A program made the position numbers and the translations under genes. A stretch of DNA of 64,000 nt from assembly GCA_963820825.1 (NCBI GenBank), contig CAWGBN010000006.1:659670-723669 (forward strand), given 5' to 3'. Shown one piece after another: positions 1 through 64,000 of this stretch (positions within the stretch are counted from its first letter, which is position 1; the number at the start of each line of letters is the position of its first letter). The notes under the pieces are model-generated. The model was not told the origin of the DNA and ran no database searches. It saw only the letters and a program-made list of their open reading frames with translations. Source of the stretch: Vulcanimicrobiota bacterium (GTDB lineage: Bacteria; Vulcanimicrobiota; Vulcanimicrobiia; Vulcanimicrobiales; Vulcanimicrobiaceae).

Positions 1-145
1 GCTCCGCACCGATCTTTTCCTGCAGCGTTCTGCCGACGTCGATCTCGCAAAGCACGCCGAAGCCTTCGTTGCGCAGAGCGGAGCGCGCGGCTTCGATGGC
101 ACCGTCGTAATCCAGCGGCGTCGTCACCGATTTCCCGTACTTCAT
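1..145 (-). CDS. DUF302 family protein (5' part, runs off window)
   Basis: Manual translation MKYGKSVTTPLDYDGAIEAARSALRNEGFGVLCEIDVGRTLQEKIG, AGGAG just upstream; GFGVLxEIDV is typical of DUF302. Confidence 0.8.
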   Translation of the reverse strand, partial: MKYGKSVTTPLDYDGAIEAARSALRNEGFGVLCEIDVGRTLQEKIGAE

Positions 146-245
146 GGCTCCTATGCTGCGGCCTTGCCCCGGCAAATGCCTCCGTCGGAAGATTTTTGAG
201 CGGCGGTTGATGGCTTCGCTCCGGTCCGAGCCGTACCATGAGGGC

Positions 246-1667
246 ATGCTTGCGGCGGTCTTGAGCGCGGGACTCCACACCTGGGCGTGCACGGTCGGGA
301 AGATCAAGGCGCCCTCCACCTGCGGCACCTACACCGTCTACGAGGACCGGGCAGCGGGAACCGGCCGCACGATCGATCTCAAGTTCATCGTGATCCACGC
401 GATGCATCGCTCGAATCGCGCGATCGCTTGGAATCCCGGCGGTCCCGGCGCCTCGTCGACGGCGGCCGCCGAAACGATCGTCGACGGCAGCTTTGCACGC
501 GAATTGATGATGCTGCGCGACCGGTACGACATCTTGCTCGTCGATAATCGCGGGGCGGGCGGCTCGGCGCTGCAGCAATGCGATTTTGCACCGGCCGATC
601 GCCCGCAGCTCTACTTCGCCCAGCTCTGGCCCGACGAGCTCGTCAGCCGTTGTCGCGCGCGTCTTGCCGAGCGTGCTAACTTGAGTCTCTATACGACCTC
701 GATCGCGGCAGACGACTTGAACCAGCTGCGAGCCGCGCTCGGCTATCCCAAGCTCGTGCTCGACGGAGCCTCGTATGGAACGCGCTTCTATCTCGTTTAC
801 GCGCGCAGGCACCCCGAGAGCGTCGAGAGCATCGTGCTCGACGGCGTCGCACCGCCACACTTCCTCATCATTCCGCTCGAAGACGCGCGCGGCGCGCAAG
901 ATGCGATGACGAAACTGATCGCCGAATGTAAGGCCGACGCCGGCTGCAACGGGCATTTTCCCCAGTTGGACCATCATTTCGATGCGCTCGTGCGCCGTTT
1001 CGATCGAGCCAGCGTCGTCGTGCCGCTCGAGAAGGCGAAGACGGGGCGCGTGGCGCGCGTCCGGCTTTCCAAGGAAGTCTTTGCCGATCGCCTTCGGCAG
1101 CTGCTCTACTATCCCGAATCGGCGAAGTATGCGCCGTTCGTGATCGACCGGGCCTATCGGGGCGATTACGGACCGCTGGCGATGATGGTGAACGTGCTCA
1201 CGCTTGGCTTCGGCCAGATCCTCGCCGAGGGCCAGAATCTCTCGGTGACGTGCGCCGAGGACATACCGTTCATTACCGAGAGCGCGGTTGCGACCACGAG
1301 CGCAGACTCGTTCGAAGGCGACGAGCGCGTTCGCGCGCAGCAACGCGCCTGCCGCATGTGGAGCGTCGAGGCGGTGCCGGCGAGCTTCAACGAACCGGTG
1401 CGCAGCGATGCGCCGATCCTGATGATCTCCGGCAGCGACGACCCGACGAGTCCGCCGCAATACGCGCAGCGGGCGCTTCCCTATCTTCCAAATGCTCGAA
1501 TCTTGTTGATGAAGAACGCCGGGCATGCGACGGAGACGACCTGTTCCGACGCGCTGATCGTCGCATTCGTCCACGCCCAAAGCGCGCAGGGGCTCGACCT
1601 CAGCCGCTGCGGCGGCGCGTATCGCCGGCCTGCGTTCGCGACCTCGATGGCCGGCTTCGGGGATTAG
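246..1667 (+). CDS. Alpha/beta hydrolase, TAP-like peptidase family
   Basis: NPGGPGAS, DNRG, GASYGT nucleophile elbow, C-terminal DPTSP and GH; start moved to ATG 246. Confidence 0.85.
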   Translation: MLAAVLSAGLHTWACTVGKIKAPSTCGTYTVYEDRAAGTGRTIDLKFIVIHAMHRSNRAIAWNPGGPGASSTAAAETIVDGSFARELMMLRDRYDILLVDNRGAGGSALQQCDFAPADRPQLYFAQLWPDELVSRCRARLAERANLSLYTTSIAADDLNQLRAALGYPKLVLDGASYGTRFYLVYARRHPESVESIVLDGVAPPHFLIIPLEDARGAQDAMTKLIAECKADAGCNGHFPQLDHHFDALVRRFDRASVVVPLEKAKTGRVARVRLSKEVFADRLRQLLYYPESAKYAPFVIDRAYRGDYGPLAMMVNVLTLGFGQILAEGQNLSVTCAEDIPFITESAVATTSADSFEGDERVRAQQRACRMWSVEAVPASFNEPVRSDAPILMISGSDDPTSPPQYAQRALPYLPNARILLMKNAGHATETTCSDALIVAFVHAQSAQGLDLSRCGGAYRRPAFATSMAGFGD

Positions 1668-1709
1668 GATCGAAGGACCAACGGAGACGCCGATAAAATG
1701 GAGACGGGC

Positions 1710-2285
1710 ATGTCGAACATTGCGTGGGAGTCCGATTACCAGGGCGCGCTCGAACGCGCGCGTGCCGAGCGAAAGTTCGTCTTTCTGGACGTCTTCAACC
1801 CTGGTTGAGGGGGATGCCAAGCGCTGGATACCGTGACGTATCCGCAGACCGAGGTCGCCGAAGCGATTCTCGCCCATAGCATTCCCGTTCAATTCGACAA
1901 CTCAAAGAAAGAGAACAACGTTTTCCTGCACGGCATCCACCACATCTGGACGCCGGACGTTCGCATTCTCTACCACGACGGGTTCGAGCTCTACCGCTGG
2001 GATGGTTTCCTGCCGCCTGCGGAGTTCGCGGCGCGAACGCTCTGCGGGTTCGGTCTTGCCTATCTTCGACTGAAGCGCTTCGAGCAGGCCGAGGAAGTCT
2101 ACGTCGACGTCCTCAAGCGCTTCTCGACGACCTACGCGGCGCCCGAGGCGCAGTATTATCTCGGCGTCACGCGTTACCGGCGAGATCCGGACAGCGACGA
2201 GCTATTGACCCAGTGGGCAAATCTCCGCTCGCGCTATCCCGAGAGCGAGTATCGCGTCAAGCAGTCGTTCAAAGATTTTCCGTAG
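1710..2285 (+). CDS. Predicted selenoprotein: thioredoxin-like domain (UxxC) with C-terminal TPR
   Basis: ATG 1710 behind GGAG; MSNIAWESDYQGALERARAERKFVFLDVFNPG-TGA(1806-1808)-GGC continues in frame into ORF 1833..2285; SECIS-like hairpin follows. Confidence 0.85.
1823..1845 (+). promoter_or_regulatory. Bacterial SECIS-like hairpin
   Basis: GC-(bulged T)-GGATAC / loop CGTGAC / GTATCC-GC; loop begins 23 nt after the in-frame TGA. Confidence 0.7.
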
Positions 2286-2829
2286 GCCTGCGAAGCGACG
2301 ACTCGATCGACGCGCGCAGCTCGGACGACGGGGCGTTCCAAAGATCGGTAAACGACTTGAGGATGCGGGCCGTCAGTCCCCAGATATGGTGCCCGCCGTA
2401 ATCGAAGGCATAAAGCGTTCGTCCGAGCGTCTTGCTTCGCGTGGTATCCTCGCGCACGGCACCCGGTTCGACGATCGCTGCCAGCGGAACGGTAAAGACG
2501 CCAACGGTCTCGGTGTGATCGATCGTCAACGGCGCGCCGGGATCGAGAATGCCGACCATCGGGGTAACGAGAAAGCGGTTGGCGACCTGCCGTACGCCGG
2601 GGAGTTGCCCGACGATGCGAACCCGATCCGAAGCAACTCCGACCTCCTCGTGCAGCTCGCGCAGCGCCGTGACCGCCGGATTGCCGCCGTCGCCCGGATC
2701 GGCGATCCCGCCGGGAAGCGCGACCTGGTTTGCATGGCGGCGAAGATGCCCGGCGCGCTCGATAAAGACGACGCCGTGCGGAGCGTCGGCGAAGACCGCA
2801 AAGATAACCGCCGCGTCTCTCCACTCCAT
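2269..2829 (-). CDS. NUDIX hydrolase, CoA pyrophosphatase-like
   Basis: LRRHANQVALPGG...TALRELHEEVG Nudix box and IWGLTA motif; start MEWRDAAV. Confidence 0.88.
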   Translation of the reverse strand: MEWRDAAVIFAVFADAPHGVVFIERAGHLRRHANQVALPGGIADPGDGGNPAVTALRELHEEVGVASDRVRIVGQLPGVRQVANRFLVTPMVGILDPGAPLTIDHTETVGVFTVPLAAIVEPGAVREDTTRSKTLGRTLYAFDYGGHHIWGLTARILKSFTDLWNAPSSELRASIESSLRRPTENL

Positions 2830-2858
2830 CGTGTGCCTTTGCGGCGGATTGCCGGCCC

Positions 2859-3290
2859 TTAGGGAGTGGCGGTCGAGGTGCTTGCGCGGATTCGCGCGAC
2901 CTGAGCCGGGCTTACCGTAGAAGCTTGATTGCCCCACGCGGTGCGAATGTAGGTGACGACGGCGGCGACGTCGGCGTCCGAAAGCCAATTTCTCCAGCCG
3001 GGCATCCCGCCGGTGTAGCGATGACCTCGTACCGTGATGTCAACGAGCATCCCGTTGAGGGTCGCAGCGATTGCGGCGCTCGGATCTTTCGCCGTGACGT
3101 GCGGATTCTTGGCCAGTGGAGGAAACGTTCCGATAACGCCTTCGCCCGTTGCCTCGTGGCAGATGGCGCAACGGTCTTGGTAGATTGCGGCACCGTTCGG
3201 TGCGGCATCGGCCGGTCCGTCGCGGAGCAATGCGAACGCGCATGCGACAGCGATGGAAACGGCGGCGAGCATGCTCTTCGTACTCATCAT
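2859..3290 (-). CDS. Exported mono-heme cytochrome c
   Basis: Signal peptide, CAICH heme motif, FPPLA, MPGW axial Met. Confidence 0.9.
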   Translation of the reverse strand: MMSTKSMLAAVSIAVACAFALLRDGPADAAPNGAAIYQDRCAICHEATGEGVIGTFPPLAKNPHVTAKDPSAAIAATLNGMLVDITVRGHRYTGGMPGWRNWLSDADVAAVVTYIRTAWGNQASTVSPAQVARIRASTSTATP

Positions 3291-3308
3291 GAGCGACTCT
3301 CTACGCCG

Positions 3309-4661
3309 CTAGAGAGCGACGGTCATGCCGCGTTCGGCCGCGCTCGCCGCGACGCCGCGCTCTTTGAGAAGGGCGGCGAGCGCCGCAGCGCTCCCCGGCT
3401 CGGCGTGGACGAGATAGACGTTCACGTTGGTCGAGCCGATGGTTCCGAGCCAGCGCAGCAGTTCGGATTGGTCTGCGTGAGCGCTGAAGCCCGCGAGATG
3501 AACGATCGTTGCCCGAACGATCAAGCGGTCTCCGAAGATGCGAACCGGGCTCGTTCCGTCGATGATGAGACGCCCCAGCGTTCCGTGGACTTGGTAACCG
3601 GGAAAGACGATCGTCGCGCGCGGGTTGCAGAGATGGCGATGCAGATGGTGCAGGATGCGCCCGCCCGTGGCCATGCCGCTCGAGGCGAGAACGATGACCG
3701 GACCGCTGACCGCGTCGATCGCCTTCGACTGCTCGGCGGTGACGTCGAGCGTAACGTTTCGGCAGCCGAACGGCGCGCCGTCGCGATGTGGTAACGGCTT
3801 ACACGCCTGGGGGTAACGCGCAAAGACCGCATCGACTTCGATCGCCATCGGGCTGTCGAGGTGAACCGGAATCTTCGCAAGCGCCAGCTCGGTCTCTTGA
3901 AGCCGGCCGATTGCGACGAGCAAGTCTTGTGCCCGCTCGACTGCGAACGTCGGTATCACGATCGGGCCCCCGCGCTCGATTCCATCGAGCAAGGTCGCGC
4001 GCAGTATCTCGAGCGAGTCGGACGGGTGAATGCGGTTGCCGTAGGTCGCCTCGCAGACCACCGTATCGGCCGCTTCGAGCGGCGTCGGATCGTCGAGCAG
4101 CGCCGAATCGTAGCGTCCGACGTCGCCGGAGAAGATCGTTCGTCTTCCTGCGCATTGCATCGACACGTAGGCAGCGCCGATGATGTGTCCGACGCCGTGA
4201 TACCTCAAGCGCGCGCCGCAGACGTCGAAATCCGTCTCCAATGGAACGGCCTCGAGCTGTCGAAGCGCCGTCCGCACGTCGGCATCGGTGAAGAACGGCG
4301 ACAAGCCGTGCGAGCGCTCGTGAGAGAATCCACGCTCGTGCATATGCCGCTGCAGATGGGCCGCATCCTCGAGCACGATTGCGATAACGTCGGCGGTCGG
4401 TGGCGTGCAGTAGATCGGGCCGCGGTATCCGTCGCGCACGATCTTCGGCAGATAGCCGACGTGGTCGAGATGGCCGTGCGTGATCACGATCGCCTGGAGT
4501 TCCGCAGGAGCGATAGGAAGCGGCGCGTGATTGAGCGCTTCGATCTCGCGCGGCCCTTGGAAGAGGCCGCAATCGACGAAGAGACTCTTACCGGTGACGG
4601 TGACGAGGTGCTTGCTCCCCGTGACGGTGCCGGCCGCGCCGACGAACGTGAGCTCAGCCAC
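3309..4661 (-). CDS. MBL-fold beta-CASP metallo-hydrolase (RNA-processing type)
   Basis: GAAGTVTGS, THGHLDHVG, EATYG, FSAHADQ motifs. Confidence 0.92.
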   Translation of the reverse strand: MAELTFVGAAGTVTGSKHLVTVTGKSLFVDCGLFQGPREIEALNHAPLPIAPAELQAIVITHGHLDHVGYLPKIVRDGYRGPIYCTPPTADVIAIVLEDAAHLQRHMHERGFSHERSHGLSPFFTDADVRTALRQLEAVPLETDFDVCGARLRYHGVGHIIGAAYVSMQCAGRRTIFSGDVGRYDSALLDDPTPLEAADTVVCEATYGNRIHPSDSLEILRATLLDGIERGGPIVIPTFAVERAQDLLVAIGRLQETELALAKIPVHLDSPMAIEVDAVFARYPQACKPLPHRDGAPFGCRNVTLDVTAEQSKAIDAVSGPVIVLASSGMATGGRILHHLHRHLCNPRATIVFPGYQVHGTLGRLIIDGTSPVRIFGDRLIVRATIVHLAGFSAHADQSELLRWLGTIGSTNVNVYLVHAEPGSAAALAALLKERGVAASAAERGMTVAL

Positions 4662-5229
4662 GCGGCGCTTGAAAGGCGATCGATGTCGAACGGCCGCCGC
4701 CGGTAAACTGCTGCGTGCAGCGGTCGATCAAGCGTTCAGGGCTCTCTTCCTCGACGAGCACGGCGCCCGTCTCCTTATTGAAGAGCGCGGCGATCTCGGC
4801 GAAGTGATTCGATATGCCGCCCGACTTCAATAAGACGCCGACCAGCTTGCCCTCGTCGTACGCGATGCAAAACTCGCCGAGCGTCCCGCTACGGCCGCCG
4901 ATGAAGATGACGAAATCGGAGCTGTGAATGTTAGCGATCTCGCGTCCCATGAGCCCCGATCCGGTGAAGACCATCGTCGTGTACGGATCGGTCGGCGATT
5001 CGTATACCTGGACGTGCTCTTCGGGTGAATGCGCGGGCGAAATTCCGAGGCTCTCGCCACCGGCGTCGTGCGCGCCGAGCACCGCAGCGTGAGGAAGTCC
5101 GGGGCACGCTCCGGTGACGATCACCGCTCCGCTGCGGGCGATGCTCGCGCCGACGCGTCGTGCCAACGCGACGTCGTGGTCGCTCAGCGCTCCGCCGGAC
5201 GACCCCATCACGCCGATCTGCATTCTCAC
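4654..5229 (-). CDS. LOG/SLOG-family Rossmann-fold nucleotide-binding protein
   Basis: VTGACPGLP, GGRSGTLGE motifs. Confidence 0.8.
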   Translation of the reverse strand: MRMQIGVMGSSGGALSDHDVALARRVGASIARSGAVIVTGACPGLPHAAVLGAHDAGGESLGISPAHSPEEHVQVYESPTDPYTTMVFTGSGLMGREIANIHSSDFVIFIGGRSGTLGEFCIAYDEGKLVGVLLKSGGISNHFAEIAALFNKETGAVLVEEESPERLIDRCTQQFTGGGRSTSIAFQAPRG

Positions 5230-6290
5230 GGGCTCAAGCTACCTCGGCCCGCGTTCTCCCACCCGAGAACGCGAGCTACCAGTTCGGTGCGGTTCCGGCT
5301 CCGCGTCTTGTCGACCATGCTCCTGACATGATGCTGAACGGTTGAGTGGGCGATGTTCAGCTTGCGGCCGATCTCCTCGAGCTGCTCTCCATCGAGCAGC
5401 ATCGCCAGTACCTGCAGCTCACGAGGCGAGATATGATAGCGTGCGGCCGGCCCTCTGAGCGATTTCGGCGGCCTAAGCCGGTCGATGCGTACGCCGATGA
5501 AGAGTCCTGCGGGGCCTGACATTGGCTGCGTTCGCACGACTAAAAACGGAACGGGACGAGCGATGCCGGCCGCCTGCGTGCCGGACTCCTTACGCCAGCC
5601 GGCGATCAGCCCTCGCACGGCTTCTTCGAGCACTCCGGGTAGACGATCGGCAATCCGCGTGCGTAGCCCGGTAAGTGCGACGCGGCGTTGCTGTTCGGAC
5701 GTCCATGCCAGCACGATCTGAAAGTCGCGGTTTAGAACGTAGAACGATTCGCCCGAATCTTCCAGCGACTCGGCGTGTCGCGCTTCGTCGTCGAGTCGCT
5801 CGTCTACGTCGCGCGCAGTGGAGCGTTCGGTCTTGGGATCATCGAGACGCAGCGCCGAGAGGCGCTCCGACGTCGCATCGAGTGAGAGCGCCAAGACGCT
5901 GATTTCGCTCGAGGTGAAAGGTCCCAACTCGCCCGTGCGCAGGAGCGTGAGAATTCCAAAGCTGGCCTGGGAGTCGGCGAACAGCAGGGTGATTCCGCTT
6001 TCGAAATCGCCGAGCGGACCGAGCGTCGCAGCGATGCGCGGGCCTTTCTTCACCTTCCCGCGCTGGCGGGCGAACTCGTCCCTGAGCCCCACCAGGTCGC
6101 CGCCGTTTCCCCGGGAGTCGAGCAAGAGACCAGCTAGCTCTCCGTCGGCCATGAAGCGCGCAAAGGCCCAGCGCGAGGCCGGCACCACGCGCAGGATCGC
6201 TTTAATGATCGGATACGCCGGATCCGACTCCGGCACGAAGTCGGCCCGGGCCGTCAGGTCAGGCGATTTCGCAGGATCGGAGCTTTTCAC
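5226..6290 (-). CDS. LuxR-type HTH transcriptional regulator
   Basis: C-terminal ISPRELQVL...IGRKLNIAHSTVQHHV. Confidence 0.85.
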   Translation of the reverse strand: MKSSDPAKSPDLTARADFVPESDPAYPIIKAILRVVPASRWAFARFMADGELAGLLLDSRGNGGDLVGLRDEFARQRGKVKKGPRIAATLGPLGDFESGITLLFADSQASFGILTLLRTGELGPFTSSEISVLALSLDATSERLSALRLDDPKTERSTARDVDERLDDEARHAESLEDSGESFYVLNRDFQIVLAWTSEQQRRVALTGLRTRIADRLPGVLEEAVRGLIAGWRKESGTQAAGIARPVPFLVVRTQPMSGPAGLFIGVRIDRLRPPKSLRGPAARYHISPRELQVLAMLLDGEQLEEIGRKLNIAHSTVQHHVRSMVDKTRSRNRTELVARVLGWENAGRGSLSP

Positions 6291-6406
6291 GATGGTCAGT
6301 CTCTCGCGCCAATGGTATGCTAAACAGGCTTGTTCCTCTAAGCGGCGACGTACTGCCTCCCCGCGACGGCGACAAATTGCATCGTCCGCCTGAAAGCGTG
6401 ATTAAT

Positions 6407-6799
6407 ATGGCTCGCGTATGTTTGGCCGTGGATCGGAAGGATATCCCGTTGCTCGCGGCCGCGCTCAAAGGTGCCGGCGAGCCGGGCCGCGCGGTTCTCA
6501 CCCATCTCGACGTGGCCACATTGGGAAAGCTGGCGCCCGACATTCTCATCGCCGACATCGATCAACAGAAGGTCGATTCGCTCGAAATGTTGCGCCAACT
6601 GCGCTTCGTTTTACCGGAGTGCGTCATCGTAGTTTATACCGGAGCCGGAAGGCGGGCGTGGGCTCGCGCATGCCATCTCGCAGGCGCCAGTTGCGTACTC
6701 TCCAAAGAATCGCGCGAACCGCTACTGGTATCCGGCTTGCAGTACGCAATACAGTCTGGCTGCTTTACCGATCCGCGCCTTCTTCGTAGCGTGGCCTAA
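6407..6799 (+). CDS. Stand-alone response regulator receiver-like protein
   Basis: PDILIADID, VVYT, AGASCVLSK pattern; no output domain. Confidence 0.65.
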   Translation: MARVCLAVDRKDIPLLAAALKGAGEPGRAVLTHLDVATLGKLAPDILIADIDQQKVDSLEMLRQLRFVLPECVIVVYTGAGRRAWARACHLAGASCVLSKESREPLLVSGLQYAIQSGCFTDPRLLRSVA

Positions 6800-6801
6800 C
6801 G

Positions 6802-7011
6802 ATGAACCCGATGGAGCGTGTCTGGATGCGCATGAAGACGAGCGCGGCGAAATCTGCGGGTCAAAAGATCGTAGCTAGCATCCAAGACTCGAGAAATACG
6901 GTGCTCAAGCTCTGCCGCCAAGAAAAAGCCCAGACGCCGCCGCGAGAGGCGCTGCAGTTCCTTGTCAAGGAACTACAGCGCCTTACGCTGGAGGCACAGA
7001 ATCTGGAGTAA
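6802..7011 (+). CDS. Small hypothetical protein
   Basis: 69-aa ORF filling the gap between co-oriented genes. Confidence 0.45.
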   Translation: MNPMERVWMRMKTSAAKSAGQKIVASIQDSRNTVLKLCRQEKAQTPPREALQFLVKELQRLTLEAQNLE

Positions 7012-7031
7012 AAAGGGGAAGCGCCGATCAT

Positions 7032-7622
7032 TTGCCGATGCGCCTATACCTAATCCGTCATGGTGAGACCGAATGGACGCTCTCGGGGCGCCACACGGGG
7101 CTCACGGATATTCCGCTGACCGCTCGTGGAGAAGGCGAGGCGCGCGAACTCAAGCCACTGCTTGCGCATATCAATTTCTCCGCGGTGTTCACGAGCCCGA
7201 GGCAGCGCGCGCGGCGGACGTGTGAGTTGGCGGGGCTCGGCCCGATCGCCACCATTGAGCCCGAGCTAGGGGAATGGAACTACGGCGACTACGAGGGACG
7301 GCGATCCATAGATATCGACGAGGAACGACCCGGCTGGAACCTCTTTCGCGACGGTTGCCCCCACGGAGAGATGCCGGGAGACGTCTCGGCTCGCGCCGAC
7401 CGGCTCATTGCGCACCTTTGCGAGTCCAACGGCAACATCGCGCTCTTTTCGCACGGTCACTTCGGATGCGTCTTAGCCGTTCGCTGGATCGGATTGCCGG
7501 TGGTCGACGGGCAGCATTTCTCGCTGGCTCCGGCGTCGCTCAGCGCTCTCGGTTACGACCCGGGCCATCCTGACGTGCGCGCGATCGCACTCTGGAACGC
7601 GACGCTTCGTTTACAGACTTAG
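7032..7622 (+). CDS. Histidine phosphatase (phosphoglycerate mutase-like)
   Basis: RHGETEW, EWNYGDYEG, SHG motifs. Confidence 0.92.
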   Translation: MPMRLYLIRHGETEWTLSGRHTGLTDIPLTARGEGEARELKPLLAHINFSAVFTSPRQRARRTCELAGLGPIATIEPELGEWNYGDYEGRRSIDIDEERPGWNLFRDGCPHGEMPGDVSARADRLIAHLCESNGNIALFSHGHFGCVLAVRWIGLPVVDGQHFSLAPASLSALGYDPGHPDVRAIALWNATLRLQT

Positions 7623-8281
7623 AAGGGAAAGTCGCCTTGCGTCAAGCCGACGTTCGTTTTGAAATCGCTGATCGATTCGTCGAGCACGATCTGCGATCCC
7701 GAATACATGATCTGCCGGATCGGCCAGTGCGTCTCTTTTGAGAGATAGAGGATTTGGTCGCTGACGTCGTGATTCGATGCCGGATCGGCAACCTTGAGCT
7801 CCACGCGATCCGTTGCTATGCCGCCAAGTTCGCCGCCGTCGATCTGCGTGAGTCTCCCGGGAATGGTCGCATAGTCGTCGATGACGCTCGGCAATAGCCC
7901 CTCGGGAATCGTAACGCCGCGCAGCGAGACCGCTCGCGGATCGCGCACGCCAATCTTCAGATGGATTCCGGAAAGAATGCCGCCCAGATGGCCGCTTACC
8001 TGATCCCCGCCGACCCATACGCCGCCCGCGCCTTTGCCGTCACCATCGAGGATCAGCGTCTTGACGTAGTGCGGCTTCATGACGACGTACTGATAGACGC
8101 GGTCCTGCGTTTGCGTTCCCTTCACCTCGCGAACGTGCAGAATACACGTGTAGTCGCTGACGCCGGCAAACGCTCGGTCGAACGCCGCGATCGCCGGCAC
8201 CTCGTTTGCCGCCCTCGCGGCGACGCAACTCGCCCCGGCGAGCGCAACGAAGAGCGGTAACGCATATCCATACCTGCGCAT
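7619..8281 (-). CDS. Exported LolA-like fold protein
   Basis: Signal peptide, beta-rich, KP turn motif; paralog at 23645. Confidence 0.6.
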   Translation of the reverse strand: MRRYGYALPLFVALAGASCVAARAANEVPAIAAFDRAFAGVSDYTCILHVREVKGTQTQDRVYQYVVMKPHYVKTLILDGDGKGAGGVWVGGDQVSGHLGGILSGIHLKIGVRDPRAVSLRGVTIPEGLLPSVIDDYATIPGRLTQIDGGELGGIATDRVELKVADPASNHDVSDQILYLSKETHWPIRQIMYSGSQIVLDESISDFKTNVGLTQGDFPF

Positions 8282-8391
8282 CGAGCTATTTCGGCTTAGG
8301 AGAGTGAGGCATTCTGTTTCCTCCGTTCCTTCAGGGACTGAAATAATCCCCGAAAAAAGTGAAGGAAGTCTAAACGTACGGTTTCAAAGCC

Positions 8392-9438
8392 TCACTGCCG
8401 CACGACGAGGTCGGTGGGGACGTCCAGCGCGGTCTTCTTTCCCGTAATCACGGATCGCGGCTTTACGTTGCCTTTCGCGCCCGCCGCAAAGACCAGCACG
8501 CTATCGATTCCCGAACCATGGCTGCAGTAGTGACAGACGGTCACGTAGAGATTGTCTTTGCTATCGAGCGCGAGACCGCTCGGCGCCCCGAGATGCGTCT
8601 GCGACCCGGAAATGGTGCGAATCGGCTTTGCCGGCCCCGACGCAGTCGGTGCAAAGACTTGAATGTCTTTCGCTAGGAGGTTCCCGGCGTACACGTTTAG
8701 GTGCGAATCGACCGCGATCGACCGTATGCTATCGCCGTGCTTATGCTCGGGTTCCTGAATCTCTCTGATGAGATTGTTTCCTTGCGACTCAGGAGAGAAT
8801 TCGGAGATCAAATTGTCGCCCGACGTCACGTAAAGGTCGTCGTTGGAATCGACGGCCTCCGAAATCGTACAGCCGCTGGTCAGCCCGATTACGCGAACCG
8901 GGGCGACGTTGCCGTTGGCTTTCGGAGCGAAGACCTTCACGTTGCCGTAGCCGCAATCGGCGACGTAGAGATACCCTTTTGAGTCGACCGCCACGCCAAT
9001 CGGAAACAAAAGGCCGGTATTACTCCCGGAAATCTTACGTATTCTGCGCGCGTTGCCGTGCGCGCTCGCCGCAAAGACGCCGATCGTCTTGCCGTCGATG
9101 GAGGTGTAGATGTTATCGGATGAATCGAGAGCGATGTTATCCGGGTTACCTAGGCCGGTATGCTTGCCGCTGATGACGAGAGACGGGGCTGGACTGCCGT
9201 GCGCGGTCAGCGGATAACCCGTGATGCGGTGCCCGCTGAAATTCGCTACGAGGATCGAGGACGGCAGCGCGTTTCCCCGGCTCTCCTGCGCAAGCCCGGC
9301 GAGCCCCGGAGAGATTACCGGCGGTGCAACCTTGCCTCCGCCACAACCAGAAAGCAGAACGATGCTTGAAAGGATTAGGCTTCCCGACAAGGCGCGTCTC
9401 TCGCAAATTTTCATATTTCGCCCCTCCAAAAAGAGCAA
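8392..9438 (-). CDS. NHL-repeat beta-propeller lipoprotein
   Basis: Lipobox LSGC; repeated P.GxAvDS..NLYV units. Confidence 0.8.
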   Translation of the reverse strand: MLFLEGRNMKICERRALSGSLILSSIVLLSGCGGGKVAPPVISPGLAGLAQESRGNALPSSILVANFSGHRITGYPLTAHGSPAPSLVISGKHTGLGNPDNIALDSSDNIYTSIDGKTIGVFAASAHGNARRIRKISGSNTGLLFPIGVAVDSKGYLYVADCGYGNVKVFAPKANGNVAPVRVIGLTSGCTISEAVDSNDDLYVTSGDNLISEFSPESQGNNLIREIQEPEHKHGDSIRSIAVDSHLNVYAGNLLAKDIQVFAPTASGPAKPIRTISGSQTHLGAPSGLALDSKDNLYVTVCHYCSHGSGIDSVLVFAAGAKGNVKPRSVITGKKTALDVPTDLVVRQ

Positions 9439-9467
9439 CGCAGCGGTCTATTCCTTCGAGGCTCAGC

Positions 9468-9941
9468 TCACGGTCCCTTACTTGCAAGGCGAAACCGGCC
9501 GGCCTTCGGGCACATTTCATCGCACCAGGCAGTTATACGGTCGCGTATCTGATCGCGAATGATTCGCGCCTGCGCAAGTTGCTGGTCGCGCGAGCCTCGA
9601 AGGGCGGCTGGATCGGCGAAGCTCCAGTGGAGACGCTGGGTTACGCCGGGAAAGATCGGGCAACGCTCGGCGCTGGCTTCGTCACAGACCGTCACGACAT
9701 ACGCGAAGAGCTTGCCTTTCTTAAACAAGTCGAACACGCTCTTCGTTTGGTTGTGCGAGATATCGATGCCGACCTCACGCATTACCTCGACGGCGAGCGG
9801 GTTTAGTTCGCCGGGTTCGAGCCCCGCGCTTACGGCTTCAAAGTCGTCGGGGCAGATGCTGTTGAGAAACGCCTCCGCCATTTGGCTGCGCGCTGCATTG
9901 TGAACGCAGACGAACAGGACGTTAAGCTTACGCGACTGCAT
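9468..9941 (-). CDS. arsC: Arsenate reductase, LMW-PTP (thioredoxin-type) family
   Basis: CVHNAARSQMAE P-loop, TVCDEASAERCP, HWSFADP; in ars operon. Confidence 0.9.
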   Translation of the reverse strand: MQSRKLNVLFVCVHNAARSQMAEAFLNSICPDDFEAVSAGLEPGELNPLAVEVMREVGIDISHNQTKSVFDLFKKGKLFAYVVTVCDEASAERCPIFPGVTQRLHWSFADPAALRGSRDQQLAQARIIRDQIRDRITAWCDEMCPKAGRFRLASKGP

Positions 9942-10641
9942 CCGACCCTCCGCCATGGCGAAGAAGAACTCCATCGGCGTCGCGCCGCTCGAGCGGCGCA
10001 ATCCATTGGAATGACACCGTCGCGCAGACGGCTCCGAGCAGCTGGGCGAAGATAAATTGGGGCGTGTCCTGCGGGCGAATTCCCGCGAAGGTATCGGAGA
10101 GCGAACGCGCGATCGTTACTGCCGGGTTGGCAAACGACGTCGACGACGTGAACCAGTACGCGGCGACGATATAACTAGCGACTGCAAATGGAGTAAAGGC
10201 CGAGCGGAAGCGAACGCATCCCCAAATCACGAGGAGCAAGCCGAACGTCGCAACGAACTCGGCAAACCATTGAGTGGGACCGGCGCGAGCACGATGGGAC
10301 GCAAAGAAGACCGGAAGCCCGAACATCGTATTCGCCGCCGCGACTCCGGCAACCGCGCCGCATATCTGCGCCCCGACGTACACCGGAACTTCGCTCCAAG
10401 GCAAGCCGCCGCGCAGGGCATCGGCAAGCGACACGGCCGGATTGAAATGCGCGCCGGAGATCGGTCCAAGTGCGGCGATCAGACACATGAGGACGCCGCC
10501 GGTTGCCAGCGTATTGGCGAGTAATGCGATGGCGAGGTTACCGCCGGCGAGCCGCTGGGCCATGATACCGGAGCCGACAACGCCGGCGAGCAGGAAGGCG
10601 GAGCCCAGTGCCTCGGCGGCGCTTCGCCTAAGAAGCGTCAT
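9928..10641 (-). CDS. MIP-family aquaglyceroporin, probable arsenite channel (AqpS-like)
   Basis: SGAHFNPAV and TSFANPAV NPA motifs; in ars operon. Confidence 0.9.
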   Translation of the reverse strand: MTLLRRSAAEALGSAFLLAGVVGSGIMAQRLAGGNLAIALLANTLATGGVLMCLIAALGPISGAHFNPAVSLADALRGGLPWSEVPVYVGAQICGAVAGVAAANTMFGLPVFFASHRARAGPTQWFAEFVATFGLLLVIWGCVRFRSAFTPFAVASYIVAAYWFTSSTSFANPAVTIARSLSDTFAGIRPQDTPQFIFAQLLGAVCATVSFQWIAPLERRDADGVLLRHGGGSDAVA

Positions 10642-11075
10642 TAGACGACGCAGCAGGAGCGCGTTTCGTCGCCCACCGAGCAGCACGTCGTATTGGCATC
10701 GTCCCGATGGTCCGTCTCGTCGTGGACGGTGTAGATCTCCCAACGGCGGCCTTCAGGATCGACAGCCCAGACTTTTGTTTGAATGGCGTAGCAGCACGTC
10801 TCTTCGCGCTCAACGGATGATGCGAGACCAGTGCGCTCCAGCCGCGCGATCGCGCGTTCCACGTCGTCCGCGCTCTCGACGTACACGCCGTAATGCGCAT
10901 CTCGGGTTGGTGAAACCTCATCGGTTAGGTCGAGGGCGAGCTCGAGTCCCGGCTGATCCGTGATGAACAACGCGTAGTCGCCGAGCAGCTTCGTTGGTTT
11001 CGCGTCGAGCAAGGTTGAGTAGAACTCCACACTCTTGGCGAGATTTACGGTGGCGAGGTTTAGGTGCGTTCTCAT
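10641..11075 (-). CDS. arsI: ArsI/CadI-family VOC protein (C-As lyase-like)
   Basis: ETCCYAIQTKVWAVDPEGRRWE motif; overlaps both neighbours. Confidence 0.8.
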   Translation of the reverse strand: MRTHLNLATVNLAKSVEFYSTLLDAKPTKLLGDYALFITDQPGLELALDLTDEVSPTRDAHYGVYVESADDVERAIARLERTGLASSVEREETCCYAIQTKVWAVDPEGRRWEIYTVHDETDHRDDANTTCCSVGDETRSCCVV

Positions 11076-11404
11076 GCAGGCACTTTCTGGCGGAAGACGG
11101 AGGTCAACGCATCGCCGAGTCGCTCGTACGCCCCTGGCGCAAGGCGGTAATAGACCCAGGTGCCGCGGCGTTCGCACGTGACCAGCTCGGCTTCGCGCAA
11201 GACGCGAAGGTGATGCGATACGGTCGGCTGATTGAGCGGAAGAGCATCGGTGAAATCGCAGACACACACCTCGTGCTCGGCGCGATCGAGCGCAGCAAGA
11301 ATGGTCAGACGGTGAGGATCGGCCAGCGCCTTGAAAAGCTCGGCTTCCGTCCCCCGGTCCACGTGCGGAATATGAGCGGGCGGGCAGCACCGTTGCATCG
11401 ACAT
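11072..11404 (-). CDS. arsR: ArsR/SmtB metalloregulator
   Basis: FKALADPHRL, EVCVCD, QPTVSHHL; N-terminal CC. Confidence 0.92.
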   Translation of the reverse strand: MSMQRCCPPAHIPHVDRGTEAELFKALADPHRLTILAALDRAEHEVCVCDFTDALPLNQPTVSHHLRVLREAELVTCERRGTWVYYRLAPGAYERLGDALTSVFRQKVPA

Positions 11405-11439
11405 CTTTCGATATTAGTGGTTGAATCGAAGATTGTCAA
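11400..11439 (-). promoter_or_regulatory. Sigma70 promoter and ArsR operator of the ars operon (leaderless)
   Basis: TTGACA-17 nt-TAATAT, 6 nt before the ATG; overlapped by imperfect inverted repeat GACATCTTTCGAT...ATCGAAGATTGTC. Confidence 0.75.
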
Positions 11440-11556
11440 TACAAATGCGGCGAGCGTGGCGGCGGATGTCGTGGAGAAGAACCGGCGAAGGGCTCTTCCT
11501 GAGGTTTTCCTCCATCGGCGCTACGATGCGCTTATCCAAAAATGCGAGGAGAAACC

Positions 11557-12657
11557 ATGATTCAGATGCAGCCAAGCGAGCTAAGGCCGAAGCCGGTCGC
11601 GATGATGAAAGCCTTTGTTATGCTAGGTCTTGAGCGTACGGCCTTTGCTGAAAAGCCGGTGCCGACCGCCGGCCCGAACGACGCAATCGTCAAGACGCAG
11701 TTCGCTTTGATTTGCACCTCCGACTCCCACACCGTGCGCGGTGCGATCGGTCCGCGCGAAGGCCTGACGCTCGGGCACGAAGCTGTCGGGATCGTCGATT
11801 CGGTCGGCGCCGAGGTGCGGCATTTTAAACCGGGCGATCGCGTCGTCGTTGGTGCCATCACTCCCGATTGGGGATCGGACGAGGCTCAGAACGGCTATCC
11901 GTCACAATCGGGTGGAGCGCTCGGCGGCTGGAAGTACGCCAACATCAAGGACGGCGTCTTCGCCGAGTACTTTCATGTGAATGAAGCCGATGCGAACATG
12001 GCGCTGATCCCTGAAGCGGTGAAATCGGATCGAGCGGTTTATTGTGCGGATATGATGTCGACCGGATTCATGGCCGCCGAGCACGGCGACATTCCGATCG
12101 GCGGTACCGTCGCGGTTTTCGCGCAGGGACCGGTGGGTTTGATGGCTACCGCCGGTGCGCGCCTGCGCGGCGCCGGTTTGATCATCGCCGTTGAATCCGA
12201 CCAACGCCGGGCCCAACTCGCTCGCGAGTACGGCGCTCATCTCGTCGTCGATTTTCAGAAAGAGGATCCGGTGCAGCGCATCCTCGCGGAGACGGGTGGC
12301 ATCGGCGTCGACACGACGATCGAAGCGCTGGGAGCCGAAAAAAGCTTCGAGCAATGCGTCGCCGCCACGAAGCCGGGTGGAACCATCTCAAATGTCGGCT
12401 ACCACGGCTCGGGCGAGTTCGTTTCGATACCACGCATCGCGTGGGGCGTCGGCATGGCCGACAAAACAATACGCACCGGTCTCTGCCCGGGAGGCAGGCT
12501 TCGCATGGAGCGGCTATTGCGCGTTTTGGAGCAGGGGTTGGTCGACCCCACCAAGCTCACGACGCACACCTTCGACTTCAACGAGATGCCTCGCGCATTC
12601 GAAATAATGGACCATAAGCTCGACGGCGTGCTCAAGCCCCTGATTCGCTTCGCATAA
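11557..12657 (+). CDS. Zn-dependent alcohol dehydrogenase (secondary ADH-like)
   Basis: ICTSDSH, GHEAVG, DMMSTGF; GAGGAG RBS. Confidence 0.9.
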   Translation: MIQMQPSELRPKPVAMMKAFVMLGLERTAFAEKPVPTAGPNDAIVKTQFALICTSDSHTVRGAIGPREGLTLGHEAVGIVDSVGAEVRHFKPGDRVVVGAITPDWGSDEAQNGYPSQSGGALGGWKYANIKDGVFAEYFHVNEADANMALIPEAVKSDRAVYCADMMSTGFMAAEHGDIPIGGTVAVFAQGPVGLMATAGARLRGAGLIIAVESDQRRAQLAREYGAHLVVDFQKEDPVQRILAETGGIGVDTTIEALGAEKSFEQCVAATKPGGTISNVGYHGSGEFVSIPRIAWGVGMADKTIRTGLCPGGRLRMERLLRVLEQGLVDPTKLTTHTFDFNEMPRAFEIMDHKLDGVLKPLIRFA

Positions 12658-12788
12658 CGTTTTTCGTTATTCTTGAGTGAAGAAACCTGGGGTTGCGTGG
12701 CGCCCGGCGCTTCTCGCGATTTGCAAGATTGCGGCGCTCGCCCAGGTGGCGGGTGACGGACCGCCGGCCAGATCCCGCGATCGCTGCG

Positions 12789-12880
12789 AAAGCAGCTGCT
12801 CTCGTTGTGAGAAGCAGCTGCTTTAATCGTTGGAACCTAGCCGAGCAAGGCATCCGTGAGGCTTGGCGCTCGCGGATGCC
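12789..12880. terminator. Two hairpins between convergent genes
   Basis: AAAGCAGCTGCT/AGCAGCTGCTTT (12789-12824) and GGCATCCGTGAG/CTCGCGGATGCC (12849-12880). Confidence 0.5.
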
Positions 12881-12902
12881 TGCATCGCTATTTGGTGGAG
12901 GC

Positions 12903-13385
12903 CTAGCCTCCGAGGTGCTTTGTGTGCGCCCAGGACGTTATGCGCCAGCCGTTCGCCGTCTTCTTGAGCGTCACGGTAAGGGCTGATCCGGTCTCCCTCA
13001 CCGTCTGACCCTTCTGATTGTAGTGGTAGTCGAATGGAGCACTGATGTATGCGTTGTCTCCGGTCACGAACACATGCCACGGCATGCCGATGCCGCCATT
13101 TGCGTCGGTGATTTGAGCGGTCTTGTCGTAGGCCGCTCGCGCGTTCCACCAATCGGTGCAACCCGCCGCTCCACCGGTAAGGTACGGATCGAAGGTATCG
13201 ATGACGAAGGCCGGAGAATCGCACAACGCCACAAACGCGCTCATTTTGTCTTTGTTCATCGCGTCTATGGCAAGCTTGACGGTGTTAATCGCATCGCTCG
13301 AGGGCGACGCCGAGCAGATTGCGGGGGTTGCCAAGAACGCTAAAGCGGCGGTCAGGGCCCAACTTGCAAATCGATGGATTCTCAT
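12903..13385 (-). CDS. Exported SnoaL/NTF2-like protein
   Basis: Signal peptide; C-terminal LKKTANGWRITSW; GGAAGGAG RBS. Confidence 0.75.
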   Translation of the reverse strand: MRIHRFASWALTAALAFLATPAICSASPSSDAINTVKLAIDAMNKDKMSAFVALCDSPAFVIDTFDPYLTGGAAGCTDWWNARAAYDKTAQITDANGGIGMPWHVFVTGDNAYISAPFDYHYNQKGQTVRETGSALTVTLKKTANGWRITSWAHTKHLGG

Positions 13386-13476
13386 GATCTCTCCTTCCAT
13401 AGGGATCTGGACCGGCAAGTCGGCCCGGAATTTTCAACCATCTTCTGAGGGTTCACGATTGAGGGTTCACGATGTA

Positions 13477-14442
13477 TTACGTCGGCGGTGCTGCTGACGA
13501 TGGCGCGGGTGGACCGTTGACCGGTAAGAGATCCATAGTCACGGTGTCGAGCCGATACTCGCCCGCGCCGACATAGCTGTTGGGTTGCGCACATACGACG
13601 CTATTTTGCGGACCGTAGACGACCACGAGGCCGGAAGGCCCACACTGCGTCTGCGTCAACTGGTACGTTGAGAAAAACGTAGCGCCGGGCGTGCCCGCTT
13701 GTACTTCGTAGGAGTTATACGTGACGTCGGTGTCTTCGTCAACGATCGCTCCGTAAACCGCGGCAGAGGTCACGCCGATTGCCATGGCTCCCCAGAATCC
13801 GCCGCCCCAATAATACGGCGCTGGCGCCCACGCCATTCCGCCGTTCCAGCCGTAGTAACCGCCACCGCCGTAAACGGGATTGTTGACGATCGTATTTCCG
13901 TTGCCGCTGCCGATGTTGTTGTTGCCGCCGCCGGGGCGATTTCCGGTGCCGGGACTGCCGGGACGACCCGCTCCGCCGGGTCCGCCGACTCCGCCGGGTC
14001 CGCCAACGCTGCCAGGTCCGCCTGGGCCTCCCGGACCACCGGGGCGACCAGCTCCGCCGACGCCGCCGGGGCCGCCAGGACCACCGGGCCGACCGGGACC
14101 GCCAACGCCACCGACACCGCCAACGCCACCGACGCCGCCGGGCCGCTGCGCGACACCCGGGCGCTGCATGCTGCCGCCGCCCATTCCGCCGCGCGAGAAG
14201 TCTGAGCCGCCGAGGTTGTATCCTCCGCCGCGACCGCCACTCGGGCGCGACGACATACCGCCGCCGCCGCGAGACGCTCCGCCGCCGCCGCCGCGGGACA
14301 TACCGCCGCCGCCGCCGCGCGAACCGCCGCCGCCGCGCGCACCGCCGCCGCCGCGTCCGCCGCCCCCACCGCGACCGGCATCGGCCGCAGTGCAAAGCTG
14401 CATCACGAAAACTACTGAGAGAATCAGCGCGAGATACTTCAT
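13477..14442 (-). CDS. Exported glycine-rich repeat protein
   Basis: Signal peptide; RGGGG, GGV and GGP/GPGG repeats; globular C-terminus with two Cys. Confidence 0.8.
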   Translation of the reverse strand: MKYLALILSVVFVMQLCTAADAGRGGGGGRGGGGARGGGGSRGGGGGMSRGGGGGASRGGGGMSSRPSGGRGGGYNLGGSDFSRGGMGGGSMQRPGVAQRPGGVGGVGGVGGVGGPGRPGGPGGPGGVGGAGRPGGPGGPGGPGSVGGPGGVGGPGGAGRPGSPGTGNRPGGGNNNIGSGNGNTIVNNPVYGGGGYYGWNGGMAWAPAPYYWGGGFWGAMAIGVTSAAVYGAIVDEDTDVTYNSYEVQAGTPGATFFSTYQLTQTQCGPSGLVVVYGPQNSVVCAQPNSYVGAGEYRLDTVTMDLLPVNGPPAPSSAAPPT

Positions 14443-14915
14443 TCTTGCTTTATCAGTTGATCGATGCGCCCGCGGACGTTGATGAACGTCCCGTTTCTCG
14501 TCGAAATCGTGAGCATTATGCTCTTCGCAGGCAGCTTAGCCGAGGAATGCGACAACGGTTGTTCGGCATCGGTGTAATTGAGATAAATCGTCCCGGTTTT
14601 GAGGTTGAGCGCATTGCTTTCACCCTCTTGCACCAGCGCGGCATTCGTGGGTAAGCAAACGATGATCTTCTCCTGATACGAGCACGCAGCTCGCGTGATG
14701 ACGATCGTCCCGTCACCGTCGTCGGTCGTCAAGAAGAGCGAGCCGGAGAATACCTTGATTTCAACGTCGCGGTACGTGTTCACCGATCCGTCTTTATGCT
14801 GAATGTTGATGGTGCCGGTGGAGCTCGCGACCGCCGGTATCAGAGCGCAACAGACCGCGATGCCCGCAGCGGCGATTCGTGATGGGATGTTCAGGACTTT
14901 GCTCAAATCCAGCAT
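14439..14915 (-). CDS. Exported hypothetical protein
   Basis: Signal-like N-terminus; stop overlaps start of the Gly-rich gene. Confidence 0.7.
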   Translation of the reverse strand: MLDLSKVLNIPSRIAAAGIAVCCALIPAVASSTGTINIQHKDGSVNTYRDVEIKVFSGSLFLTTDDGDGTIVITRAACSYQEKIIVCLPTNAALVQEGESNALNLKTGTIYLNYTDAEQPLSHSSAKLPAKSIMLTISTRNGTFINVRGRIDQLIKQE

Positions 14916-14927
14916 GGGAATGTCTGG

Positions 14928-15878
14928 CTAGCGTAACCGGGCGAGCGAACCGCCGCAACCCCGCACCAGGGGCCCCTTGGCAAAGGGAGGCAAGGCGGCG
15001 CCATCACCGGCATTCGCCAAACGGTTGAACTTGCGCGCCGTCTCGTCGTCCGCCGGAACGAGCGCGCGCAGGAAAATATCCGGCTGCATCGTCGAGCCAA
15101 GGTCGATTGCGTAAACTGCGAGGTTGCCCACCGTCGCGTGGTTTCGCGTCTCGATTTCCGTATTCGACAGCTCGCCGGCGACGATCCGCGTGTCCCAAAC
15201 CTGTTGAAAGAGCGGATGCTGCTTCACCCTGTCAAAGACTGCGTCTGCGTATTGGCTCGGCCGCGAAGAGGCATAGTTGAGCCGAAACATTCCGACGGCG
15301 CGGAAGACGAGCTTTTCGCGCTCTGCGCCAAGAAATGCAATGAAGTCGTGGTCGTAAAGGCTGCGGACCAGCCCGTTTCTCTCTACCGGGTCCTCGTATC
15401 GGGAATGGCCGTAAATCGCGTCGGCGAGAGCGTTCCACCGGAGCGGCGTCAGAATCTTGTCACCGATCGTGCCCGCGACGCCTCGGAGACTGTTCAGCAA
15501 CGCGATAGCAGGTTCGGACACGGCGTGGCACATTTCCGCACCGGCTCGTAAAGGTCGGCGCAGGCCGGCCAGGTCGAGCATGTACTCGAATTCGGCGGTC
15601 GAGAGGCGCAATGCGACGGCGACCGCCGTCAAGGTGGATTCGGAGGGGTGTATCTCGTCGCCGGCCTCCAGCCGCGCGTACCATTTTACGCCGATGTCGG
15701 CGAGAAAGGCGACCTCTTCGCGGCGCAGCCCGGGGGTGCGGCGTCCGCGCCGTGACGCGATTTCCACCTGTTCGGGGGCGATCGATTCGCGCCGTTTTCG
15801 CAGAAACCGCCCCAAGGCCTCGCGGGGCGATTCAACAAGGCCGGCGACCTTGTCCCGGTTGGCGTAGTGAACTGGCAT
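14928..15878 (-). CDS. XRE/MmyB-like transcriptional regulator
   Basis: RRTPGLRREEVAFLADIGVKWYARLEAG followed by a PAS-like ligand domain. Confidence 0.88.
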   Translation of the reverse strand: MPVHYANRDKVAGLVESPREALGRFLRKRRESIAPEQVEIASRRGRRTPGLRREEVAFLADIGVKWYARLEAGDEIHPSESTLTAVAVALRLSTAEFEYMLDLAGLRRPLRAGAEMCHAVSEPAIALLNSLRGVAGTIGDKILTPLRWNALADAIYGHSRYEDPVERNGLVRSLYDHDFIAFLGAEREKLVFRAVGMFRLNYASSRPSQYADAVFDRVKQHPLFQQVWDTRIVAGELSNTEIETRNHATVGNLAVYAIDLGSTMQPDIFLRALVPADDETARKFNRLANAGDGAALPPFAKGPLVRGCGGSLARLR

Positions 15879-16070
15879 CCATTACCTCCAGCCTATCCGT
15901 AGCCGTCTTTTTAACGTTTTTATAATAAGTCTCCGTTGTGAAGACGATAAGAAGGCGCCGTTCTTTTCGGCTTCCGCGGATTTTCATAATAGCTGTTTCA
16001 GACACCACTTCGTGGGTGGACCCTACTCGGGGGTTAACAAACTCGGTACTGCGGCGCATGTAAAGAGCAG

Positions 16071-16667
16071 ATGAGCGTCACGCATCTGCACGAGTGGGAT
16101 GTTACGGCCATCGAGGTCGCGCTGGATTTGGAGGCGCCATGCCTACTCGATCCCTCGCGCGCGCTCTTTTCGGGTTCGGCCGAGCCGCGGATTTGCCTCG
16201 TATCGGGCTTCGCCGTCACCAGGCAGCTGAAACGCATCATCGCCGCCGTCGATCGAGCCGTGCCGGAGCGCCCCCCTTCAGGACTACGCGTCGTGCCCGT
16301 AGCGACGCGCTCGCCGGCCGCGCCGTTCACCCGCGGGATCTCCGTTCAGCCAATGCTCTCTCTTTTGCGTCTCCAATCGAAGCTGATTCGCGCCATCGAG
16401 CCGGGATTGGCACACGACGTGCCGTCGCCGCGTACGACGCGCGACATGGACGAAGCCGCCGCAGCGTTTGTCGACGATTTCATCTCGCACAAGATGCTCC
16501 CAACCTTCGAGCCCGCGTGCACGGCCGCAGATTTAGACGGCACGCAGCTGAGAGCGATCGGTATCACGATCTATCGATTGGGGCGCCGCGGCGCTCCCGA
16601 GTCGATCCTCGCTCATTGGGCCTTCGCGCCGGACCCCGGCAGCATCCACCTGCGAGGTGGACGTTAA
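16071..16667 (+). CDS. Hypothetical protein, possible degenerate 2H phosphoesterase fold
   Basis: Resembles 2'-5' RNA ligase-like proteins (VTAI, LLRLQSKLI, IYRLG) without HxT motifs. Confidence 0.45.
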   Translation: MSVTHLHEWDVTAIEVALDLEAPCLLDPSRALFSGSAEPRICLVSGFAVTRQLKRIIAAVDRAVPERPPSGLRVVPVATRSPAAPFTRGISVQPMLSLLRLQSKLIRAIEPGLAHDVPSPRTTRDMDEAAAAFVDDFISHKMLPTFEPACTAADLDGTQLRAIGITIYRLGRRGAPESILAHWAFAPDPGSIHLRGGR

Positions 16668-16776
16668 TGCACGCGGCGCGATCTGTGGGGTCTCACGATG
16701 CGGTTCGCATTAATCTGACGCCGTCGCAAAACGCGCAGCGTCTCATGGAAACCGCTTCGCGACAATCCTATCCGCA

Positions 16777-17967
16777 ATGACGGTCGCAAAAAGCGTGATT
16801 CCGAACAGCTTCCTGCCGTTCGCCGGGGGACTAGTTTCCCGGGGACTTCAGAATATCGGCGTGCAGGACAGCACGCTGCTGCGCCTGCGCGTAACAGGGA
16901 TCCTCATCCTGCCGTTGCTGGCGTGGCTTCCGCTCCTCGTACTCTCGACGATCGACGGAAAACTGGTCCCCGGAGGCGTAGGAACTCCCTTTTTACTGGA
17001 CCTCTCGGTTCATATACGTTTGCTCGTCGCGCTTCCGCTCTTCATTCTAGCAGCGAGGATGGGCGAAGCGCGCCTTCTCCCCACCTTGCGTCAGTTTCTG
17101 GCACGTCGGCTCGTCCCCGAGCGGTCGGTGCCCAGGTTCGAGGCTGCAGTTGCATCGGCGTTCTCACTCGGCGATTCCATCCTTGCCGATTTGGCGATCA
17201 TTTGCATCATTTACGTGGTCGACACGCTTGCCGTTAACAGCACGTACGTTGCAACCGGCGCGACGTGGTACGTAGCTTCGGTCGCGCAGGGATCGCATCT
17301 CACTCCGGCCGGCATTTGCTATGCGTATTTCAGTCTGCCCATCTTTCAGTTCGTGTTACTGCGGTGGTACTTCAGGCTCTTCATTTGGGCTCGCTTCTTG
17401 GCCAAGGCTTCACACCTGCATCTCAATCTCGTCCCGACGCACCCCGATCGTGTCGGGGGGCTTGGCTTTCTGATCATGGGCACACAAGCATTTGTAGCTT
17501 TCGCAATGGCGCATGGAGCGCTGCTCGCCGGATGGCTTTCGACGCGGGTCGTGGTTGGGAAAGCGAGCCTTGCGGAGTTCAAAGGCGAGATCGCCGCGGT
17601 TGTGGTGTTCGTGCTTTGCTTGACCCTCGCCCCGCTCACCGTATTCGCGAGATCGCTCACCCGTGCCAAGCGTCGCGGCATCATCGAATACGGCGAGCTC
17701 GCGGCTCGTTACTCAAACGAATTTAACGACAAGTGGATCGTCCCCAAAGCGGGCTATAAGGAGCCGCTGGTCGGAAGCGCCGACATCCAATCGCTCGCCG
17801 ACATGGCGGGGAGTTACGACATCGTGCAGACGATGCGCAGCGTACCGATAAGCCTGCAGATGTGCGTGATCTTTGCCGCGGCGACACTCCTCCCCGTCGC
17901 TCCGCTGCTGCTCACGTTGATGTCGCTCTCCGAGATATTAAAAAAGCTGGCTGGAATCTTGTTCTAG
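16777..17967 (+). CDS. Multi-pass membrane protein of unknown function
   Basis: Several TM segments; HPDRVGGLGFL and ADIQSLAD blocks. Confidence 0.8.
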   Translation: MTVAKSVIPNSFLPFAGGLVSRGLQNIGVQDSTLLRLRVTGILILPLLAWLPLLVLSTIDGKLVPGGVGTPFLLDLSVHIRLLVALPLFILAARMGEARLLPTLRQFLARRLVPERSVPRFEAAVASAFSLGDSILADLAIICIIYVVDTLAVNSTYVATGATWYVASVAQGSHLTPAGICYAYFSLPIFQFVLLRWYFRLFIWARFLAKASHLHLNLVPTHPDRVGGLGFLIMGTQAFVAFAMAHGALLAGWLSTRVVVGKASLAEFKGEIAAVVVFVLCLTLAPLTVFARSLTRAKRRGIIEYGELAARYSNEFNDKWIVPKAGYKEPLVGSADIQSLADMAGSYDIVQTMRSVPISLQMCVIFAAATLLPVAPLLLTLMSLSEILKKLAGILF

Positions 17968-18042
17968 CAGCGAAGGGACCGCGACGTCCGGCGTTGCGGG
18001 CCTCGAGTGGCGCAGCGAGAATCCTTAGCAGTGGAGGAATCG

Positions 18043-19371
18043 ATGAGTAAGACCGAGACCGGCAAGGCCCTTCGGGTCCGCGTTCCGCGCGCCTCGCATG
18101 CCAAGCTGAAACCGCCGTCGGACCGCGATCCGCTTGCGATCTTACGCAAGACCGATGAAGACCGGCTTCCCGAACTGGTGCCGATTCGCTACGGCCGAAT
18201 GCTCCAATCACCGTTCGCGTTCTTTCGCGGCGCTGCAGCGATCATGGCAGCAGACTTGTCGATGAGCCCCATTATCGGCGTGACGGTTCAAGCCTGTGGC
18301 GACTGTCATCTCAAGAACTTCGGCGGCTTCGCTACGCCCGAGCGGAACATTGTGTTCGACATAAACGACTTCGACGAGACGCTTCCGGCTCCGTGGGAAT
18401 GGGACGTCAAGAGGCTTGCGGCGTCGTTCTATCTGGCCGTCGGCGAAAACGGGCTCTCGGACGATGTCGCTCGCGCTGCTGCCCTGACCTGCGTGCGCTC
18501 GTATCGAAAAGGAGTCCGGGAGTTCTCCGAGTTCGATCCGCTCGCGCTATGGTATTCGAAGTTCGACGCCGACGAGTTCGTGAAGGCGCTGCCGCGCGGC
18601 GACCGCACGCGCGTCGAGCGACGAATCGCAAAAGTCGCCTCAACGCGGGGAGCGGATATCGACTATCCCAAGCTCGCCGAAGTCGTCCGCGGCGCCATCC
18701 ACATTAAGGACACTCCGCCGCTGATCTTCCATCCCGAATCGGCACGAACGCCCGACTTCTTACCGATCGTCGAAAAAGTGCTGAGCGAATATCGCGAGAC
18801 GCTTGCCGACGATCGCCGCCTTTTGTTCGATCGCTACCGCTTCGTCGACGCGGCGATCAAAGTAGTCGGCGTCGGCAGCGTCGGAACGCGCTGTTGGATT
18901 GCGCTGCTGATGTCCTCGACGAACGAGCCCCTCTTTCTCCAGTTCAAGCAGGCAAAATCGTCCGTGCTCGAGCCGTATGCCGGCAAGAGCCTCTATCCTC
19001 ATTGCGGCCAGCGCATCGTGATGGGCCAGCGGCTCATGCAGGCGGCTTCCGATATCTTTCTTGGATGGACGACCGGGCCCGGCGGAGATTTCTACGTTCG
19101 GCAGCTACGCGACGCAAAGCTCAGCCCTAATCTAGAAACCTTTGACGAACCGCTCTTTCAAATGTACGCCAAAGCGTGCGGCTGGAATCTCTCTCGCGCC
19201 CATTCAAAATCCGGAAACGCTCCGGCAATCAAGGCGTATCTTGGAAAAAGCGATGAGTTCGACGAGGCGATGGCAACCTTCGCGCGCAAATATGCCGAGC
19301 AGACCGAACGCGACCACGCTACGCTGAGAGCCGCGGTCAGGGCCGGAAAGGTCGAGATCTATACCGAGTAG
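18043..19371 (+). CDS. DUF2252 family protein (kinase-like fold)
   Basis: RYGRMLQSPFAFFRG, CGDCHLKNFG, FDINDFDE, KVVGVGSVG; GGAGG RBS. Confidence 0.9.
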   Translation: MSKTETGKALRVRVPRASHAKLKPPSDRDPLAILRKTDEDRLPELVPIRYGRMLQSPFAFFRGAAAIMAADLSMSPIIGVTVQACGDCHLKNFGGFATPERNIVFDINDFDETLPAPWEWDVKRLAASFYLAVGENGLSDDVARAAALTCVRSYRKGVREFSEFDPLALWYSKFDADEFVKALPRGDRTRVERRIAKVASTRGADIDYPKLAEVVRGAIHIKDTPPLIFHPESARTPDFLPIVEKVLSEYRETLADDRRLLFDRYRFVDAAIKVVGVGSVGTRCWIALLMSSTNEPLFLQFKQAKSSVLEPYAGKSLYPHCGQRIVMGQRLMQAASDIFLGWTTGPGGDFYVRQLRDAKLSPNLETFDEPLFQMYAKACGWNLSRAHSKSGNAPAIKAYLGKSDEFDEAMATFARKYAEQTERDHATLRAAVRAGKVEIYTE

Positions 19372-19389
19372 GCAGGTCCGATCTATACG

Positions 19390-19767
19390 ATGACCGACGA
19401 CTCAAGCGATCTGCTTTCGGAGCGATTCGCAACGATCGTTATTTATTGGCTTCCGATCGCCGTTCTGATCGCGAGCGGATTCTTCAAGCTCGGCGGTGCG
19501 TGGCGGACCGCAATATGGGCGGTCGCATTGATAACGATGGGCGTCGGGTGCGTCGTCAATGCCGTGCGATGCGGGCGCGTACACTGCTACGCGACCGGGC
19601 CTTTCTTTTTACTAATGGCTGCCGTTGCGGTTGTATGCGGGCTTGGGATTGCGCCGTTCGGCCCGTGGGGCTGGAACACGATTGCGCTCGTCACTTTGAT
19701 CGGCGGAATCGCGCTCTATTTCTTGCCTGAACGCTTTTTCGGTAGATATCGCCAAAGGGCGAAATAG
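19390..19767 (+). CDS. Small 4-TM membrane protein with Cys motif
   Basis: Four hydrophobic segments; NAVRCGRVHCYATGP. Confidence 0.7.
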   Translation: MTDDSSDLLSERFATIVIYWLPIAVLIASGFFKLGGAWRTAIWAVALITMGVGCVVNAVRCGRVHCYATGPFFLLMAAVAVVCGLGIAPFGPWGWNTIALVTLIGGIALYFLPERFFGRYRQRAK

Positions 19768-19796
19768 CGGCGTGTCAACCCAAATGTACGCCGAAA

Positions 19797-21188
19797 TTAC
19801 GGTGCCGCGGCGGCGCACACGGGGTCGCCCATCCGAGGCGGAACTTCGAACAATCGCGCGAGGCCGGGGAAACCCTCTGCATATGTCGGATGAATGTGCA
19901 CCGAGTCGTCCAGCGTCCGCCACGTTGAGCCTGATTGCATGTGGGCGATGAAGACGTGCACGAGTTCCGCGGCCTCGTAACTCACCAGCGTCGCACCGAC
20001 GATTTTATCAGTTTCGGTGTCGATCACCATCCGGTATAAACCGCGTTCCTGACCCCATTCGATCGCGCGCGCCACGTCGCTGAGTTGCACCGTTTCGGCC
20101 CGCGCCTTGATGCCGCGCGCGCAGGCCTGGTCGAAGGTGAGCCCGACGCGTCCGACTTGCGGTTCGGTGTACGTGGCATACCCGAGCACCCGATCGTCGC
20201 GCGTGCGAGTACCGCCGTCGAGAATCGACATCATCCGGCGGTAATCTTCCCACGCGACGTGCGTGAACGCGGGTTGTCCGCTTGCGTCGCCGATCGCATA
20301 GACGCCTTCACACGAGGTGCGGAACTGCGCGTCGACGTTGACAAAACCGCGCTTATCCAGCGCAATTCCCGATGCTTCCGCATGCAATGCGGCGGTGTTC
20401 GGCGTGCGGCCGGCTGCAAGGAGCAGCGCTTCCGCCTGCAGCTGCGTGCCATCCGCTAACTCCAGCGTGAACACGCCGTTCGCATAGGACGCGCGCGATA
20501 CGCGTGCGTCGAGATGTATGCCGATGCCGTCTTCCGTGAGCGATTCTTGCAGCAGCGCGCTAACGTCGGGCTCTTCGGTGTGGAGAAGGCGATCGGAGTT
20601 CTCGATGATTTGCACCTTGCTGCCAACGCGGGCCATGCCTTGTCCCAGCTCCAAGCCAATGTAGCCGCCGCCGAGTACGAGAAAGCGTGGCGGGAGCGCG
20701 GTTTGCGAGAAGAACGTGAGATTCGTCAAACATGGCGTGTCCGCGAGTCCCGGCACGCTGGGAATCCCCGGCGACGTACCGGTGTTGATGACGATCAGCG
20801 GCGCAGTGAGCTCCTCTCCGCCGCCGGTGACGATGCGCTTTCCCGTAAAGGACGCCTCGCCGCGAATGACCTCTACGCCGGCCTGTTCGAGCCGTCGCCG
20901 GGCGCCATCGCGAAACGATTTGACGATGCTGCGCGCCCGCTCCATGGCGAACGGAAAGTCAACCTCGACGGTTGCGTGCACGCCGACGTTGGCTGCGCGT
21001 CGCGTGCGGCCGGCACTATGCGCCGCCGCGAGAAACGACTTCGAAGGCGTGCACCCATAGTTAATGCAGCTTCCGCCGATTTCGTCGCGCTCGAACATAA
21101 CCACGCGCTTCCCGCGTTTGGCGAGGTCGACGGCGAGGGGCACTCCGCCTTGTCCGCTACCGATGACGATGACGTCCACTTGTCTCAT
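19797..21188 (-). CDS. Flavoprotein disulfide reductase (MerA/RclA/Lpd-like)
   Basis: GSGQGG, GGSCINYGCTPSK, GGGYIGLE, HPTYAE. Confidence 0.9.
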   Translation of the reverse strand: MRQVDVIVIGSGQGGVPLAVDLAKRGKRVVMFERDEIGGSCINYGCTPSKSFLAAAHSAGRTRRAANVGVHATVEVDFPFAMERARSIVKSFRDGARRRLEQAGVEVIRGEASFTGKRIVTGGGEELTAPLIVINTGTSPGIPSVPGLADTPCLTNLTFFSQTALPPRFLVLGGGYIGLELGQGMARVGSKVQIIENSDRLLHTEEPDVSALLQESLTEDGIGIHLDARVSRASYANGVFTLELADGTQLQAEALLLAAGRTPNTAALHAEASGIALDKRGFVNVDAQFRTSCEGVYAIGDASGQPAFTHVAWEDYRRMMSILDGGTRTRDDRVLGYATYTEPQVGRVGLTFDQACARGIKARAETVQLSDVARAIEWGQERGLYRMVIDTETDKIVGATLVSYEAAELVHVFIAHMQSGSTWRTLDDSVHIHPTYAEGFPGLARLFEVPPRMGDPVCAAAAP

Positions 21189-21338
21189 ACGGCCCCATTC
21201 GCCCAGAACGCCGTTAGCGCCCGGGCTCAAGATCCGGCTGGTTGCGAATCGGCGGGCAGTCGCCCGATTGGTACGGTCGATCAGGACGGCCAAGCATGAG
21301 GGCGTGAACGGCTTTTACTAACCGTAATTGGGGGATCA

Positions 21339-21794
21339 ATGGACGAAGCGCAAGTCGAGCAGTCGAGCTATGAGATGCCACCGCAGGAGGGGTTTACCGT
21401 CGCGCACTTTCTTACAGTGGCCGACATCGAGCGATCTGTCGAATTCTACAAAAAGGTCTTCGGAGGAAAAATTGTGAGCAGAGGCGACGAGAACGGCGCG
21501 CCGCCGTACATTAAAATCGCAAATACTTGGCTCATTCTCAACGTTGGGGGCGGTCCAACACCGGACAAACCGACCGTAACGCTCCGGCCTCCTCCCGACC
21601 CCGATGAGATCAGCAGCTTCATGAACATCCGCGTTGCGGATATTCAAGCGTGCTACGAGCTCTGGCGAAGCCGAGGAGCGACGTTTCTCACCGAACCCAT
21701 AGATAAGTACGGAGAGATCCGATGCTACATCCGCGACCCCGACGGTTACATCATCGAAGTCGGGCAGAGCAAACCTGGGATCAAGTATGGCTAA
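21339..21794 (+). CDS. VOC/glyoxalase family protein
   Basis: VADIERSVEFY...RDPDGYIIEV. Confidence 0.9.
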   Translation: MDEAQVEQSSYEMPPQEGFTVAHFLTVADIERSVEFYKKVFGGKIVSRGDENGAPPYIKIANTWLILNVGGGPTPDKPTVTLRPPPDPDEISSFMNIRVADIQACYELWRSRGATFLTEPIDKYGEIRCYIRDPDGYIIEVGQSKPGIKYG

Positions 21795-21803
21795 GAAGGC
21801 GCA

Positions 21804-22319
21804 GTGATAACGAGCGACCTGCACGGGATCGGCTGGGACGCTTTAGCGGCCATCGGTTCTATCGTCTCCGCCGCCGTCGTGCTGGTCGGCGGAGCGGTCG
21901 CTGTTTATCAGTTGCGCGAGACGCGCCGCGCCGCGCAATTCGATGCTACGCAGCGAATGGTCGATCGATTCTTCGAGCTTGACTTCAACCGCGCGCTGCG
22001 CTTCGTGATCAATGATTTACCGAACCGGATGCGGGATCCGGAATATGCAGCCGAGCTCGAACGTTCGCGTGGATGGGACGTCGACCCCGAACGCCATCCA
22101 GAGTTGATCGTCTTAGGCCGGCTTGAGGAAACTGGAATCTACCTACGCCACCGATTACTATTGGGAGACGCACTGCTTGACTTCGACGCGATCTTGATAT
22201 TGCAGAGTTGGGAGCACCTAAGAGACGTCGTCGATCTGATGCGGAAATCGCACCGTAACCCGCGCGTCTGGAGTAATGCCGAGTTTCTCTACGAGCGTGC
22301 GAAGGCGGTGCGGCAGTAG
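21804..22319 (+). CDS. Membrane-anchored hypothetical protein (DUF4760-like)
   Basis: N-terminal TM followed by a helical domain. Confidence 0.6.
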   Translation: MITSDLHGIGWDALAAIGSIVSAAVVLVGGAVAVYQLRETRRAAQFDATQRMVDRFFELDFNRALRFVINDLPNRMRDPEYAAELERSRGWDVDPERHPELIVLGRLEETGIYLRHRLLLGDALLDFDAILILQSWEHLRDVVDLMRKSHRNPRVWSNAEFLYERAKAVRQ

Positions 22320-22341
22320 AAGGCCGGGCCCCACGATACAC

Positions 22342-23373
22342 TCACATCCCCCGCTCCGGCGTCCGACGAAGAACACCAACCTTTTTGTGCGCGATGAGCT
22401 CGAAGCGGAAAATTAAATATCCGGGCAGCATGGGGAGCAAGCAGGTGAACACGCGCAACAGAACTACTCCAGCAGCGGCGGCCGCGAACGGCACACCGAA
22501 GACGTGCAGCACAGCGAGCGCGGCGGCTTCGAAGGAGCCTAATCCGCCGGGGATCACGGAGACCATGGCAAGGGCTGAGGCCAGCATGTAAGCGACGAGC
22601 GCGTGAATAGGGGAAATCGGGTCGCCGAGCGCTTGGAAAATCGCCCATAGCGTTGCTATGTCTAGCACGAAGACGGTCAACTCGAGGAGCACTACCCACA
22701 GGCTAGCTTTTGCTCCGACGCGGAGGTTCTGTGGCGATTCGGTTGTCGCAGCCGCGAGTTCTCGAATCACGCGAAAGCGTAGGAGCCAAGCCGGCCATCG
22801 CGCGAGTTCCGCACGCGCAACGAGTAGCCAGGCTGCTGCGACGACGACAATGAGTGCGATCGTGAAGAAAAGGACGAAGCTGCGAACGGTGGGGCCGAAT
22901 CCCGGCTCGAACCAAAGTACGGCCGCGGCCAGCGCAACCATGAGCAGGAACGCGGCCAAGTAACCCACGGCATCGATGGTCATAGCGGCAATCGCCTCGC
23001 CGCGCTTCACGCCACGATCTATGAGGCCTCTCATGATCATCAGGCTGCCCCCGAGGCCGAGCGTTGGGACGAGCTGATCCACGAACACCTTCTCGATCCC
23101 GAGCGCCGCTATGCCGACTAGGTTGGTGTGCACAGAAAAGCGTCTCAAGACCATATGCCATGCGCCGCCGGTGAAGAAATAGGTTCCGACCTGAAGGAGT
23201 ACGATGAGCGCGATCCATTGTAGTCGCAAGTGAAACAGCAGGTCGGCCGCGGTACTCTCTTCTCTGAACGCAAAGCTGGCACCGAGAATGAGCACGATTA
23301 GCACGGCATTGGCGATCACGACCGACCATTTGATCTTGGGCCGTCCCCGATCGTTGAATAGATCCGTGGTCAC
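22342..23373 (-). CDS. Lysylphosphatidylglycerol synthase TM / flippase-like protein
   Basis: Multi-TM; IPGGLGSFEA and LLR motifs. Confidence 0.85.
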   Translation of the reverse strand: MTTDLFNDRGRPKIKWSVVIANAVLIVLILGASFAFREESTAADLLFHLRLQWIALIVLLQVGTYFFTGGAWHMVLRRFSVHTNLVGIAALGIEKVFVDQLVPTLGLGGSLMIMRGLIDRGVKRGEAIAAMTIDAVGYLAAFLLMVALAAAVLWFEPGFGPTVRSFVLFFTIALIVVVAAAWLLVARAELARWPAWLLRFRVIRELAAATTESPQNLRVGAKASLWVVLLELTVFVLDIATLWAIFQALGDPISPIHALVAYMLASALAMVSVIPGGLGSFEAAALAVLHVFGVPFAAAAAGVVLLRVFTCLLPMLPGYLIFRFELIAHKKVGVLRRTPERGM

Positions 23374-23644
23374 GGTCTAAATGGGGTTCCGTAGGTTCGC
23401 GGCGCCTCCCGCCGCGTCTGCGCCCTGGCAGCGCCTTTCCCAGGAAGCGGTATCTTGTTGCCCGTAGAGCGTGTGAACCATGCATGCTCTACCCACGGCA
23501 TTCGCCTCAGCCGGTGTCAAGATCGTCGTCGAGATGACCGGCGGTCGAAACGGCGCTAAACTGAACCCGGTACCCAAGTATACTCCGACCAACTAAAAAG
23601 ATATGTGGCCAGTGTTGCCATTGCGCCCGGAGTGAAAGACTGAA

Positions 23645-24320
23645 ATGTGGCAAGACCTGCGACGCACGGCAGTGAGTGCGGTAATCGTAGGATGTGCAGC
23701 GCTCTCGTTTCTGGGAACGACGCCGAGCGCGTCGCCCTCCGCCCCGCCTCCGGCGTGGGGCGCATTCGAGTACGCTTGGTCGAGCATCGCTGGATATAGC
23801 ACAACGATCGTGGCCTTCGAGCAGATGGGTGCTCAGGTGCAGAACGTCGTGTTCGACTACACTTTTCATAAGCCGTCGAGCGCGACGGTACACGTCATCG
23901 CAGGCCCGAACGCCGGAGGGACCCTCGAATGGAGCGGTGGCGACACGGTTGTCGCCCATCGCGGCTCAGGTTTCCTTGCAATGTTTAAGAAGTCGTTCTC
24001 GTTGCACGATCCGGTCGTAACCACGATTCGCGGCTCGTCAATCGATCAGTTGAGCTTTGCCGCAGTTCTTTCCCATGGTGAAAATACGCAGGGAACGACG
24101 TCTCAGGCGCCCGGTCCGGTGATTTGGAGGCGTCCCGACCCAAGCCGTAGCGATGGTCCCCACCTCCGCACTCGCCAACGCCGGGTTGACGCTCGAAATC
24201 GTCGACCTCTCGTCCACGACGTACATGCCGGTGCGCGTACTCGGATACGCCGGCTCTACACTCGTGCGCCGGGTCGATTTCTCCAACACCAAGCTCAATA
24301 TCTCAGGAGGCGCGCCGTAG
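23645..24320 (+). pseudogene. LolA-like exported protein with one frameshift near 24123
   Basis: Paralog of 7619..8281; homology resumes in another frame (GGVPTQAV...YMPVRVLGYAGSTLVRRVDFSNTKLN) to TAG at 24320. Confidence 0.7.
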
Positions 24321-24371
24321 AGTCTGTCAGCTCGTCTCCTCCGACGAACTGTAAGACATTGGAAGTTTTGC

Positions 24372-25280
24372 GTGACGCCGATGAACTTTGATTACCATCT
24401 GGTACGAGTCGATGAAGTGACCTTTGAGTGCTCGGGTGAGCTCGCCGGCATGTACAAGTTGAGCCCGTGCGTTTGGCTAGAGAATGGTCGATTCGAGTTG
24501 CTTCTACGCGTAGTGAACCATTCGGACAATCCCGCTGAGAAAGTAGCGAGAATCCATCACGGTTGGTCTGCGGACGGGTTGCGCTTTGTGCTCGACGGCA
24601 CGCCGGCGATAGCTCCGGGCCCCGATGTGCCGGGTGCCTACGATAGCGGTGGTTGCGAAGACCCCACCGTCGCTCGGGTTGCCGGCAACTACTACGTCTA
24701 CTATTCCGGCTGGAACGAACACCTAAAGCGAGGCGAACTTCTGCTGGCGACCGGCCCCGACGTCCACCATTTGCAGAAGAAGGGCATCGCGCTCGAATCG
24801 TCCCAGCGGGTCATCAACCCCAAGGAGGCTACGATCGTGCAGGCTTCCGACGGCACGTGGCGCCTGTTCTTTGAGTACGCCAATGAAGGCAAGTCGAAGA
24901 TTGGGCTTGGCCAATCCGCGAACGTCGCAGGACCTTGGCACGTATTGCCGCCCCTGTTCGAACGTCGTCCGCAGAGCTGGGACTCGTGGCACCTCAGCAC
25001 CGGCCCGATCCTCGAATGGGAAACTGGTAATCCCGTCATGTTTTACAACGGCGCAACGGCGAGCGCGCAATGGCGCATCGGTTGGATTGTGTTCGACGCC
25101 GATTACACTCAAGTCTTAGGTAGGTCGGACCTGCCATTAATTCTACCGCAGGTCAGACGTAGCGTAGAGGATTCAGACATCGCCTTTGCCGCTTCTAATG
25201 TCCGGCTAGCAGATGTAATTTATCTCTACTATTCTGTGGCCGACCGATACGTAATCAGGGCGATCATTTCTTCCGATTAA
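24372..25280 (+). CDS. Five-bladed beta-propeller glycosidase/phosphorylase (GH130-like)
   Basis: GCEDPTV, MFYNGA, YLYYSVAD. Confidence 0.8.
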   Translation: MTPMNFDYHLVRVDEVTFECSGELAGMYKLSPCVWLENGRFELLLRVVNHSDNPAEKVARIHHGWSADGLRFVLDGTPAIAPGPDVPGAYDSGGCEDPTVARVAGNYYVYYSGWNEHLKRGELLLATGPDVHHLQKKGIALESSQRVINPKEATIVQASDGTWRLFFEYANEGKSKIGLGQSANVAGPWHVLPPLFERRPQSWDSWHLSTGPILEWETGNPVMFYNGATASAQWRIGWIVFDADYTQVLGRSDLPLILPQVRRSVEDSDIAFAASNVRLADVIYLYYSVADRYVIRAIISSD

Positions 25281-25554
25281 GGAGGGGCAATTCGCGAGTA
25301 GGGCAACGTTCCCGAGGGTTCCCAAAAGATTCGACCTTTGATTCGATCCTTGGGCGGCGAACTTGCGCGAGGCTTGAGAGCGTAGCGAGCACGCGGCGTT
25401 CCTTGTGGACACGCTTGAAGAACCACGCTTCCGCCGAGGGGTATCGCATCGGCATTAAAACGTTGCGCGATCGTTTGGACCGAGCGCTGCTAGATCTATC
25501 GTTGGGCTGACTCTGGGGCGGCTCGCTTAAAAAGAGTCATCGCGCGCCGGGAGC

Positions 25555-26879
25555 CTATTCGCGCGGATCAGCGAGCCACCGCAACGCGCTCAGACTCGGA
25601 AGAAAGCAATACTCGCCCCCTCGCGTGATCACGAATCGCGACAAGCCCTTCAGCTGTCGCCGAATCGGCCGGCGCGGGATGGTGTACGTTCCCTCTCCGT
25701 CGGCGGCGCCGGAAACCGGATCGCGCTCTTTGCCGTCACCGAAAAACGCGCCGTCGTTCATCCACTCCGATTGAACGAATTCAAACTGCCGCCCGATGTT
25801 CGCGCCGACGAACGCAAACATCAAACCGCGATCGGCACCGTCGTCCTCGAGGACTCCCTCGGGAAGCGGCGGACCGTAGCCGCTTCCGCGCCGGATCATG
25901 CGATGGATCCGCATCACGCCGGCGATGTCCGCATCGCGCGGATTCATGCGGCGGATGTGCGCAGCCGAGCGGCGTCTTATAACCGATTGCATCGTCGGCC
26001 TTGAAGAGAAAGTTATTGTTGCGCTTGGGGTCGGTGCCGATCTCCGGATCGATCACCATCGGGCGATAAGGCTAAGGGCGCGCCGCTGCGCCATCGCCCC
26101 ATCATCTTTGCCGCGACCAGCTCTTCGTCCGCGGCATCGGTCGCATTGGCTCGCAGGTACTGACGAAACGCCGCCACCCGCTGATGGAGCTTGCGGAAGA
26201 CGATGAAGCTGCCGTTACGGCCGAGAACCTCGGGCTGCGGGATGATGGGCGTGTCGCTCATCTCGTCGGGATAGCCCAGCACGAACTCGCCGGGACGCAG
26301 TGGTACTTCATTGGGATTGGTTCCAGGAATACCGCTGCCCTCAATCGCTGGATGGCTGATGCCGTCTTTGAAGCCGAACGGCTCCTTTTCATCTTTGAGC
26401 ACGCCAGAATCCTGACGCCATATCGCTTCGACGCCGGGTAACTTCTGAAGCGTGCCTTTCGCACGTTCCACTGCCGGATGAAGCTGCGCTTCGCTGGTCG
26501 ATACGGCCGTGATGACGACGTGAACGTCGGGCGTTCCGAACGGCTTCTCCCAATGCTCGGGGCCGCGCTCACCTATGTCGCCCAAAAGGTGGGCGCGCGC
26601 TGCCATGCCTTGCGCGAACTGTGGCGGAAAGCTCGAGAGTGACGCCTCCGGAACCCCCAGCGCGCGGAGCCCGGCAAACGTGAGCGCCGCGCTGACCCAG
26701 GTGTCGCGCGTCGGACTCTTCGGATGAGCCGCCGACGGGATGGCGCCGCTCAGGCGACGCATTAATTCGCATCCCGCGGCTCGGTCGTCGATGCGTAAGA
26801 TGATGTACGTCGCGGCAAAGGGAGTCGGGCGAGGCCGCAAGACGCCGCTTTGAATATCGTCGAGTTCTAGAGCCGGCAT
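25555..26879 (-). CDS. Dyp-type heme peroxidase, split by two apparent 1-nt insertions (~26050, ~25963)
   Basis: DIQ, FGFKDGISHP, GEFVLGY, GRWRSGAP, AHIRRMNPR, RRG..YG, QFEFVQ, GGEYCF across three frames. Confidence 0.88.
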
Positions 26880-26885
26880 GCGTTG

Positions 26886-27893
26886 CTACTTCGTGGCGAG
26901 GTTTTTCCAGAAATTGGTGAGGCTTTCGTCGCCGCCAAACAGCGTCGTAAAGATGGTCGAGTCCGCAAAAAGAACGTCGCCGGCGCGGTTGCCGGACGGC
27001 GGCATCCACAGGAACATGTTGATCTCGCGGTTACCAGCCTCGGTAAACGGATGCGGTTTGGACATATCGATCGGCTGCCGCGCCAGCACGTGGATGGCAT
27101 TCGAATCGTCGGTCGTCACGGCGTAATGCGGCAAATGCATGTGAAAGACGAAGGTGCTCACGCCGCTCAGCCAGCCGCGACGATCCAAATCACCCGCGAC
27201 CGAGAGTGGAACGGTTTTTGTCGTGCCGGAATGCGTTGCGGGCCGCAGACCCCACTGGTTTACGACGGGAGTCCCGAGCCCTTTCATCAAGGACCGCACG
27301 TACTTGGTAAATCGTTGTTGACGCGGAACTAACGGGTCGCCGTGATGATGGTACTCCATGTTGCGCAAATTTGGATCGTCGGACGCGCCGACGTCGTGAT
27401 GCGGTCCGAGAATCAGACACGTTCCTTCACGAGCGAGGAAGGCGCGCAGGGCCTCGACCTCCTCGGGCGCGGCCTCCTGTTCGGTGGCCATGTGGTCGAG
27501 CCCGAAGACCATTAGCGTATCGGTGTCGGCGAGGATCCGCTCGTCGATCGGCAATCTTTGACCGGCCTGATCGACGCGTTGATAGACGGCTACGGGATGG
27601 CCCGTTACTTCGCCCACGACGCGCTGAAAGTTCAGCAGCGAGAGGTGGAACAGTTCTAAAGTTCCCTCGATGCCCTGCAGGAACATCTTGTCCGAATATG
27701 CTTCCGTTTCGTACGCGGGCCACGCCACCCGGCGCACTTCGGTCATCGTCGAGAAGCGGTTATCCAAAACTCGGACGTCGCGGTTGGATTCCCCGGGATA
27801 GCTCCAGGTCCAATAGACGCTGAACCGGCGCTTCCCCTTATCGTATTTGCGCGGTAGATGGAGTTGGTTATAGGTTCGACCGGTCGTCGTCAC
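26886..27893 (-). CDS. Conserved-looking His-rich hypothetical protein in Dyp operon
   Basis: 335 aa; GPHHDVG, EYHHHGD, FHMHLPHY; tightly packed with neighbours. Confidence 0.8.
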   Translation of the reverse strand: MTTTGRTYNQLHLPRKYDKGKRRFSVYWTWSYPGESNRDVRVLDNRFSTMTEVRRVAWPAYETEAYSDKMFLQGIEGTLELFHLSLLNFQRVVGEVTGHPVAVYQRVDQAGQRLPIDERILADTDTLMVFGLDHMATEQEAAPEEVEALRAFLAREGTCLILGPHHDVGASDDPNLRNMEYHHHGDPLVPRQQRFTKYVRSLMKGLGTPVVNQWGLRPATHSGTTKTVPLSVAGDLDRRGWLSGVSTFVFHMHLPHYAVTTDDSNAIHVLARQPIDMSKPHPFTEAGNREINMFLWMPPSGNRAGDVLFADSTIFTTLFGGDESLTNFWKNLATK

Positions 27894-28450
27894 TGCATTT
27901 GGTCGAGCATGTCGCTCAGCGATTGCTTCACGTGCAAGGCTTTCTTGATCTCGTCGGCGGAGACGTACGGGTACTCGCCATACTCCATGAAGCTTGGCCG
28001 ATGATGCTCTCGCACGAACTTAATGAACGCCGGTACGTTGCTCTTCCAGTCCTCGGGGAAGCCTTCCAGATTTTCGAAAGCCGTGTTCAACCCGGCCTGG
28101 GCGAAGAGCGCCACCGCGTCGTCGGTGTACTTGTCGAAGTCGGTATCGAAGATGCCTTGATACATGAAATACGTCTCGTTATTGATGTCGAAGAGCACCC
28201 ACTTTAGATAGTGCAGCTTCAGTGCTGCCAAGTAGTCGGGATCATCTTTTAACGCTTTTTCGATGGTGTCGGCATACGCACGCATCGCGGCCTCGCGGCC
28301 CGGCCTAAGCTTCGCGATGATCGTGAATCCGTAGCATGCCGGGGTCTTAGGGAAAACCGGGCCGTAGTTGCCTTCCTTATACTCGAAGTACCCGCCCTTC
28401 GGGATCGCCATCGCTTGTGGCTTGCTCCAGTCGCCGTCTTCCGTCGCCAT
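27890..28450 (-). CDS. Hypothetical protein, first gene of Dyp operon
   Basis: AGGAG RBS; LHYLKW, FDTDFDKY motifs; 4-nt overlap with the next gene. Confidence 0.8.
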   Translation of the reverse strand: MATEDGDWSKPQAMAIPKGGYFEYKEGNYGPVFPKTPACYGFTIIAKLRPGREAAMRAYADTIEKALKDDPDYLAALKLHYLKWVLFDINNETYFMYQGIFDTDFDKYTDDAVALFAQAGLNTAFENLEGFPEDWKSNVPAFIKFVREHHRPSFMEYGEYPYVSADEIKKALHVKQSLSDMLDQMQ

Positions 28451-28529
28451 AGCCTTCTCCTTGTGATCGTGAGGCGTGCGGCTTCGTCCCCGCAGGCGAG
28501 GGCCCCTCGTGTGGTGATATACTGGCTAA

Positions 28530-29408
28530 ATGTTGCCTGCTGCACCAACGCCTGCGCCGGTGGCTACGCGGGCCCCCGCGCGCACGGATCCATGCGGCGG
28601 CTATCAGGAGCTTCTTAAGAAGTACTTATCTGCGTCACCGTGCGTCTTCGTCGCTGGTCAGGCAAGCGTGCAGATGACGTACTCCGGCACCAACGTTCCC
28701 GAGGTTCTCACCCACAGCGCCAACGGCAAGACGACGACGTTTACGATCTCGAGCCATGCCTTCGGCTATCCCGGCACGCTGCTGCACGTGGGCGTTTCGC
28801 CGACCTCGCAGATCACGATCGTGCTGCCGTCGTTTTCGCAGATCAACTCGACGCAAAACGGAATCGCCGCCGGGACGGACGATATGGAATTCCGCTACAA
28901 ACAGCTTGTCTATTCGAATCCAAAGGCTGGCATCTTGGCCGGCGTGCTGGCGACCTATCAAGCTCCGACGGGTTCCCCCGCGCTCACGGCGGCAGCACCG
29001 TCGTACGAGATCAACCCGTTGCTCAATATCGCATTAAACAAGCAACGGTCAATTGGCGAGAACCTCTCATTTCCGGTGACCAACGCACCCCCGGCGCAGC
29101 CGGGCGGTTCGCGTAGTTGGAGCTTTGCGCCGCAGGCGGTGACTTTCTGGCGCTCTCCGGGCGGGACGCTGCTCGCGATCGTCGCGCAGTACGGATTTCC
29201 GTCCAACGGGCTTTACTTAACGCTGAATACCGCGCAGCTCATCTCGCGGAACTTTCAAATCCAGGGAACGTACGGCGGCAACAATGCGCCGGTCGATTAC
29301 GTGAATCCCGTACAGGATGTCCCGCACGCCGTGGGCACGGCTTATAGCCGGTCGTTTACCATCGGTTTCAGTTATCTCATGGGTTACAGTGAGGCTCCGA
29401 CGCGGTGA
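28530..29408 (+). CDS. Hypothetical beta-rich protein (possible outer-membrane barrel)
   Basis: Amphipathic beta strands, APTGS motif, aromatic C-terminal strand; TGnTATACT 6 nt before ATG. Confidence 0.6.
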   Translation: MLPAAPTPAPVATRAPARTDPCGGYQELLKKYLSASPCVFVAGQASVQMTYSGTNVPEVLTHSANGKTTTFTISSHAFGYPGTLLHVGVSPTSQITIVLPSFSQINSTQNGIAAGTDDMEFRYKQLVYSNPKAGILAGVLATYQAPTGSPALTAAAPSYEINPLLNIALNKQRSIGENLSFPVTNAPPAQPGGSRSWSFAPQAVTFWRSPGGTLLAIVAQYGFPSNGLYLTLNTAQLISRNFQIQGTYGGNNAPVDYVNPVQDVPHAVGTAYSRSFTIGFSYLMGYSEAPTR

Positions 29409-30802
29409 CAGCCCTGCGCGAGTTCGACGTCGTGGTGATCGGGGCGGGGCCGGCCGGAACCGCCGCAGCCTTGCGCGCCGGCGATCTCGGCGCCAAAACC
29501 GCGTTGATCACGCGCGGCGCCTTCGGCGGGATGGCCGCGAACGAAGGACCGATTCCGGTTCGCGTTTTGGCTCATGCGGCGCGGTTGGCGCGCGAAGCAC
29601 GTCAGTTGGCGCGGTATGGCATCAGCGTGGAACAGCCGTCGCTTGACTACGCGCGATTGGTCGAACGAGCGCGGGATGTTGTCGGCGAGGCGCGCCGTCA
29701 CTCCACGCTCTTCGAACAAATAACGAACGCGGGCGTGGAGCTTTTCGAACATGCCGGAACGGCGGAATTCACCGATGCTCACACGATCCGCAGTGCGTCC
29801 GCGCCTACGTTACGCGCCGGGCGAGTCGTCATCTGTTCCGGCGGCGTGAGCCGTGCGCTCGGCGTTCCCGGCGCGGAGTTGATGGTTACTCCGGCCGATG
29901 CGTTCTCGCTGACGGCTGTTCCAAGATCAATGATCGTCATCGGTGCGGGCGCAACCGGCGCACAGGTTGCGTCGATCTTCGGTGCGCTCGGCTCGTCCGT
30001 GACGATTTGTCAGGCTGGCCCCCGCATCATCGCCAGCGAAGATTCCGAAGTTTCTGACGCAGTCGCCGCGGCGTTTCGCGAAGACGGCATCGAGATCTAT
30101 CAAGGATTCGGCGCGATCGAGCGAATCGATCCGGGCGCGAAAGGCGTCAGCGTAACCCTGGCGGGCGCCGAGCACACATCCCTTGAAGCCGAGCTCGTCG
30201 TCTGCGCGATCGGCTGGCGAGCCGATACCGATGCAATGGAACTGCATCGCGCGGGTGTCCAAGTTAATGCGCGCGGGTTCATCGAGGTAGACGACTCGCT
30301 TCGGAGCAGCGCAACTCACGTTTATGCGGCGGGTGATGTCCTCGGTCGCTCGATGCTCGTTCCTCCCGCCGTCCGCGACGGATTTATCGCCGGAAACAAT
30401 GCGGCAGGGGCAGAGCCCCTCTCGGTGACGGCGAGCGTTGAACCCGTTGGAAGCTTCACCGACCCGGAGTATGCAAAAGTCGGATTGACCCAGGAGCAGA
30501 CTCGCGGAAAATACGATACCGTCGTGTCGCACGCATCGTACGCCGAAACGACGCGGCCGATCATCGACGGACGCACTCGAGGATTCTGCAAACTCGTCAT
30601 CGATCGCCGTACGCGTCAAATCTTGGGTTGCCACATCGTTGGCGAGCGTGCCGTCGAAGTGGCTCAAATGGCAGCCATCGCCATGACTGCGGAAATGACT
30701 GTCGATGCGGTGGCGCGCATTCCACTCTCGTTTCCGACCTACGCCAACGTCTTCGGTCGTGCGGCGTTGCGCGCGGTCCGAAAACTCGGCATCAACGCCT
30801 AG
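29405..30802 (+). CDS. Flavoprotein disulfide reductase homolog lacking redox cysteines
   Basis: GAGPAG; GGMAANEGPIP in place of GGxCxNxGCIP; FPTYAN in place of HPTxxE. Confidence 0.85.
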   Translation: MTALREFDVVVIGAGPAGTAAALRAGDLGAKTALITRGAFGGMAANEGPIPVRVLAHAARLAREARQLARYGISVEQPSLDYARLVERARDVVGEARRHSTLFEQITNAGVELFEHAGTAEFTDAHTIRSASAPTLRAGRVVICSGGVSRALGVPGAELMVTPADAFSLTAVPRSMIVIGAGATGAQVASIFGALGSSVTICQAGPRIIASEDSEVSDAVAAAFREDGIEIYQGFGAIERIDPGAKGVSVTLAGAEHTSLEAELVVCAIGWRADTDAMELHRAGVQVNARGFIEVDDSLRSSATHVYAAGDVLGRSMLVPPAVRDGFIAGNNAAGAEPLSVTASVEPVGSFTDPEYAKVGLTQEQTRGKYDTVVSHASYAETTRPIIDGRTRGFCKLVIDRRTRQILGCHIVGERAVEVAQMAAIAMTAEMTVDAVARIPLSFPTYANVFGRAALRAVRKLGINA

Positions 30803-31535
30803 AACGTTCGTGCAAGCCGCTTGGCGCATAGGGGCGCGCAATGGTCAGAGAGTATCTTGATTGGGGCAGGGCCACGTTCGAATATTTGGGCCGGGCGCGA
30901 AATGCCGGAGGCCTTGTTAAGCGACCTACCACGTCGGCGCAAAGAAGCGTCCGATTTCAACTTTGGCGGGGACCGTAAACCCGTTCGGCCTCAACCTCCC
31001 GGGCGGTCAAGAGGCGCACCCGGGGCAGTTGATGGTCCTCCCGAGATCGTCCGCAAATGGCACACGCTCGAGGTTCCTTATTTGATGACGTGAGAACCGC
31101 GAATGTTAGGCAATCTCGGGCGGCGTCTCCACCATTCGTAATCTACGCTTGATAGTGGAGCCTATCCATTTACGCTATATGCTAACTTGGCTAGGCCGTG
31201 CGGATTACGGGGTTTCGATTCTTTCGCTTGACGCCGGTTCTGCACGTCCGCGCGCGGAATATTCCGTAGCAATAGCCCACTCATTCTGGGGTCCGCATAT
31301 GTCGCGCGGAGGAGTCGCACCCAGCGTGACGAGTGTCGCGCCCACTTTAGTTTTCGTATCCTTGTCGTAATCGCGGATTGCGACGAACGAGAAACCTCCG
31401 GAAATCCTAAGAAAATCCCCATTTCCGAGACCGATCTAGCGCCGACTCCTTCCGCGGATTGTACGTGGTCACCGTTTCAGGCTCTCGTCGCCGAAGTAAA
31501 AACGCAAAACGCTTTGTAAAATCAGGCGATTCCGA

Positions 31536-31580
31536 TGGTGGAGATGGGGGGACTCGAACCCCCGACCCCTTACATGCGAA
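31536..31580 (-). repeat. att site: exact 45-bp copy of the tRNA-Ala 3' end
   Basis: Identical to 40872-40916, ending at the anticodon loop. Confidence 0.92.
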
Positions 31581-31710
31581 ATAAACGCTCCTCGAAACCT
31601 AGAGTGCGCACGATACCCAAGAAATAGCCGATTTTCCTTGATGCGTCAGTTTTTCAAGGCCGAAATTTTTCGTCCGCTAGCGTTCGCGCTTTCCGCTAGT
31701 TTCCGCACGA

Positions 31711-31732
31711 ATTGTCGTAAGATTGTCGTAAG
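31711..31732. repeat. Tandem 11-bp arm-type repeat (ATTGTCGTAAG)x2
   Basis: Variants at 38273-38294, 40671-40692 and a weaker one at ~31351-31370. Confidence 0.75.
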
Positions 31733-31733
31733 C

Positions 31734-31821
31734 CTACCGCCGAACTCGGGTGCGCTCGGCCGCTTTTCAGGGCGCCCACCTGTGGCACCATTGATGCGTG
31801 CGGCCCTCTTAGCCTCCGACG
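31734..31821 (-). pseudogene. 3' relic of a DUF2442 gene
   Basis: SEAKRAARINGATGGRP matches SEAKARAARINGAKGGRP of 38296..38748. Confidence 0.75.
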
Positions 31822-31824
31822 GTT

Positions 31825-34266
31825 TTAGACCGTAGACGCCTCCTCGATCGCGCGATCTTGTGACCATGCGGCACCTTCAGCCATCAGTTCTGCCAACGTA
31901 CTCACGCCGAAGTGCTCACGCAGAGGCTGGAGAAACCACTCGGGATCGATGTCAGGGTGAAGCGCGTTGGCCGACCGTCGTGGTTCTGCAAAGCCGAGCA
32001 GGCGGGCAGATAGATCGTACCGTTTGCGATGCGTTGCAACACCTGCGAGAAGTTGCAGCGCGCTATAGACCCCAAGTGGGAGGAGTTCTTCGCGACCGAC
32101 CGTTAAGACCGAGCGCCCGTGCATTCGCGCCTCGTCTACCGCACCCGACCTTAGCAGCACGACACCGAGATAGTACTCAGCCTGGACGCCGCCCGTAACG
32201 TCCCTAGTCACCTGCGTCCCTCCATATGCCTCTCTGCACATTTCGATGGCACGTTCGAGACGGCCGTCCGCTTCCTCCGAACACGCCCGTTCTAACAGGA
32301 TGGCCCATCGATTGCGGTCCTCGGGAAGCTGATAGCGTTCGTGTGCCTCGGCCATTCGCATCGAAAACGCTCGGGCAACGTCGATTTTGCCCCGTTTTCT
32401 GTTGAGTCGGGCCAGACCCCACAGATAAAACTGGATGCGATAGTGGTCATCGCTGCGCTCCGCCACTTCGAGGGCTTCCTGAAAGATAGCCTCGGCCTGG
32501 TTAAGCCGATTGGCTGCCATGAGGCTAAAACCATAGAATAGAGCAAATCGGGCAAGAGGCACCCCTCGTCCTAGGGCGCGCACCGGACGCTCTGCTTCTT
32601 CGCCTATCCGAAGCGCTTCGTTCAAGTCCGTTTGTATATAGGCGCGCATGCGATGAACCGCAATACCAGCGCTCAGCGCCGGGTGTTCTTGGTATGTCAC
32701 GGCGGCTTGCGCGCGATCCAGCCAGCGTAGGCCCTCGTGATAGTGTTGGGTGAACCAAAAACCGCCAAGGCTTGACGCGATCTCGGCGCCGAGCACGCTA
32801 TCGTTACCCAGGACGAGCGCCCATTCCAGTGCCGCACGAATATTGTCGACCTCCTCTTCAACCGTCGCGACGAAGAGTAGGTCGGAGATTTGCTGATACT
32901 TGCCACCTTCTCGCCGCGCCCACTCCGCAAAGTACCGAGCGTGGCTGCGTGCCGTCGCCTCCAACTCACCCTGCTCCTTGAGCAGCTCTAGCGCGTACTG
33001 GCGCAGCGGCTCCATAAGCCGGTAACGCTGAGAAGGCCCGCGATACTCAACCGCAACCAACGACTTGTCGACGAGCGAAGCCATGGTGTCGAATAACGTG
33101 AATTCATCCAACAGCCCATCGGCGACAACTGAAGCCGCTTGCAGCGCCCAGCCCCGCCGGAAAACGGCGAGGCGACGAAACAGACGCCGTTCGTTCTCGG
33201 TTAGAAGGTCGTAGCTCCAGTCGAGCGCCGCGCGCATCGTTCGGTGACGCGCGGGCGCAGTGTGGTCGTCGTCTTTGAGCAGCCGAAGCTCTTTGCTCAG
33301 CATATCCAACAGTTGATGCACGTTCAGCGCCGCTACCCTGGCTGCAGCCAGCTCGATAGCGAGCGGAATCCCGTCGAGGTGGCGGCAAATCTCGACGACC
33401 GCGCCGACATTGTCATCGGTGATGGCAAAGCGCGCGTCGCTTGTCGAGGCACGCGCGAGAAAGAGAGCAATTGCGCCAAACCTTAAAGCGAGTGCAGCGT
33501 CAAGCTTTTCGCCGCCTGGAGGGAGCGCTAGTGACGGCAGACGATAGATTTGTTCGCCGGTTTGTCGCAGCCCCTGGCGCGCGGTCGCGAGCACCGTAAC
33601 TCCCGGACACGTCTTTACGACCGCATCGATGAGCCCGGACGCCTGAGCGCGGACATGTTCGCAGTTGTCGATGATGAGCAAGACGCGCTTGCGTTTGAGA
33701 TGGGCAAGCACTTGATCGAGAACCGGGCTGAAAGCGTGCGGTCTGACGCCGAGCGCGAACGCGATCTCCGAAACTACCGAATCAGGAGCGGAGATCTTTG
33801 CCAAATCCGCGAGCCAGATGCCATCGGGGTAAGCATCGAGCGACTCAGCACCGACCTGCACCGCTAGGCGAGTCTTCCCAACGCCGCCCGCCCCTACGAT
33901 CGTGACGAATCGCGTATTTGCCAAAAGCGACTTTATCGTGGACAATTCGGTGTTTCGGCCTACAAAACTCGTTACTTGGACCGGGAGGTTGTGCGAACGC
34001 TCGGATGCGCCTGCCGGGGCACCGTGCAACAGCTGAGCACGGCCGGCTTCGAGAATGGCTTGCGTCCGGTTCGTCGCGCCAAGCTTTCCAAGTACGTGTT
34101 CGACGTGCCACTCCACGGTGCGGCGACTTAAGGATAGCTGTCGCGCGATCGCGCTATTCGTGAGCCCCAACGCAACGAGCTCCAGCACCTCTCGCTCGCG
34201 TCTGGTGAGCGAGGATCCGGGCTGGCCCTCGATCGGCTGCATTGCCGAGTCACTTATGCGGCGCAC
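31825..34266 (-). CDS. LuxR-HTH + NB-ARC/STAND ATPase + TPR regulator
   Basis: N-terminal LTRREREVL HTH, GAGGVGKT, LLIIDNCEH, LDGIPLAIELAA. Confidence 0.92.
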   Translation of the reverse strand: MRRISDSAMQPIEGQPGSSLTRREREVLELVALGLTNSAIARQLSLSRRTVEWHVEHVLGKLGATNRTQAILEAGRAQLLHGAPAGASERSHNLPVQVTSFVGRNTELSTIKSLLANTRFVTIVGAGGVGKTRLAVQVGAESLDAYPDGIWLADLAKISAPDSVVSEIAFALGVRPHAFSPVLDQVLAHLKRKRVLLIIDNCEHVRAQASGLIDAVVKTCPGVTVLATARQGLRQTGEQIYRLPSLALPPGGEKLDAALALRFGAIALFLARASTSDARFAITDDNVGAVVEICRHLDGIPLAIELAAARVAALNVHQLLDMLSKELRLLKDDDHTAPARHRTMRAALDWSYDLLTENERRLFRRLAVFRRGWALQAASVVADGLLDEFTLFDTMASLVDKSLVAVEYRGPSQRYRLMEPLRQYALELLKEQGELEATARSHARYFAEWARREGGKYQQISDLLFVATVEEEVDNIRAALEWALVLGNDSVLGAEIASSLGGFWFTQHYHEGLRWLDRAQAAVTYQEHPALSAGIAVHRMRAYIQTDLNEALRIGEEAERPVRALGRGVPLARFALFYGFSLMAANRLNQAEAIFQEALEVAERSDDHYRIQFYLWGLARLNRKRGKIDVARAFSMRMAEAHERYQLPEDRNRWAILLERACSEEADGRLERAIEMCREAYGGTQVTRDVTGGVQAEYYLGVVLLRSGAVDEARMHGRSVLTVGREELLPLGVYSALQLLAGVATHRKRYDLSARLLGFAEPRRSANALHPDIDPEWFLQPLREHFGVSTLAELMAEGAAWSQDRAIEEASTV

Positions 34267-34347
34267 AGGGGTATCCTGGGCGCAGAGTCCCTTCCGGCAA
34301 AGGTTCTCGGGGGTGAACCCGGCACCGTGCTTCGACAGGTGCTAAAA

Positions 34348-34363
34348 CCCGTATAGTTACGGG
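34348..34363. promoter_or_regulatory. Candidate operator palindrome CCCGTA-TAGT-TACGGG
   Basis: Lies between the regulator and the divergent lipoprotein genes. Confidence 0.45.
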
Positions 34364-34516
34364 CGACGTCGATCGCCTGCTCGCGTTACCGTAACTCCAT
34401 GATGTGTTTTCCGGCTCGCGCTGCGACCGGCTCCCGGCTCGGGCCTCGTCCGTCCCGAACGGCCCGATCACTCGGGGTGGTGGACGGCACTTAGGCGTTA
34501 CGGGGAGAGCCATACT

Positions 34517-34939
34517 ATGAAAATCTCCGGTTCGGTACTGTTGAGTCTGACAGCCGCGCTGGGCGCGACTTTCATCCTGACGGCCTGTCATTCAGGGGCG
34601 ATGATTCCGCCAAGCCAAACCGCTTCACTTGGGAACGGCGCAACGGCTGCGGCGCGGCCAAAGAATGCCCCTTGCGACTCCGGTCTTCATGTCGACCCTG
34701 CGTACGCACAAATCGACGCCCGCCAGACCGTGCAAATCAGTTTGATTTATACCGAGGATTATTATCGCTGTCCCACCCACGGTGTACGCGCGAACTGGAC
34801 GAAGAGCGGCCCAGGTCACGGACACCTGCAATGCAGGCGCTCCTGCGTAACTACGACATTTTGGGCCAACCGCCCCGGCACGTACTCGGTCATCCCGAAG
34901 GGCACCGGTCTTTCTGCGACCGTGGTCGTGACACGTTGA
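34517..34939 (+). CDS. Small lipoprotein with Ig-like beta domain
   Basis: Lipobox LTAC; GGGGAG RBS; four further Cys. Confidence 0.7.
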   Translation: MKISGSVLLSLTAALGATFILTACHSGAMIPPSQTASLGNGATAAARPKNAPCDSGLHVDPAYAQIDARQTVQISLIYTEDYYRCPTHGVRANWTKSGPGHGHLQCRRSCVTTTFWANRPGTYSVIPKGTGLSATVVVTR

Positions 34940-34997
34940 ATTAAGAAAGACTTTCGCCAGCAGAAAGCACGACGGACGACCTTGTGGGGGCAATGAG

Positions 34998-36365
34998 ATG
35001 AGTGCTGTATGGAAGTTTACGATCGACGGCGCAAAGGCGGCGGCGTGGCCGCTCGTAGCATTCTCCGCATCGTGCGTTTTGAGCGCCGGCTGCGGTGGGT
35101 CGCAGGCATCGCTCGGGCAGCCGGCGCCCGTCCAGACGCCGTTTTACGTCGTACAGAACCTCGGCTCTCTTGGGGGGACGTCGTGCTGCCTCGTCGTCAC
35201 GAACAACAATCAAGGCTGGGTAGACGGCACTTCAAACCTTGCGGGTGACAAGAGCTTCCACCCCTTCCTCTGGCGGAATGGAGTGATGAAAGACCTCGGC
35301 ACGCTCGGCGGGCCGAATGCCAGCGTCGGCGGCATGAACGACCGGGGAGACGTCACCGTTGGCGGATCTGACACCGGCAAGCCGGATCCGCTCGGTGAGG
35401 ATTTTTGTGGGTTCGGTACACATCAAACGTGCCTCTCGTTCATTTGGCGTCACGGGAGGAGGACGCTGATTCCCACCCTGGGAGGTAACAACAACGATGT
35501 CAACGGTATCAAAAACAGTGGCCTCGTGCTTGCGTTTGCGGAGACCACCGTTCATGACCCGACCTGCGTCGCACCTCAGGTGCTCGGATATGAAGCATTT
35601 ACCTGGGAACCGGACACCGGGAAGATTCGCCGGCTTCCTCCGCTGCACGGCGATTCGGTTTCCGTCGCCTTTGACATGAACGATCGCGGCGAAGCTGTCG
35701 GTTACTCCGGCGCGTGCGGAACCTCAGGTATCGACCTACTTCTAGAGTATCACGCGCTTATGTGGCGGCATGGCAAGCCGATCGACCTCGGCAGCCTGGG
35801 CGGCACCATCTTCATCTCGGCTGGCGGGATCAACAATCACGGTCAAGTAGCCGGCACTTCGGCTTTGCGTGGTAACAAGACTGCGCATGCCTTCCTGTGG
35901 CAAAACGGCACGATGACCGACCTCGGTACGCTCCCGGGAGATCTTTTGAGCTTTGGCGGCTCCATCAACGATGCGGGGCAGATGGCGATTCAATCGTGCA
36001 AGAACCTTGCTGCCTGGCTTAATAATACTGACAAGTGCCATGCGGTCATCTGGCAAAACGGCGTGATGACCGATCTCAACACGCTGGTCCGCCCCGGCTC
36101 GTCGCTGTATCTCATCGCCGCGAACACGATCAATAATCGCGGCGAAATTGTCGGCACCGCCATCGATCGCACAACCGGATCGCTCGTCCCGTTCTTGGCG
36201 ACTCCGTGCGGCCCGACCAGCGGTGCGCTACAAATCTGCACGCAAAAGGCTCAGGGCAGAGCTTTCGTTTATCCATCGGCTGGCCCGACGTTATCCCAAC
36301 AGGCTCGCGTGCAGCCCTGGAGGCGCCGAGGACTCGGCCGCCTATCCTGGCCGAATTCCGACTAA
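34998..36365 (+). CDS. HAF-family extracellular repeat lipoprotein
   Basis: Repeated HAFLW.NG.M.DLGTLGG...INxxGQV units; SAGC lipobox. Confidence 0.88.
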   Translation: MSAVWKFTIDGAKAAAWPLVAFSASCVLSAGCGGSQASLGQPAPVQTPFYVVQNLGSLGGTSCCLVVTNNNQGWVDGTSNLAGDKSFHPFLWRNGVMKDLGTLGGPNASVGGMNDRGDVTVGGSDTGKPDPLGEDFCGFGTHQTCLSFIWRHGRRTLIPTLGGNNNDVNGIKNSGLVLAFAETTVHDPTCVAPQVLGYEAFTWEPDTGKIRRLPPLHGDSVSVAFDMNDRGEAVGYSGACGTSGIDLLLEYHALMWRHGKPIDLGSLGGTIFISAGGINNHGQVAGTSALRGNKTAHAFLWQNGTMTDLGTLPGDLLSFGGSINDAGQMAIQSCKNLAAWLNNTDKCHAVIWQNGVMTDLNTLVRPGSSLYLIAANTINNRGEIVGTAIDRTTGSLVPFLATPCGPTSGALQICTQKAQGRAFVYPSAGPTLSQQARVQPWRRRGLGRLSWPNSD

Positions 36366-36407
36366 CGAAAACATGTGGCCGAAGATCCACAAAGGAGGCC
36401 TCAGTTG

Positions 36408-37496
36408 ATGAAACCATCGAACGCACGGGCACTCATCGCGATCTTAGCGTGCGCCATCGCCGCCGGTTGCGGCGGTTCAGGGGGGTTGCCCCCGTCACCC
36501 GCGTACTCGTCAACTGGGGCATCCGTCGCGAGGGAGCTAGGGTTCCGTAACGCCGCGAAAGACCCAAGACACCTCTATGTCGCCGATAGCAATGGGGTCG
36601 AGCGATTTCCAATCTCCAACGGGGTCCCAAAATCGCCTCCCGACCTAACGTACTTGGGAGTCGGAGCTCCCATCGCCGTCGGTCCTTCGGGTGATCTTTA
36701 TGCGACGTCGTACCCGCAGACGTACCCCGCGAGGATCGCCGTTTTCCGCAAGGATTCCACGAGGCGGACACGTACGCTCAACGTGTCGATCAAAGGCTGT
36801 AATAAGCCTTTTAAGTGCGGGCAAGGGCCTGTTTCAGCGCTGCTCGTCGACTCTCAGGGGCATTTGTTTGTCGGATATCAATCTACATACTGTCAAAGAG
36901 TTCAAAGCGGTGGGGTCGTTTGCACTACCAGCTTCGTGGTCTTTATCTATGCCCCCAATGCTCGCGGACATGCAACACGGCATAAAACGATAGTCGTCCA
37001 AAACTGCGGCGGTTTCGATGCGGGCTGCGGCGGACAGGACGCCGGGTTGGCGCTGGACAGCCAGGGCGACCTTCTCGTCTCGCTGTTCCACCAAGAACAC
37101 GGCTTCTATTACCGCTACGTCTATGCCTACACGTTGCAAGGCACGAAGGTGCGTACGCTGACAGGCTCCGGAGTCGTTTTTCCAAACGGACTCGCGACCG
37201 ACGCGTCCGACGAGTTGTACGTCGATAACCCGGTGTCCAGCTATAATCAATATGGCGTGGCCTTTGTAGCGGCCTACCCAGCGACGGCGAATGGTAGCCC
37301 GCCACCGGACCGCGAGATCATGGTTAAGAATGCGCAGTTCGGCACCGGCATCGCGGTTTCAGCGTTGAATCTGCTTTACGTACCAGATCCAACCAACAAC
37401 GTGGTATACGAGCTTCACTCAGACCGCAACGGCTCGCAAAAGCCGATCTCGACCTTGTCGGTGTCAGCGCCCGAGGACGTGAAACTTGGCCCGTAA
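36408..37496 (+). CDS. NHL-like beta-propeller lipoprotein
   Basis: AAGC lipobox; AGGAGG RBS; LAxDSQGxLYV repeats. Confidence 0.8.
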   Translation: MKPSNARALIAILACAIAAGCGGSGGLPPSPAYSSTGASVARELGFRNAAKDPRHLYVADSNGVERFPISNGVPKSPPDLTYLGVGAPIAVGPSGDLYATSYPQTYPARIAVFRKDSTRRTRTLNVSIKGCNKPFKCGQGPVSALLVDSQGHLFVGYQSTYCQRVQSGGVVCTTSFVVFIYAPNARGHATRHKTIVVQNCGGFDAGCGGQDAGLALDSQGDLLVSLFHQEHGFYYRYVYAYTLQGTKVRTLTGSGVVFPNGLATDASDELYVDNPVSSYNQYGVAFVAAYPATANGSPPPDREIMVKNAQFGTGIAVSALNLLYVPDPTNNVVYELHSDRNGSQKPISTLSVSAPEDVKLGP

Positions 37497-37714
37497 AACA
37501 CCCTAGCCCCCGCATCGCGTTAGGGATTAGCAGCTTACCTGAAGGCCTCGCGGCTGTGCAAAAGGGCGCCGATCGCGAAGCGCTCGGCGCCTCGCAGTCA
37601 CAGAATGGCCGGCCTTGCAGATGCCTCGCACCGCGGCAGCTTAACTCGCAGTAGCCTCGCAGTTTTAGAGGCTTAGAACACATGGCTTAGATCGGCTTGA
37701 CCAGCCTGGCTGCT

Positions 37715-37860
37715 GGAGGCGTCGTTTCAAAGGCTCCTTAATTCTTTTTCCTCAAGGCAGATATACTGTCGCATATCTTGTACTTGCGCATGCGCCGTCG
37801 ACGGGCAGCCGAGACGATGGATCGCGTTCTCGAGACCGTGGAGATTGGTCGTCAAAACGG
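37715..37860 (+). pseudogene. Possible tyrosine integrase C-terminal relic
   Basis: Fragments SFQRLL, SHIL, RRAAETMDRVL directly before a degenerate tRNA fragment. Confidence 0.4.
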
Positions 37861-37923
37861 AGCCGGCGGTTTCAGAAAATCAAACGCCGATCCGAAAAAG
37901 CTTGTGAAAACGGCGCGTTTTCC

Positions 37924-37956
37924 GGTGGTTGGGGCTCGAACCCCTATCTCTTACAT
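37924..37956 (-). repeat. Degenerate tRNA-Ala 3' fragment
   Basis: GGTGGTTGGGGCTCGAACCCCTATCTCTTACAT resembles the tRNA 3' half. Confidence 0.6.
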
Positions 37957-38100
37957 ATCGTGCAAGGAGTCAGACTGATCCGTAGCTTCTGCCGCTGGTA
38001 GCGCGGCCACCGCAAGACCAACTCCCACAAAGCGCGTCCTGCTTGGTCTTGCCGCAAAACAAAAACGTCGAAATCCCTTAAGGAATCGGACGTTTTGCGT

Positions 38101-38143
38101 TGGTGGAGATAGGGGACTCGAACCCCCGACCCCTTACATCGAA
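38101..38143 (-). repeat. att site: slightly degenerate tRNA-Ala 3' fragment
   Basis: TGGTGGAGATAGGGGACTCGAACCCCCGACCCCTTACATCGAA; the next ~245 bp are homologous to 31581-31821. Confidence 0.9.
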
Positions 38144-38295
38144 GTAAACGCCGCTCAAAGCCTTAGAGTGCGTACAAAACGCAAGAAATAGCCTATTTTG
38201 TTGCCGTGTCAGGCTTTTAGAAATCGGATTTTAGTCCGCGAGCGTTCGCGCCTTCCGCTAGCTTCCGCGCAAATTGTCCTAAGATCGTCGTAAGC

Positions 38296-38748
38296 CTACC
38301 GGTGAGCTCGGGTGGCCCCGGCCGCCTTGCGCGGGCGCCCTCCTTTGGCACCGTTGATGCGTGCGGCTCTCGCCTTAGCCTCCGACGTGGCCGTGCCGGC
38401 GTGGCGGCCGAGTTCGGACATCCACTTTCTGCCACCATAGACGCCGTGAAGTAGCGACATGATCGTGAAGTCTGCGTCGAGATCGGGCCAGGTCAAAGAC
38501 GTCCCACGACCCGAGACACAGGCATTTCGGAGCTGCGACGGCGAGGCGTCGCCTAGGCCTTGCAGGAGCTGCCTTGGGATGACGAGGGAAGCCCCATTGT
38601 TCATCTCCACAACTACGCTGCTGCGCGTTGGAATGTAACGAACAGAGACCGCAAGTGGCTCCGTCGCGAGGCGCCGATCACGGCGCCGAAAGGCGGTCTC
38701 GATCTCCACGTTCGTAATGCGGCGACGTTTTGTAGTGCTCATCAGCAA
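38296..38748 (-). CDS. DUF2442 family protein (putative antitoxin)
   Basis: LQGLGDASPSQL...LTWPDLDADF and C-terminal SEAK..AARINGAKGGRPRK. Confidence 0.85.
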   Translation of the reverse strand: MLMSTTKRRRITNVEIETAFRRRDRRLATEPLAVSVRYIPTRSSVVVEMNNGASLVIPRQLLQGLGDASPSQLRNACVSGRGTSLTWPDLDADFTIMSLLHGVYGGRKWMSELGRHAGTATSEAKARAARINGAKGGRPRKAAGATRAHR

Positions 38749-38987
38749 TATGTTTCCCAGAGTTCCTCTAGTTCTCTAAAGTGTTCGGTTACCAGTTTCG
38801 CGGCTTCGCGAACTTGAGCCCTCGTAAGTTGCCGATCCGCCTCGCGAAGCGCTATTGTCCCATCCAAGTTGAGCCGGAACACAACTTCCGGCGCAATCAT
38901 GGACCCGTGCCGCGCATGAACGTGCCTCGGCTCATGGTCACCTGGAATCACGACAAGGCGCCAGCCCCGCGCAATTATCGACGGCAT
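38742..38987 (-). CDS. DUF4160 family protein (putative toxin)
   Basis: DHEPRHVHA motif, ELEELW C-terminus; overlaps DUF2442. Confidence 0.85.
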   Translation of the reverse strand: MPSIIARGWRLVVIPGDHEPRHVHARHGSMIAPEVVFRLNLDGTIALREADRQLTRAQVREAAKLVTEHFRELEELWETYC

Positions 38988-38992
38988 GCGAT

Positions 38993-39021
38993 ACTATAAC
39001 CTAACCGTTGGGTTTTGTCCA
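38993..39021 (-). promoter_or_regulatory. Promoter/operator of the DUF4160-DUF2442 pair (leaderless)
   Basis: TGGACA-17 nt-TATAGT, 5 nt before ATG; near-palindrome AACCTAAC-C-GTTGGGTT in the spacer. Confidence 0.7.
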
Positions 39022-39073
39022 GAGCGGGGACGCCGCTGTGTCTACCCGACGGACAAGGTACACGAAGCGCGTT

Positions 39074-39172
39074 CGCGTCTTCAAGCCGTTGTTCAAGCAG
39101 GCGGAATTGCCCGAAGTCACGTTGCACAGACTTCCCCAGACCGCCGACTCCCTGATCATCGACTCCGACGCC
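39074..39172 (+). pseudogene. Tyrosine integrase relic, part 1
   Basis: RVFKPLFKQAELPEVTLHRLPQTADSLII resembles the HxLRHT box with decayed catalytic residues. Confidence 0.7.
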
Positions 39173-39266
39173 CGTCGGGGGTACAGCGCCTGAGCCGAAG
39201 AACGTAACCTTCGTCTTCGGCCTTGCGCTTGAGGGCGCAATTTGCCGAGCCAGCACGAGGTGTACC

Positions 39267-40523
39267 ATGAAATTGGCTCGAGTTACAGTCTTCGCATTCC
39301 TGTTCGTCGCGTCGGGCTGTTCAGGGCAAGGAGCACCACCGACCGGTCACGCGGCCGCGCCCGCCCAAATCGCCGGCCCTTCCGAAGCCAAGCATCGCGC
39401 GCCGTACTCGGCGCGCAGGGCCAGTTCCGATCCAACACACGTCTGGCTGCATTACGACTACATGGTCTTCCCGAACGGACTAGACTTGCGAGGCATTGAG
39501 CCGTATTGTTCCAATCCCAGCTATACATGCGTTTTCCCACCTGGTTTCAGCACCGCCCCCGACAAGCAGCAAATCGATAAGGTCATGATGGCGTTCCGCC
39601 ACCAGCACTTGACGTTGCATATCGACCCGCACCATACGGAAATCCCCGGCCTTTACGCCATTCTCGATGACCTCGATGGAAATAATTGGGATTCAAGTCC
39701 CCCTTGCATGGGGCCGAGTTCCGCGAAGTTCAGCGATCTGAAGGCGCAGTACTTTCATCCAAAGGGGAACCGTCCTTGGCACTACACGATCGTGGGATTC
39801 GTTCTCGATTCCCTTGAGGGAGAGTTTGATAACGCCAGCTGCAACGGTGTAGAAGGGGTCGCCGAGCTGCCGGGGTTCGACTTCGAGCTGGGCTTTGGGA
39901 CGCGATACATCATCGGCCTCGGGTTTGGCCCTCCGCAAAACGTTTTTGGCGGCATCCTAATGCACGAACTCGGCCATAACCTCGGCTTGCAACACGGCGG
40001 AGACGAAGACCTGAACTGGAAACCGAACTACCTCAGTGTTATGAACTACCGGTTTCAATTCGGCATTCCGCAAGCTAAGCGTCGCGGCTCGAAGGATCCA
40101 CACGGAGACGACCGAGTCGACTACTCGCCTACCGCGCTCGCCACGCTGGACGAGAATCATTTAAACGAAAATCTTGGGATTGGAGCGGGAACAAAAGACA
40201 TATCATACTATTGGGACTTTTTTGGTTCTCAGGACTGCATCGACTTATATCCATCGCCGGCCGTCCCCGCGGCCACGACGGGCCCGGTTGACTGGAATTG
40301 TGACGGGACTCTGGAGTCGGATATTGCTGACGATCTCATAAGCACGACGGATCAGTACGTTCCCCTCACGACGCTTCACGGATTTAACGACTGGGCCGAG
40401 GTCAAAACCATCTTGAGCCAATCGCCGTCAAGGCTGAGGCCCAAAAGACACGTCGATCCCGGGCCTCAGCTGTCAAGTCGCCAAGTCGGAGTACGCTATC
40501 ACCCTGAGCCTGTCGAAGAGTGA
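39267..40523 (+). CDS. Metzincin-type zinc metalloprotease lipoprotein
   Basis: ASGC lipobox; HELGHNLGLQH; SVMNY Met-turn. Confidence 0.85.
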   Translation: MKLARVTVFAFLFVASGCSGQGAPPTGHAAAPAQIAGPSEAKHRAPYSARRASSDPTHVWLHYDYMVFPNGLDLRGIEPYCSNPSYTCVFPPGFSTAPDKQQIDKVMMAFRHQHLTLHIDPHHTEIPGLYAILDDLDGNNWDSSPPCMGPSSAKFSDLKAQYFHPKGNRPWHYTIVGFVLDSLEGEFDNASCNGVEGVAELPGFDFELGFGTRYIIGLGFGPPQNVFGGILMHELGHNLGLQHGGDEDLNWKPNYLSVMNYRFQFGIPQAKRRGSKDPHGDDRVDYSPTALATLDENHLNENLGIGAGTKDISYYWDFFGSQDCIDLYPSPAVPAATTGPVDWNCDGTLESDIADDLISTTDQYVPLTTLHGFNDWAEVKTILSQSPSRLRPKRHVDPGPQLSSRQVGVRYHPEPVEE

Positions 40524-40538
40524 CCCGTCCGCAGCACG

Positions 40539-40615
40539 ACGATCTTAGCGAGTCGGCAAGGTCGCACTTCTATTCGGATGGCTTCTGGGTGCAAGATGCG
40601 ACGTGGCGGATGCGC
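40539..40615 (+). pseudogene. Tyrosine integrase relic, part 2
   Basis: TILASRQGRTSIRMA resembles the xxRLGHSSIxxT box. Confidence 0.5.
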
Positions 40616-40767
40616 GGCGTACACAATACTGCACCAAGCAATGGGAACGCTAATCGGGAGATCGTTAGCTATTGTCCTAAGATTGTCGTAAATAGGAGCC
40701 GGCCGGCTATGAAGTTCCTTTGCCAAGAGCCTATCTGATAAGAGATCTTCCCGGCACTGCCTAAGGC

Positions 40768-40792
40768 GACTCGAACGCCTGACCCCTTACAT
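40768..40792 (-). repeat. Degenerate tRNA-Ala internal fragment
   Basis: GACTCGAACGCCTGACCCCTTACAT versus GACTCGAACCCCCGACCCCTTACAT. Confidence 0.7.
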
Positions 40793-40871
40793 CAATTGTA
40801 AGTGGTCTCCATTTCCTCCCCGGGACGGCGAAGGCAAACGCAAAAAGTCCCGTAAAATAGGGCCCTTTTGT

Positions 40872-40947
40872 TGGTGGAGATGGGGGGACTCGAACCCCCG
40901 ACCCCTTACATGCGAAGCAAGTGCTCTACCAGCTGAGCTACATCCCC
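40872..40947 (-). tRNA. tRNA-Ala(CGC)
   Basis: 76 nt GGGGATGTAGCTCAGCTGGTAGAGCA...TTCGCAT...GGTTCGAGTCC...CTCCACCA; G3:U70 pair; encoded CCA. Confidence 0.97.
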
Positions 40948-41008
40948 ACGGGGCCGCGTCGGCGACCTGGAGGATTGTACGTGCCGCGCTGGGCACCTGT
41001 CAAAGCAG

Positions 41009-41662
41009 ATGAGCAAGCTTCCGTATGTTGCGTTCGCCGTCGTCTGCGTCGCGATTCCGTTCTCGCGACCCGCCGCCGCACTCTCCGCGGCGCCGGTGGA
41101 AGTCGCCGCGACCCGATGCAACGGTCAAACGATCGACGACGCCTCGGGGCGAGTGCGCGACTACGATCGTCACGCGCCGGGCAATAGCTCCGCTGCGCTC
41201 GTGGTGCGATACGGCGCGCTCGCTGAGGTCATCTCGGTGCTCAACGAAGAGCACGAGATCCTTAACAACATCTGCTCGTCCGACGCGCAAAAAGCGCCGT
41301 TTTTCGCGCAAATCGCGGCGACCTCGGCGTGGGCGCTGGTCTTGCAGGCCGACCTGGCGGCGCGGCTCAACGCATCGTGTCCGGCCGGTGCGAAAGCACT
41401 GCCGACGATGATGATCGCCGACGCATGGCTCGCGCTTGCCAACGTCGTCAACGACGAGGACGGCAACGTCCCGCCGGCCTTCGCGAACGTGATCCCCAAG
41501 GTTCAGACGCGCGCGCAGACCCTCGGCCTTGCGCTGCCGGCGTGGCCGGAGACGTCGGCATACTGGCGCGACCAAGTTCACGCCGCCGCGAAGACCCAGG
41601 TCGCCGCCTGTCCCTCACCGAGCCCTTCGCCGAGCCCGTCCGCGGCGGTGTCGCCGCCGTAG
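41009..41662 (+). CDS. Exported helical hypothetical protein with PS-repeat tail
   Basis: Signal peptide, four Cys, PSPSPSPSPS tail. Confidence 0.7.
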   Translation: MSKLPYVAFAVVCVAIPFSRPAAALSAAPVEVAATRCNGQTIDDASGRVRDYDRHAPGNSSAALVVRYGALAEVISVLNEEHEILNNICSSDAQKAPFFAQIAATSAWALVLQADLAARLNASCPAGAKALPTMMIADAWLALANVVNDEDGNVPPAFANVIPKVQTRAQTLGLALPAWPETSAYWRDQVHAAAKTQVAACPSPSPSPSPSAAVSPP

Positions 41663-41665
41663 GAT

Positions 41666-41684
41666 TTTGCGAATAGTTCGCAAA
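41666..41684. promoter_or_regulatory. Fur/Zur-type operator palindrome TTTGCGAA-TAG-TTCGCAAA
   Basis: Perfect 8-3-8 inverted repeat immediately upstream of the Fur-family gene. Confidence 0.7.
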
Positions 41685-41695
41685 TAATCTCGCCC

Positions 41696-42088
41696 ATGGG
41701 TACCCGGGCGGATTACGTCACACGTCCGCGCGAGATGATCGCGACGATCCTCAAGCGCGAGCCGCGCTTTCTTTCTGCTGCGACGATTCATCAGCGGCTT
41801 AAGCGCGCCGGCGCGCGCGTCTCACTCTCGACGGTCTATCGCACGCTCGATCGACTGCGCGCCAAGAACGAAGTGACCGAGCGCGCCGATGCCGACGGCG
41901 AGGCGACCTTCATGCTTTGCGAGCCGGCGCATCACCACCATCATGCGATCTGCGGCGAATGCGGGCGCGTCGAAGACGTCGATTGCACCGCGATCGAGCA
42001 GTTCGCCGAATCGCTGCGCGCGCTCCACGCCTTCGAGCTCGACGGGCACGCAATGGAGTTTTTCGGCCGGTGCCGAGCGTGCCAATGA
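41696..42088 (+). CDS. Fur-family regulator, probably Zur
   Basis: SLSTVYRTL, HHHHAICGECG, FFGRCRAC; heads a metal ABC operon. Confidence 0.9.
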   Translation: MGTRADYVTRPREMIATILKREPRFLSAATIHQRLKRAGARVSLSTVYRTLDRLRAKNEVTERADADGEATFMLCEPAHHHHHAICGECGRVEDVDCTAIEQFAESLRALHAFELDGHAMEFFGRCRACQ

Positions 42089-42969
42089 GAGGTATCCTCG
42101 CCTTCGCGTTGCTTTGCTCTGCAGTCGCGTGCTCGCACACCGTTCGACAGGCTCAGGGTGAGAACATAGCGACGAGCCATAAAGTCGTAGTCGCTACGAC
42201 GATCTCGACGCTCAACTCGTTCGTGCAGGGCGTCGGCGGCGAACACGTGACGGTAAAGAACATCGTCCCGATCGGCGCGTCACCCGAAACCTTCGCGCCG
42301 ACGCCGCAAGACGTCGCAACGGTCGCCGATGCAAACCTGCTCGTCGAGAACGGCGCCGGGCTCGAATCCTGGCTCGACCGGCTGCTGCGCGATGCCGGCG
42401 CGAACGGGCTGCGCGTCGTTGTCTGTACCGACGGATTGCCGGTAAAGAATCTCAACCCGCATCTCTGGATGGATCCGGTCCTCGCGAAGCGTTACGTGGC
42501 CAAGATCCGCGACGCACTTGTCGTAATCGACCCCATGCATGCCGCCGACTACCGGAGCAACGCGGCGGCATACGACGCGCGGCTCGACGACCTGACGAAG
42601 CGGATTCGGGCGAAGATCGCCACGATACCGCCGTCGCGCCGCTATATGATCGTCTTTCACAATGCCTGGCTCTACTACAACGCGCGCTTCGGTATCACGA
42701 CGTTGGGCTTCGTGGAGCGCAACCCCGGACAAGAGCCGAACCCCCAGCAGATCGCCCAGCTCATCGATCTCGCCAAGGCACACAACGTCAGCGCGGTCTT
42801 CAGCGAACCGGAGTATAGCTCGAAGCTCCTCTACTCGATCGCGCAGGGCGCCGGCGTCAAGGTCGTCGAGAATCTCTACGACGACTCCGTGGGCACCGAT
42901 CCGCGCGTCGCCAACTACGTCGCCATGCTCACGTACGACACCAACGCGATCGTGGATGCGCTGAAGTGA
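42085..42969 (+). CDS. Zn/Mn ABC transporter substrate-binding lipoprotein (ZnuA-like)
   Basis: AVAC lipobox, NGAGLE, NPHLWMDP, FHNAW. Confidence 0.9.
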   Translation: MRGILAFALLCSAVACSHTVRQAQGENIATSHKVVVATTISTLNSFVQGVGGEHVTVKNIVPIGASPETFAPTPQDVATVADANLLVENGAGLESWLDRLLRDAGANGLRVVVCTDGLPVKNLNPHLWMDPVLAKRYVAKIRDALVVIDPMHAADYRSNAAAYDARLDDLTKRIRAKIATIPPSRRYMIVFHNAWLYYNARFGITTLGFVERNPGQEPNPQQIAQLIDLAKAHNVSAVFSEPEYSSKLLYSIAQGAGVKVVENLYDDSVGTDPRVANYVAMLTYDTNAIVDALK

Positions 42970-43757
42970 TGCAAGAAGCGGTTGTGGCGCGCGATCTCGT
43001 GGTGCGCTACGAGGATTTTACCGCGCTCATCGGCGCGACGTTCACCGCGAATTACGGCGAAGCGCTCGGCATCGTCGGACCGAACGGCTCCGGAAAGTCG
43101 ACGCTGCTCAAGACCATTGCCGGGCTCTTGCAGCCGGCGACCGGTGAGCTGCGGGTGCTCGGCTCGCAGCCGCGCAAGCTCGTCCCCGGAACGATCGCCT
43201 ACGTTCCGCAAGTCGAGGCCGTCGACTGGTCCTTTCCGGCCACGGTTTGGGACGTCGTGGCGATGGGCCGATTTGCGCGCCTGCGCTTTTGGCAGCATTT
43301 CGGAACGCACGATCGCGTTGCGGTGCGTCGGGCGCTCGAGCAAGTCCACATGACGGCACTGGCCGGCCGGCATATCGCAAACCTCTCCGGCGGGCAGCAG
43401 CAGCGTGCCTTCGTCGCGCGGGCAATCGCGCAGGAACCGCAGCTCTTGCTGCTCGACGAGCCGACGACCGGAGTCGATGCAGCGACGGAAGAGGCGCTCC
43501 GTCGCATCGTCCGCGAGCTCGTTGCCGGCGGATTGCCGGTGCTGATGGCCACCCACGATCTCGACCGCGTCGACGAGTGGTTCGACCGGCTGCTCGTCGT
43601 CGATCGCCGCGTGCTCGCGCTTGGCTCGCCGGACGAGGTCGTGGAGTCGGGCGCCTATAGTGCGATTCGCGAGCATACCCACACCCACGGCCATCTGCGC
43701 CTCGATCACGAGCCGCACGATGCCCATGCCGCGCACCCGGAATTGCATCCACACTAG
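42969..43757 (+). CDS. Zn/Mn ABC transporter ATP-binding protein (ZnuC-like)
   Basis: GPNGSGKST, LSGGQQQR, LLDEP; His-rich tail. Confidence 0.92.
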   Translation: MQEAVVARDLVVRYEDFTALIGATFTANYGEALGIVGPNGSGKSTLLKTIAGLLQPATGELRVLGSQPRKLVPGTIAYVPQVEAVDWSFPATVWDVVAMGRFARLRFWQHFGTHDRVAVRRALEQVHMTALAGRHIANLSGGQQQRAFVARAIAQEPQLLLLDEPTTGVDAATEEALRRIVRELVAGGLPVLMATHDLDRVDEWFDRLLVVDRRVLALGSPDEVVESGAYSAIREHTHTHGHLRLDHEPHDAHAAHPELHPH

Positions 43758-43759
43758 CC

Positions 43760-44590
43760 GTGGAAGTATTAACGGCCCCCTTTCATTACGCGTTCATGCA
43801 GCGCGCCTTCGTCGCGGCGCTGACGGTTGGTCTGCTCTGCTCGACGATGGGCACCTATGTGATCCTGCGGCGGCTCTCGTTTATCGGCGACGGCATCGCG
43901 CACGCCTCGTTTGCGGGAATCGTGATCGCGTATCTGCGCGGCGCGAACTTCTACATCGGAGCCGGAATCGTTGCCGTGCTCACCGCGATCGGCATCGGAT
44001 TCGTCCATCGCCGCGGACGCATCTCGCTCGATACGACGATCGGCGTGCTCTTCACCGGTATGTTCGCACTCGGCGTTTACCTCATGAGCCAGCAGCGCAG
44101 CTACGCGGTCGACTTGCAGAGCTTTCTTTTCGGCGACATTCTCGCCGTGCAGCCGCAGGATCTCTGGCTGATCGTCGCGCTGAGCGTCATCGTCGCCGCG
44201 GGAGTCGTCGTGCTCTTTCGCGGGTTGCTCTATACCACGTTCGATCCCGTCGTCGCCGAAGCGAGCGGCATCGCGGCGCCGGCCTACGAGTACGCCTTGC
44301 TCGTCATGCTCGCGTTGACCATCGTCGTCGCACTGCAGGCGGTGGGAATCGTCCTCGTCGCGGCGTTGCTCGTCACGCCGGCGGCCGCGGCCTATCAGCT
44401 CACCTCGCGCTTTGCGCCGATGATGGCGCTCGCCGCGGTGCTCGGCGCCGCGAGCTCGGTCGGCGGGCTCTATCTCTCGTATTACGTGCGCGCCTCGAGC
44501 GGCGCCACGATCGTGCTGCTCGCGACGCTGCTCTTCTTTGCCGCGATCGTCGTGAAGCGCCTACGCCGACTTACTGCACGCGCAACGTGA
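43760..44590 (+). CDS. Zn/Mn ABC transporter permease (ZnuB-like)
   Basis: GDGIAHASFAG, LFGDIL, TFDP. Confidence 0.92.
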   Translation: MEVLTAPFHYAFMQRAFVAALTVGLLCSTMGTYVILRRLSFIGDGIAHASFAGIVIAYLRGANFYIGAGIVAVLTAIGIGFVHRRGRISLDTTIGVLFTGMFALGVYLMSQQRSYAVDLQSFLFGDILAVQPQDLWLIVALSVIVAAGVVVLFRGLLYTTFDPVVAEASGIAAPAYEYALLVMLALTIVVALQAVGIVLVAALLVTPAAAAYQLTSRFAPMMALAAVLGAASSVGGLYLSYYVRASSGATIVLLATLLFFAAIVVKRLRRLTARAT

Positions 44591-45437
44591 ACGGTGCCGT
44601 GTAGATGCGGTCGCCGCCGCGGAACTGAACCCAGAGCTTGTAAAGGCCCGACGGAAGCGCCGGAACCGACATCTCCAGTAGCGGTCCGGCCGGTGCGCCG
44701 CTCATCTCCATCTTCGCATCGGAGTTCATGTTCATCTCCATGCCGGCGCCGCGAACGGTCGGATGGACGTGGACGTAGACCAGGGAGCGCGTATTGATGA
44801 AGACGCAATGCGCGGCGGCGCCGAGGTAGGTGCCGAGATCGTCGGCCTGCTTGGCGCCCTTGAGAATCGTGATATTGATCCGCTGCGGCCGATCTGCGGC
44901 AAGGGAAGTCGTGGCGAGCGTTACGGTATATGCGCCCGCGGCGACGCTCGACGCCAGGCTGCCGGTAGGAGGCGGCGCGGTCGCGACGGTACCACTGCCG
45001 TCCAGCGTGAAGCGAAAGACTTGCTGTCCGATGCCCTTGGGCGTCGTATCGGCGTAGACGTAGTAGCGGTGATTCGGTTCCTTGGTGAAGGGTTGCCAAA
45101 ACGTGCCGTCGGTTGCGTCGAAGGACGGATGGAGATGCGCGAACGTTGCGAAGTCGTCGCGAATCACGACGAGGTGCATCAACCGCTGCATGTCGATCTC
45201 GTAGCTGAGAATCGGTTTACCATCCGGCTGGAACTGACGAATCTTTAGGGTCGCGTTCAAGCCGCTCTCGTGATCGGTCCAGAACTTCGAGTCGATTTTC
45301 GGCAAGCCGCCGAGCAGCGCAAAGACGCCCGATTGCTCGACGCCACTCTTCGCCGCAGCGATGCCGCAGAGCGACACCGCCGTCAGCGCACCGGCAACGA
45401 GCATGCCGCTCAATCGGCGGCGCGTACGACTCTCCAC
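44571..45437 (-). CDS. Exported His/Met-motif putative heavy-metal-binding protein
   Basis: MHLVVI, FAHLHP, YLGAAAH, YVHVHP and a Met-rich loop. Confidence 0.7.
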   Translation of the reverse strand: MESRTRRRLSGMLVAGALTAVSLCGIAAAKSGVEQSGVFALLGGLPKIDSKFWTDHESGLNATLKIRQFQPDGKPILSYEIDMQRLMHLVVIRDDFATFAHLHPSFDATDGTFWQPFTKEPNHRYYVYADTTPKGIGQQVFRFTLDGSGTVATAPPPTGSLASSVAAGAYTVTLATTSLAADRPQRINITILKGAKQADDLGTYLGAAAHCVFINTRSLVYVHVHPTVRGAGMEMNMNSDAKMEMSGAPAGPLLEMSVPALPSGLYKLWVQFRGGDRIYTAPFTLRVQ

Positions 45438-46519
45438 GTTTCCTCCTCCACGCGTTCGAGATAGCCGCCCGACTCGAGGGCTTCGAGCGCCTCGCGCAGC
45501 GCGGCACGTTCGTTCTTATTCGGCATTCCGGCCCAGCGCATCGCCAGCGCGTTGAGCTCGAGCGTCGAATCGGGTACGAGCACTTCGCGCAAGAAGTTCG
45601 GCGAAAGCTTGACGCGTTCCATTCGCCGCGCGACGGGTTCGAGCGCTGCGTCAAATGTCGTACTCTTTTCCGGCCCTGCGCCCTTCGACTGCGCGCCCTT
45701 CGACGAGTTCGGGACGCTCCGCTCAGGATGACAACGGTCGGCGGGCTCGGCGATTCGGCGGGCGGTGAAGCGGCCGACGACGACCGGATCGGCAAGCGTC
45801 CCCGACCACTCGCCCAGTGCGGCGAAGGCCGTCTGCCATGGAACGGCGTTGACGACCGCGCGGCGGCGCGTCACGCCACGGAGAATCGCGCGTGCGACGT
45901 GTTCGGCCGTCGCGACTCCGGGCGGGCGTGCTACGCCCAGCCGCTCGTGAAACTCGGTCGCGACGACGCCGGGATCGACGTAAGTAACGCCGACCGCGCG
46001 CGGACGCAGCTCGCGCCGTAACTGAATCGCCGCGGCGCGAATCGCGGCCTTCGCAAGCGCGTAGCCGCCCTGTTGCGCCAGGGGCACTCGCGCGACGCCC
46101 GAGCCGACGAAGATGAGTTGTCCGCGCGTCGCTTCGAGATGCGCGAGCGCGGCCCGGGCAAGGCGCAGCGGCGCCGCGACGTGCACCTCCCACGACGCCG
46201 CAAGCGCGGCATCGCTTTGCTCGAGCAGAAATCCGTAGCCGCCGCCGCCGGCATTGTTGACGACCACGTCGACGCGCCCAAACGCGCGGACCGCCCCATC
46301 GACGAGGCGTGCCGGCATCTCGCGCGCCGTGATGTCGCCGGAGATTGCGACGGCGCTCCCTCCCGCGGCCGCAATTGCGGCCGCAACCTCTTGTAGCCGA
46401 GACTCGCGCCGCGCCGAGATGACGACGCGATAACCGTTACTCGCTGCCGCAACGGCGAGAGCGCGACCGATGCCGGAGCTTGCACCGGTGACGATCATCG
46501 CGCGCGAATCTTCAGGCAT
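45410..46519 (-). CDS. SDR oxidoreductase with extra C-terminal domain
   Basis: TGASSGIG, NNAG, YALAK; about 100 aa C-terminal extension. Confidence 0.88.
   Translation of the reverse strand: MPEDSRAMIVTGASSGIGRALAVAAASNGYRVVISARRESRLQEVAAAIAAAGGSAVAISGDITAREMPARLVDGAVRAFGRVDVVVNNAGGGGYGFLLEQSDAALAASWEVHVAAPLRLARAALAHLEATRGQLIFVGSGVARVPLAQQGGYALAKAAIRAAAIQLRRELRPRAVGVTYVDPGVVATEFHERLGVARPPGVATAEHVARAILRGVTRRRAVVNAVPWQTAFAALGEWSGTLADPVVVGRFTARRIAEPADRCHPERSVPNSSKGAQSKGAGPEKSTTFDAALEPVARRMERVKLSPNFLREVLVPDSTLELNALAMRWAGMPNKNERAALREALEALESGGYLERVEEETWRVVRAAD
45681..45733 (-). repeat. REP-like element inside the SDR coding sequence
   Basis: TGTCATCCTGAGCGGAGCGTCCCGAACTCGTCGAAGGGCGCGCAGTCGAAGGG, translating as CHPERSVPNSSKGAQSKG. 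Confidence 0.55.
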
Positions 46520-47684
46520 GTGTATCGCAATATGCGCGGTACTCGGCCGCAATGCTCGCGGGGAGTCCCGCGTAATGCTCCGCTTCGTTCGCGATCGGCG
46601 GCGGCATCGGTTCGACCGTCGATCGCGCTTCACTCGCAAACCTTGCCAGCCGCTGCGCGACCGGCTTGGCGCTCCCGTCGCTGCGCACGATTCCGAAACG
46701 GAGCTCGTGCGGCGCGCGGTCGAAGGGCGGAAGCGAGGCGAGCGACGGATCGTAATCTGCCCAGCACCACCAAAACGCGCCGAGCGCGCCGCGAGCGTGA
46801 AGCCGTTCGAGCACCGCTGACGCATACTGCGCCATCTCGTCTTCGTTCAGGCACGCGAATCCATCGATGCGATCGACGCCCGGCGGACACTCCGGATTTC
46901 CAAACTCGCTGAAGAGCACCGGCTTTCCGCTGAACGACTGTTGCAGCTGGCACAGGAACGGAACGACGTTGGGGTCGAGACGGTCGCGCGCAAAGCCGCT
47001 GTAGACCGAGTAGCCGTGCATCGTCGCGAAGATCCACGTTTGCGCGATGCTCGAGGGACGCAGCCGGCGATCGTGATCGAAATCCTCGCCGTGCATCCCG
47101 CCGCTCACGCCGGCACCGGAGGTTTCGATCAGCGCGGCGGTCAAGCGCGCGCTCCACTCGGCGGCGTCCTGCGGCGTCGCCGGCTCGCGCAGATTGGAGA
47201 ACTCGTTGCCGAGATCCCACGCGAGCAGCGCGGGATGGTCGCGCATCCGTTCGCCGACGCGCCGTGCGAAGAGGAGCTGCGCGGCAACGAGACTGGGATC
47301 CGCGTAGAAGTCGCCGATTCCGCGGTCGACGATCGCGTCGCCGGCGATGGTGCGGAAACGTCGCGACGAGCTTTCTCGCTCGAGCGTCCAACGCGGCAGC
47401 CAGTTCACCCCGCTCATGTGACCGCAGAAGAGCGTCGGCATCGCGCGCATTCCGGCGCCGGCGATCCGGTCCATAATCGCGTCGAAGCGGCGCAGCGCGC
47501 CGGCGTCCATCGTCGCCGGCGTCGGTTGAAACGCATCCCACATGAGGAAGAAGCGCACGACGTCGAGCCCGAACGATTTCATCCGCACGATATCCTCGCC
47601 GATCTCTTCGATGTCGAAGCGTTGCCACATATACATCGCGCTGCGCCGCGGCCAATAGTTGATGCCGAGAAGAAAGCGTGGCAT
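46512..47684 (-). CDS. Clan GH-A glycoside hydrolase (GH5-like)
   Basis: GINYWPR, WDLGNE, SEFG; start MPRFLLG. Confidence 0.85.
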   Translation of the reverse strand: MPRFLLGINYWPRRSAMYMWQRFDIEEIGEDIVRMKSFGLDVVRFFLMWDAFQPTPATMDAGALRRFDAIMDRIAGAGMRAMPTLFCGHMSGVNWLPRWTLERESSSRRFRTIAGDAIVDRGIGDFYADPSLVAAQLLFARRVGERMRDHPALLAWDLGNEFSNLREPATPQDAAEWSARLTAALIETSGAGVSGGMHGEDFDHDRRLRPSSIAQTWIFATMHGYSVYSGFARDRLDPNVVPFLCQLQQSFSGKPVLFSEFGNPECPPGVDRIDGFACLNEDEMAQYASAVLERLHARGALGAFWWCWADYDPSLASLPPFDRAPHELRFGIVRSDGSAKPVAQRLARFASEARSTVEPMPPPIANEAEHYAGLPASIAAEYRAYCDTHA

Positions 47685-47724
47685 ATCAAAGGGTGTTCGC
47701 GGGACGGGGCGAAGCGCCTCGGCA

Positions 47725-48216
47725 ATGGCGCAAGCGGACGAAAAGCCGATCGTCGGCATCATCATGGGGAGCCGGTCGGATTGGAAGACGATGTCGGCCG
47801 CGCGCGACACGCTCGCCGAACTCGAGATTCCGTGCGAAGTGCGCGTCGTCTCGGCGCATCGCATGCCCGACGAAATGTTCGAATACGCGGCCTCGGCAGC
47901 GCAGCGCGGTCTCGTTGCGATTATCGCGGGCGCCGGCGGCGCGGCGCATCTTCCCGGCATGACCGCTGCAAAGACCCTCGTCCCGGTGATCGGCGTGCCG
48001 GTCGAGTCGACGCGCGCCGCAAGCCTCGATTCGCTGCTCTCGATCGCGCAGATGCCGCCGGGCGTTCCGGTGGCGACGATGGCCATCGGCGGTGCGGTCA
48101 ACGCCGCGCTCTTCGCCGCCCGCATCGTCGCGCTGCGCGAGGACGGCGTCGCTCGACGCCTCGCCGCGTACGTGCAGCGCATGCACGACGCAGCAGCCTC
48201 CAGCACGCTCGATTGA
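47725..48216 (+). CDS. purE: N5-CAIR mutase
   Basis: IIMGSRSD, SAHRMP, AGGAAHLPGM, QMPPGVPVAT. Confidence 0.95.
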   Translation: MAQADEKPIVGIIMGSRSDWKTMSAARDTLAELEIPCEVRVVSAHRMPDEMFEYAASAAQRGLVAIIAGAGGAAHLPGMTAAKTLVPVIGVPVESTRAASLDSLLSIAQMPPGVPVATMAIGGAVNAALFAARIVALREDGVARRLAAYVQRMHDAAASSTLD

Positions 48217-49352
48217 AACCGGTCGAAACCATCGGCGTGATCGGCGGAGGGCAGCTCGGCCGGATGTTCGCGCTCGATGCCAAACGTATGGGTTACAACG
48301 TCATCACGCTCGATCCGCAGGAGCACTCCCCCTGCGGGCAGGTCGCGGACGAACAGATCGTCGCCTCGTACGACGATCTCACCGCGATCGAAGAGCTCGG
48401 CCGGCGCAGCGACGTGATCACCTACGAGTTCGAGAACATCGACATCGGCTCGGTCCGTCATCTCGAGCAGCTTGCATATCGCGTTACCCCATCGAGCAGC
48501 GTTCTGCACGTCACCCAGAATCGGTTGTTGGAGAAGCGCTTCGCGCGCGATGCCGGAATCGCCACGACGGAGTTCGCGCACGTCTGCAATGCGGCCGATC
48601 TCGCCGCCGCCGCCGAGCGGATCGGCTTTCCGGCCGTCCTGAAGACCGTGCGCGGCGGATACGACGGAAAGGGCCAATGGCGCGCAGACTCGCTCGAATC
48701 GGCGCGCGAGGCGCTCGAAGCAGCGATTGGCGCGGAGCTGATCTACGAGGCCTTCGTTCCGCTTGCGTGCGAGGTGAGCGTCATCGCGACGCGCAACGCG
48801 CACGACGTCATCGTCACCTATCCGGTGGCCGAGAACGCTCACGACCATGGAATTCTGACGATGACGATCGCGCCGGCCCGCGTCGACGAAGGTACGGCGC
48901 AAGCCGCCCGCGAGGTCGCCGCAACCGTCGGACGCGGGTTGCGCATCGTCGGAACGTACTGCGTCGAGTTCTTTCTCTCGACCGACGGCAGGCTGCTGCT
49001 CAACGAGGTCGCGCCGCGACCGCACAATAGCGGACACTACACCATCGACGTTACGCCCTGTTCGCAGTACGAACAACACGTGCGCGCGATCTGCGAGCTT
49101 CCGCTCGCGCCGCCGCGGCTGCTGGCCAACGCGATCATGATCAACGTGCTCGGCGAGGGAACGGGCGATCATCTCGCCGGAATCGGCGACCTCTTAAGCG
49201 ATCCATCGATCGTGCTGCACGTCTACGGAAAGCGCCACGCGGTCGCGCGGCGGAAGATGGGCCATTTCACCATGCTCGTCGACGGACCGGTCGACGAGCG
49301 CGCGATCGCGCGCGCGAAGCAAGCGCGCGAGAAACTGAAGTGGGTGGCATGA
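48213..49352 (+). CDS. purK: N5-CAIR synthase
   Basis: GGGQLGRM, TYEFENI, GGYDGKGQ, NEVAPRPHNSGH, RKMGH. Confidence 0.95.
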   Translation: MKPVETIGVIGGGQLGRMFALDAKRMGYNVITLDPQEHSPCGQVADEQIVASYDDLTAIEELGRRSDVITYEFENIDIGSVRHLEQLAYRVTPSSSVLHVTQNRLLEKRFARDAGIATTEFAHVCNAADLAAAAERIGFPAVLKTVRGGYDGKGQWRADSLESAREALEAAIGAELIYEAFVPLACEVSVIATRNAHDVIVTYPVAENAHDHGILTMTIAPARVDEGTAQAAREVAATVGRGLRIVGTYCVEFFLSTDGRLLLNEVAPRPHNSGHYTIDVTPCSQYEQHVRAICELPLAPPRLLANAIMINVLGEGTGDHLAGIGDLLSDPSIVLHVYGKRHAVARRKMGHFTMLVDGPVDERAIARAKQAREKLKWVA

Positions 49353-49993
49353 CCCTGCTTTCGGACAACGTCTTCTACGTCTTCGTCACGCTGCTTGCAA
49401 TGCTCAATCCGATCGAAGCGGCGGCCGCATTCGCCACGCTGACCGAAGGACGGTCGGCGAAGGAGCAGGCGCAGATCGCCAAGCGCGCATCGATCGTTGC
49501 CGCGATCGCGCTCATTGCCTTCGGGTTTGCGGGCGAGGCGCTGCTCGGCGCGCTCGGCGTGGAGATCGGTGCCTTCAAGATTGCCGGCGGCTTGCTCTTG
49601 CTCAAAGTCGGCTTCGACATGGTCTTTGCCGAACGGACCGACCGGCAGACGGCCGATAGCGCGAAGGCAAGCGTCGGCCCCACAACCGATCCGTCGGTAT
49701 TTCCGCTCGCGATTCCGATCATCACCGGTCCTGGCGCGCTCACCGCGGCAGTCGCGCTGGTCAATCCCACCGACCGCGGGCACTACGCCAATGCGGCTAT
49801 CTTTGTCGTCGTCGCGCTCGTCGTCGTCGCCATCACCTACGTCTTCATGCGCGGATCGCAGAAGCTCACGGCGTGGTTCGGCGCAACCGGGATCGATGCG
49901 GTCGGGCGAATCGTCGGAATCATCGTGGCCGCGATTGCGGTGCAGCTCGTGGTCAACGGCGTGAACGGATTGACGAACCTCAAACTGCACTAG
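49349..49993 (+). CDS. MarC family membrane protein
   Basis: NPI, IAGGLLL, FPLAIPIITGPG. Confidence 0.9.
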   Translation: MTLLSDNVFYVFVTLLAMLNPIEAAAAFATLTEGRSAKEQAQIAKRASIVAAIALIAFGFAGEALLGALGVEIGAFKIAGGLLLLKVGFDMVFAERTDRQTADSAKASVGPTTDPSVFPLAIPIITGPGALTAAVALVNPTDRGHYANAAIFVVVALVVVAITYVFMRGSQKLTAWFGATGIDAVGRIVGIIVAAIAVQLVVNGVNGLTNLKLH

Positions 49994-50030
49994 AGGGCAG
50001 CGCCGCGGGGGGCTGCGAAGATTGGAGACC

Positions 50031-51179
50031 ATGATCGTTCGAGCCGGAATCCTATATGACGGCACGCTGGAGCCGCCCAAAGATCGCGTCGACCTCGTGA
50101 TCGACCAAGGCCGCATCGCGGAGATTCGCGCGGCGAGCGGCGAGTTCGATCTCGAAGCGGCGTGCGTCACACCGGGCCTGGTGAACGCGCACGCGCATCT
50201 CGAGGGAAGCGGCGAGCCCGACATGATGGGTATGATTCAGACGACGACGCCGAATCAGCGCATGCTGCGCGCGGTCGAGAACGCTCGTAAATCGATCAAA
50301 GCCGGTGTCACGACCATTCGCGACGTGGGTTCTTCGAATCTCATCGCGCCCGACGTTCGCGACGCGATCGAAGAAGGGCGCATTCCCGGTCCGAGGATGC
50401 GCGCGGCGGGCGCGGTGCTCTGCATGACCGGCGGCCACGGCTGGCCGATCGGGCGCGCGGTCGATTCGCCGTGGGACGCGCGCAAAGCGGTGCGCGAACA
50501 GATGTGGGGCGGCGCCGACTGCATCAAGATGATCGCGACCGGCGGAGTAATGACCAAAGGCGCGGTGCCCGGCAACGCGCAGCTCACCTTCGACGAGCTG
50601 GCCGCGGCGATCGACGAAGCGCACCGCCACGGGTTGCGGGTCGCGGCGCACGCAATCGGGACGCAGGGCATCAAGAACGCGCTTCGCGCGGGCATCGACT
50701 CGATCGAACACGGCACGATGCTCGACGACGAGGCGATCGCGCTCTTCAAGGAACGCAACGTCTTCCTCGTGCCCACGCTGAGCGCGCCGACCTGCATTCT
50801 CGCCCACCTGGAGGACGGACATCAGCCGAAATACGTCGTCGAGAAAGCGCGTGGCCTCAGCGATGCGATGCTCTCGAACATTCGCAAGGCCTACGAAAGC
50901 GGCGTTCGCATCGCCGGCGGCTCCGATGCCGGCACGCCGTACAACTACCACGAAAACTACGCGCAGGAGGCCGAGCTCATGTGGGCGCTGCTCGGCATGA
51001 CGCCGCAACAGGCGCTGCACGCCGCGACAAACGCTGCCGCCGAGCTCGTCGGTCTCCATCGTGGGATCCTTGCGATCGGCGAGCCCGCCGATCTGCTGCT
51101 CTTGCCGCGCGACGTAGGCGACGACGTACGTGCGCTGCGCGAACCGCAGAGGGTCATCAAGAACGGCGCGATTCAATAA
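50031..51179 (+). CDS. Metal-dependent amidohydrolase (prolidase-like)
   Basis: PGLVNAHAH, TGGHG, AAHA, IEHG, GSDAG. Confidence 0.9.
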   Translation: MIVRAGILYDGTLEPPKDRVDLVIDQGRIAEIRAASGEFDLEAACVTPGLVNAHAHLEGSGEPDMMGMIQTTTPNQRMLRAVENARKSIKAGVTTIRDVGSSNLIAPDVRDAIEEGRIPGPRMRAAGAVLCMTGGHGWPIGRAVDSPWDARKAVREQMWGGADCIKMIATGGVMTKGAVPGNAQLTFDELAAAIDEAHRHGLRVAAHAIGTQGIKNALRAGIDSIEHGTMLDDEAIALFKERNVFLVPTLSAPTCILAHLEDGHQPKYVVEKARGLSDAMLSNIRKAYESGVRIAGGSDAGTPYNYHENYAQEAELMWALLGMTPQQALHAATNAAAELVGLHRGILAIGEPADLLLLPRDVGDDVRALREPQRVIKNGAIQ

Positions 51180-51180
51180 C

Positions 51181-52593
51181 GTGCGCGCTCTCGTGCTCGG
51201 CGGCATCGTCGTTCTTGCCGGCGTGCCGGCAACGGTGCTCGGCGGAATCGCGGCTGGGCCGGGCGCGAACGCGACGCTGCTCGGCCAACCCGTAACCGGC
51301 AGCCCGATCCGGCACGTCATCGTCCTGGTACAGGAGAATCGCTCCTTTGACAACCTCTTCGCGTCGTCGGCCCTTGCCGACGGCGGACCCTATCCGGGCG
51401 CGGAGACGTCGCAGACCGCAACGGTCGACGGCAGCGCCGTTGCCTTGAAATCCGTTCCATTTGAATATCCGGCCGATCCGCGCCATTCGCACGCGGCGCT
51501 CTTAGCGGAATGGAACGGCGGGCGGATGGACGGTTTTGCGAACGATGAAGTCTATGCGCCCTTCGGGTTTGCCCGCCCCGACGCGGACTTCACCTACGCC
51601 TTCGTCCCGGCATCGGAGACGCGGATCTATCACCTCCTCGCGGCGCGTTACGCGCTCGCCGACCGCAACTTTGCGCCGCGGCTCGTGCCGACGTTCGCAA
51701 GCCACTATACTTTGGCGACGGCGCAGAGCCGGATTGCCGGAAATCCGGATTCGTCGATCTGGGGATGTGACGCGCGCCTGTCGGCGCGCGTTCTCGTCTT
51801 CGGCGCCGGCGAGACGACGATCAAGCCCGGGGTCTTTCCCTGTTTCGAGCAGACGACGATCGCCGATCTCCTCGATAACGCGCACGTTAACTGGAGGTAT
51901 TACACTGGATCGTACGCTTCGGTCACCGACGAGGCCGTCAATATCTACGAGGCCTTTCGCAAGATTCGCTACGGCGCGGATTGGCACAACGTGGTCACCC
52001 CGTCTGGGCGCATCCTCACCGATATCGCGAGCTGCCGGTTGCCCTCGGTCGCGTTCGTCATGCCGAACCGCATGGATTCCGATCACGCCGGCAGCCTGAG
52101 CGCCGCCGGCCCCGGCTGGGTGGGATCGATTTATCTAGCGCTCGTGCGAAGCACGCACGCCGCGCCGAGCTGCAACTACTACCGGGACAGCGCGATGCTC
52201 CTGACTTGGGACGACCCGGGGGGCTGGTACGATCACGTCCCGCCACCCGCCGGTCCCGACGGAACGACGTGGGGCTTTCGCCTTCCGATCGTTGCGATCT
52301 CTGCATGGGCGCGTTCGAACTACGTTCCCGCCCGTCCGCACGCGCTGCCCTACGTTTCGCACACGGTGCGCGAGTCGACGGCGATCGTAAAGTTCATCGA
52401 GAGGAACTGGGCCTTGGGAAACATGGGCCAGCGCGACGTTACCGACGACGATCTCAGCGACATGTTCGATTACACGCGCGCCACGCCGGTACCGCCGCTT
52501 TCGGAAGCCTCGATCGAAAAGATGATTCGAATGACGCACTTTCAACTCGCCGTCGCCCAGCGCGACTCGCGTCTCGTGGACGACGATCGCTAG
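51181..52593 (+). CDS. Phosphoesterase / phospholipase C family, exported
   Basis: QENRSFDNLF, TWDDPGGWYDHVPPP, GFRLP. Confidence 0.88.
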   Translation: MRALVLGGIVVLAGVPATVLGGIAAGPGANATLLGQPVTGSPIRHVIVLVQENRSFDNLFASSALADGGPYPGAETSQTATVDGSAVALKSVPFEYPADPRHSHAALLAEWNGGRMDGFANDEVYAPFGFARPDADFTYAFVPASETRIYHLLAARYALADRNFAPRLVPTFASHYTLATAQSRIAGNPDSSIWGCDARLSARVLVFGAGETTIKPGVFPCFEQTTIADLLDNAHVNWRYYTGSYASVTDEAVNIYEAFRKIRYGADWHNVVTPSGRILTDIASCRLPSVAFVMPNRMDSDHAGSLSAAGPGWVGSIYLALVRSTHAAPSCNYYRDSAMLLTWDDPGGWYDHVPPPAGPDGTTWGFRLPIVAISAWARSNYVPARPHALPYVSHTVRESTAIVKFIERNWALGNMGQRDVTDDDLSDMFDYTRATPVPPLSEASIEKMIRMTHFQLAVAQRDSRLVDDDR

Positions 52594-53732
52594 TGGACCT
52601 CAAAGGACTGCGGCTTGCGGTGCTGGGCGCGATCTCGTGGCCCGCGCCGCCGCCGGGCTACGGACCTTGGGAGCAGATCGCGTTCAACGTCGCCGACGGA
52701 ATGCGCCGGCGCGGTCTCGACGTCACGCTCTTCGCCACCGGCAATTCGCACTTCGACGGCAAGCTCGTCTCGGTCGTGCCGATCGGACTGAACGAGGACC
52801 CGGCGCTCGACGGCGAAGTCTTCACCGCGCTGCACGTCGGCGAACTCTTTCGCCGAGCGCGCGAGTTCGATTTGATCAACAATCATCTCGATTGGAAGCC
52901 GCTGACCTACGCGCTGGGCTCGGAATCTCCGCCGATGCTCACGACGATCCACGGTTTCTCGACGCCGCAGATCCTGGCGGCATACTATGCCGCGGCCGGA
53001 CGCAGCTTCTACAGTTCGATCTCGGATGCCGATCGCGATCCGGGGCTAGACTACGTGGCGACGACCTACAACGGCATCGATCCCGGGCAGTTCACCTTTA
53101 GTGCGACGCCGGGCGAGTATCTCTGCTTCTTAGGACGCTTTCACCCCGAGAAGGGGACGCATCTCGCAATCGAGATCGCCAAGCGCGCCGGCGTGCGCTT
53201 GAAGATCGCAGCGATTCCGCAAGACGAAGCCTACTTCACCGAATGCGTCGCGCCGCACATCGACGGCGACCGGGTGCAGTTTCTCGGCGCCGTCGAGCGC
53301 GAAGCGCGTAACGAGCTGCTTGCCGGTGCGCTCGCGCTCGTGCATATGACGACGCGCCCCGAGCGGTTCGGCCTTGCGACGATCGAAGCGATGGCCTGCG
53401 GAACGCCGGTGCTCGCCGCGCGCATGGGCTCGATGCCGGAGATCGTCGCCGACGGCGTGACCGGCTTTCTCTGCGATAGCGTCGACGATGCCGTCGCAAA
53501 GGTACCGCTCCTCGCCGAGCTCGATCGCGCCGCATGCCGCGCGCTCGTCGAGCGCGAGTTCAGCACCGAACGGATGATCGACCGGTATCTCGACGCGTAC
53601 GCGCAGGTCGTCGAGCAGCGCCTTCCATCGCCGCCGAGCGAGGAGCGCCTGCGCGCGCGCCGTCACGATTGGTGGGACCGGCCGATGGCGTACACGCATA
53701 TTCCGCCCAAACCGCGGAGCCTCGGATTCTAA
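52593..53732 (+). CDS. Glycosyltransferase family 4
   Basis: PPPGYG, GRFHPEKG, ERFGLATIEAMACGTPV. Confidence 0.92.
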   Translation: MDLKGLRLAVLGAISWPAPPPGYGPWEQIAFNVADGMRRRGLDVTLFATGNSHFDGKLVSVVPIGLNEDPALDGEVFTALHVGELFRRAREFDLINNHLDWKPLTYALGSESPPMLTTIHGFSTPQILAAYYAAAGRSFYSSISDADRDPGLDYVATTYNGIDPGQFTFSATPGEYLCFLGRFHPEKGTHLAIEIAKRAGVRLKIAAIPQDEAYFTECVAPHIDGDRVQFLGAVEREARNELLAGALALVHMTTRPERFGLATIEAMACGTPVLAARMGSMPEIVADGVTGFLCDSVDDAVAKVPLLAELDRAACRALVEREFSTERMIDRYLDAYAQVVEQRLPSPPSEERLRARRHDWWDRPMAYTHIPPKPRSLGF

Positions 53733-54145
53733 TGGCGCAGCGGGTCGAACGCGACTACTCCGGGCGCTCGCTCTTCGATAAGCTCGGCGTCGTCGCCCAA
53801 GCGCACGTAGCGCTCGTGGGAGTTCACGACGAATCGTTTGAGCTAACGCTCGACGCACGCCTCGCCAAAGCCGCATCGCGTGCGCTGCGCACGGAGTACG
53901 ATCTGATCTTCTTGAAGGTCCATTCGCCCCGCGACCTCGCCCGAGTCGCCGCCGCAGCCGCTCATCTCAAGCCCAGCGGCGCGTTATGGATCTTTCATCC
54001 CAAGGGACGCGACGCGTCGCCAAACGATGGCGAAGTGCGTTCGTCGGGCATCGCCGCCGGCTTGGTCGACAACAAGATTAGCGCCTACAGCGATTCCCAC
54101 ACCGCAACGCGTTTCGTCATCCCGCTCGCTCGTCGCTCGCACTAG
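53732..54145 (+). CDS. DUF3052-like protein
   Basis: YSGRSLFDKLG, LWIFHPK, AGLVDNK. Confidence 0.7.
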   Translation: MAQRVERDYSGRSLFDKLGVVAQAHVALVGVHDESFELTLDARLAKAASRALRTEYDLIFLKVHSPRDLARVAAAAAHLKPSGALWIFHPKGRDASPNDGEVRSSGIAAGLVDNKISAYSDSHTATRFVIPLARRSH

Positions 54146-54181
54146 CGAAGCGGTGGTGTGTTGTGAGGCCACTGGGGTGAC

Positions 54182-55108
54182 CTACATCCACGCGATCGAT
54201 GCGGCGGCTGACGCCTCCATTGCCTGATAGGCTTTGCTCGTCAGCGCGTGATCGACGACACCGGAGATGAACCGCGAGGCGGCGCGTACTCTATCGAGAT
54301 CGACGCCGGTCTCGATGCCCATTTGGTGCAGCAGATAGAGGACGTCTTCGGTGCCGACGTTGCCGGTCGCACCGGGCGCGTACGGACAGCCGCCGAGTCC
54401 GCCTGAGGAGGCGTCGAACTTCGATATGCCGAGCTGCAGCGCGGCGTAAACGTTCGCGAGCGCCGTCCCCCGCGTGTCGTGAAAGTGCATCGCGATCGAC
54501 TCGAGGGGAATTCTCTCGGCGAGCAAAGGCACGAGCGCGGCGACTTGACTCGGCACGCCGACGCCGATCGTATCGCCGATCGACAGCTCGTCGCAGCCCA
54601 TCTCGATCAGCTTGAGGCTGACGTCGAGCACCATCCGCGGAGTGACGTCGTCGCCGAACGGCGAGCCGAACGCGGTCGAGACGTAGCCGCGCACCCAGCA
54701 TTCGTCGCGCTTGGCCCGATGCACGACGTCGCGAAAGGTCGCGAGCGACTCGTCGATGGTCATGTTGATGTTGCGTTTGGTGAAGCGCTCCGACGCGGCG
54801 GTAAAGACGGCGATCGCGTCGGCGCCGGCGGCGCGCGCGCGCTCGTAGCCTTTGACGTTCGGCACCAACACCGGATAGCGCACGCCCGGCGCCTTTTGAA
54901 TCCGCGCGAAGACCTCGGCGGCGTCGGCGAGTTGGGGAATCGCCTTTGGGCTGACGAACGAAGTCGCCTCGATCCACTGCAAACCCGTCTCGGAGAGCAG
55001 GTCGATATATCGTACCTTGTCGTCGGTCGAGATCAGCGCGCGCTCGTTCTGCAGACCGTCACGCGCGCCCATCTCAAAGATCGTGACTCGTTGCGGCAGG
55101 GTGCCCAT
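54182..55108 (-). CDS. hmgL: Hydroxymethylglutaryl-CoA lyase
   Basis: RDGLQNE, HFHDTRG, GGLGGCPYAPGATGN. Confidence 0.93.
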   Translation of the reverse strand: MGTLPQRVTIFEMGARDGLQNERALISTDDKVRYIDLLSETGLQWIEATSFVSPKAIPQLADAAEVFARIQKAPGVRYPVLVPNVKGYERARAAGADAIAVFTAASERFTKRNINMTIDESLATFRDVVHRAKRDECWVRGYVSTAFGSPFGDDVTPRMVLDVSLKLIEMGCDELSIGDTIGVGVPSQVAALVPLLAERIPLESIAMHFHDTRGTALANVYAALQLGISKFDASSGGLGGCPYAPGATGNVGTEDVLYLLHQMGIETGVDLDRVRAASRFISGVVDHALTSKAYQAMEASAAASIAWM

Positions 55109-55113
55109 GAGAC

Positions 55114-55720
55114 TTATGACCCCAACTCTGCCAGCGGGGTGCCGCCGGCAACGATCTGACCTTCCTTCACGAGCACGGATTTCACCGTGCCGGCCGCCGG
55201 CGCTTCGATACGATGTTCCATCTTCATCGCTTCGAGTACGATCAAGAGTGCGTGTTCCTCGACCTTCTCCCCGTCCCGGACGGCGACTTTGACGATACGG
55301 CCGGGCATGGGTGCGGTAACGCTGCCGCTCTCCACCGCGCCGTGAGCGCCGCTCGGCGCATCGGTCGAGGGCGGCGCGGCGAACGCAAACGGCCAGGTGC
55401 GTCCGTCGAGATGGACGTTGAACGTGCCGCCGTCGTAGGTGACGGCACCGGCGACGGCCCGATCGTCGAGTCGCGCGTGCACGTTCTTTCCGCGGCGCTG
55501 TGCGTGCAGCGTGCCGCGATGATCGCCCGAGAGCCGCCAGCGGTCCGGCTCGCCGGTAGCATCGGCGAAGATCTCGGCCAAATGCTCGCCGTGCTGCAAG
55601 CGAAGCGGCAAGCCGACGTCGCCGACGCGCCACGGCGCGCGCCCGTCGGCCAGCAGTGCGGCGGCGCAGAGCAGCGTCGCCTCCGCCGGTGGCGCGCGGT
55701 GCGCGAAACAGCCGCTCAGC
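55114..55720 (-). CDS. C-terminal biotinyl part of an acyl-CoA carboxylase alpha subunit (5' part missing at junction)
   Basis: APMPG, LEAMKMEH; upstream of HMG-CoA lyase, so methylcrotonyl-CoA carboxylase-like. Confidence 0.8.
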
Positions 55721-56270
55721 CACGCGATCACCGCCATCAGGATGTTGAGGACCGCCGACTCGAAACAGAGCGCGCGCCAGCCGCCGTGGTCGAGGACCCA
55801 CAGCCCGACCCACGGCGCGATCGCCACGGCGAGGATGCTGGCAAAGCCCGCATAGCCCAGGCCCTCGGCCCGCCGCGACTTCGGCACGATGTCGGTGACG
55901 TAGGCGCTGGACGAAGACAGCAGCCCGGACCAGAACACGCCGTGGATCAGCACGAGGCCGAGGATCAACTTGGTAGCTCGGCGCCACCGCGTAGAGCAGC
56001 GAGAACACCGTGATCGCCAGGCTCGCGGTGATCAGGATGCGGCGCTTGCCGATGCGATCGCCGATCGCGCCGGTGATCGGCGCCGAGATCGCGGACGAGT
56101 AGGTCAGGAAGCCGAGGAACAGCCCGGCCTCGGTGCCCGACCCGCCGAGCGAGAGGATGTGAAACGGCGCGGCCGGCAGCAGCTGAAACGCGGACATGAA
56201 GACCGTGAAGCTGTAGCTGCACATCAGGAAGAAGCGCGGCGTGAACAGGCGATCTTCGGGCCTCAGCCCG
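55721..56270 (-). CDS. N-terminal half of an MFS transporter (frameshifted, truncated at junction)
   Basis: GAIGDRIGKRR motif A; DIVPKSRRAEGLG. Confidence 0.75.
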
Positions 56271-57273
56271 TTATCGGCTCGGACATCGAGGACGATCTTG
56301 CCGATGTGCTCGCTGGACTCCATCAGGCGATGCGCCTCGGCGGCCTGCGCGCAGCGGAAACACGGCGTGGATCGACCGGCGTCACCGTGCGCTGCTCGAG
56401 CAGCGGCCACACGTTGCGCCCGCAGCGCCGCGGCGATGGCGCCCTTCTCCGCCGGCGTGCGCGGCCGCAGCGTCGAGCCGGTGATCGACAGGCGCTTGCG
56501 CATCACCAGCGAGAAGATCGACCTCGGCCTTGCGCGCTCTTGAGGAAGGCGATCTGCACCAGCCGGCCCTCGATCGCCAGCGCGTCGAGGTTGCGCGCGA
56601 TGTAGTCGCCGCCGACCATGTCGAGGATGACGTCGACGCCGCGGCCGTCGGTGGCCGCCTTGGTCAGCGCCGACCAAGTCGTCGGTCGCGGTAGTTGATC
56701 GCCCGCGTCGGCGCCGAGCTCGCGCGCACGCCTCGCACTTCTCGCCGCTGCCGGCCGTCGCGAAGACGCGCGCGCCGCACGCGCGGCGCCAGCTGGATCG
56801 CGGTGGTGCCGATGCCGCTCGTGCCGCCGTGGACCAGGATCGTCTCGCCCGCCTGCAGCCGCCCGCGCTCGAACACGTTGGTCCAGACCGTGAAGAACGT
56901 CTCGGGAAGCGCCGCGGCCTCGATCATCGTGCAGGCCACGCGGCACGGGCAGGCACTGCTCGTGCGGCACGGCGACGCGCTCGGCGTAGCCGCCGCCGGC
57001 GACCAGCGCGCACACCGCGTCGCCGACGCGCCACCGCGGCGACGCCCGGGCCGACGGCCGACGATCGTGCCGGCGACTTCGAGCCCCGGAATGTCGGAGG
57101 CGCCCGGCGGCGGCGGATACTTGCCGAGCCGCTGCATGCACGTCGGGCCGGTTGACGCCGGCGGCCGCCACCTCGATCAGCACCTCGCCCGGCCGCGGCG
57201 ACCGGATCGGGCCGCTCGACCAGGCGCGAGGACCTCGGGCGGACCGAACTGTGGCGATCTCGATGGCGCGCAT
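56271..57273 (-). CDS. NAD(P)H-quinone oxidoreductase, PIG3-like (several indels)
   Basis: AAGVNRPD, GLEVAG, PETFFTVW, HGGTSGIG, HIGKIVL across frames. Confidence 0.8.
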
Positions 57274-57278
57274 GCACT

Positions 57279-58640
57279 TCAGCTCCACGTTCGATCTTCA
57301 GCCCGGACGGCAGGCGCGGCGACGACAGCAGCGCCGCGAACTCGCGCCAGCGCATGTCGGCCGATCGCGGTCTTGCCGGCCTTCTTCGATGTAGTCGCCG
57401 CACCAGATCCTTGCCGAGGTTGTAGTTGATCACGTAGCTGCGGTACTGGTCGATGAACTCGCACGCGCTGCTCGGCGCGCGGCCGCGTGTACATCGCGTA
57501 CCGCTCGAGCCACGCCGCCGGCGGCCGGCGCGATCGATCTCGCCGTTCAGGTAGCGGCGCGCCGCCTCGTTGCCGGCGTACGACAGCCGATCGACCAGCG
57601 CCAGCACCGTCGTAGTACTCCGGCGACCCGCGTCGGGTCGAGCCCGGCCAGCGGGAACAGCACGTCGCGCTCGAACGCCGAGCCGCTCGGCCGGCGGGAA
57701 CGCGACCTCGATGCCGTAGTTCGCCGTGCCCTCGGCGATCAGCGACTGCGGCGAGAACAGCGGATAGACGGTGAACTCGACCCAGCCGCGATCGCGCACC
57801 AGGTGTCTTCTCGAGCAGCACGTTGTAGACGTGATGGCCGGGATAGCCCTCGTGGCACGCCAGATCGATCGCGCGATCGATGTAGATCGGCAGATCGGTG
57901 TTCACCTGGATCAGGCTGTGGTAGTTGCCCTGGTACCAGTTGTAGCCGCTCCACGATCTTGTCGGTGACGTACTCGACCGTGAAGCGTCTCGCTCGGCGG
58001 CAGCGTCGACGTGCGGCAGCGTGCGCTCGCGGCAGCCGCGAATCGCCGCCTTGAACACGCGATCGAGCCGGCTCGGCGGGATGACGAATGCCGTGCTGGA
58101 ACGCGTCGTAGCGCTCGATCAGCGTGCCGCTGCCCGGGCAGCTTCGCGTCGAGCTGCTTCGAGCACGGCCTCGAAGTCCGCCTCGGTGTGCGTCGGCGCC
58201 ACCGCGTCGTAGAGCGCCTGCGACTCCTCGTCGAACGTCATGCTTCTTGCCCTGCAGCATCGCCACGCGCGGCGCGCAGCGCCGCGAGCTGCCGCGCCAG
58301 GTACTGGCGGCGCAGCGCCCACAGCTCCGCATCGCGCCGCCACCGGCGGCGTCGGCCGACGCTCGGCGAAGTCGCGCTGCCAGCGCCGCCGCCTGCTCGT
58401 CGATCGTCGCCAGCGGCATCTTCGCCGCCTCGGCCTCGGTCCGCCACTCCGGCGGACCGTAGAACGCGTCCACGTAGTCGGCATCGTGCTGGCCGACGGC
58501 CAGCACGAGCTTCACGTAGCGCTCGGCGATCGGCTTCAGCGGATCGCCAGTCGGCGTCTGCCCGCGTCAGCATGATCGGCACCGCCAGCAGATGCGCCAC
58601 GCCGCCGGACAGCTTTCTGAACCGCGTCAGAACCGTTCAG
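57279..58640 (-). CDS. Hypothetical protein with HExxPGHH motif (DUF885-like; several indels)
   Basis: ACHEGYPGHH, AEGTANY, SYVINY across frames; ends approximate. Confidence 0.65.
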
Positions 58641-59700
58641 CACCTTCGCTGCGCCTTCATGTCGCATAGCGCTGCCCGAATCGTCGGAATCAGGTATTCG
58701 CGAAACGCGCGCTCGAAGTCGTACGCCGGCGCGAAGCCCCAGTCGCGGCGCGCGGCCGAGTCGTCCACGTCCGCCGGCCACGAATCGACGATGCCCTGGC
58801 GCTTGACGTCGGTCTGCCAGGTGATGTCGCGCGCCGGGAAACGCGCGCGACGACCTCGTCGCGGATCTCTTCGGCCGACGGGTTGAACGCCGCCGAGGTT
58901 GTAGGCCGTGCGCGTCAGCGCGCTCGCGCGGCGCCGCGGCCAGCGTCAGCAGCGCCTCGACGCCGTCGGGCATCGCCATGAACGGAATGCGCGTGTCGGG
59001 CCGCACGAAGCAGGCGTACGGCTCGCCCTTGCGCCGCGGCGTGAATCATCTCCGGCGCGTAGTCGGACGTGCCGCCCGACGGCACGGTCACCGCCGAGAT
59101 CAGGCCCGGGAAGCGCACGCAGCGGAAGTCGACGCGGCCCGACTGCGGCTCGGCCGCGAGCTGCTTGTAGTGCCGCGCGTAGTAGCGGCCCGAGCTGCTC
59201 GCAGTACAGCTTGTTGCAGCCGTACATCGTCGTCGGCGTGTTGCAGTCGTCTTCGCTGCACGCGGCCGGCGCGCGCGCTTGGTCTCGAGGTCGGGCAGGC
59301 CGTAGGCGGCAATCGACGAGGGATAGACGAACGACGACCGGCCGGCCGTGCGACTCGCGCTTCGCGCTGCGCGAACTCGAGCAGGTTGAGCGTGCCCTCG
59401 ACGTTGACCTGGTGCGCGGTGATCGGCGTGAACTCGGAGCGCGTCGAGAGCAGCGCCGCCAGGTGGAAGACGGGGTCGACCTCGAACTCGGCCAGGATGC
59501 GCTCGAGCAGCGCGCTTGTCGATGATCGAGCCGGTGAACTCGCGCTGCACCATCGGCGCCAGCGACGGCTCGAGCGGGTTGACGTCGAGCGTGACGACCG
59601 GCTGCTTGCCGGCCCTGGCGAGGTGCGCGATCAGGCCGTGGCCGATTTCGCCGCCGGCGCCGGTGATGAGGACGACCGGCTTGCGAATCACTACGACTCT
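58640..59700 (-). CDS. NAD-dependent epimerase/dehydratase (threonine dehydrogenase-like; several indels)
   Basis: [27 protein letters not shown]; ends approximate. Confidence 0.75.
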
Positions 59701-61608
59701 CCCGAACGGCCGGCAGGTAGACGCGGAACGTCGCGCCCGCGATCCTTGCTCGCTGGTCGACCGTGATCGCGCCGCCGGTCTGACGAATGATGCCGTAGAC
59801 GGTGGACAGGCCCAGCCCGGTGCCGCGGCCGGTTTCCTTGGTCGTGAAGAACGGTTCGAAGATGCGCGCCTGCGTCGCCTGGTCCATGCCGATGCCGTCG
59901 TCGCTGACCGTCGAGCAGCACGAAGTGGCCGGGCGCGAGGCCGGTCTGCGATGGTCTCGGGCGCACCCGGCGCCGAGCACGACGTTGCGCGGTCTGCACG
60001 CTGGATGGTGCCGCCCGACGGCATCGCATCGCGGGCGTTGACGATCAGGTTCAGCAGCACCTGCTCGATCTGCGCCGGATCGGCCAGCACCTGCGAGCAC
60101 GCTGGACGCCGAGCTCGAGCTGCAAGCTGGACGTCGGTGCCGATCAGGCGGCGCGCCATCCGCGACACGCGCGCTGATCGATCTCGTTGAGGTCGAGCGC
60201 CACCGGCTGCAGCACCTGCTTGCGGCTGAAGGCCAGCAGCTGGCGCGTGAGCGACGCGGCGCGATCCGCGGCGTGCAGGATCTCGTCCACCTCGGCCGCC
60301 ATCGCCGGATCCTTCTTGACGCGGTGCGACATCAACTCGGCGTTGCCGCGGATGGCGGTGAGCAGGTTGTTGAAGTCGTGCGCGATGCCGCCGGCCAGGC
60401 GGCCGACCGCTTCCATCTTCTGCGCCTGGCGCAGCTGGTCTTCCAGCTTCACGCGATCGCTGATGTCGATCACGGTCGCCAGCACGGCGCGGCTGGCCGC
60501 CGAACTCGGTGACCGAGCAGAACGCCTCGACCTGGACGACGCTGCCGTCCTTGCTGCTGCCCGCGCACCGTCAGCTGGACGCTCGGCGACCCGGTGCTGC
60601 CGATGCGCGACAGCTGATCGACCACGAGCGATCGATCCTGCTCGTGCACGACCGAGAACGGCCCACGGCATGTCGAGCAGTTCCTGCTGCGTGTAGCCGA
60701 GGATGTCGGCCGCCTTCGGATTGACGTAGACCAGCCGCTCGTTCTGCACGATGTAGACGCCCACCAGCGACTGCTCGACGAGCGCGCGGTACTTGGCCTC
60801 GGCGGCGCGCAGCGCGTCCTCGGCGCGCTTGCGCTCGGTGATGTCGCGCGCCACCGCCTGCATGCCGATGTAGCTTGCCCGTCGGCGTCGAACACCATCC
60901 ACGCGTTCTGCCCGAGCCACACTTCCTCGCCGCTCTTGGTGACCGCCGGGAACTCGACGTACGAGTTCAGCACGCGGCTGGTGGTCTGCTGGTAGTAGTG
61001 CTGCAGGATCGTCGGCCGGTAGTCGGGCCGGATGAACTCGGTGAAGCGGCGGCCGATCACTTCGTCCTTCGGATACCCGAACACGCGCAGCGTCACGGGA
61101 TTGACGAAACGGAAATAGCCCTCGCGGTCGGCCTCGAAGATGATGTCGGCGGCGGCGTCGACGAGGTGGCCGTAGCGATCCTCGGTGGCGCGCAGCGCCG
61201 CCTCGGTGTTCTTGCGCGCGGTGACGTCGCGGTAATAGACGACGATGGCGCCGACCCGCGGCTCGGCGAGGAGGTTGCGGGCCACGCCCTCGGTCCAGCG
61301 CACCGGTGCCGTCCTTGTGCCGGCAGCGGAACGTGCCGCGCACGCGGCGTGCCGGGTCGGTCGAACAGCTCGCGCGACCAGCGCCTGCCACGCGTCGTGA
61401 TCCGCGGGCTCGACGAGGTCGCGGACGCGCAGCGCCGATCAGTTCGTCCGGCGCGTAGCCGAGCACGTCGATCGGTCGACGGGCTCGCCCACTGGATGAC
61501 GCCGTCGGTCGTCACCAGCACGACGGCATCGGCGCTGAAGTTGATGAGCGCCGCCAGTTGTTCGGTAGTCGGGGGCTGGTTCACCGGCGGCCTGCTCGAA
61601 CGTGACAC
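59691..61608 (-). CDS. Multi-PAS sensor histidine kinase (several indels)
   Basis: Three PAS-like segments, [32 protein letters not shown]. Confidence 0.85.
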
Positions 61609-61629
61609 ATCACTCTTATTCTAGTCGGC

Positions 61630-61868
61630 TTACCAGAGCGGCCGGCCTTCATCTCCGGCGATCGCCATTTCCACCTTGCCGAGATCGTCGAGGACGCGCT
61701 CGACTTCGGCCAGCGTCGCGGCCAGCGCCTCGGGCGCGGGCACGCTGCCGCGCTTCACCTCCCACGCCAGGTCGCGCGTCGTTTCGGCGCAGGCCCGGCA
61801 CACCTGCAGCGGTGCGTTCGTGCGCCGTCGATCAGCCGGCGGACTTCTTCCTGCTCGTCGGGGGTCAC
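61630..61868 (-). CDS. Small helical hypothetical protein (indels)
   Basis: MTPDEQEEVRRLID...VCRACAETTRDLAWEVKRG; start overlaps the upstream stop. Confidence 0.45.
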
Positions 61869-62676
61869 CGCGGATGCGCCTTCTTCCAGGCGTCGTACCG
61901 CAGACGCAGGGTCTTCACCGGGTTGGCATTCTCGGCCGGCGCGATGTCGTCGTTGGTCACCGACACGTACATCGCGTACTTGCCGTCGTTCACGCCGGGT
62001 CCGCGCGGCGTCGGTGGCCTCGGCACGAAGGATGTACGCCACCTGCGAGGTCCTGTCGACGCAGCCTCGGCCGCGGCGGCGTGTCGCACGAACAGCGCTT
62101 GTCGCCGCCCTTCGCATCGGCGGCCTCCATCGCCGCCATCACGCGATCGGCGAGAGGGCCAGTGTGCCGACTTCAGCGCCGCCTCCGCGGCCGTCACCAC
62201 CTCGTCGCTCGCCAGGAGGTCGCCCTGGATCGAATAGACGATGCCGGCGCCGCCGACCAGCCCCTGCCGATCCAGTGTCGAGGCCGACGTCTTCGACCCG
62301 GTGAAGCCCGCGGCGCGGCCCTGCAGATCGACGATGCCGAACTGGCGGTGGTCGATTGCCGGTCGCTCTTGAGCAGATCGACGATCTGCTGCGGGTCGGT
62401 GCCCTTGTCGATTTCGACGAAGATGCGGTCCTGGTTGGCACGGGTGCGTCGGTGGCCGCCTGCGCCGCGGCCACGCCCTTGCCCGGCACGACAATCGCCT
62501 GCAGGTCCATCAGGCCCTTCGCGGGAAACAACGCGAAGCTCGATTGCGCGACACAGGCCGCCGACGCAATCACGACCGTGCCGGTGGACTGGTCGACCGC
62601 GACCACGGACCACGCCGCCCAGGCTGGCGAGGACGCCAGCGACGACGAACGCCAGCGCAAGTAACGCGGCGCGCAT
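61865..62676 (-). CDS. DUF1028-like Ntn-hydrolase family protein (several indels)
   Basis: WSVVAVDQSTG, RQFGIVD, YSIQG motifs. Confidence 0.7.
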
Positions 62677-62937
62677 CAGGTGCGATGGGGATCGGGACGC
62701 CATGTCTTGATCGCCGCCTTGATCTCCGCCGGCTTCAGCTTGTCGCGCACCGCTCGATCGAGCAGATGCCCCCAGCTCATCGTCACTGGCAAACCGCAGG
62801 CCACGATCTGCTTCGGAGTGAGCTTCGCCAGCGCCGCGTCCTGCCCGGCCGGCAGGATCTCGGCGCAGCGGACCTTCATCTCCAGCATGATGATGCGGTC
62901 CTGCAGCTTCACCGTGTAGGTCCGGCTGATGCTGCCG
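62676..62937 (-). CDS. 3' part of a DUF6526-like protein (5' missing at junction)
   Basis: KLQDRIIMLEM...EIKAAIKTWRPD. Confidence 0.55.
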
Positions 62938-64000
62938 ACGCCGGCATTCACCAGGAAGTCGGCGTCGTCGGCATTCTCGACGAATTCGGCGACGGTCTCG
63001 AGGCCGAAGGTGTCCGCGAGGCCCATCAGCTTGCGGACGAAGAGCTGGTTGTCGACATTGTGCGAGAGGTTCAGGACGAACGAGCCGTCGATCTTGACCA
63101 TGTCGACGGTCAGAGCCTGCAGGTTCCGGAACGAGGTGAAGCCGGCGCCGAAATCGTCGATCGCCACGCGGCAGCCAAGATCGCGCACCACGTTCACGAA
63201 GCGCGGCCGATTCCTCGATGTCGTGCAGGGCGGCGGTCTCGGTGATCTCGACCATCAGGCGGGGTGCGATCTGCGGCGTGGATTTCACCGCCGAGATGAG
63301 GGCGCGCAGCCAGGATTGATCGGTCGCGGTGAGGCCGGAAATGTTGAGCGCGAGCATGGTGTCCGGCGCGTCGCGCAGTTCGGCCACCGCCATGTCGAGC
63401 ACGTGGCGGTCGATCAGCCGCGTCATGCCGAGCTGTTCGATGATCGGGATGAAGGCACCGGCCGGGACGATGTCGCCGTTGTCGTCGCGCATGCGCAGCA
63501 GGCATTCGTATTTCGCCACCTCGTGGGTCTTCGCCTCGACGATCGGCTGATAGGTGAACAGCAGGCGGTTCTCGCGCATCGCCTGCTGGACCTGGGCGCC
63601 GATATCCATGGCGCGCCGGTGCAGCAGGCCCTGCTGTTCCGGAGGCCTTGATAGGTGTTGAAGCAGCTGCGGCCGGGTTCTTGGCGGATTCAGCGACCGA
63701 TCTCCGCCTTGGCCATCACGTCGAAGGCGGTGTTCATCAGGCCCGGAAACAGCACGCAGCCGATCGAAACGCTGACCGGGATCGACTGGCCGTCGATCTC
63801 CACCGGCTGCTCGCGGCAGGTCTCGAGGATGCGCTCCATCGCATGGATCACCATCTCCTCGCGGCATTGCGCGAGGATCACGCCGAAGCGATCGCCGCCG
63901 AGGCGACCAATCACGTCGCTCGCGCGCAGGAAGCGGTCGAGGCGCTGGCCGATCGCGACCAGCACCGCATCGCCGACCTCGTAGCCATAGGCGTTGTTGA
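62938..64000 (-). CDS. GGDEF-EAL protein (partial, frameshifted, truncated at junction)
   Basis: RLGGDRF, YQPIV, ECLLR, EITE, IDDFGAG, KIDGSF, AEFVE. Confidence 0.85.

Follow-up and report, generated by a model that had tools for sequence, protein, structure and literature searches.

A predicted selenoprotein of the thiol:disulfide interchange family with a conserved candidate SECIS hairpin in Eremiobacterota

The window, that is, the whole stretch of 64,000 nucleotides that was analysed, harbors a gene (Table 1) whose frame, followed from ATG 1710, has TGA 1806-1808 as its sole internal stop. The table-11 ORF list places the start of this gene at GTG 1833, with a product of 150 aa; when the TGA is translated as U, a protein of 191 aa is obtained that contains FLDVFNPG-U-GG-C. 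The sequence-only reading of this DNA had already described a frame open from ATG 1710, with GGAG upstream and a single TGA, and had assigned the TGA to the first Cys position of a thioredoxin CxxC; the former can be seen directly in the sequence, and the latter agrees with the location of UGGC in a thioredoxin fold. The alignments of the orthologues reach from residue 1-4 through to the end of the protein; in one orthologue (G044, locus L047), the gene is split by a frameshift. The neighbouring genes, encoding an alpha/beta hydrolase (144-1667) and a NUDIX protein (2269-2988, minus strand), recur in one of the 26 other orthologue loci (G005), and no neighbour family exceeds 8 of 107 loci. Since the neighbours are not conserved, an operon-based reading of the function was rejected, and the gene context gives no functional support.

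Table 1. Coordinates of the features of the locus, with the evidence for each.
Feature	Position	Strand	Evidence or remark
GGAG, likely ribosome-binding site	1697..1700	+	9 nt before ATG 1710; sequence read directly, function putative
Full selenoprotein CDS	1710..2285	+	191 codons plus TAG stop (2283-2285)
Thioredoxin-fold domain, residues 1-102	1710..2015	+	VIA-align, Pfam
TGA read as selenocysteine (U33), predicted	1806..1808	+	TGA in orthologues, Cys in distant homologues
UGGC redox motif (UxxC)	1806..1817	+	At the start of helix 34-43, which follows strand 23-29
Codons 36-44 (C Q A L D T V T Y)	1815..1841	+	Synonymous change almost absent
Lower 2-bp extension, G1823-C1845 and C1824-G1844, with bulged U1825	1823..1845	+	Fold; limited to this sequence and a few relatives
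Candidate SECIS hairpin, 6-bp stem GGAUAC/GUAUCC, 6-nt loop CGUGAC	1826..1843	+	GGATAC 1826-1831, loop CGTGAC 1832-1837, GTATCC 1838-1843; pairing conservation, RNAalifold
Pipeline-called 150-aa ORF	1833..2285	+	Its GTG 'start' coincides with GUG in the SECIS loop
W80-T81-P82 (cis-Pro position)	1947..1955	+	W80 and P82 nearly invariant among homologues
TPR-like helical domain, residues 103-191	2016..2282	+	Pfam below threshold, VIA-align

In public databases, the entries of the close group (P0002-P0121) are 142-160 aa long and are either called 'TPR repeat protein' or unnamed. The names given to close relatives in the public sources checked are 'TPR repeat', 'BamD' or 'TolA-binding' proteins, and RefSeq also holds the short form for two isolates (WP_223905972.1 and WP_214174094.1). 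It had been anticipated that gene-calling pipelines would truncate the protein; this is borne out by public entries that are short in 120/120 and 19/20 of those listed, RefSeq included.

The analysis of 27 full-length orthologues, drawn from 61 genomes of the same bacterial class and ranging from 91% down to 48% identity, revealed that the TGA is kept at the Sec column in all of them (27/27), in the context x-P-x-U-G-G-C. Among the 57 distant full-length homologues of a representative search, the same column is occupied by Cys in 48 sequences and by Ser in five, with Trp, Asn, Leu and a gap in one each; the Cys-bearing homologues are uninterrupted proteins of 185-200 aa. An alignment of homologues had been suggested as a check of the selenocysteine assignment, and its outcome (27/27 TGA, 48/57 Cys) is in favour of it. 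In these genomes TGA is an ordinary stop; 12 of the 27 orthologues even have it as the terminator of this gene. A wider set of loci from other phyla was taken by means of a DNA pattern leaving the tested sites free or two-fold; the TGA is present in 80/80 of them among the matches listed, being itself part of the search pattern. The read evidence consists of Logan contigs from 20 sequencing runs, each with a share of at most 0.20, the best DNA run covering 2059-2246 only. In three RNA-library runs of relatives 90-95% alike, contigs cross 1806-1808 without any difference at that site and continue upstream into homologous N-terminal coding sequence; such libraries can contain DNA.

Purifying selection acts on both sides of the TGA, with a dN/dS of 0.14 over codons 1-32, upstream of it, and of 0.08 from codon 47 to the end (171 within-genus pairs, 163 and 167 of which were usable, respectively). 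Codons 36-44 exhibit the lowest synonymous entropy of 184 nine-codon windows (0.048 vs. a median of 0.638), a minimum matched by 0 of 100000 permutations. Over the same codons, dS is 0.116 vs. 1.06-1.28 elsewhere, an approximately tenfold drop located exactly at the hairpin, and the between-family nucleotide identity is 0.926, vs. 0.551 elsewhere.

The base of the hairpin stem lies 17 nt past the TGA and the loop 23 nt past it (1809-1831), a spacing that is identical in 27/27 orthologues, whose alignment is ungapped. A hairpin with its loop at this distance had been reported in the sequence-only reading, with coordinates that agree with those found here; the bulged U reported with it is present in this sequence as U1825, but it is not conserved in the orthologues. 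Neither is the 2-bp extension below the stem, since column 45 of the orthologue alignment (A1) varies; in the 80 wider loci, among the matches listed, positions +38/+39 are variable as well. Taken alone, the 24-nt hairpin (1823-1846) has a folding energy of -9.7 kcal/mol (z -3.61), equalled by 1/200 shuffles. Longer stretches are no stabler than shuffles (z -0.27 for 71 nt and -0.31 for 45 nt), so that the real support for the hairpin is comparative. Stem pairing is maintained in 162/162 cells of the orthologue alignment, so that no variation in the stem breaks a pair: a single AU>GC change is compensatory, and six one-sided changes give GU. The same helix is recovered by RNAalifold. The covariation score is equalled by 20/500 shuffles, and the stem covariation is thin (one compensatory pair) because the stem hardly varies. 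Among the matches listed for the 80 wider loci, the ACN codon ends in G, which pairs with C25, in 80/80, GAY is GAT and TAY is TAT in 79/80 each, and positions 1 and 4 of the loop vary. The G-U of the loop, belonging to a Val codon, is invariant in the 27 orthologues and is fixed by the pattern in the wider loci.

In the minimum-energy fold of longer stretches from this genome, GUAUCC pairs with an alternative arm, GGAUGC (1813-1818). This was rejected as a functional 5' arm, as it is not conserved outside the genus, the other family having GGUUGC or GGCUGC, which are unable to pair. Rfam, run over the entire window with its gathering thresholds, returned one tRNA only and no SECIS family.

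The hairpin was compared with a published model of the bacterial SECIS, which, as given in the legend to Fig. 2 of PMC13188914, has a loop of 3-9 nt with G within the initial two positions and usually then G or U, a stem of 4-16 bp, a spacing of 16-37 nt and an MFE <= -7.5 kcal/mol. With 6 nt and 6 bp, the loop and the stem are within the limits; the spacing of 23 nt lies in the range, and the loop C-G-U-G-A-C has G then U at positions 2-3. The MFE of -9.7 kcal/mol (1823-1846), a value that includes the non-conserved 2-bp extension, also passes the limit. The SECIS check that had been proposed for this hairpin is hence favourable on all four counts of the model. The model sub-pattern with N1-N2 pairing is not matched (C and A in this loop).

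The genome also harbors selD (391 bits), selA (513 bits) and selB (296 bits), each above its family cut-off and free of internal stops, together with a tRNA-Sec (67.8 bits) whose anticodon is UCA (tca in the ARAGORN output), as had been predicted for this lineage from the TGA and the hairpin. The selA gene scores above cut-off in 59/61 genomes of the class; since nearly all relatives have it, its co-occurrence with the gene does not discriminate. An FdhA-like gene of the same genome contains SCNRT-U-HAPS (UHxP motif) and a hairpin with the loop GGUCU. As judged from gene content, this indicates that Eremiobacterota use selenocysteine and that this genome has at least two predicted selenoprotein genes; no mention of selenoproteins from Eremiobacterota was found in the literature searched.

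As regards the protein, an AlphaFold2 model (pLDDT 97, pTM 0.92) places U33 at the beginning of helix 34-43. The best Pfam match is Thioredoxin_7 (PF13899), with 34.8 bits vs. a cut-off of 27, and the Pfam matches of the TPR domain (TPR_16 and others) are all under cut-off. For this domain, VIA-align retrieved the YbgF TPR 2xev (Z 12.5), BamD 5efr (Z 12.2) and the Sgt2 TPR 5lyn (Z 12.0), which are to be taken as suggestive, as is any Z below about 13 on helical repeats. No signal peptide or membrane helix was found in the 191-aa protein, which is therefore probably cytoplasmic.

Residues 1-115 are matched best, according to VIA-align, by the structures of the C-terminal (gamma) domain of DsbD, 1vrs_D (Z 13.5, with an rmsd of 1.9 over 109 residues), and of DsbH, 2ju5 (Z 12.8), in which the redox pair is likewise located at the N-terminus of helix 1. 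Both are periplasmic CxxC domains, that of DsbD being part of a membrane electron transporter; unlike them, the window protein is soluble and stand-alone, with UxxC and a TPR domain, and it scores 21.7 bits with the NCBIfam DsbD model vs. a cut-off of 330. A thioredoxin fold at the N-terminus with TPR helices behind it is also found in CnoX/YbbN (PDB 3qou; Foldseek E-value 2e-5), the E. coli 'chaperedoxin' composed of a thioredoxin domain and a TPR domain. CnoX is about 284 aa long and carries SxxC in place of a redox pair. The arrangement of 3qou does not superpose on that of the window protein (rmsd 11.8 over 200 columns, TM 0.37), which differs in its intact UxxC and in having only about two TPR-like repeats, and no CnoX family model is among the Pfam/NCBIfam matches of this protein. 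SxxC occurs in 5/57 of its distant homologues. The families NF041383 (VPGUxxT type 2) and NF041199 (Trx7/PDZ) are Thioredoxin_7-like selenoproteins too, with a P-G-U active site and weak local similarity over residues 3-69, but they differ in architecture and motif (UxxT and CxxU). The scores lie far under the cut-offs of both, the window protein reaching 23.2 bits with NF041383 (cut-off 275) and other members 15-19 bits with NF041199 (cut-off 300); for the window protein and eight other members, no NCBIfam model reached its cut-off.

A selenoprotein family named 'thiol:disulfide interchange protein' was reportedly first predicted by Kryukov & Gladyshev in 2004 (EMBO Rep). Zhang et al. 2006 (PMC1794560, supplement file 4) give Geobacter and Syntrophus members with the motif FFNPGUIGCKQMDAVTYP, and the relevant entries of two reviews (PMC9312934 and PMC13188914) list the family with PF13098, UxxC and WP_011366075.1, as 'predicted with high confidence' and not verified. 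Judging from its sequence, the gene of the window is a member of this already predicted family and not of a new one; the description of the selenoprotein as hidden, given in the sequence-only reading, does not hold for the family, which PMC1794560 places in the literature. The window protein (P0001) shares 36% identity over 180/191 aa with the orthologue from Geobacter sp. AOG1 (L106; BLASTP 5e-36). A comparison made by eye only indicates that the latter has LLDFFNPGUIGCKQMDAVTYPN, HHRTVGFLPPD, LLLGMGKTDFDT and PYSLL in common with the published G. uraniumreducens sequence. The likeness to the family extends to the length class (about 186-190 aa) with a TPR-like tail, to the N-terminal I-x-W...A...K-x-x-L-L-D-F-F-N-P-G-U-x-G-C, to D-A-V-(T/A)-Y-P after Sec, and to the W-T-P and G-F-x-P-P blocks. 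The differences from the published members are UGGC in place of UIGC, a C-terminus KQSFKDFP in place of PY(S/K/R)LL, and the occurrence in Eremiobacterota. With PF13098 (Thioredoxin_2), the window protein scores 25.6 bits vs. a cut-off of 27, and the six other Sec-form members tested all pass (31.9-47.4 bits); PF13899, whose cut-off the window protein does reach, belongs to the same group of thioredoxin-like models. The nine new families in the available part of the deep-Sep paper (PMC12013277) include none of thioredoxin or TPR type. For no family member was direct evidence of incorporated selenium found in the literature searched. Since the window protein has no signal peptide, a periplasmic Dsb-type role is unlikely, and the family name is historical.

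If the TGA were a true stop, the locus would encode a 32-residue peptide and a separate 150-residue TPR protein starting at GTG 1833. This is how 120/120 and 19/20 of the listed public entries are annotated, as well as the RefSeq proteins of two isolates, and under low selenium some termination at the UGA would be expected alongside Sec insertion, in competition with it. It is nonetheless very improbable: the 150-aa product would start inside helix 34-43, without strand 1 and the active site, purifying selection acts on codons 1-32 in this very frame, and the Cys homologues are continuous proteins of 185-200 aa. The conservation of GTG 1833 is due to the RNA (it lies in the hairpin loop) and to Val42.

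An equally slim chance is given to a UGA read through as Trp, Gly or Cys, either by an altered code or by near-cognate suppression. A W is present at this position in six of nine inspected entries (P0128, P0273, P0277, P0279, P0280 and P0284), and also in P0435, of the same 90% cluster as P0284. The W forms, however, fall into the same 90%-identity clusters as 150-aa forms and were taken from metagenome contigs of small size, which fits gene calling with table 4. An altered code is contradicted by the termination of this gene at TGA in 12/27 orthologues and by the lack of internal stops in selA, selB and selD; moreover, homologues have at this residue Cys, which is the usual equivalent of Sec, and a conserved hairpin at SECIS distance accompanied by the full Sec machinery argues against another amino acid. 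A sequencing or assembly error, or a pseudogene, as the frameshift-split orthologue (G044, L047) might suggest, is the least credible explanation and close to negligible, the TGA being found in 27 independently assembled genomes, in the RNA-library contigs of relatives and, though as part of the search pattern, in 80/80 loci of other phyla among the matches listed, with low dN/dS on both sides of it.

Alongside the observed gene structure, TGA conservation, Sec/Cys pairing, hairpin constraint, Sec machinery and fold, the assignment of TGA 1806-1808 to selenocysteine is a strongly supported prediction. The 191-aa Sec-containing Trx-TPR redox protein put forward in the sequence-only reading finds support in the TGA/Cys column, in the fit to the SECIS model and in the Sec machinery. 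That the locus encodes, as a whole, one 191-residue selenoprotein of a known family, with SECIS-directed Sec and a thioredoxin fold joined to a TPR-like domain, can be held with high confidence. In the proposed mechanism, the hairpin beginning 17 nt past the UGA (stem 1826-1831/1838-1843) would recruit SelB carrying Sec-tRNA(Sec), and the UGA would be decoded as selenocysteine. The product would be a thioredoxin fold of DsbD-gamma/DsbH type, with U33-G-G-C36 as redox pair at the usual CxxC position, fused to the C-terminal TPR-like domain and probably located in the cytoplasm. Such a protein may act as a selenol/thiol oxidoreductase with a partner-binding TPR domain; the chances are about even that it reduces or exchanges disulfides or sulfenates in a client or partner to which the TPR domain holds on.

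On the phylogenetic tree, Sec and Cys forms are interleaved, with 15 changes, at least six of which are forced by well-supported branches, and a single Sec clade is rejected (lnL 435 lower, p-AU 1e-5). The peptide imposed by the SECIS, D-(T/A)-V-T-Y-P, is found in 20/42 short (presumed Sec) database forms, with nine more having G for D, and in only 1/57 full-length forms. It is possible, though on balance doubtful, that the Sec form is ancestral, that the SECIS has remained nearly unchanged through at least 10 phyla, and that the Cys (and SxxC) forms arose many times separately. If so, the family would lend itself unusually well to a study of the direction of Sec-to-Cys replacement, and it would provide a ready-made RNA model for re-annotating hundreds of genomes. 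On the functional side, a selenium-dependent equivalent of the CnoX chaperedoxin is conceivable.

The known picture of Sec insertion is left unchanged, and the family has been in print since 2004-2006. What is new is the member in Eremiobacterota, the near-invariant SECIS encoding D-x-V-T-Y-P in many phyla, and the persistent truncation in public entries. This bacterial SECIS is unusually well constrained and its sequence is directly searchable, the DNA pattern having matched at least 119 species-level genomes. The 191-aa reading corrects how this gene, and hundreds of similar ones, are annotated.

The observation of a hidden selenoprotein gene at this locus is real, and its interpretation as such is right. 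The window's ORF list holds here an ORF of 150 codons, whose frame extends open to an upstream ATG preceded by GGAG, the sole interruption being one TGA (coordinates in the table); this confirms the structure proposed by the sequence-only reading. When the TGA is translated as selenocysteine (Sec, U), the predicted 191-residue product (P0001) with the motif FLDVFNPG-U-GG-C is obtained. Standard pipelines do shorten the gene, as had been anticipated: RefSeq annotates it in two isolates as a "tetratricopeptide repeat protein" of 150 aa, and the hairpin loop supplies the GUG that is taken as the start.

Coordinates of the features discussed (window positions unless otherwise indicated)
Feature	Position	Strand	Remark
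GGAG	1697-1700	+	upstream of ATG 1710
Thioredoxin-fold/TPR selenoprotein gene	1710-2285	+	191 residues with TGA read as U
In-frame TGA	1806-1808	+	U33
Alternative 5' arm	1813-1818		GGAUGC
Codons 36-44	1815-1841	+	low synonymous variation
Hairpin, 5' arm	1826-1831	+	GGATAC
Hairpin, loop	1832-1837	+	CGTGAC
Hairpin, 3' arm	1838-1843	+	GTATCC
ORF of the window's list	1833-2285	+	GTG to TAG, 150 codons
SLOG protein and LuxR-type regulator	4654-5229 and 5226-6290	minus
tRNA gene	40875-40947	minus	ordinary
~600-aa thioredoxin-like protein	G000:C6:284336-284608		window's own genome
FdhA-like gene	G000:C6:350087-350647 (L169:1501-2061)	minus	outside the window; in-frame TGA
Broken orthologue L047	G044:C2:301278-301839		two frames

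As regards the rest of the window, the tRNA gene is the sole Rfam match at gathering thresholds, and a SLOG cluster4 family protein (PF18306, 131 bits) adjoins a LuxR-type regulator, with no relation to the selenoprotein gene. At L027, the orthologous locus of genome G005, an upstream TAP-like alpha/beta hydrolase ORF is in frame with codons 1-32 of the selenoprotein gene, forming an open frame of 586 aa, and some relatives are similar; the 207-aa database entry P0272, carrying PF08386, appears to be a false hydrolase-selenoprotein fusion terminating at the TGA.

When 61 genomes of the same class, among them that of the window, were searched in six frames, 27 full-length orthologues (99-48% identity) emerged, with one in-frame TGA apiece; once extracted and aligned, all 27 have it at the same column, x-P-x-U-G-G-C (26/26 without L039, which derives from G059, a genome flagged as unpublished). 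A frameshift-split gene (G044) and contig-end fragments (G041) were excluded from the alignments; a TGA was reported somewhere in their N-terminal pieces. The former (L047) is broken at about residue 70 in a 97% complete genome, by either a frameshift or an assembly error. In the remaining 32 genomes the query protein of the window matched either nothing or, weakly (E 1e-4 to 1e-8), a ~600-aa protein in its thioredoxin-like part, and with this protein as query none of the 61 genomes yielded a Cys-form orthologue. The ~600-aa protein occurs in nearly all 61 genomes; its N-terminal domain is ~30% identical to residues 2-106, and it is probably a Thioredox_DsbH/DUF255-type paralogue.

The TGA might in principle be a misread TGC or TGG. 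Contigs from RNA libraries of relatives 90-95% alike (runs X5, X6, and X19) cover these three nucleotides with no difference there, and extend upstream into the coding sequence of the homologous N-terminus; they show the TGA in independent data, being neither proof of transcription nor informative on Sec. Comparisons within the genus give a dN/dS of 0.14 over the 32 codons before the TGA, which indicates that the upstream piece is translated in the same frame, and of 0.08 from codon 47 onwards. As for a reading of TGA as Trp, seven of the nine database entries inspected do carry Trp at the Sec position (P0128, P0273, P0277, P0279, P0280, P0284, and P0435, all full-length), and two of them share one 90%-identity cluster with 150-aa forms; these entries likely stem from gene calling under table 4, on short contigs. 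In 12/27 orthologues TGA is also the terminal stop of this same gene, so that the genetic code is standard.

Among 1.84 billion representatives, 1460 relatives were retrieved at E ≤1e-3 (185 at ≤1e-10), split into two length classes. The forms of ~185-200 aa align from residue 1-4, and in the 57 aligned the U column holds 48 Cys, 5 Ser, and one each of Trp, Asn, Leu, and gap; a conserved TGA in orthologues and Cys in most distant full-length forms is the pattern that the sequence-only reading had called for. The ~150-aa forms start just past the would-be TGA: 20 of the 42 aligned begin with x-D-x-V-T-Y-P and nine more with M-G-(A/T)-V-T-Y-P, while D-x-V-T-Y-P occurs in only 1/57 full-length forms. 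In the five Ser forms (P0162, P0179, P0199, P0207, and P0218) SxxC replaces CxxC/UxxC; SxxC is the arrangement of the CnoX/YbbN thioredoxin domain.

The claimed hairpin was located, its loop lying 23 nt downstream of the TGA. It agrees with all four constraints of the bacterial SECIS model quoted in the Fig. 2 legend of a 2026 review (PMC13188914), having a 6-nt loop on a 6-bp stem, G-U at loop positions 2-3, the 23-nt spacing, and an MFE of -9.7 kcal/mol, and is thus SECIS-like, as had been proposed. The bulged U is present here as U1825, which separates the stem from a 2-bp extension that lacks conservation. Synonymous variation falls away over codons 36-44: normalised synonymous entropy drops to 0.048, the minimum among 184 windows compared (gene-wide median 0.638; matched by 0/100000 random column sets), dS is 0.116 vs. 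1.06-1.28 elsewhere, and the two most distant orthologue groups have a nucleotide identity of 0.926, vs. 0.551 elsewhere. In the 27-sequence alignment the stem is paired in 162/162 cells; the only compensatory change replaces AU by GC, in L045, and GU arises six times by a change on one side. Pairing falls to 28-53% when the partner columns are slid, and RNAalifold independently predicts the same helix. Covariation is thin, the observed score being reached by 20/500 shuffles, and longer stretches around the hairpin fold no better than shuffles. The minimum-energy fold in this genome favours an alternative 5' arm, which the orthologues of the other bacterial family do not conserve.

A degenerate pattern, in which TGA is followed by TGY six bases on and then by codons for (M/L)-D-x-V-T-Y-P, was also run against species-representative genomes and gave at least 119 loci. 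Among the matches listed, Desulfobacterota have the most loci; Eremiobacterota/Vulcanimicrobiota, Planctomycetota, Chloroflexota, Bacillota, Acidobacteriota, Gemmatimonadota, Nitrospirota, Binatia, and others are also represented, as are the isolates Geobacter sp. AOG1 and Thermalbibacter longus. In 80/80 loci taken with flanks, a homologous N-terminal extension lies upstream of the TGA. Since the fixed positions of the pattern cannot count as evidence, only sites left free or two-fold were used: the third base of ACN, left free, is G in 80/80 (pairing with C), GAY is GAT and TAY is TAT in 79/80 each, and the position opposite U is G in 54 and A in 26, both of which pair, while loop positions 1 and 4 vary freely.

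The genome from which the window comes, 85% complete with 2.98 Mb in 9 contigs, does have the Sec machinery implied for this lineage: selD (391 bits), selA (513), and selB (296), each above its curated cut-off, and tRNA-Sec (67.8 bits, anticodon UCA) are all on the window's contig. selA is above cut-off in 59/61 class genomes, a tally including the unpublished G048 and G059; the exceptions are G001 (contig-end fragment) and G028 (a 59%-complete genome). The genome harbors a second selenoprotein gene, encoding an FdhA-like molybdopterin oxidoreductase (SCNRT-U-HAPS, UHxP motif); GGUCU forms the apical loop of its hairpin, G-U lying 20-21 nt past the UGA.

Pfam recognises Thioredoxin_7 at residues 5-71 (34.8 bits, above cut-off) and TPR families at residues 106-182, all sub-threshold. 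In an AlphaFold2 model (58-sequence alignment; pLDDT 97, pTM 0.92), U33 lies at the N-terminus of helix 34-43, past strand 23-29, and W80 and P82, at the thioredoxin-fold cis-Pro position, are among the nearly invariant residues. For residues 1-115 the structural matches are the C-terminal domain of DsbD, with an rmsd of 1.9 over 109 residues at Z 13.5, and DsbH; residues 102-190 match the TPR domains of YbgF, BamD, and Sgt2 (Z 12.0-12.5, a suggestive level for helical repeats). YbbN/CnoX gives a two-domain match to the whole chain, yet does not superpose (rmsd 11.8). Hydropathy revealed no membrane helix or signal-like core (top 19-residue Kyte-Doolittle mean 0.87), pointing to a probably cytoplasmic location. 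No conserved gene neighbours were seen across orthologue loci; the commonest, an ORF YceI-like by eye, flanks 8/107 (e.g., L031), too rare for an operon. From fold and motif, we propose that the protein might act as a selenol/thiol oxidoreductase, with the TPR domain holding a partner or client.

A tree was built on 38 Sec forms, drawn at random (8 from 25 Eremiobacterota rows, 30 from 77 wider rows), and 48 Cys forms, omitting nine database rows without Cys. The Sec/Cys label switches 15 times, at least six switches being forced by well-supported branches, and a single-clade Sec tree is rejected (lnL 435 lower, p-AU 1e-5). With one hairpin common to all Sec forms, it is simpler to read this tree, which is unrooted and short and has a pattern-selected wider Sec set, as repeated replacement of Sec by Cys.

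The "thiol:disulfide interchange protein" selenoprotein family appears in reviews of 2022 and 2026 (PMC9312934, PMC13188914) with PF13098, UxxC, and WP_011366075.1, as "predicted with high confidence", and both credit it to a 2004 paper. Zhang et al. 2006 (PMC1794560) report it in Geobacter metallireducens, G. uraniumreducens, and Syntrophus aciditrophicus, whose three sequences in supplement file 4 bear LLDFFNP(G/N)-U-IGCK-x-MDAV(T/A)YP. The Geobacter sp. AOG1 locus has the same downstream blocks as these three and aligns with the window's protein at 5e-36; the latter therefore belongs to the published family. No NCBIfam model captures the family, and a full-text literature search never found "Eremiobacterota" together with "selenocysteine", nor "Eremiobacter*" with "selenoprotein". 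The gene thus adds a new phylum to a selenoprotein family that was predicted two decades ago and whose members are still mis-annotated almost everywhere.
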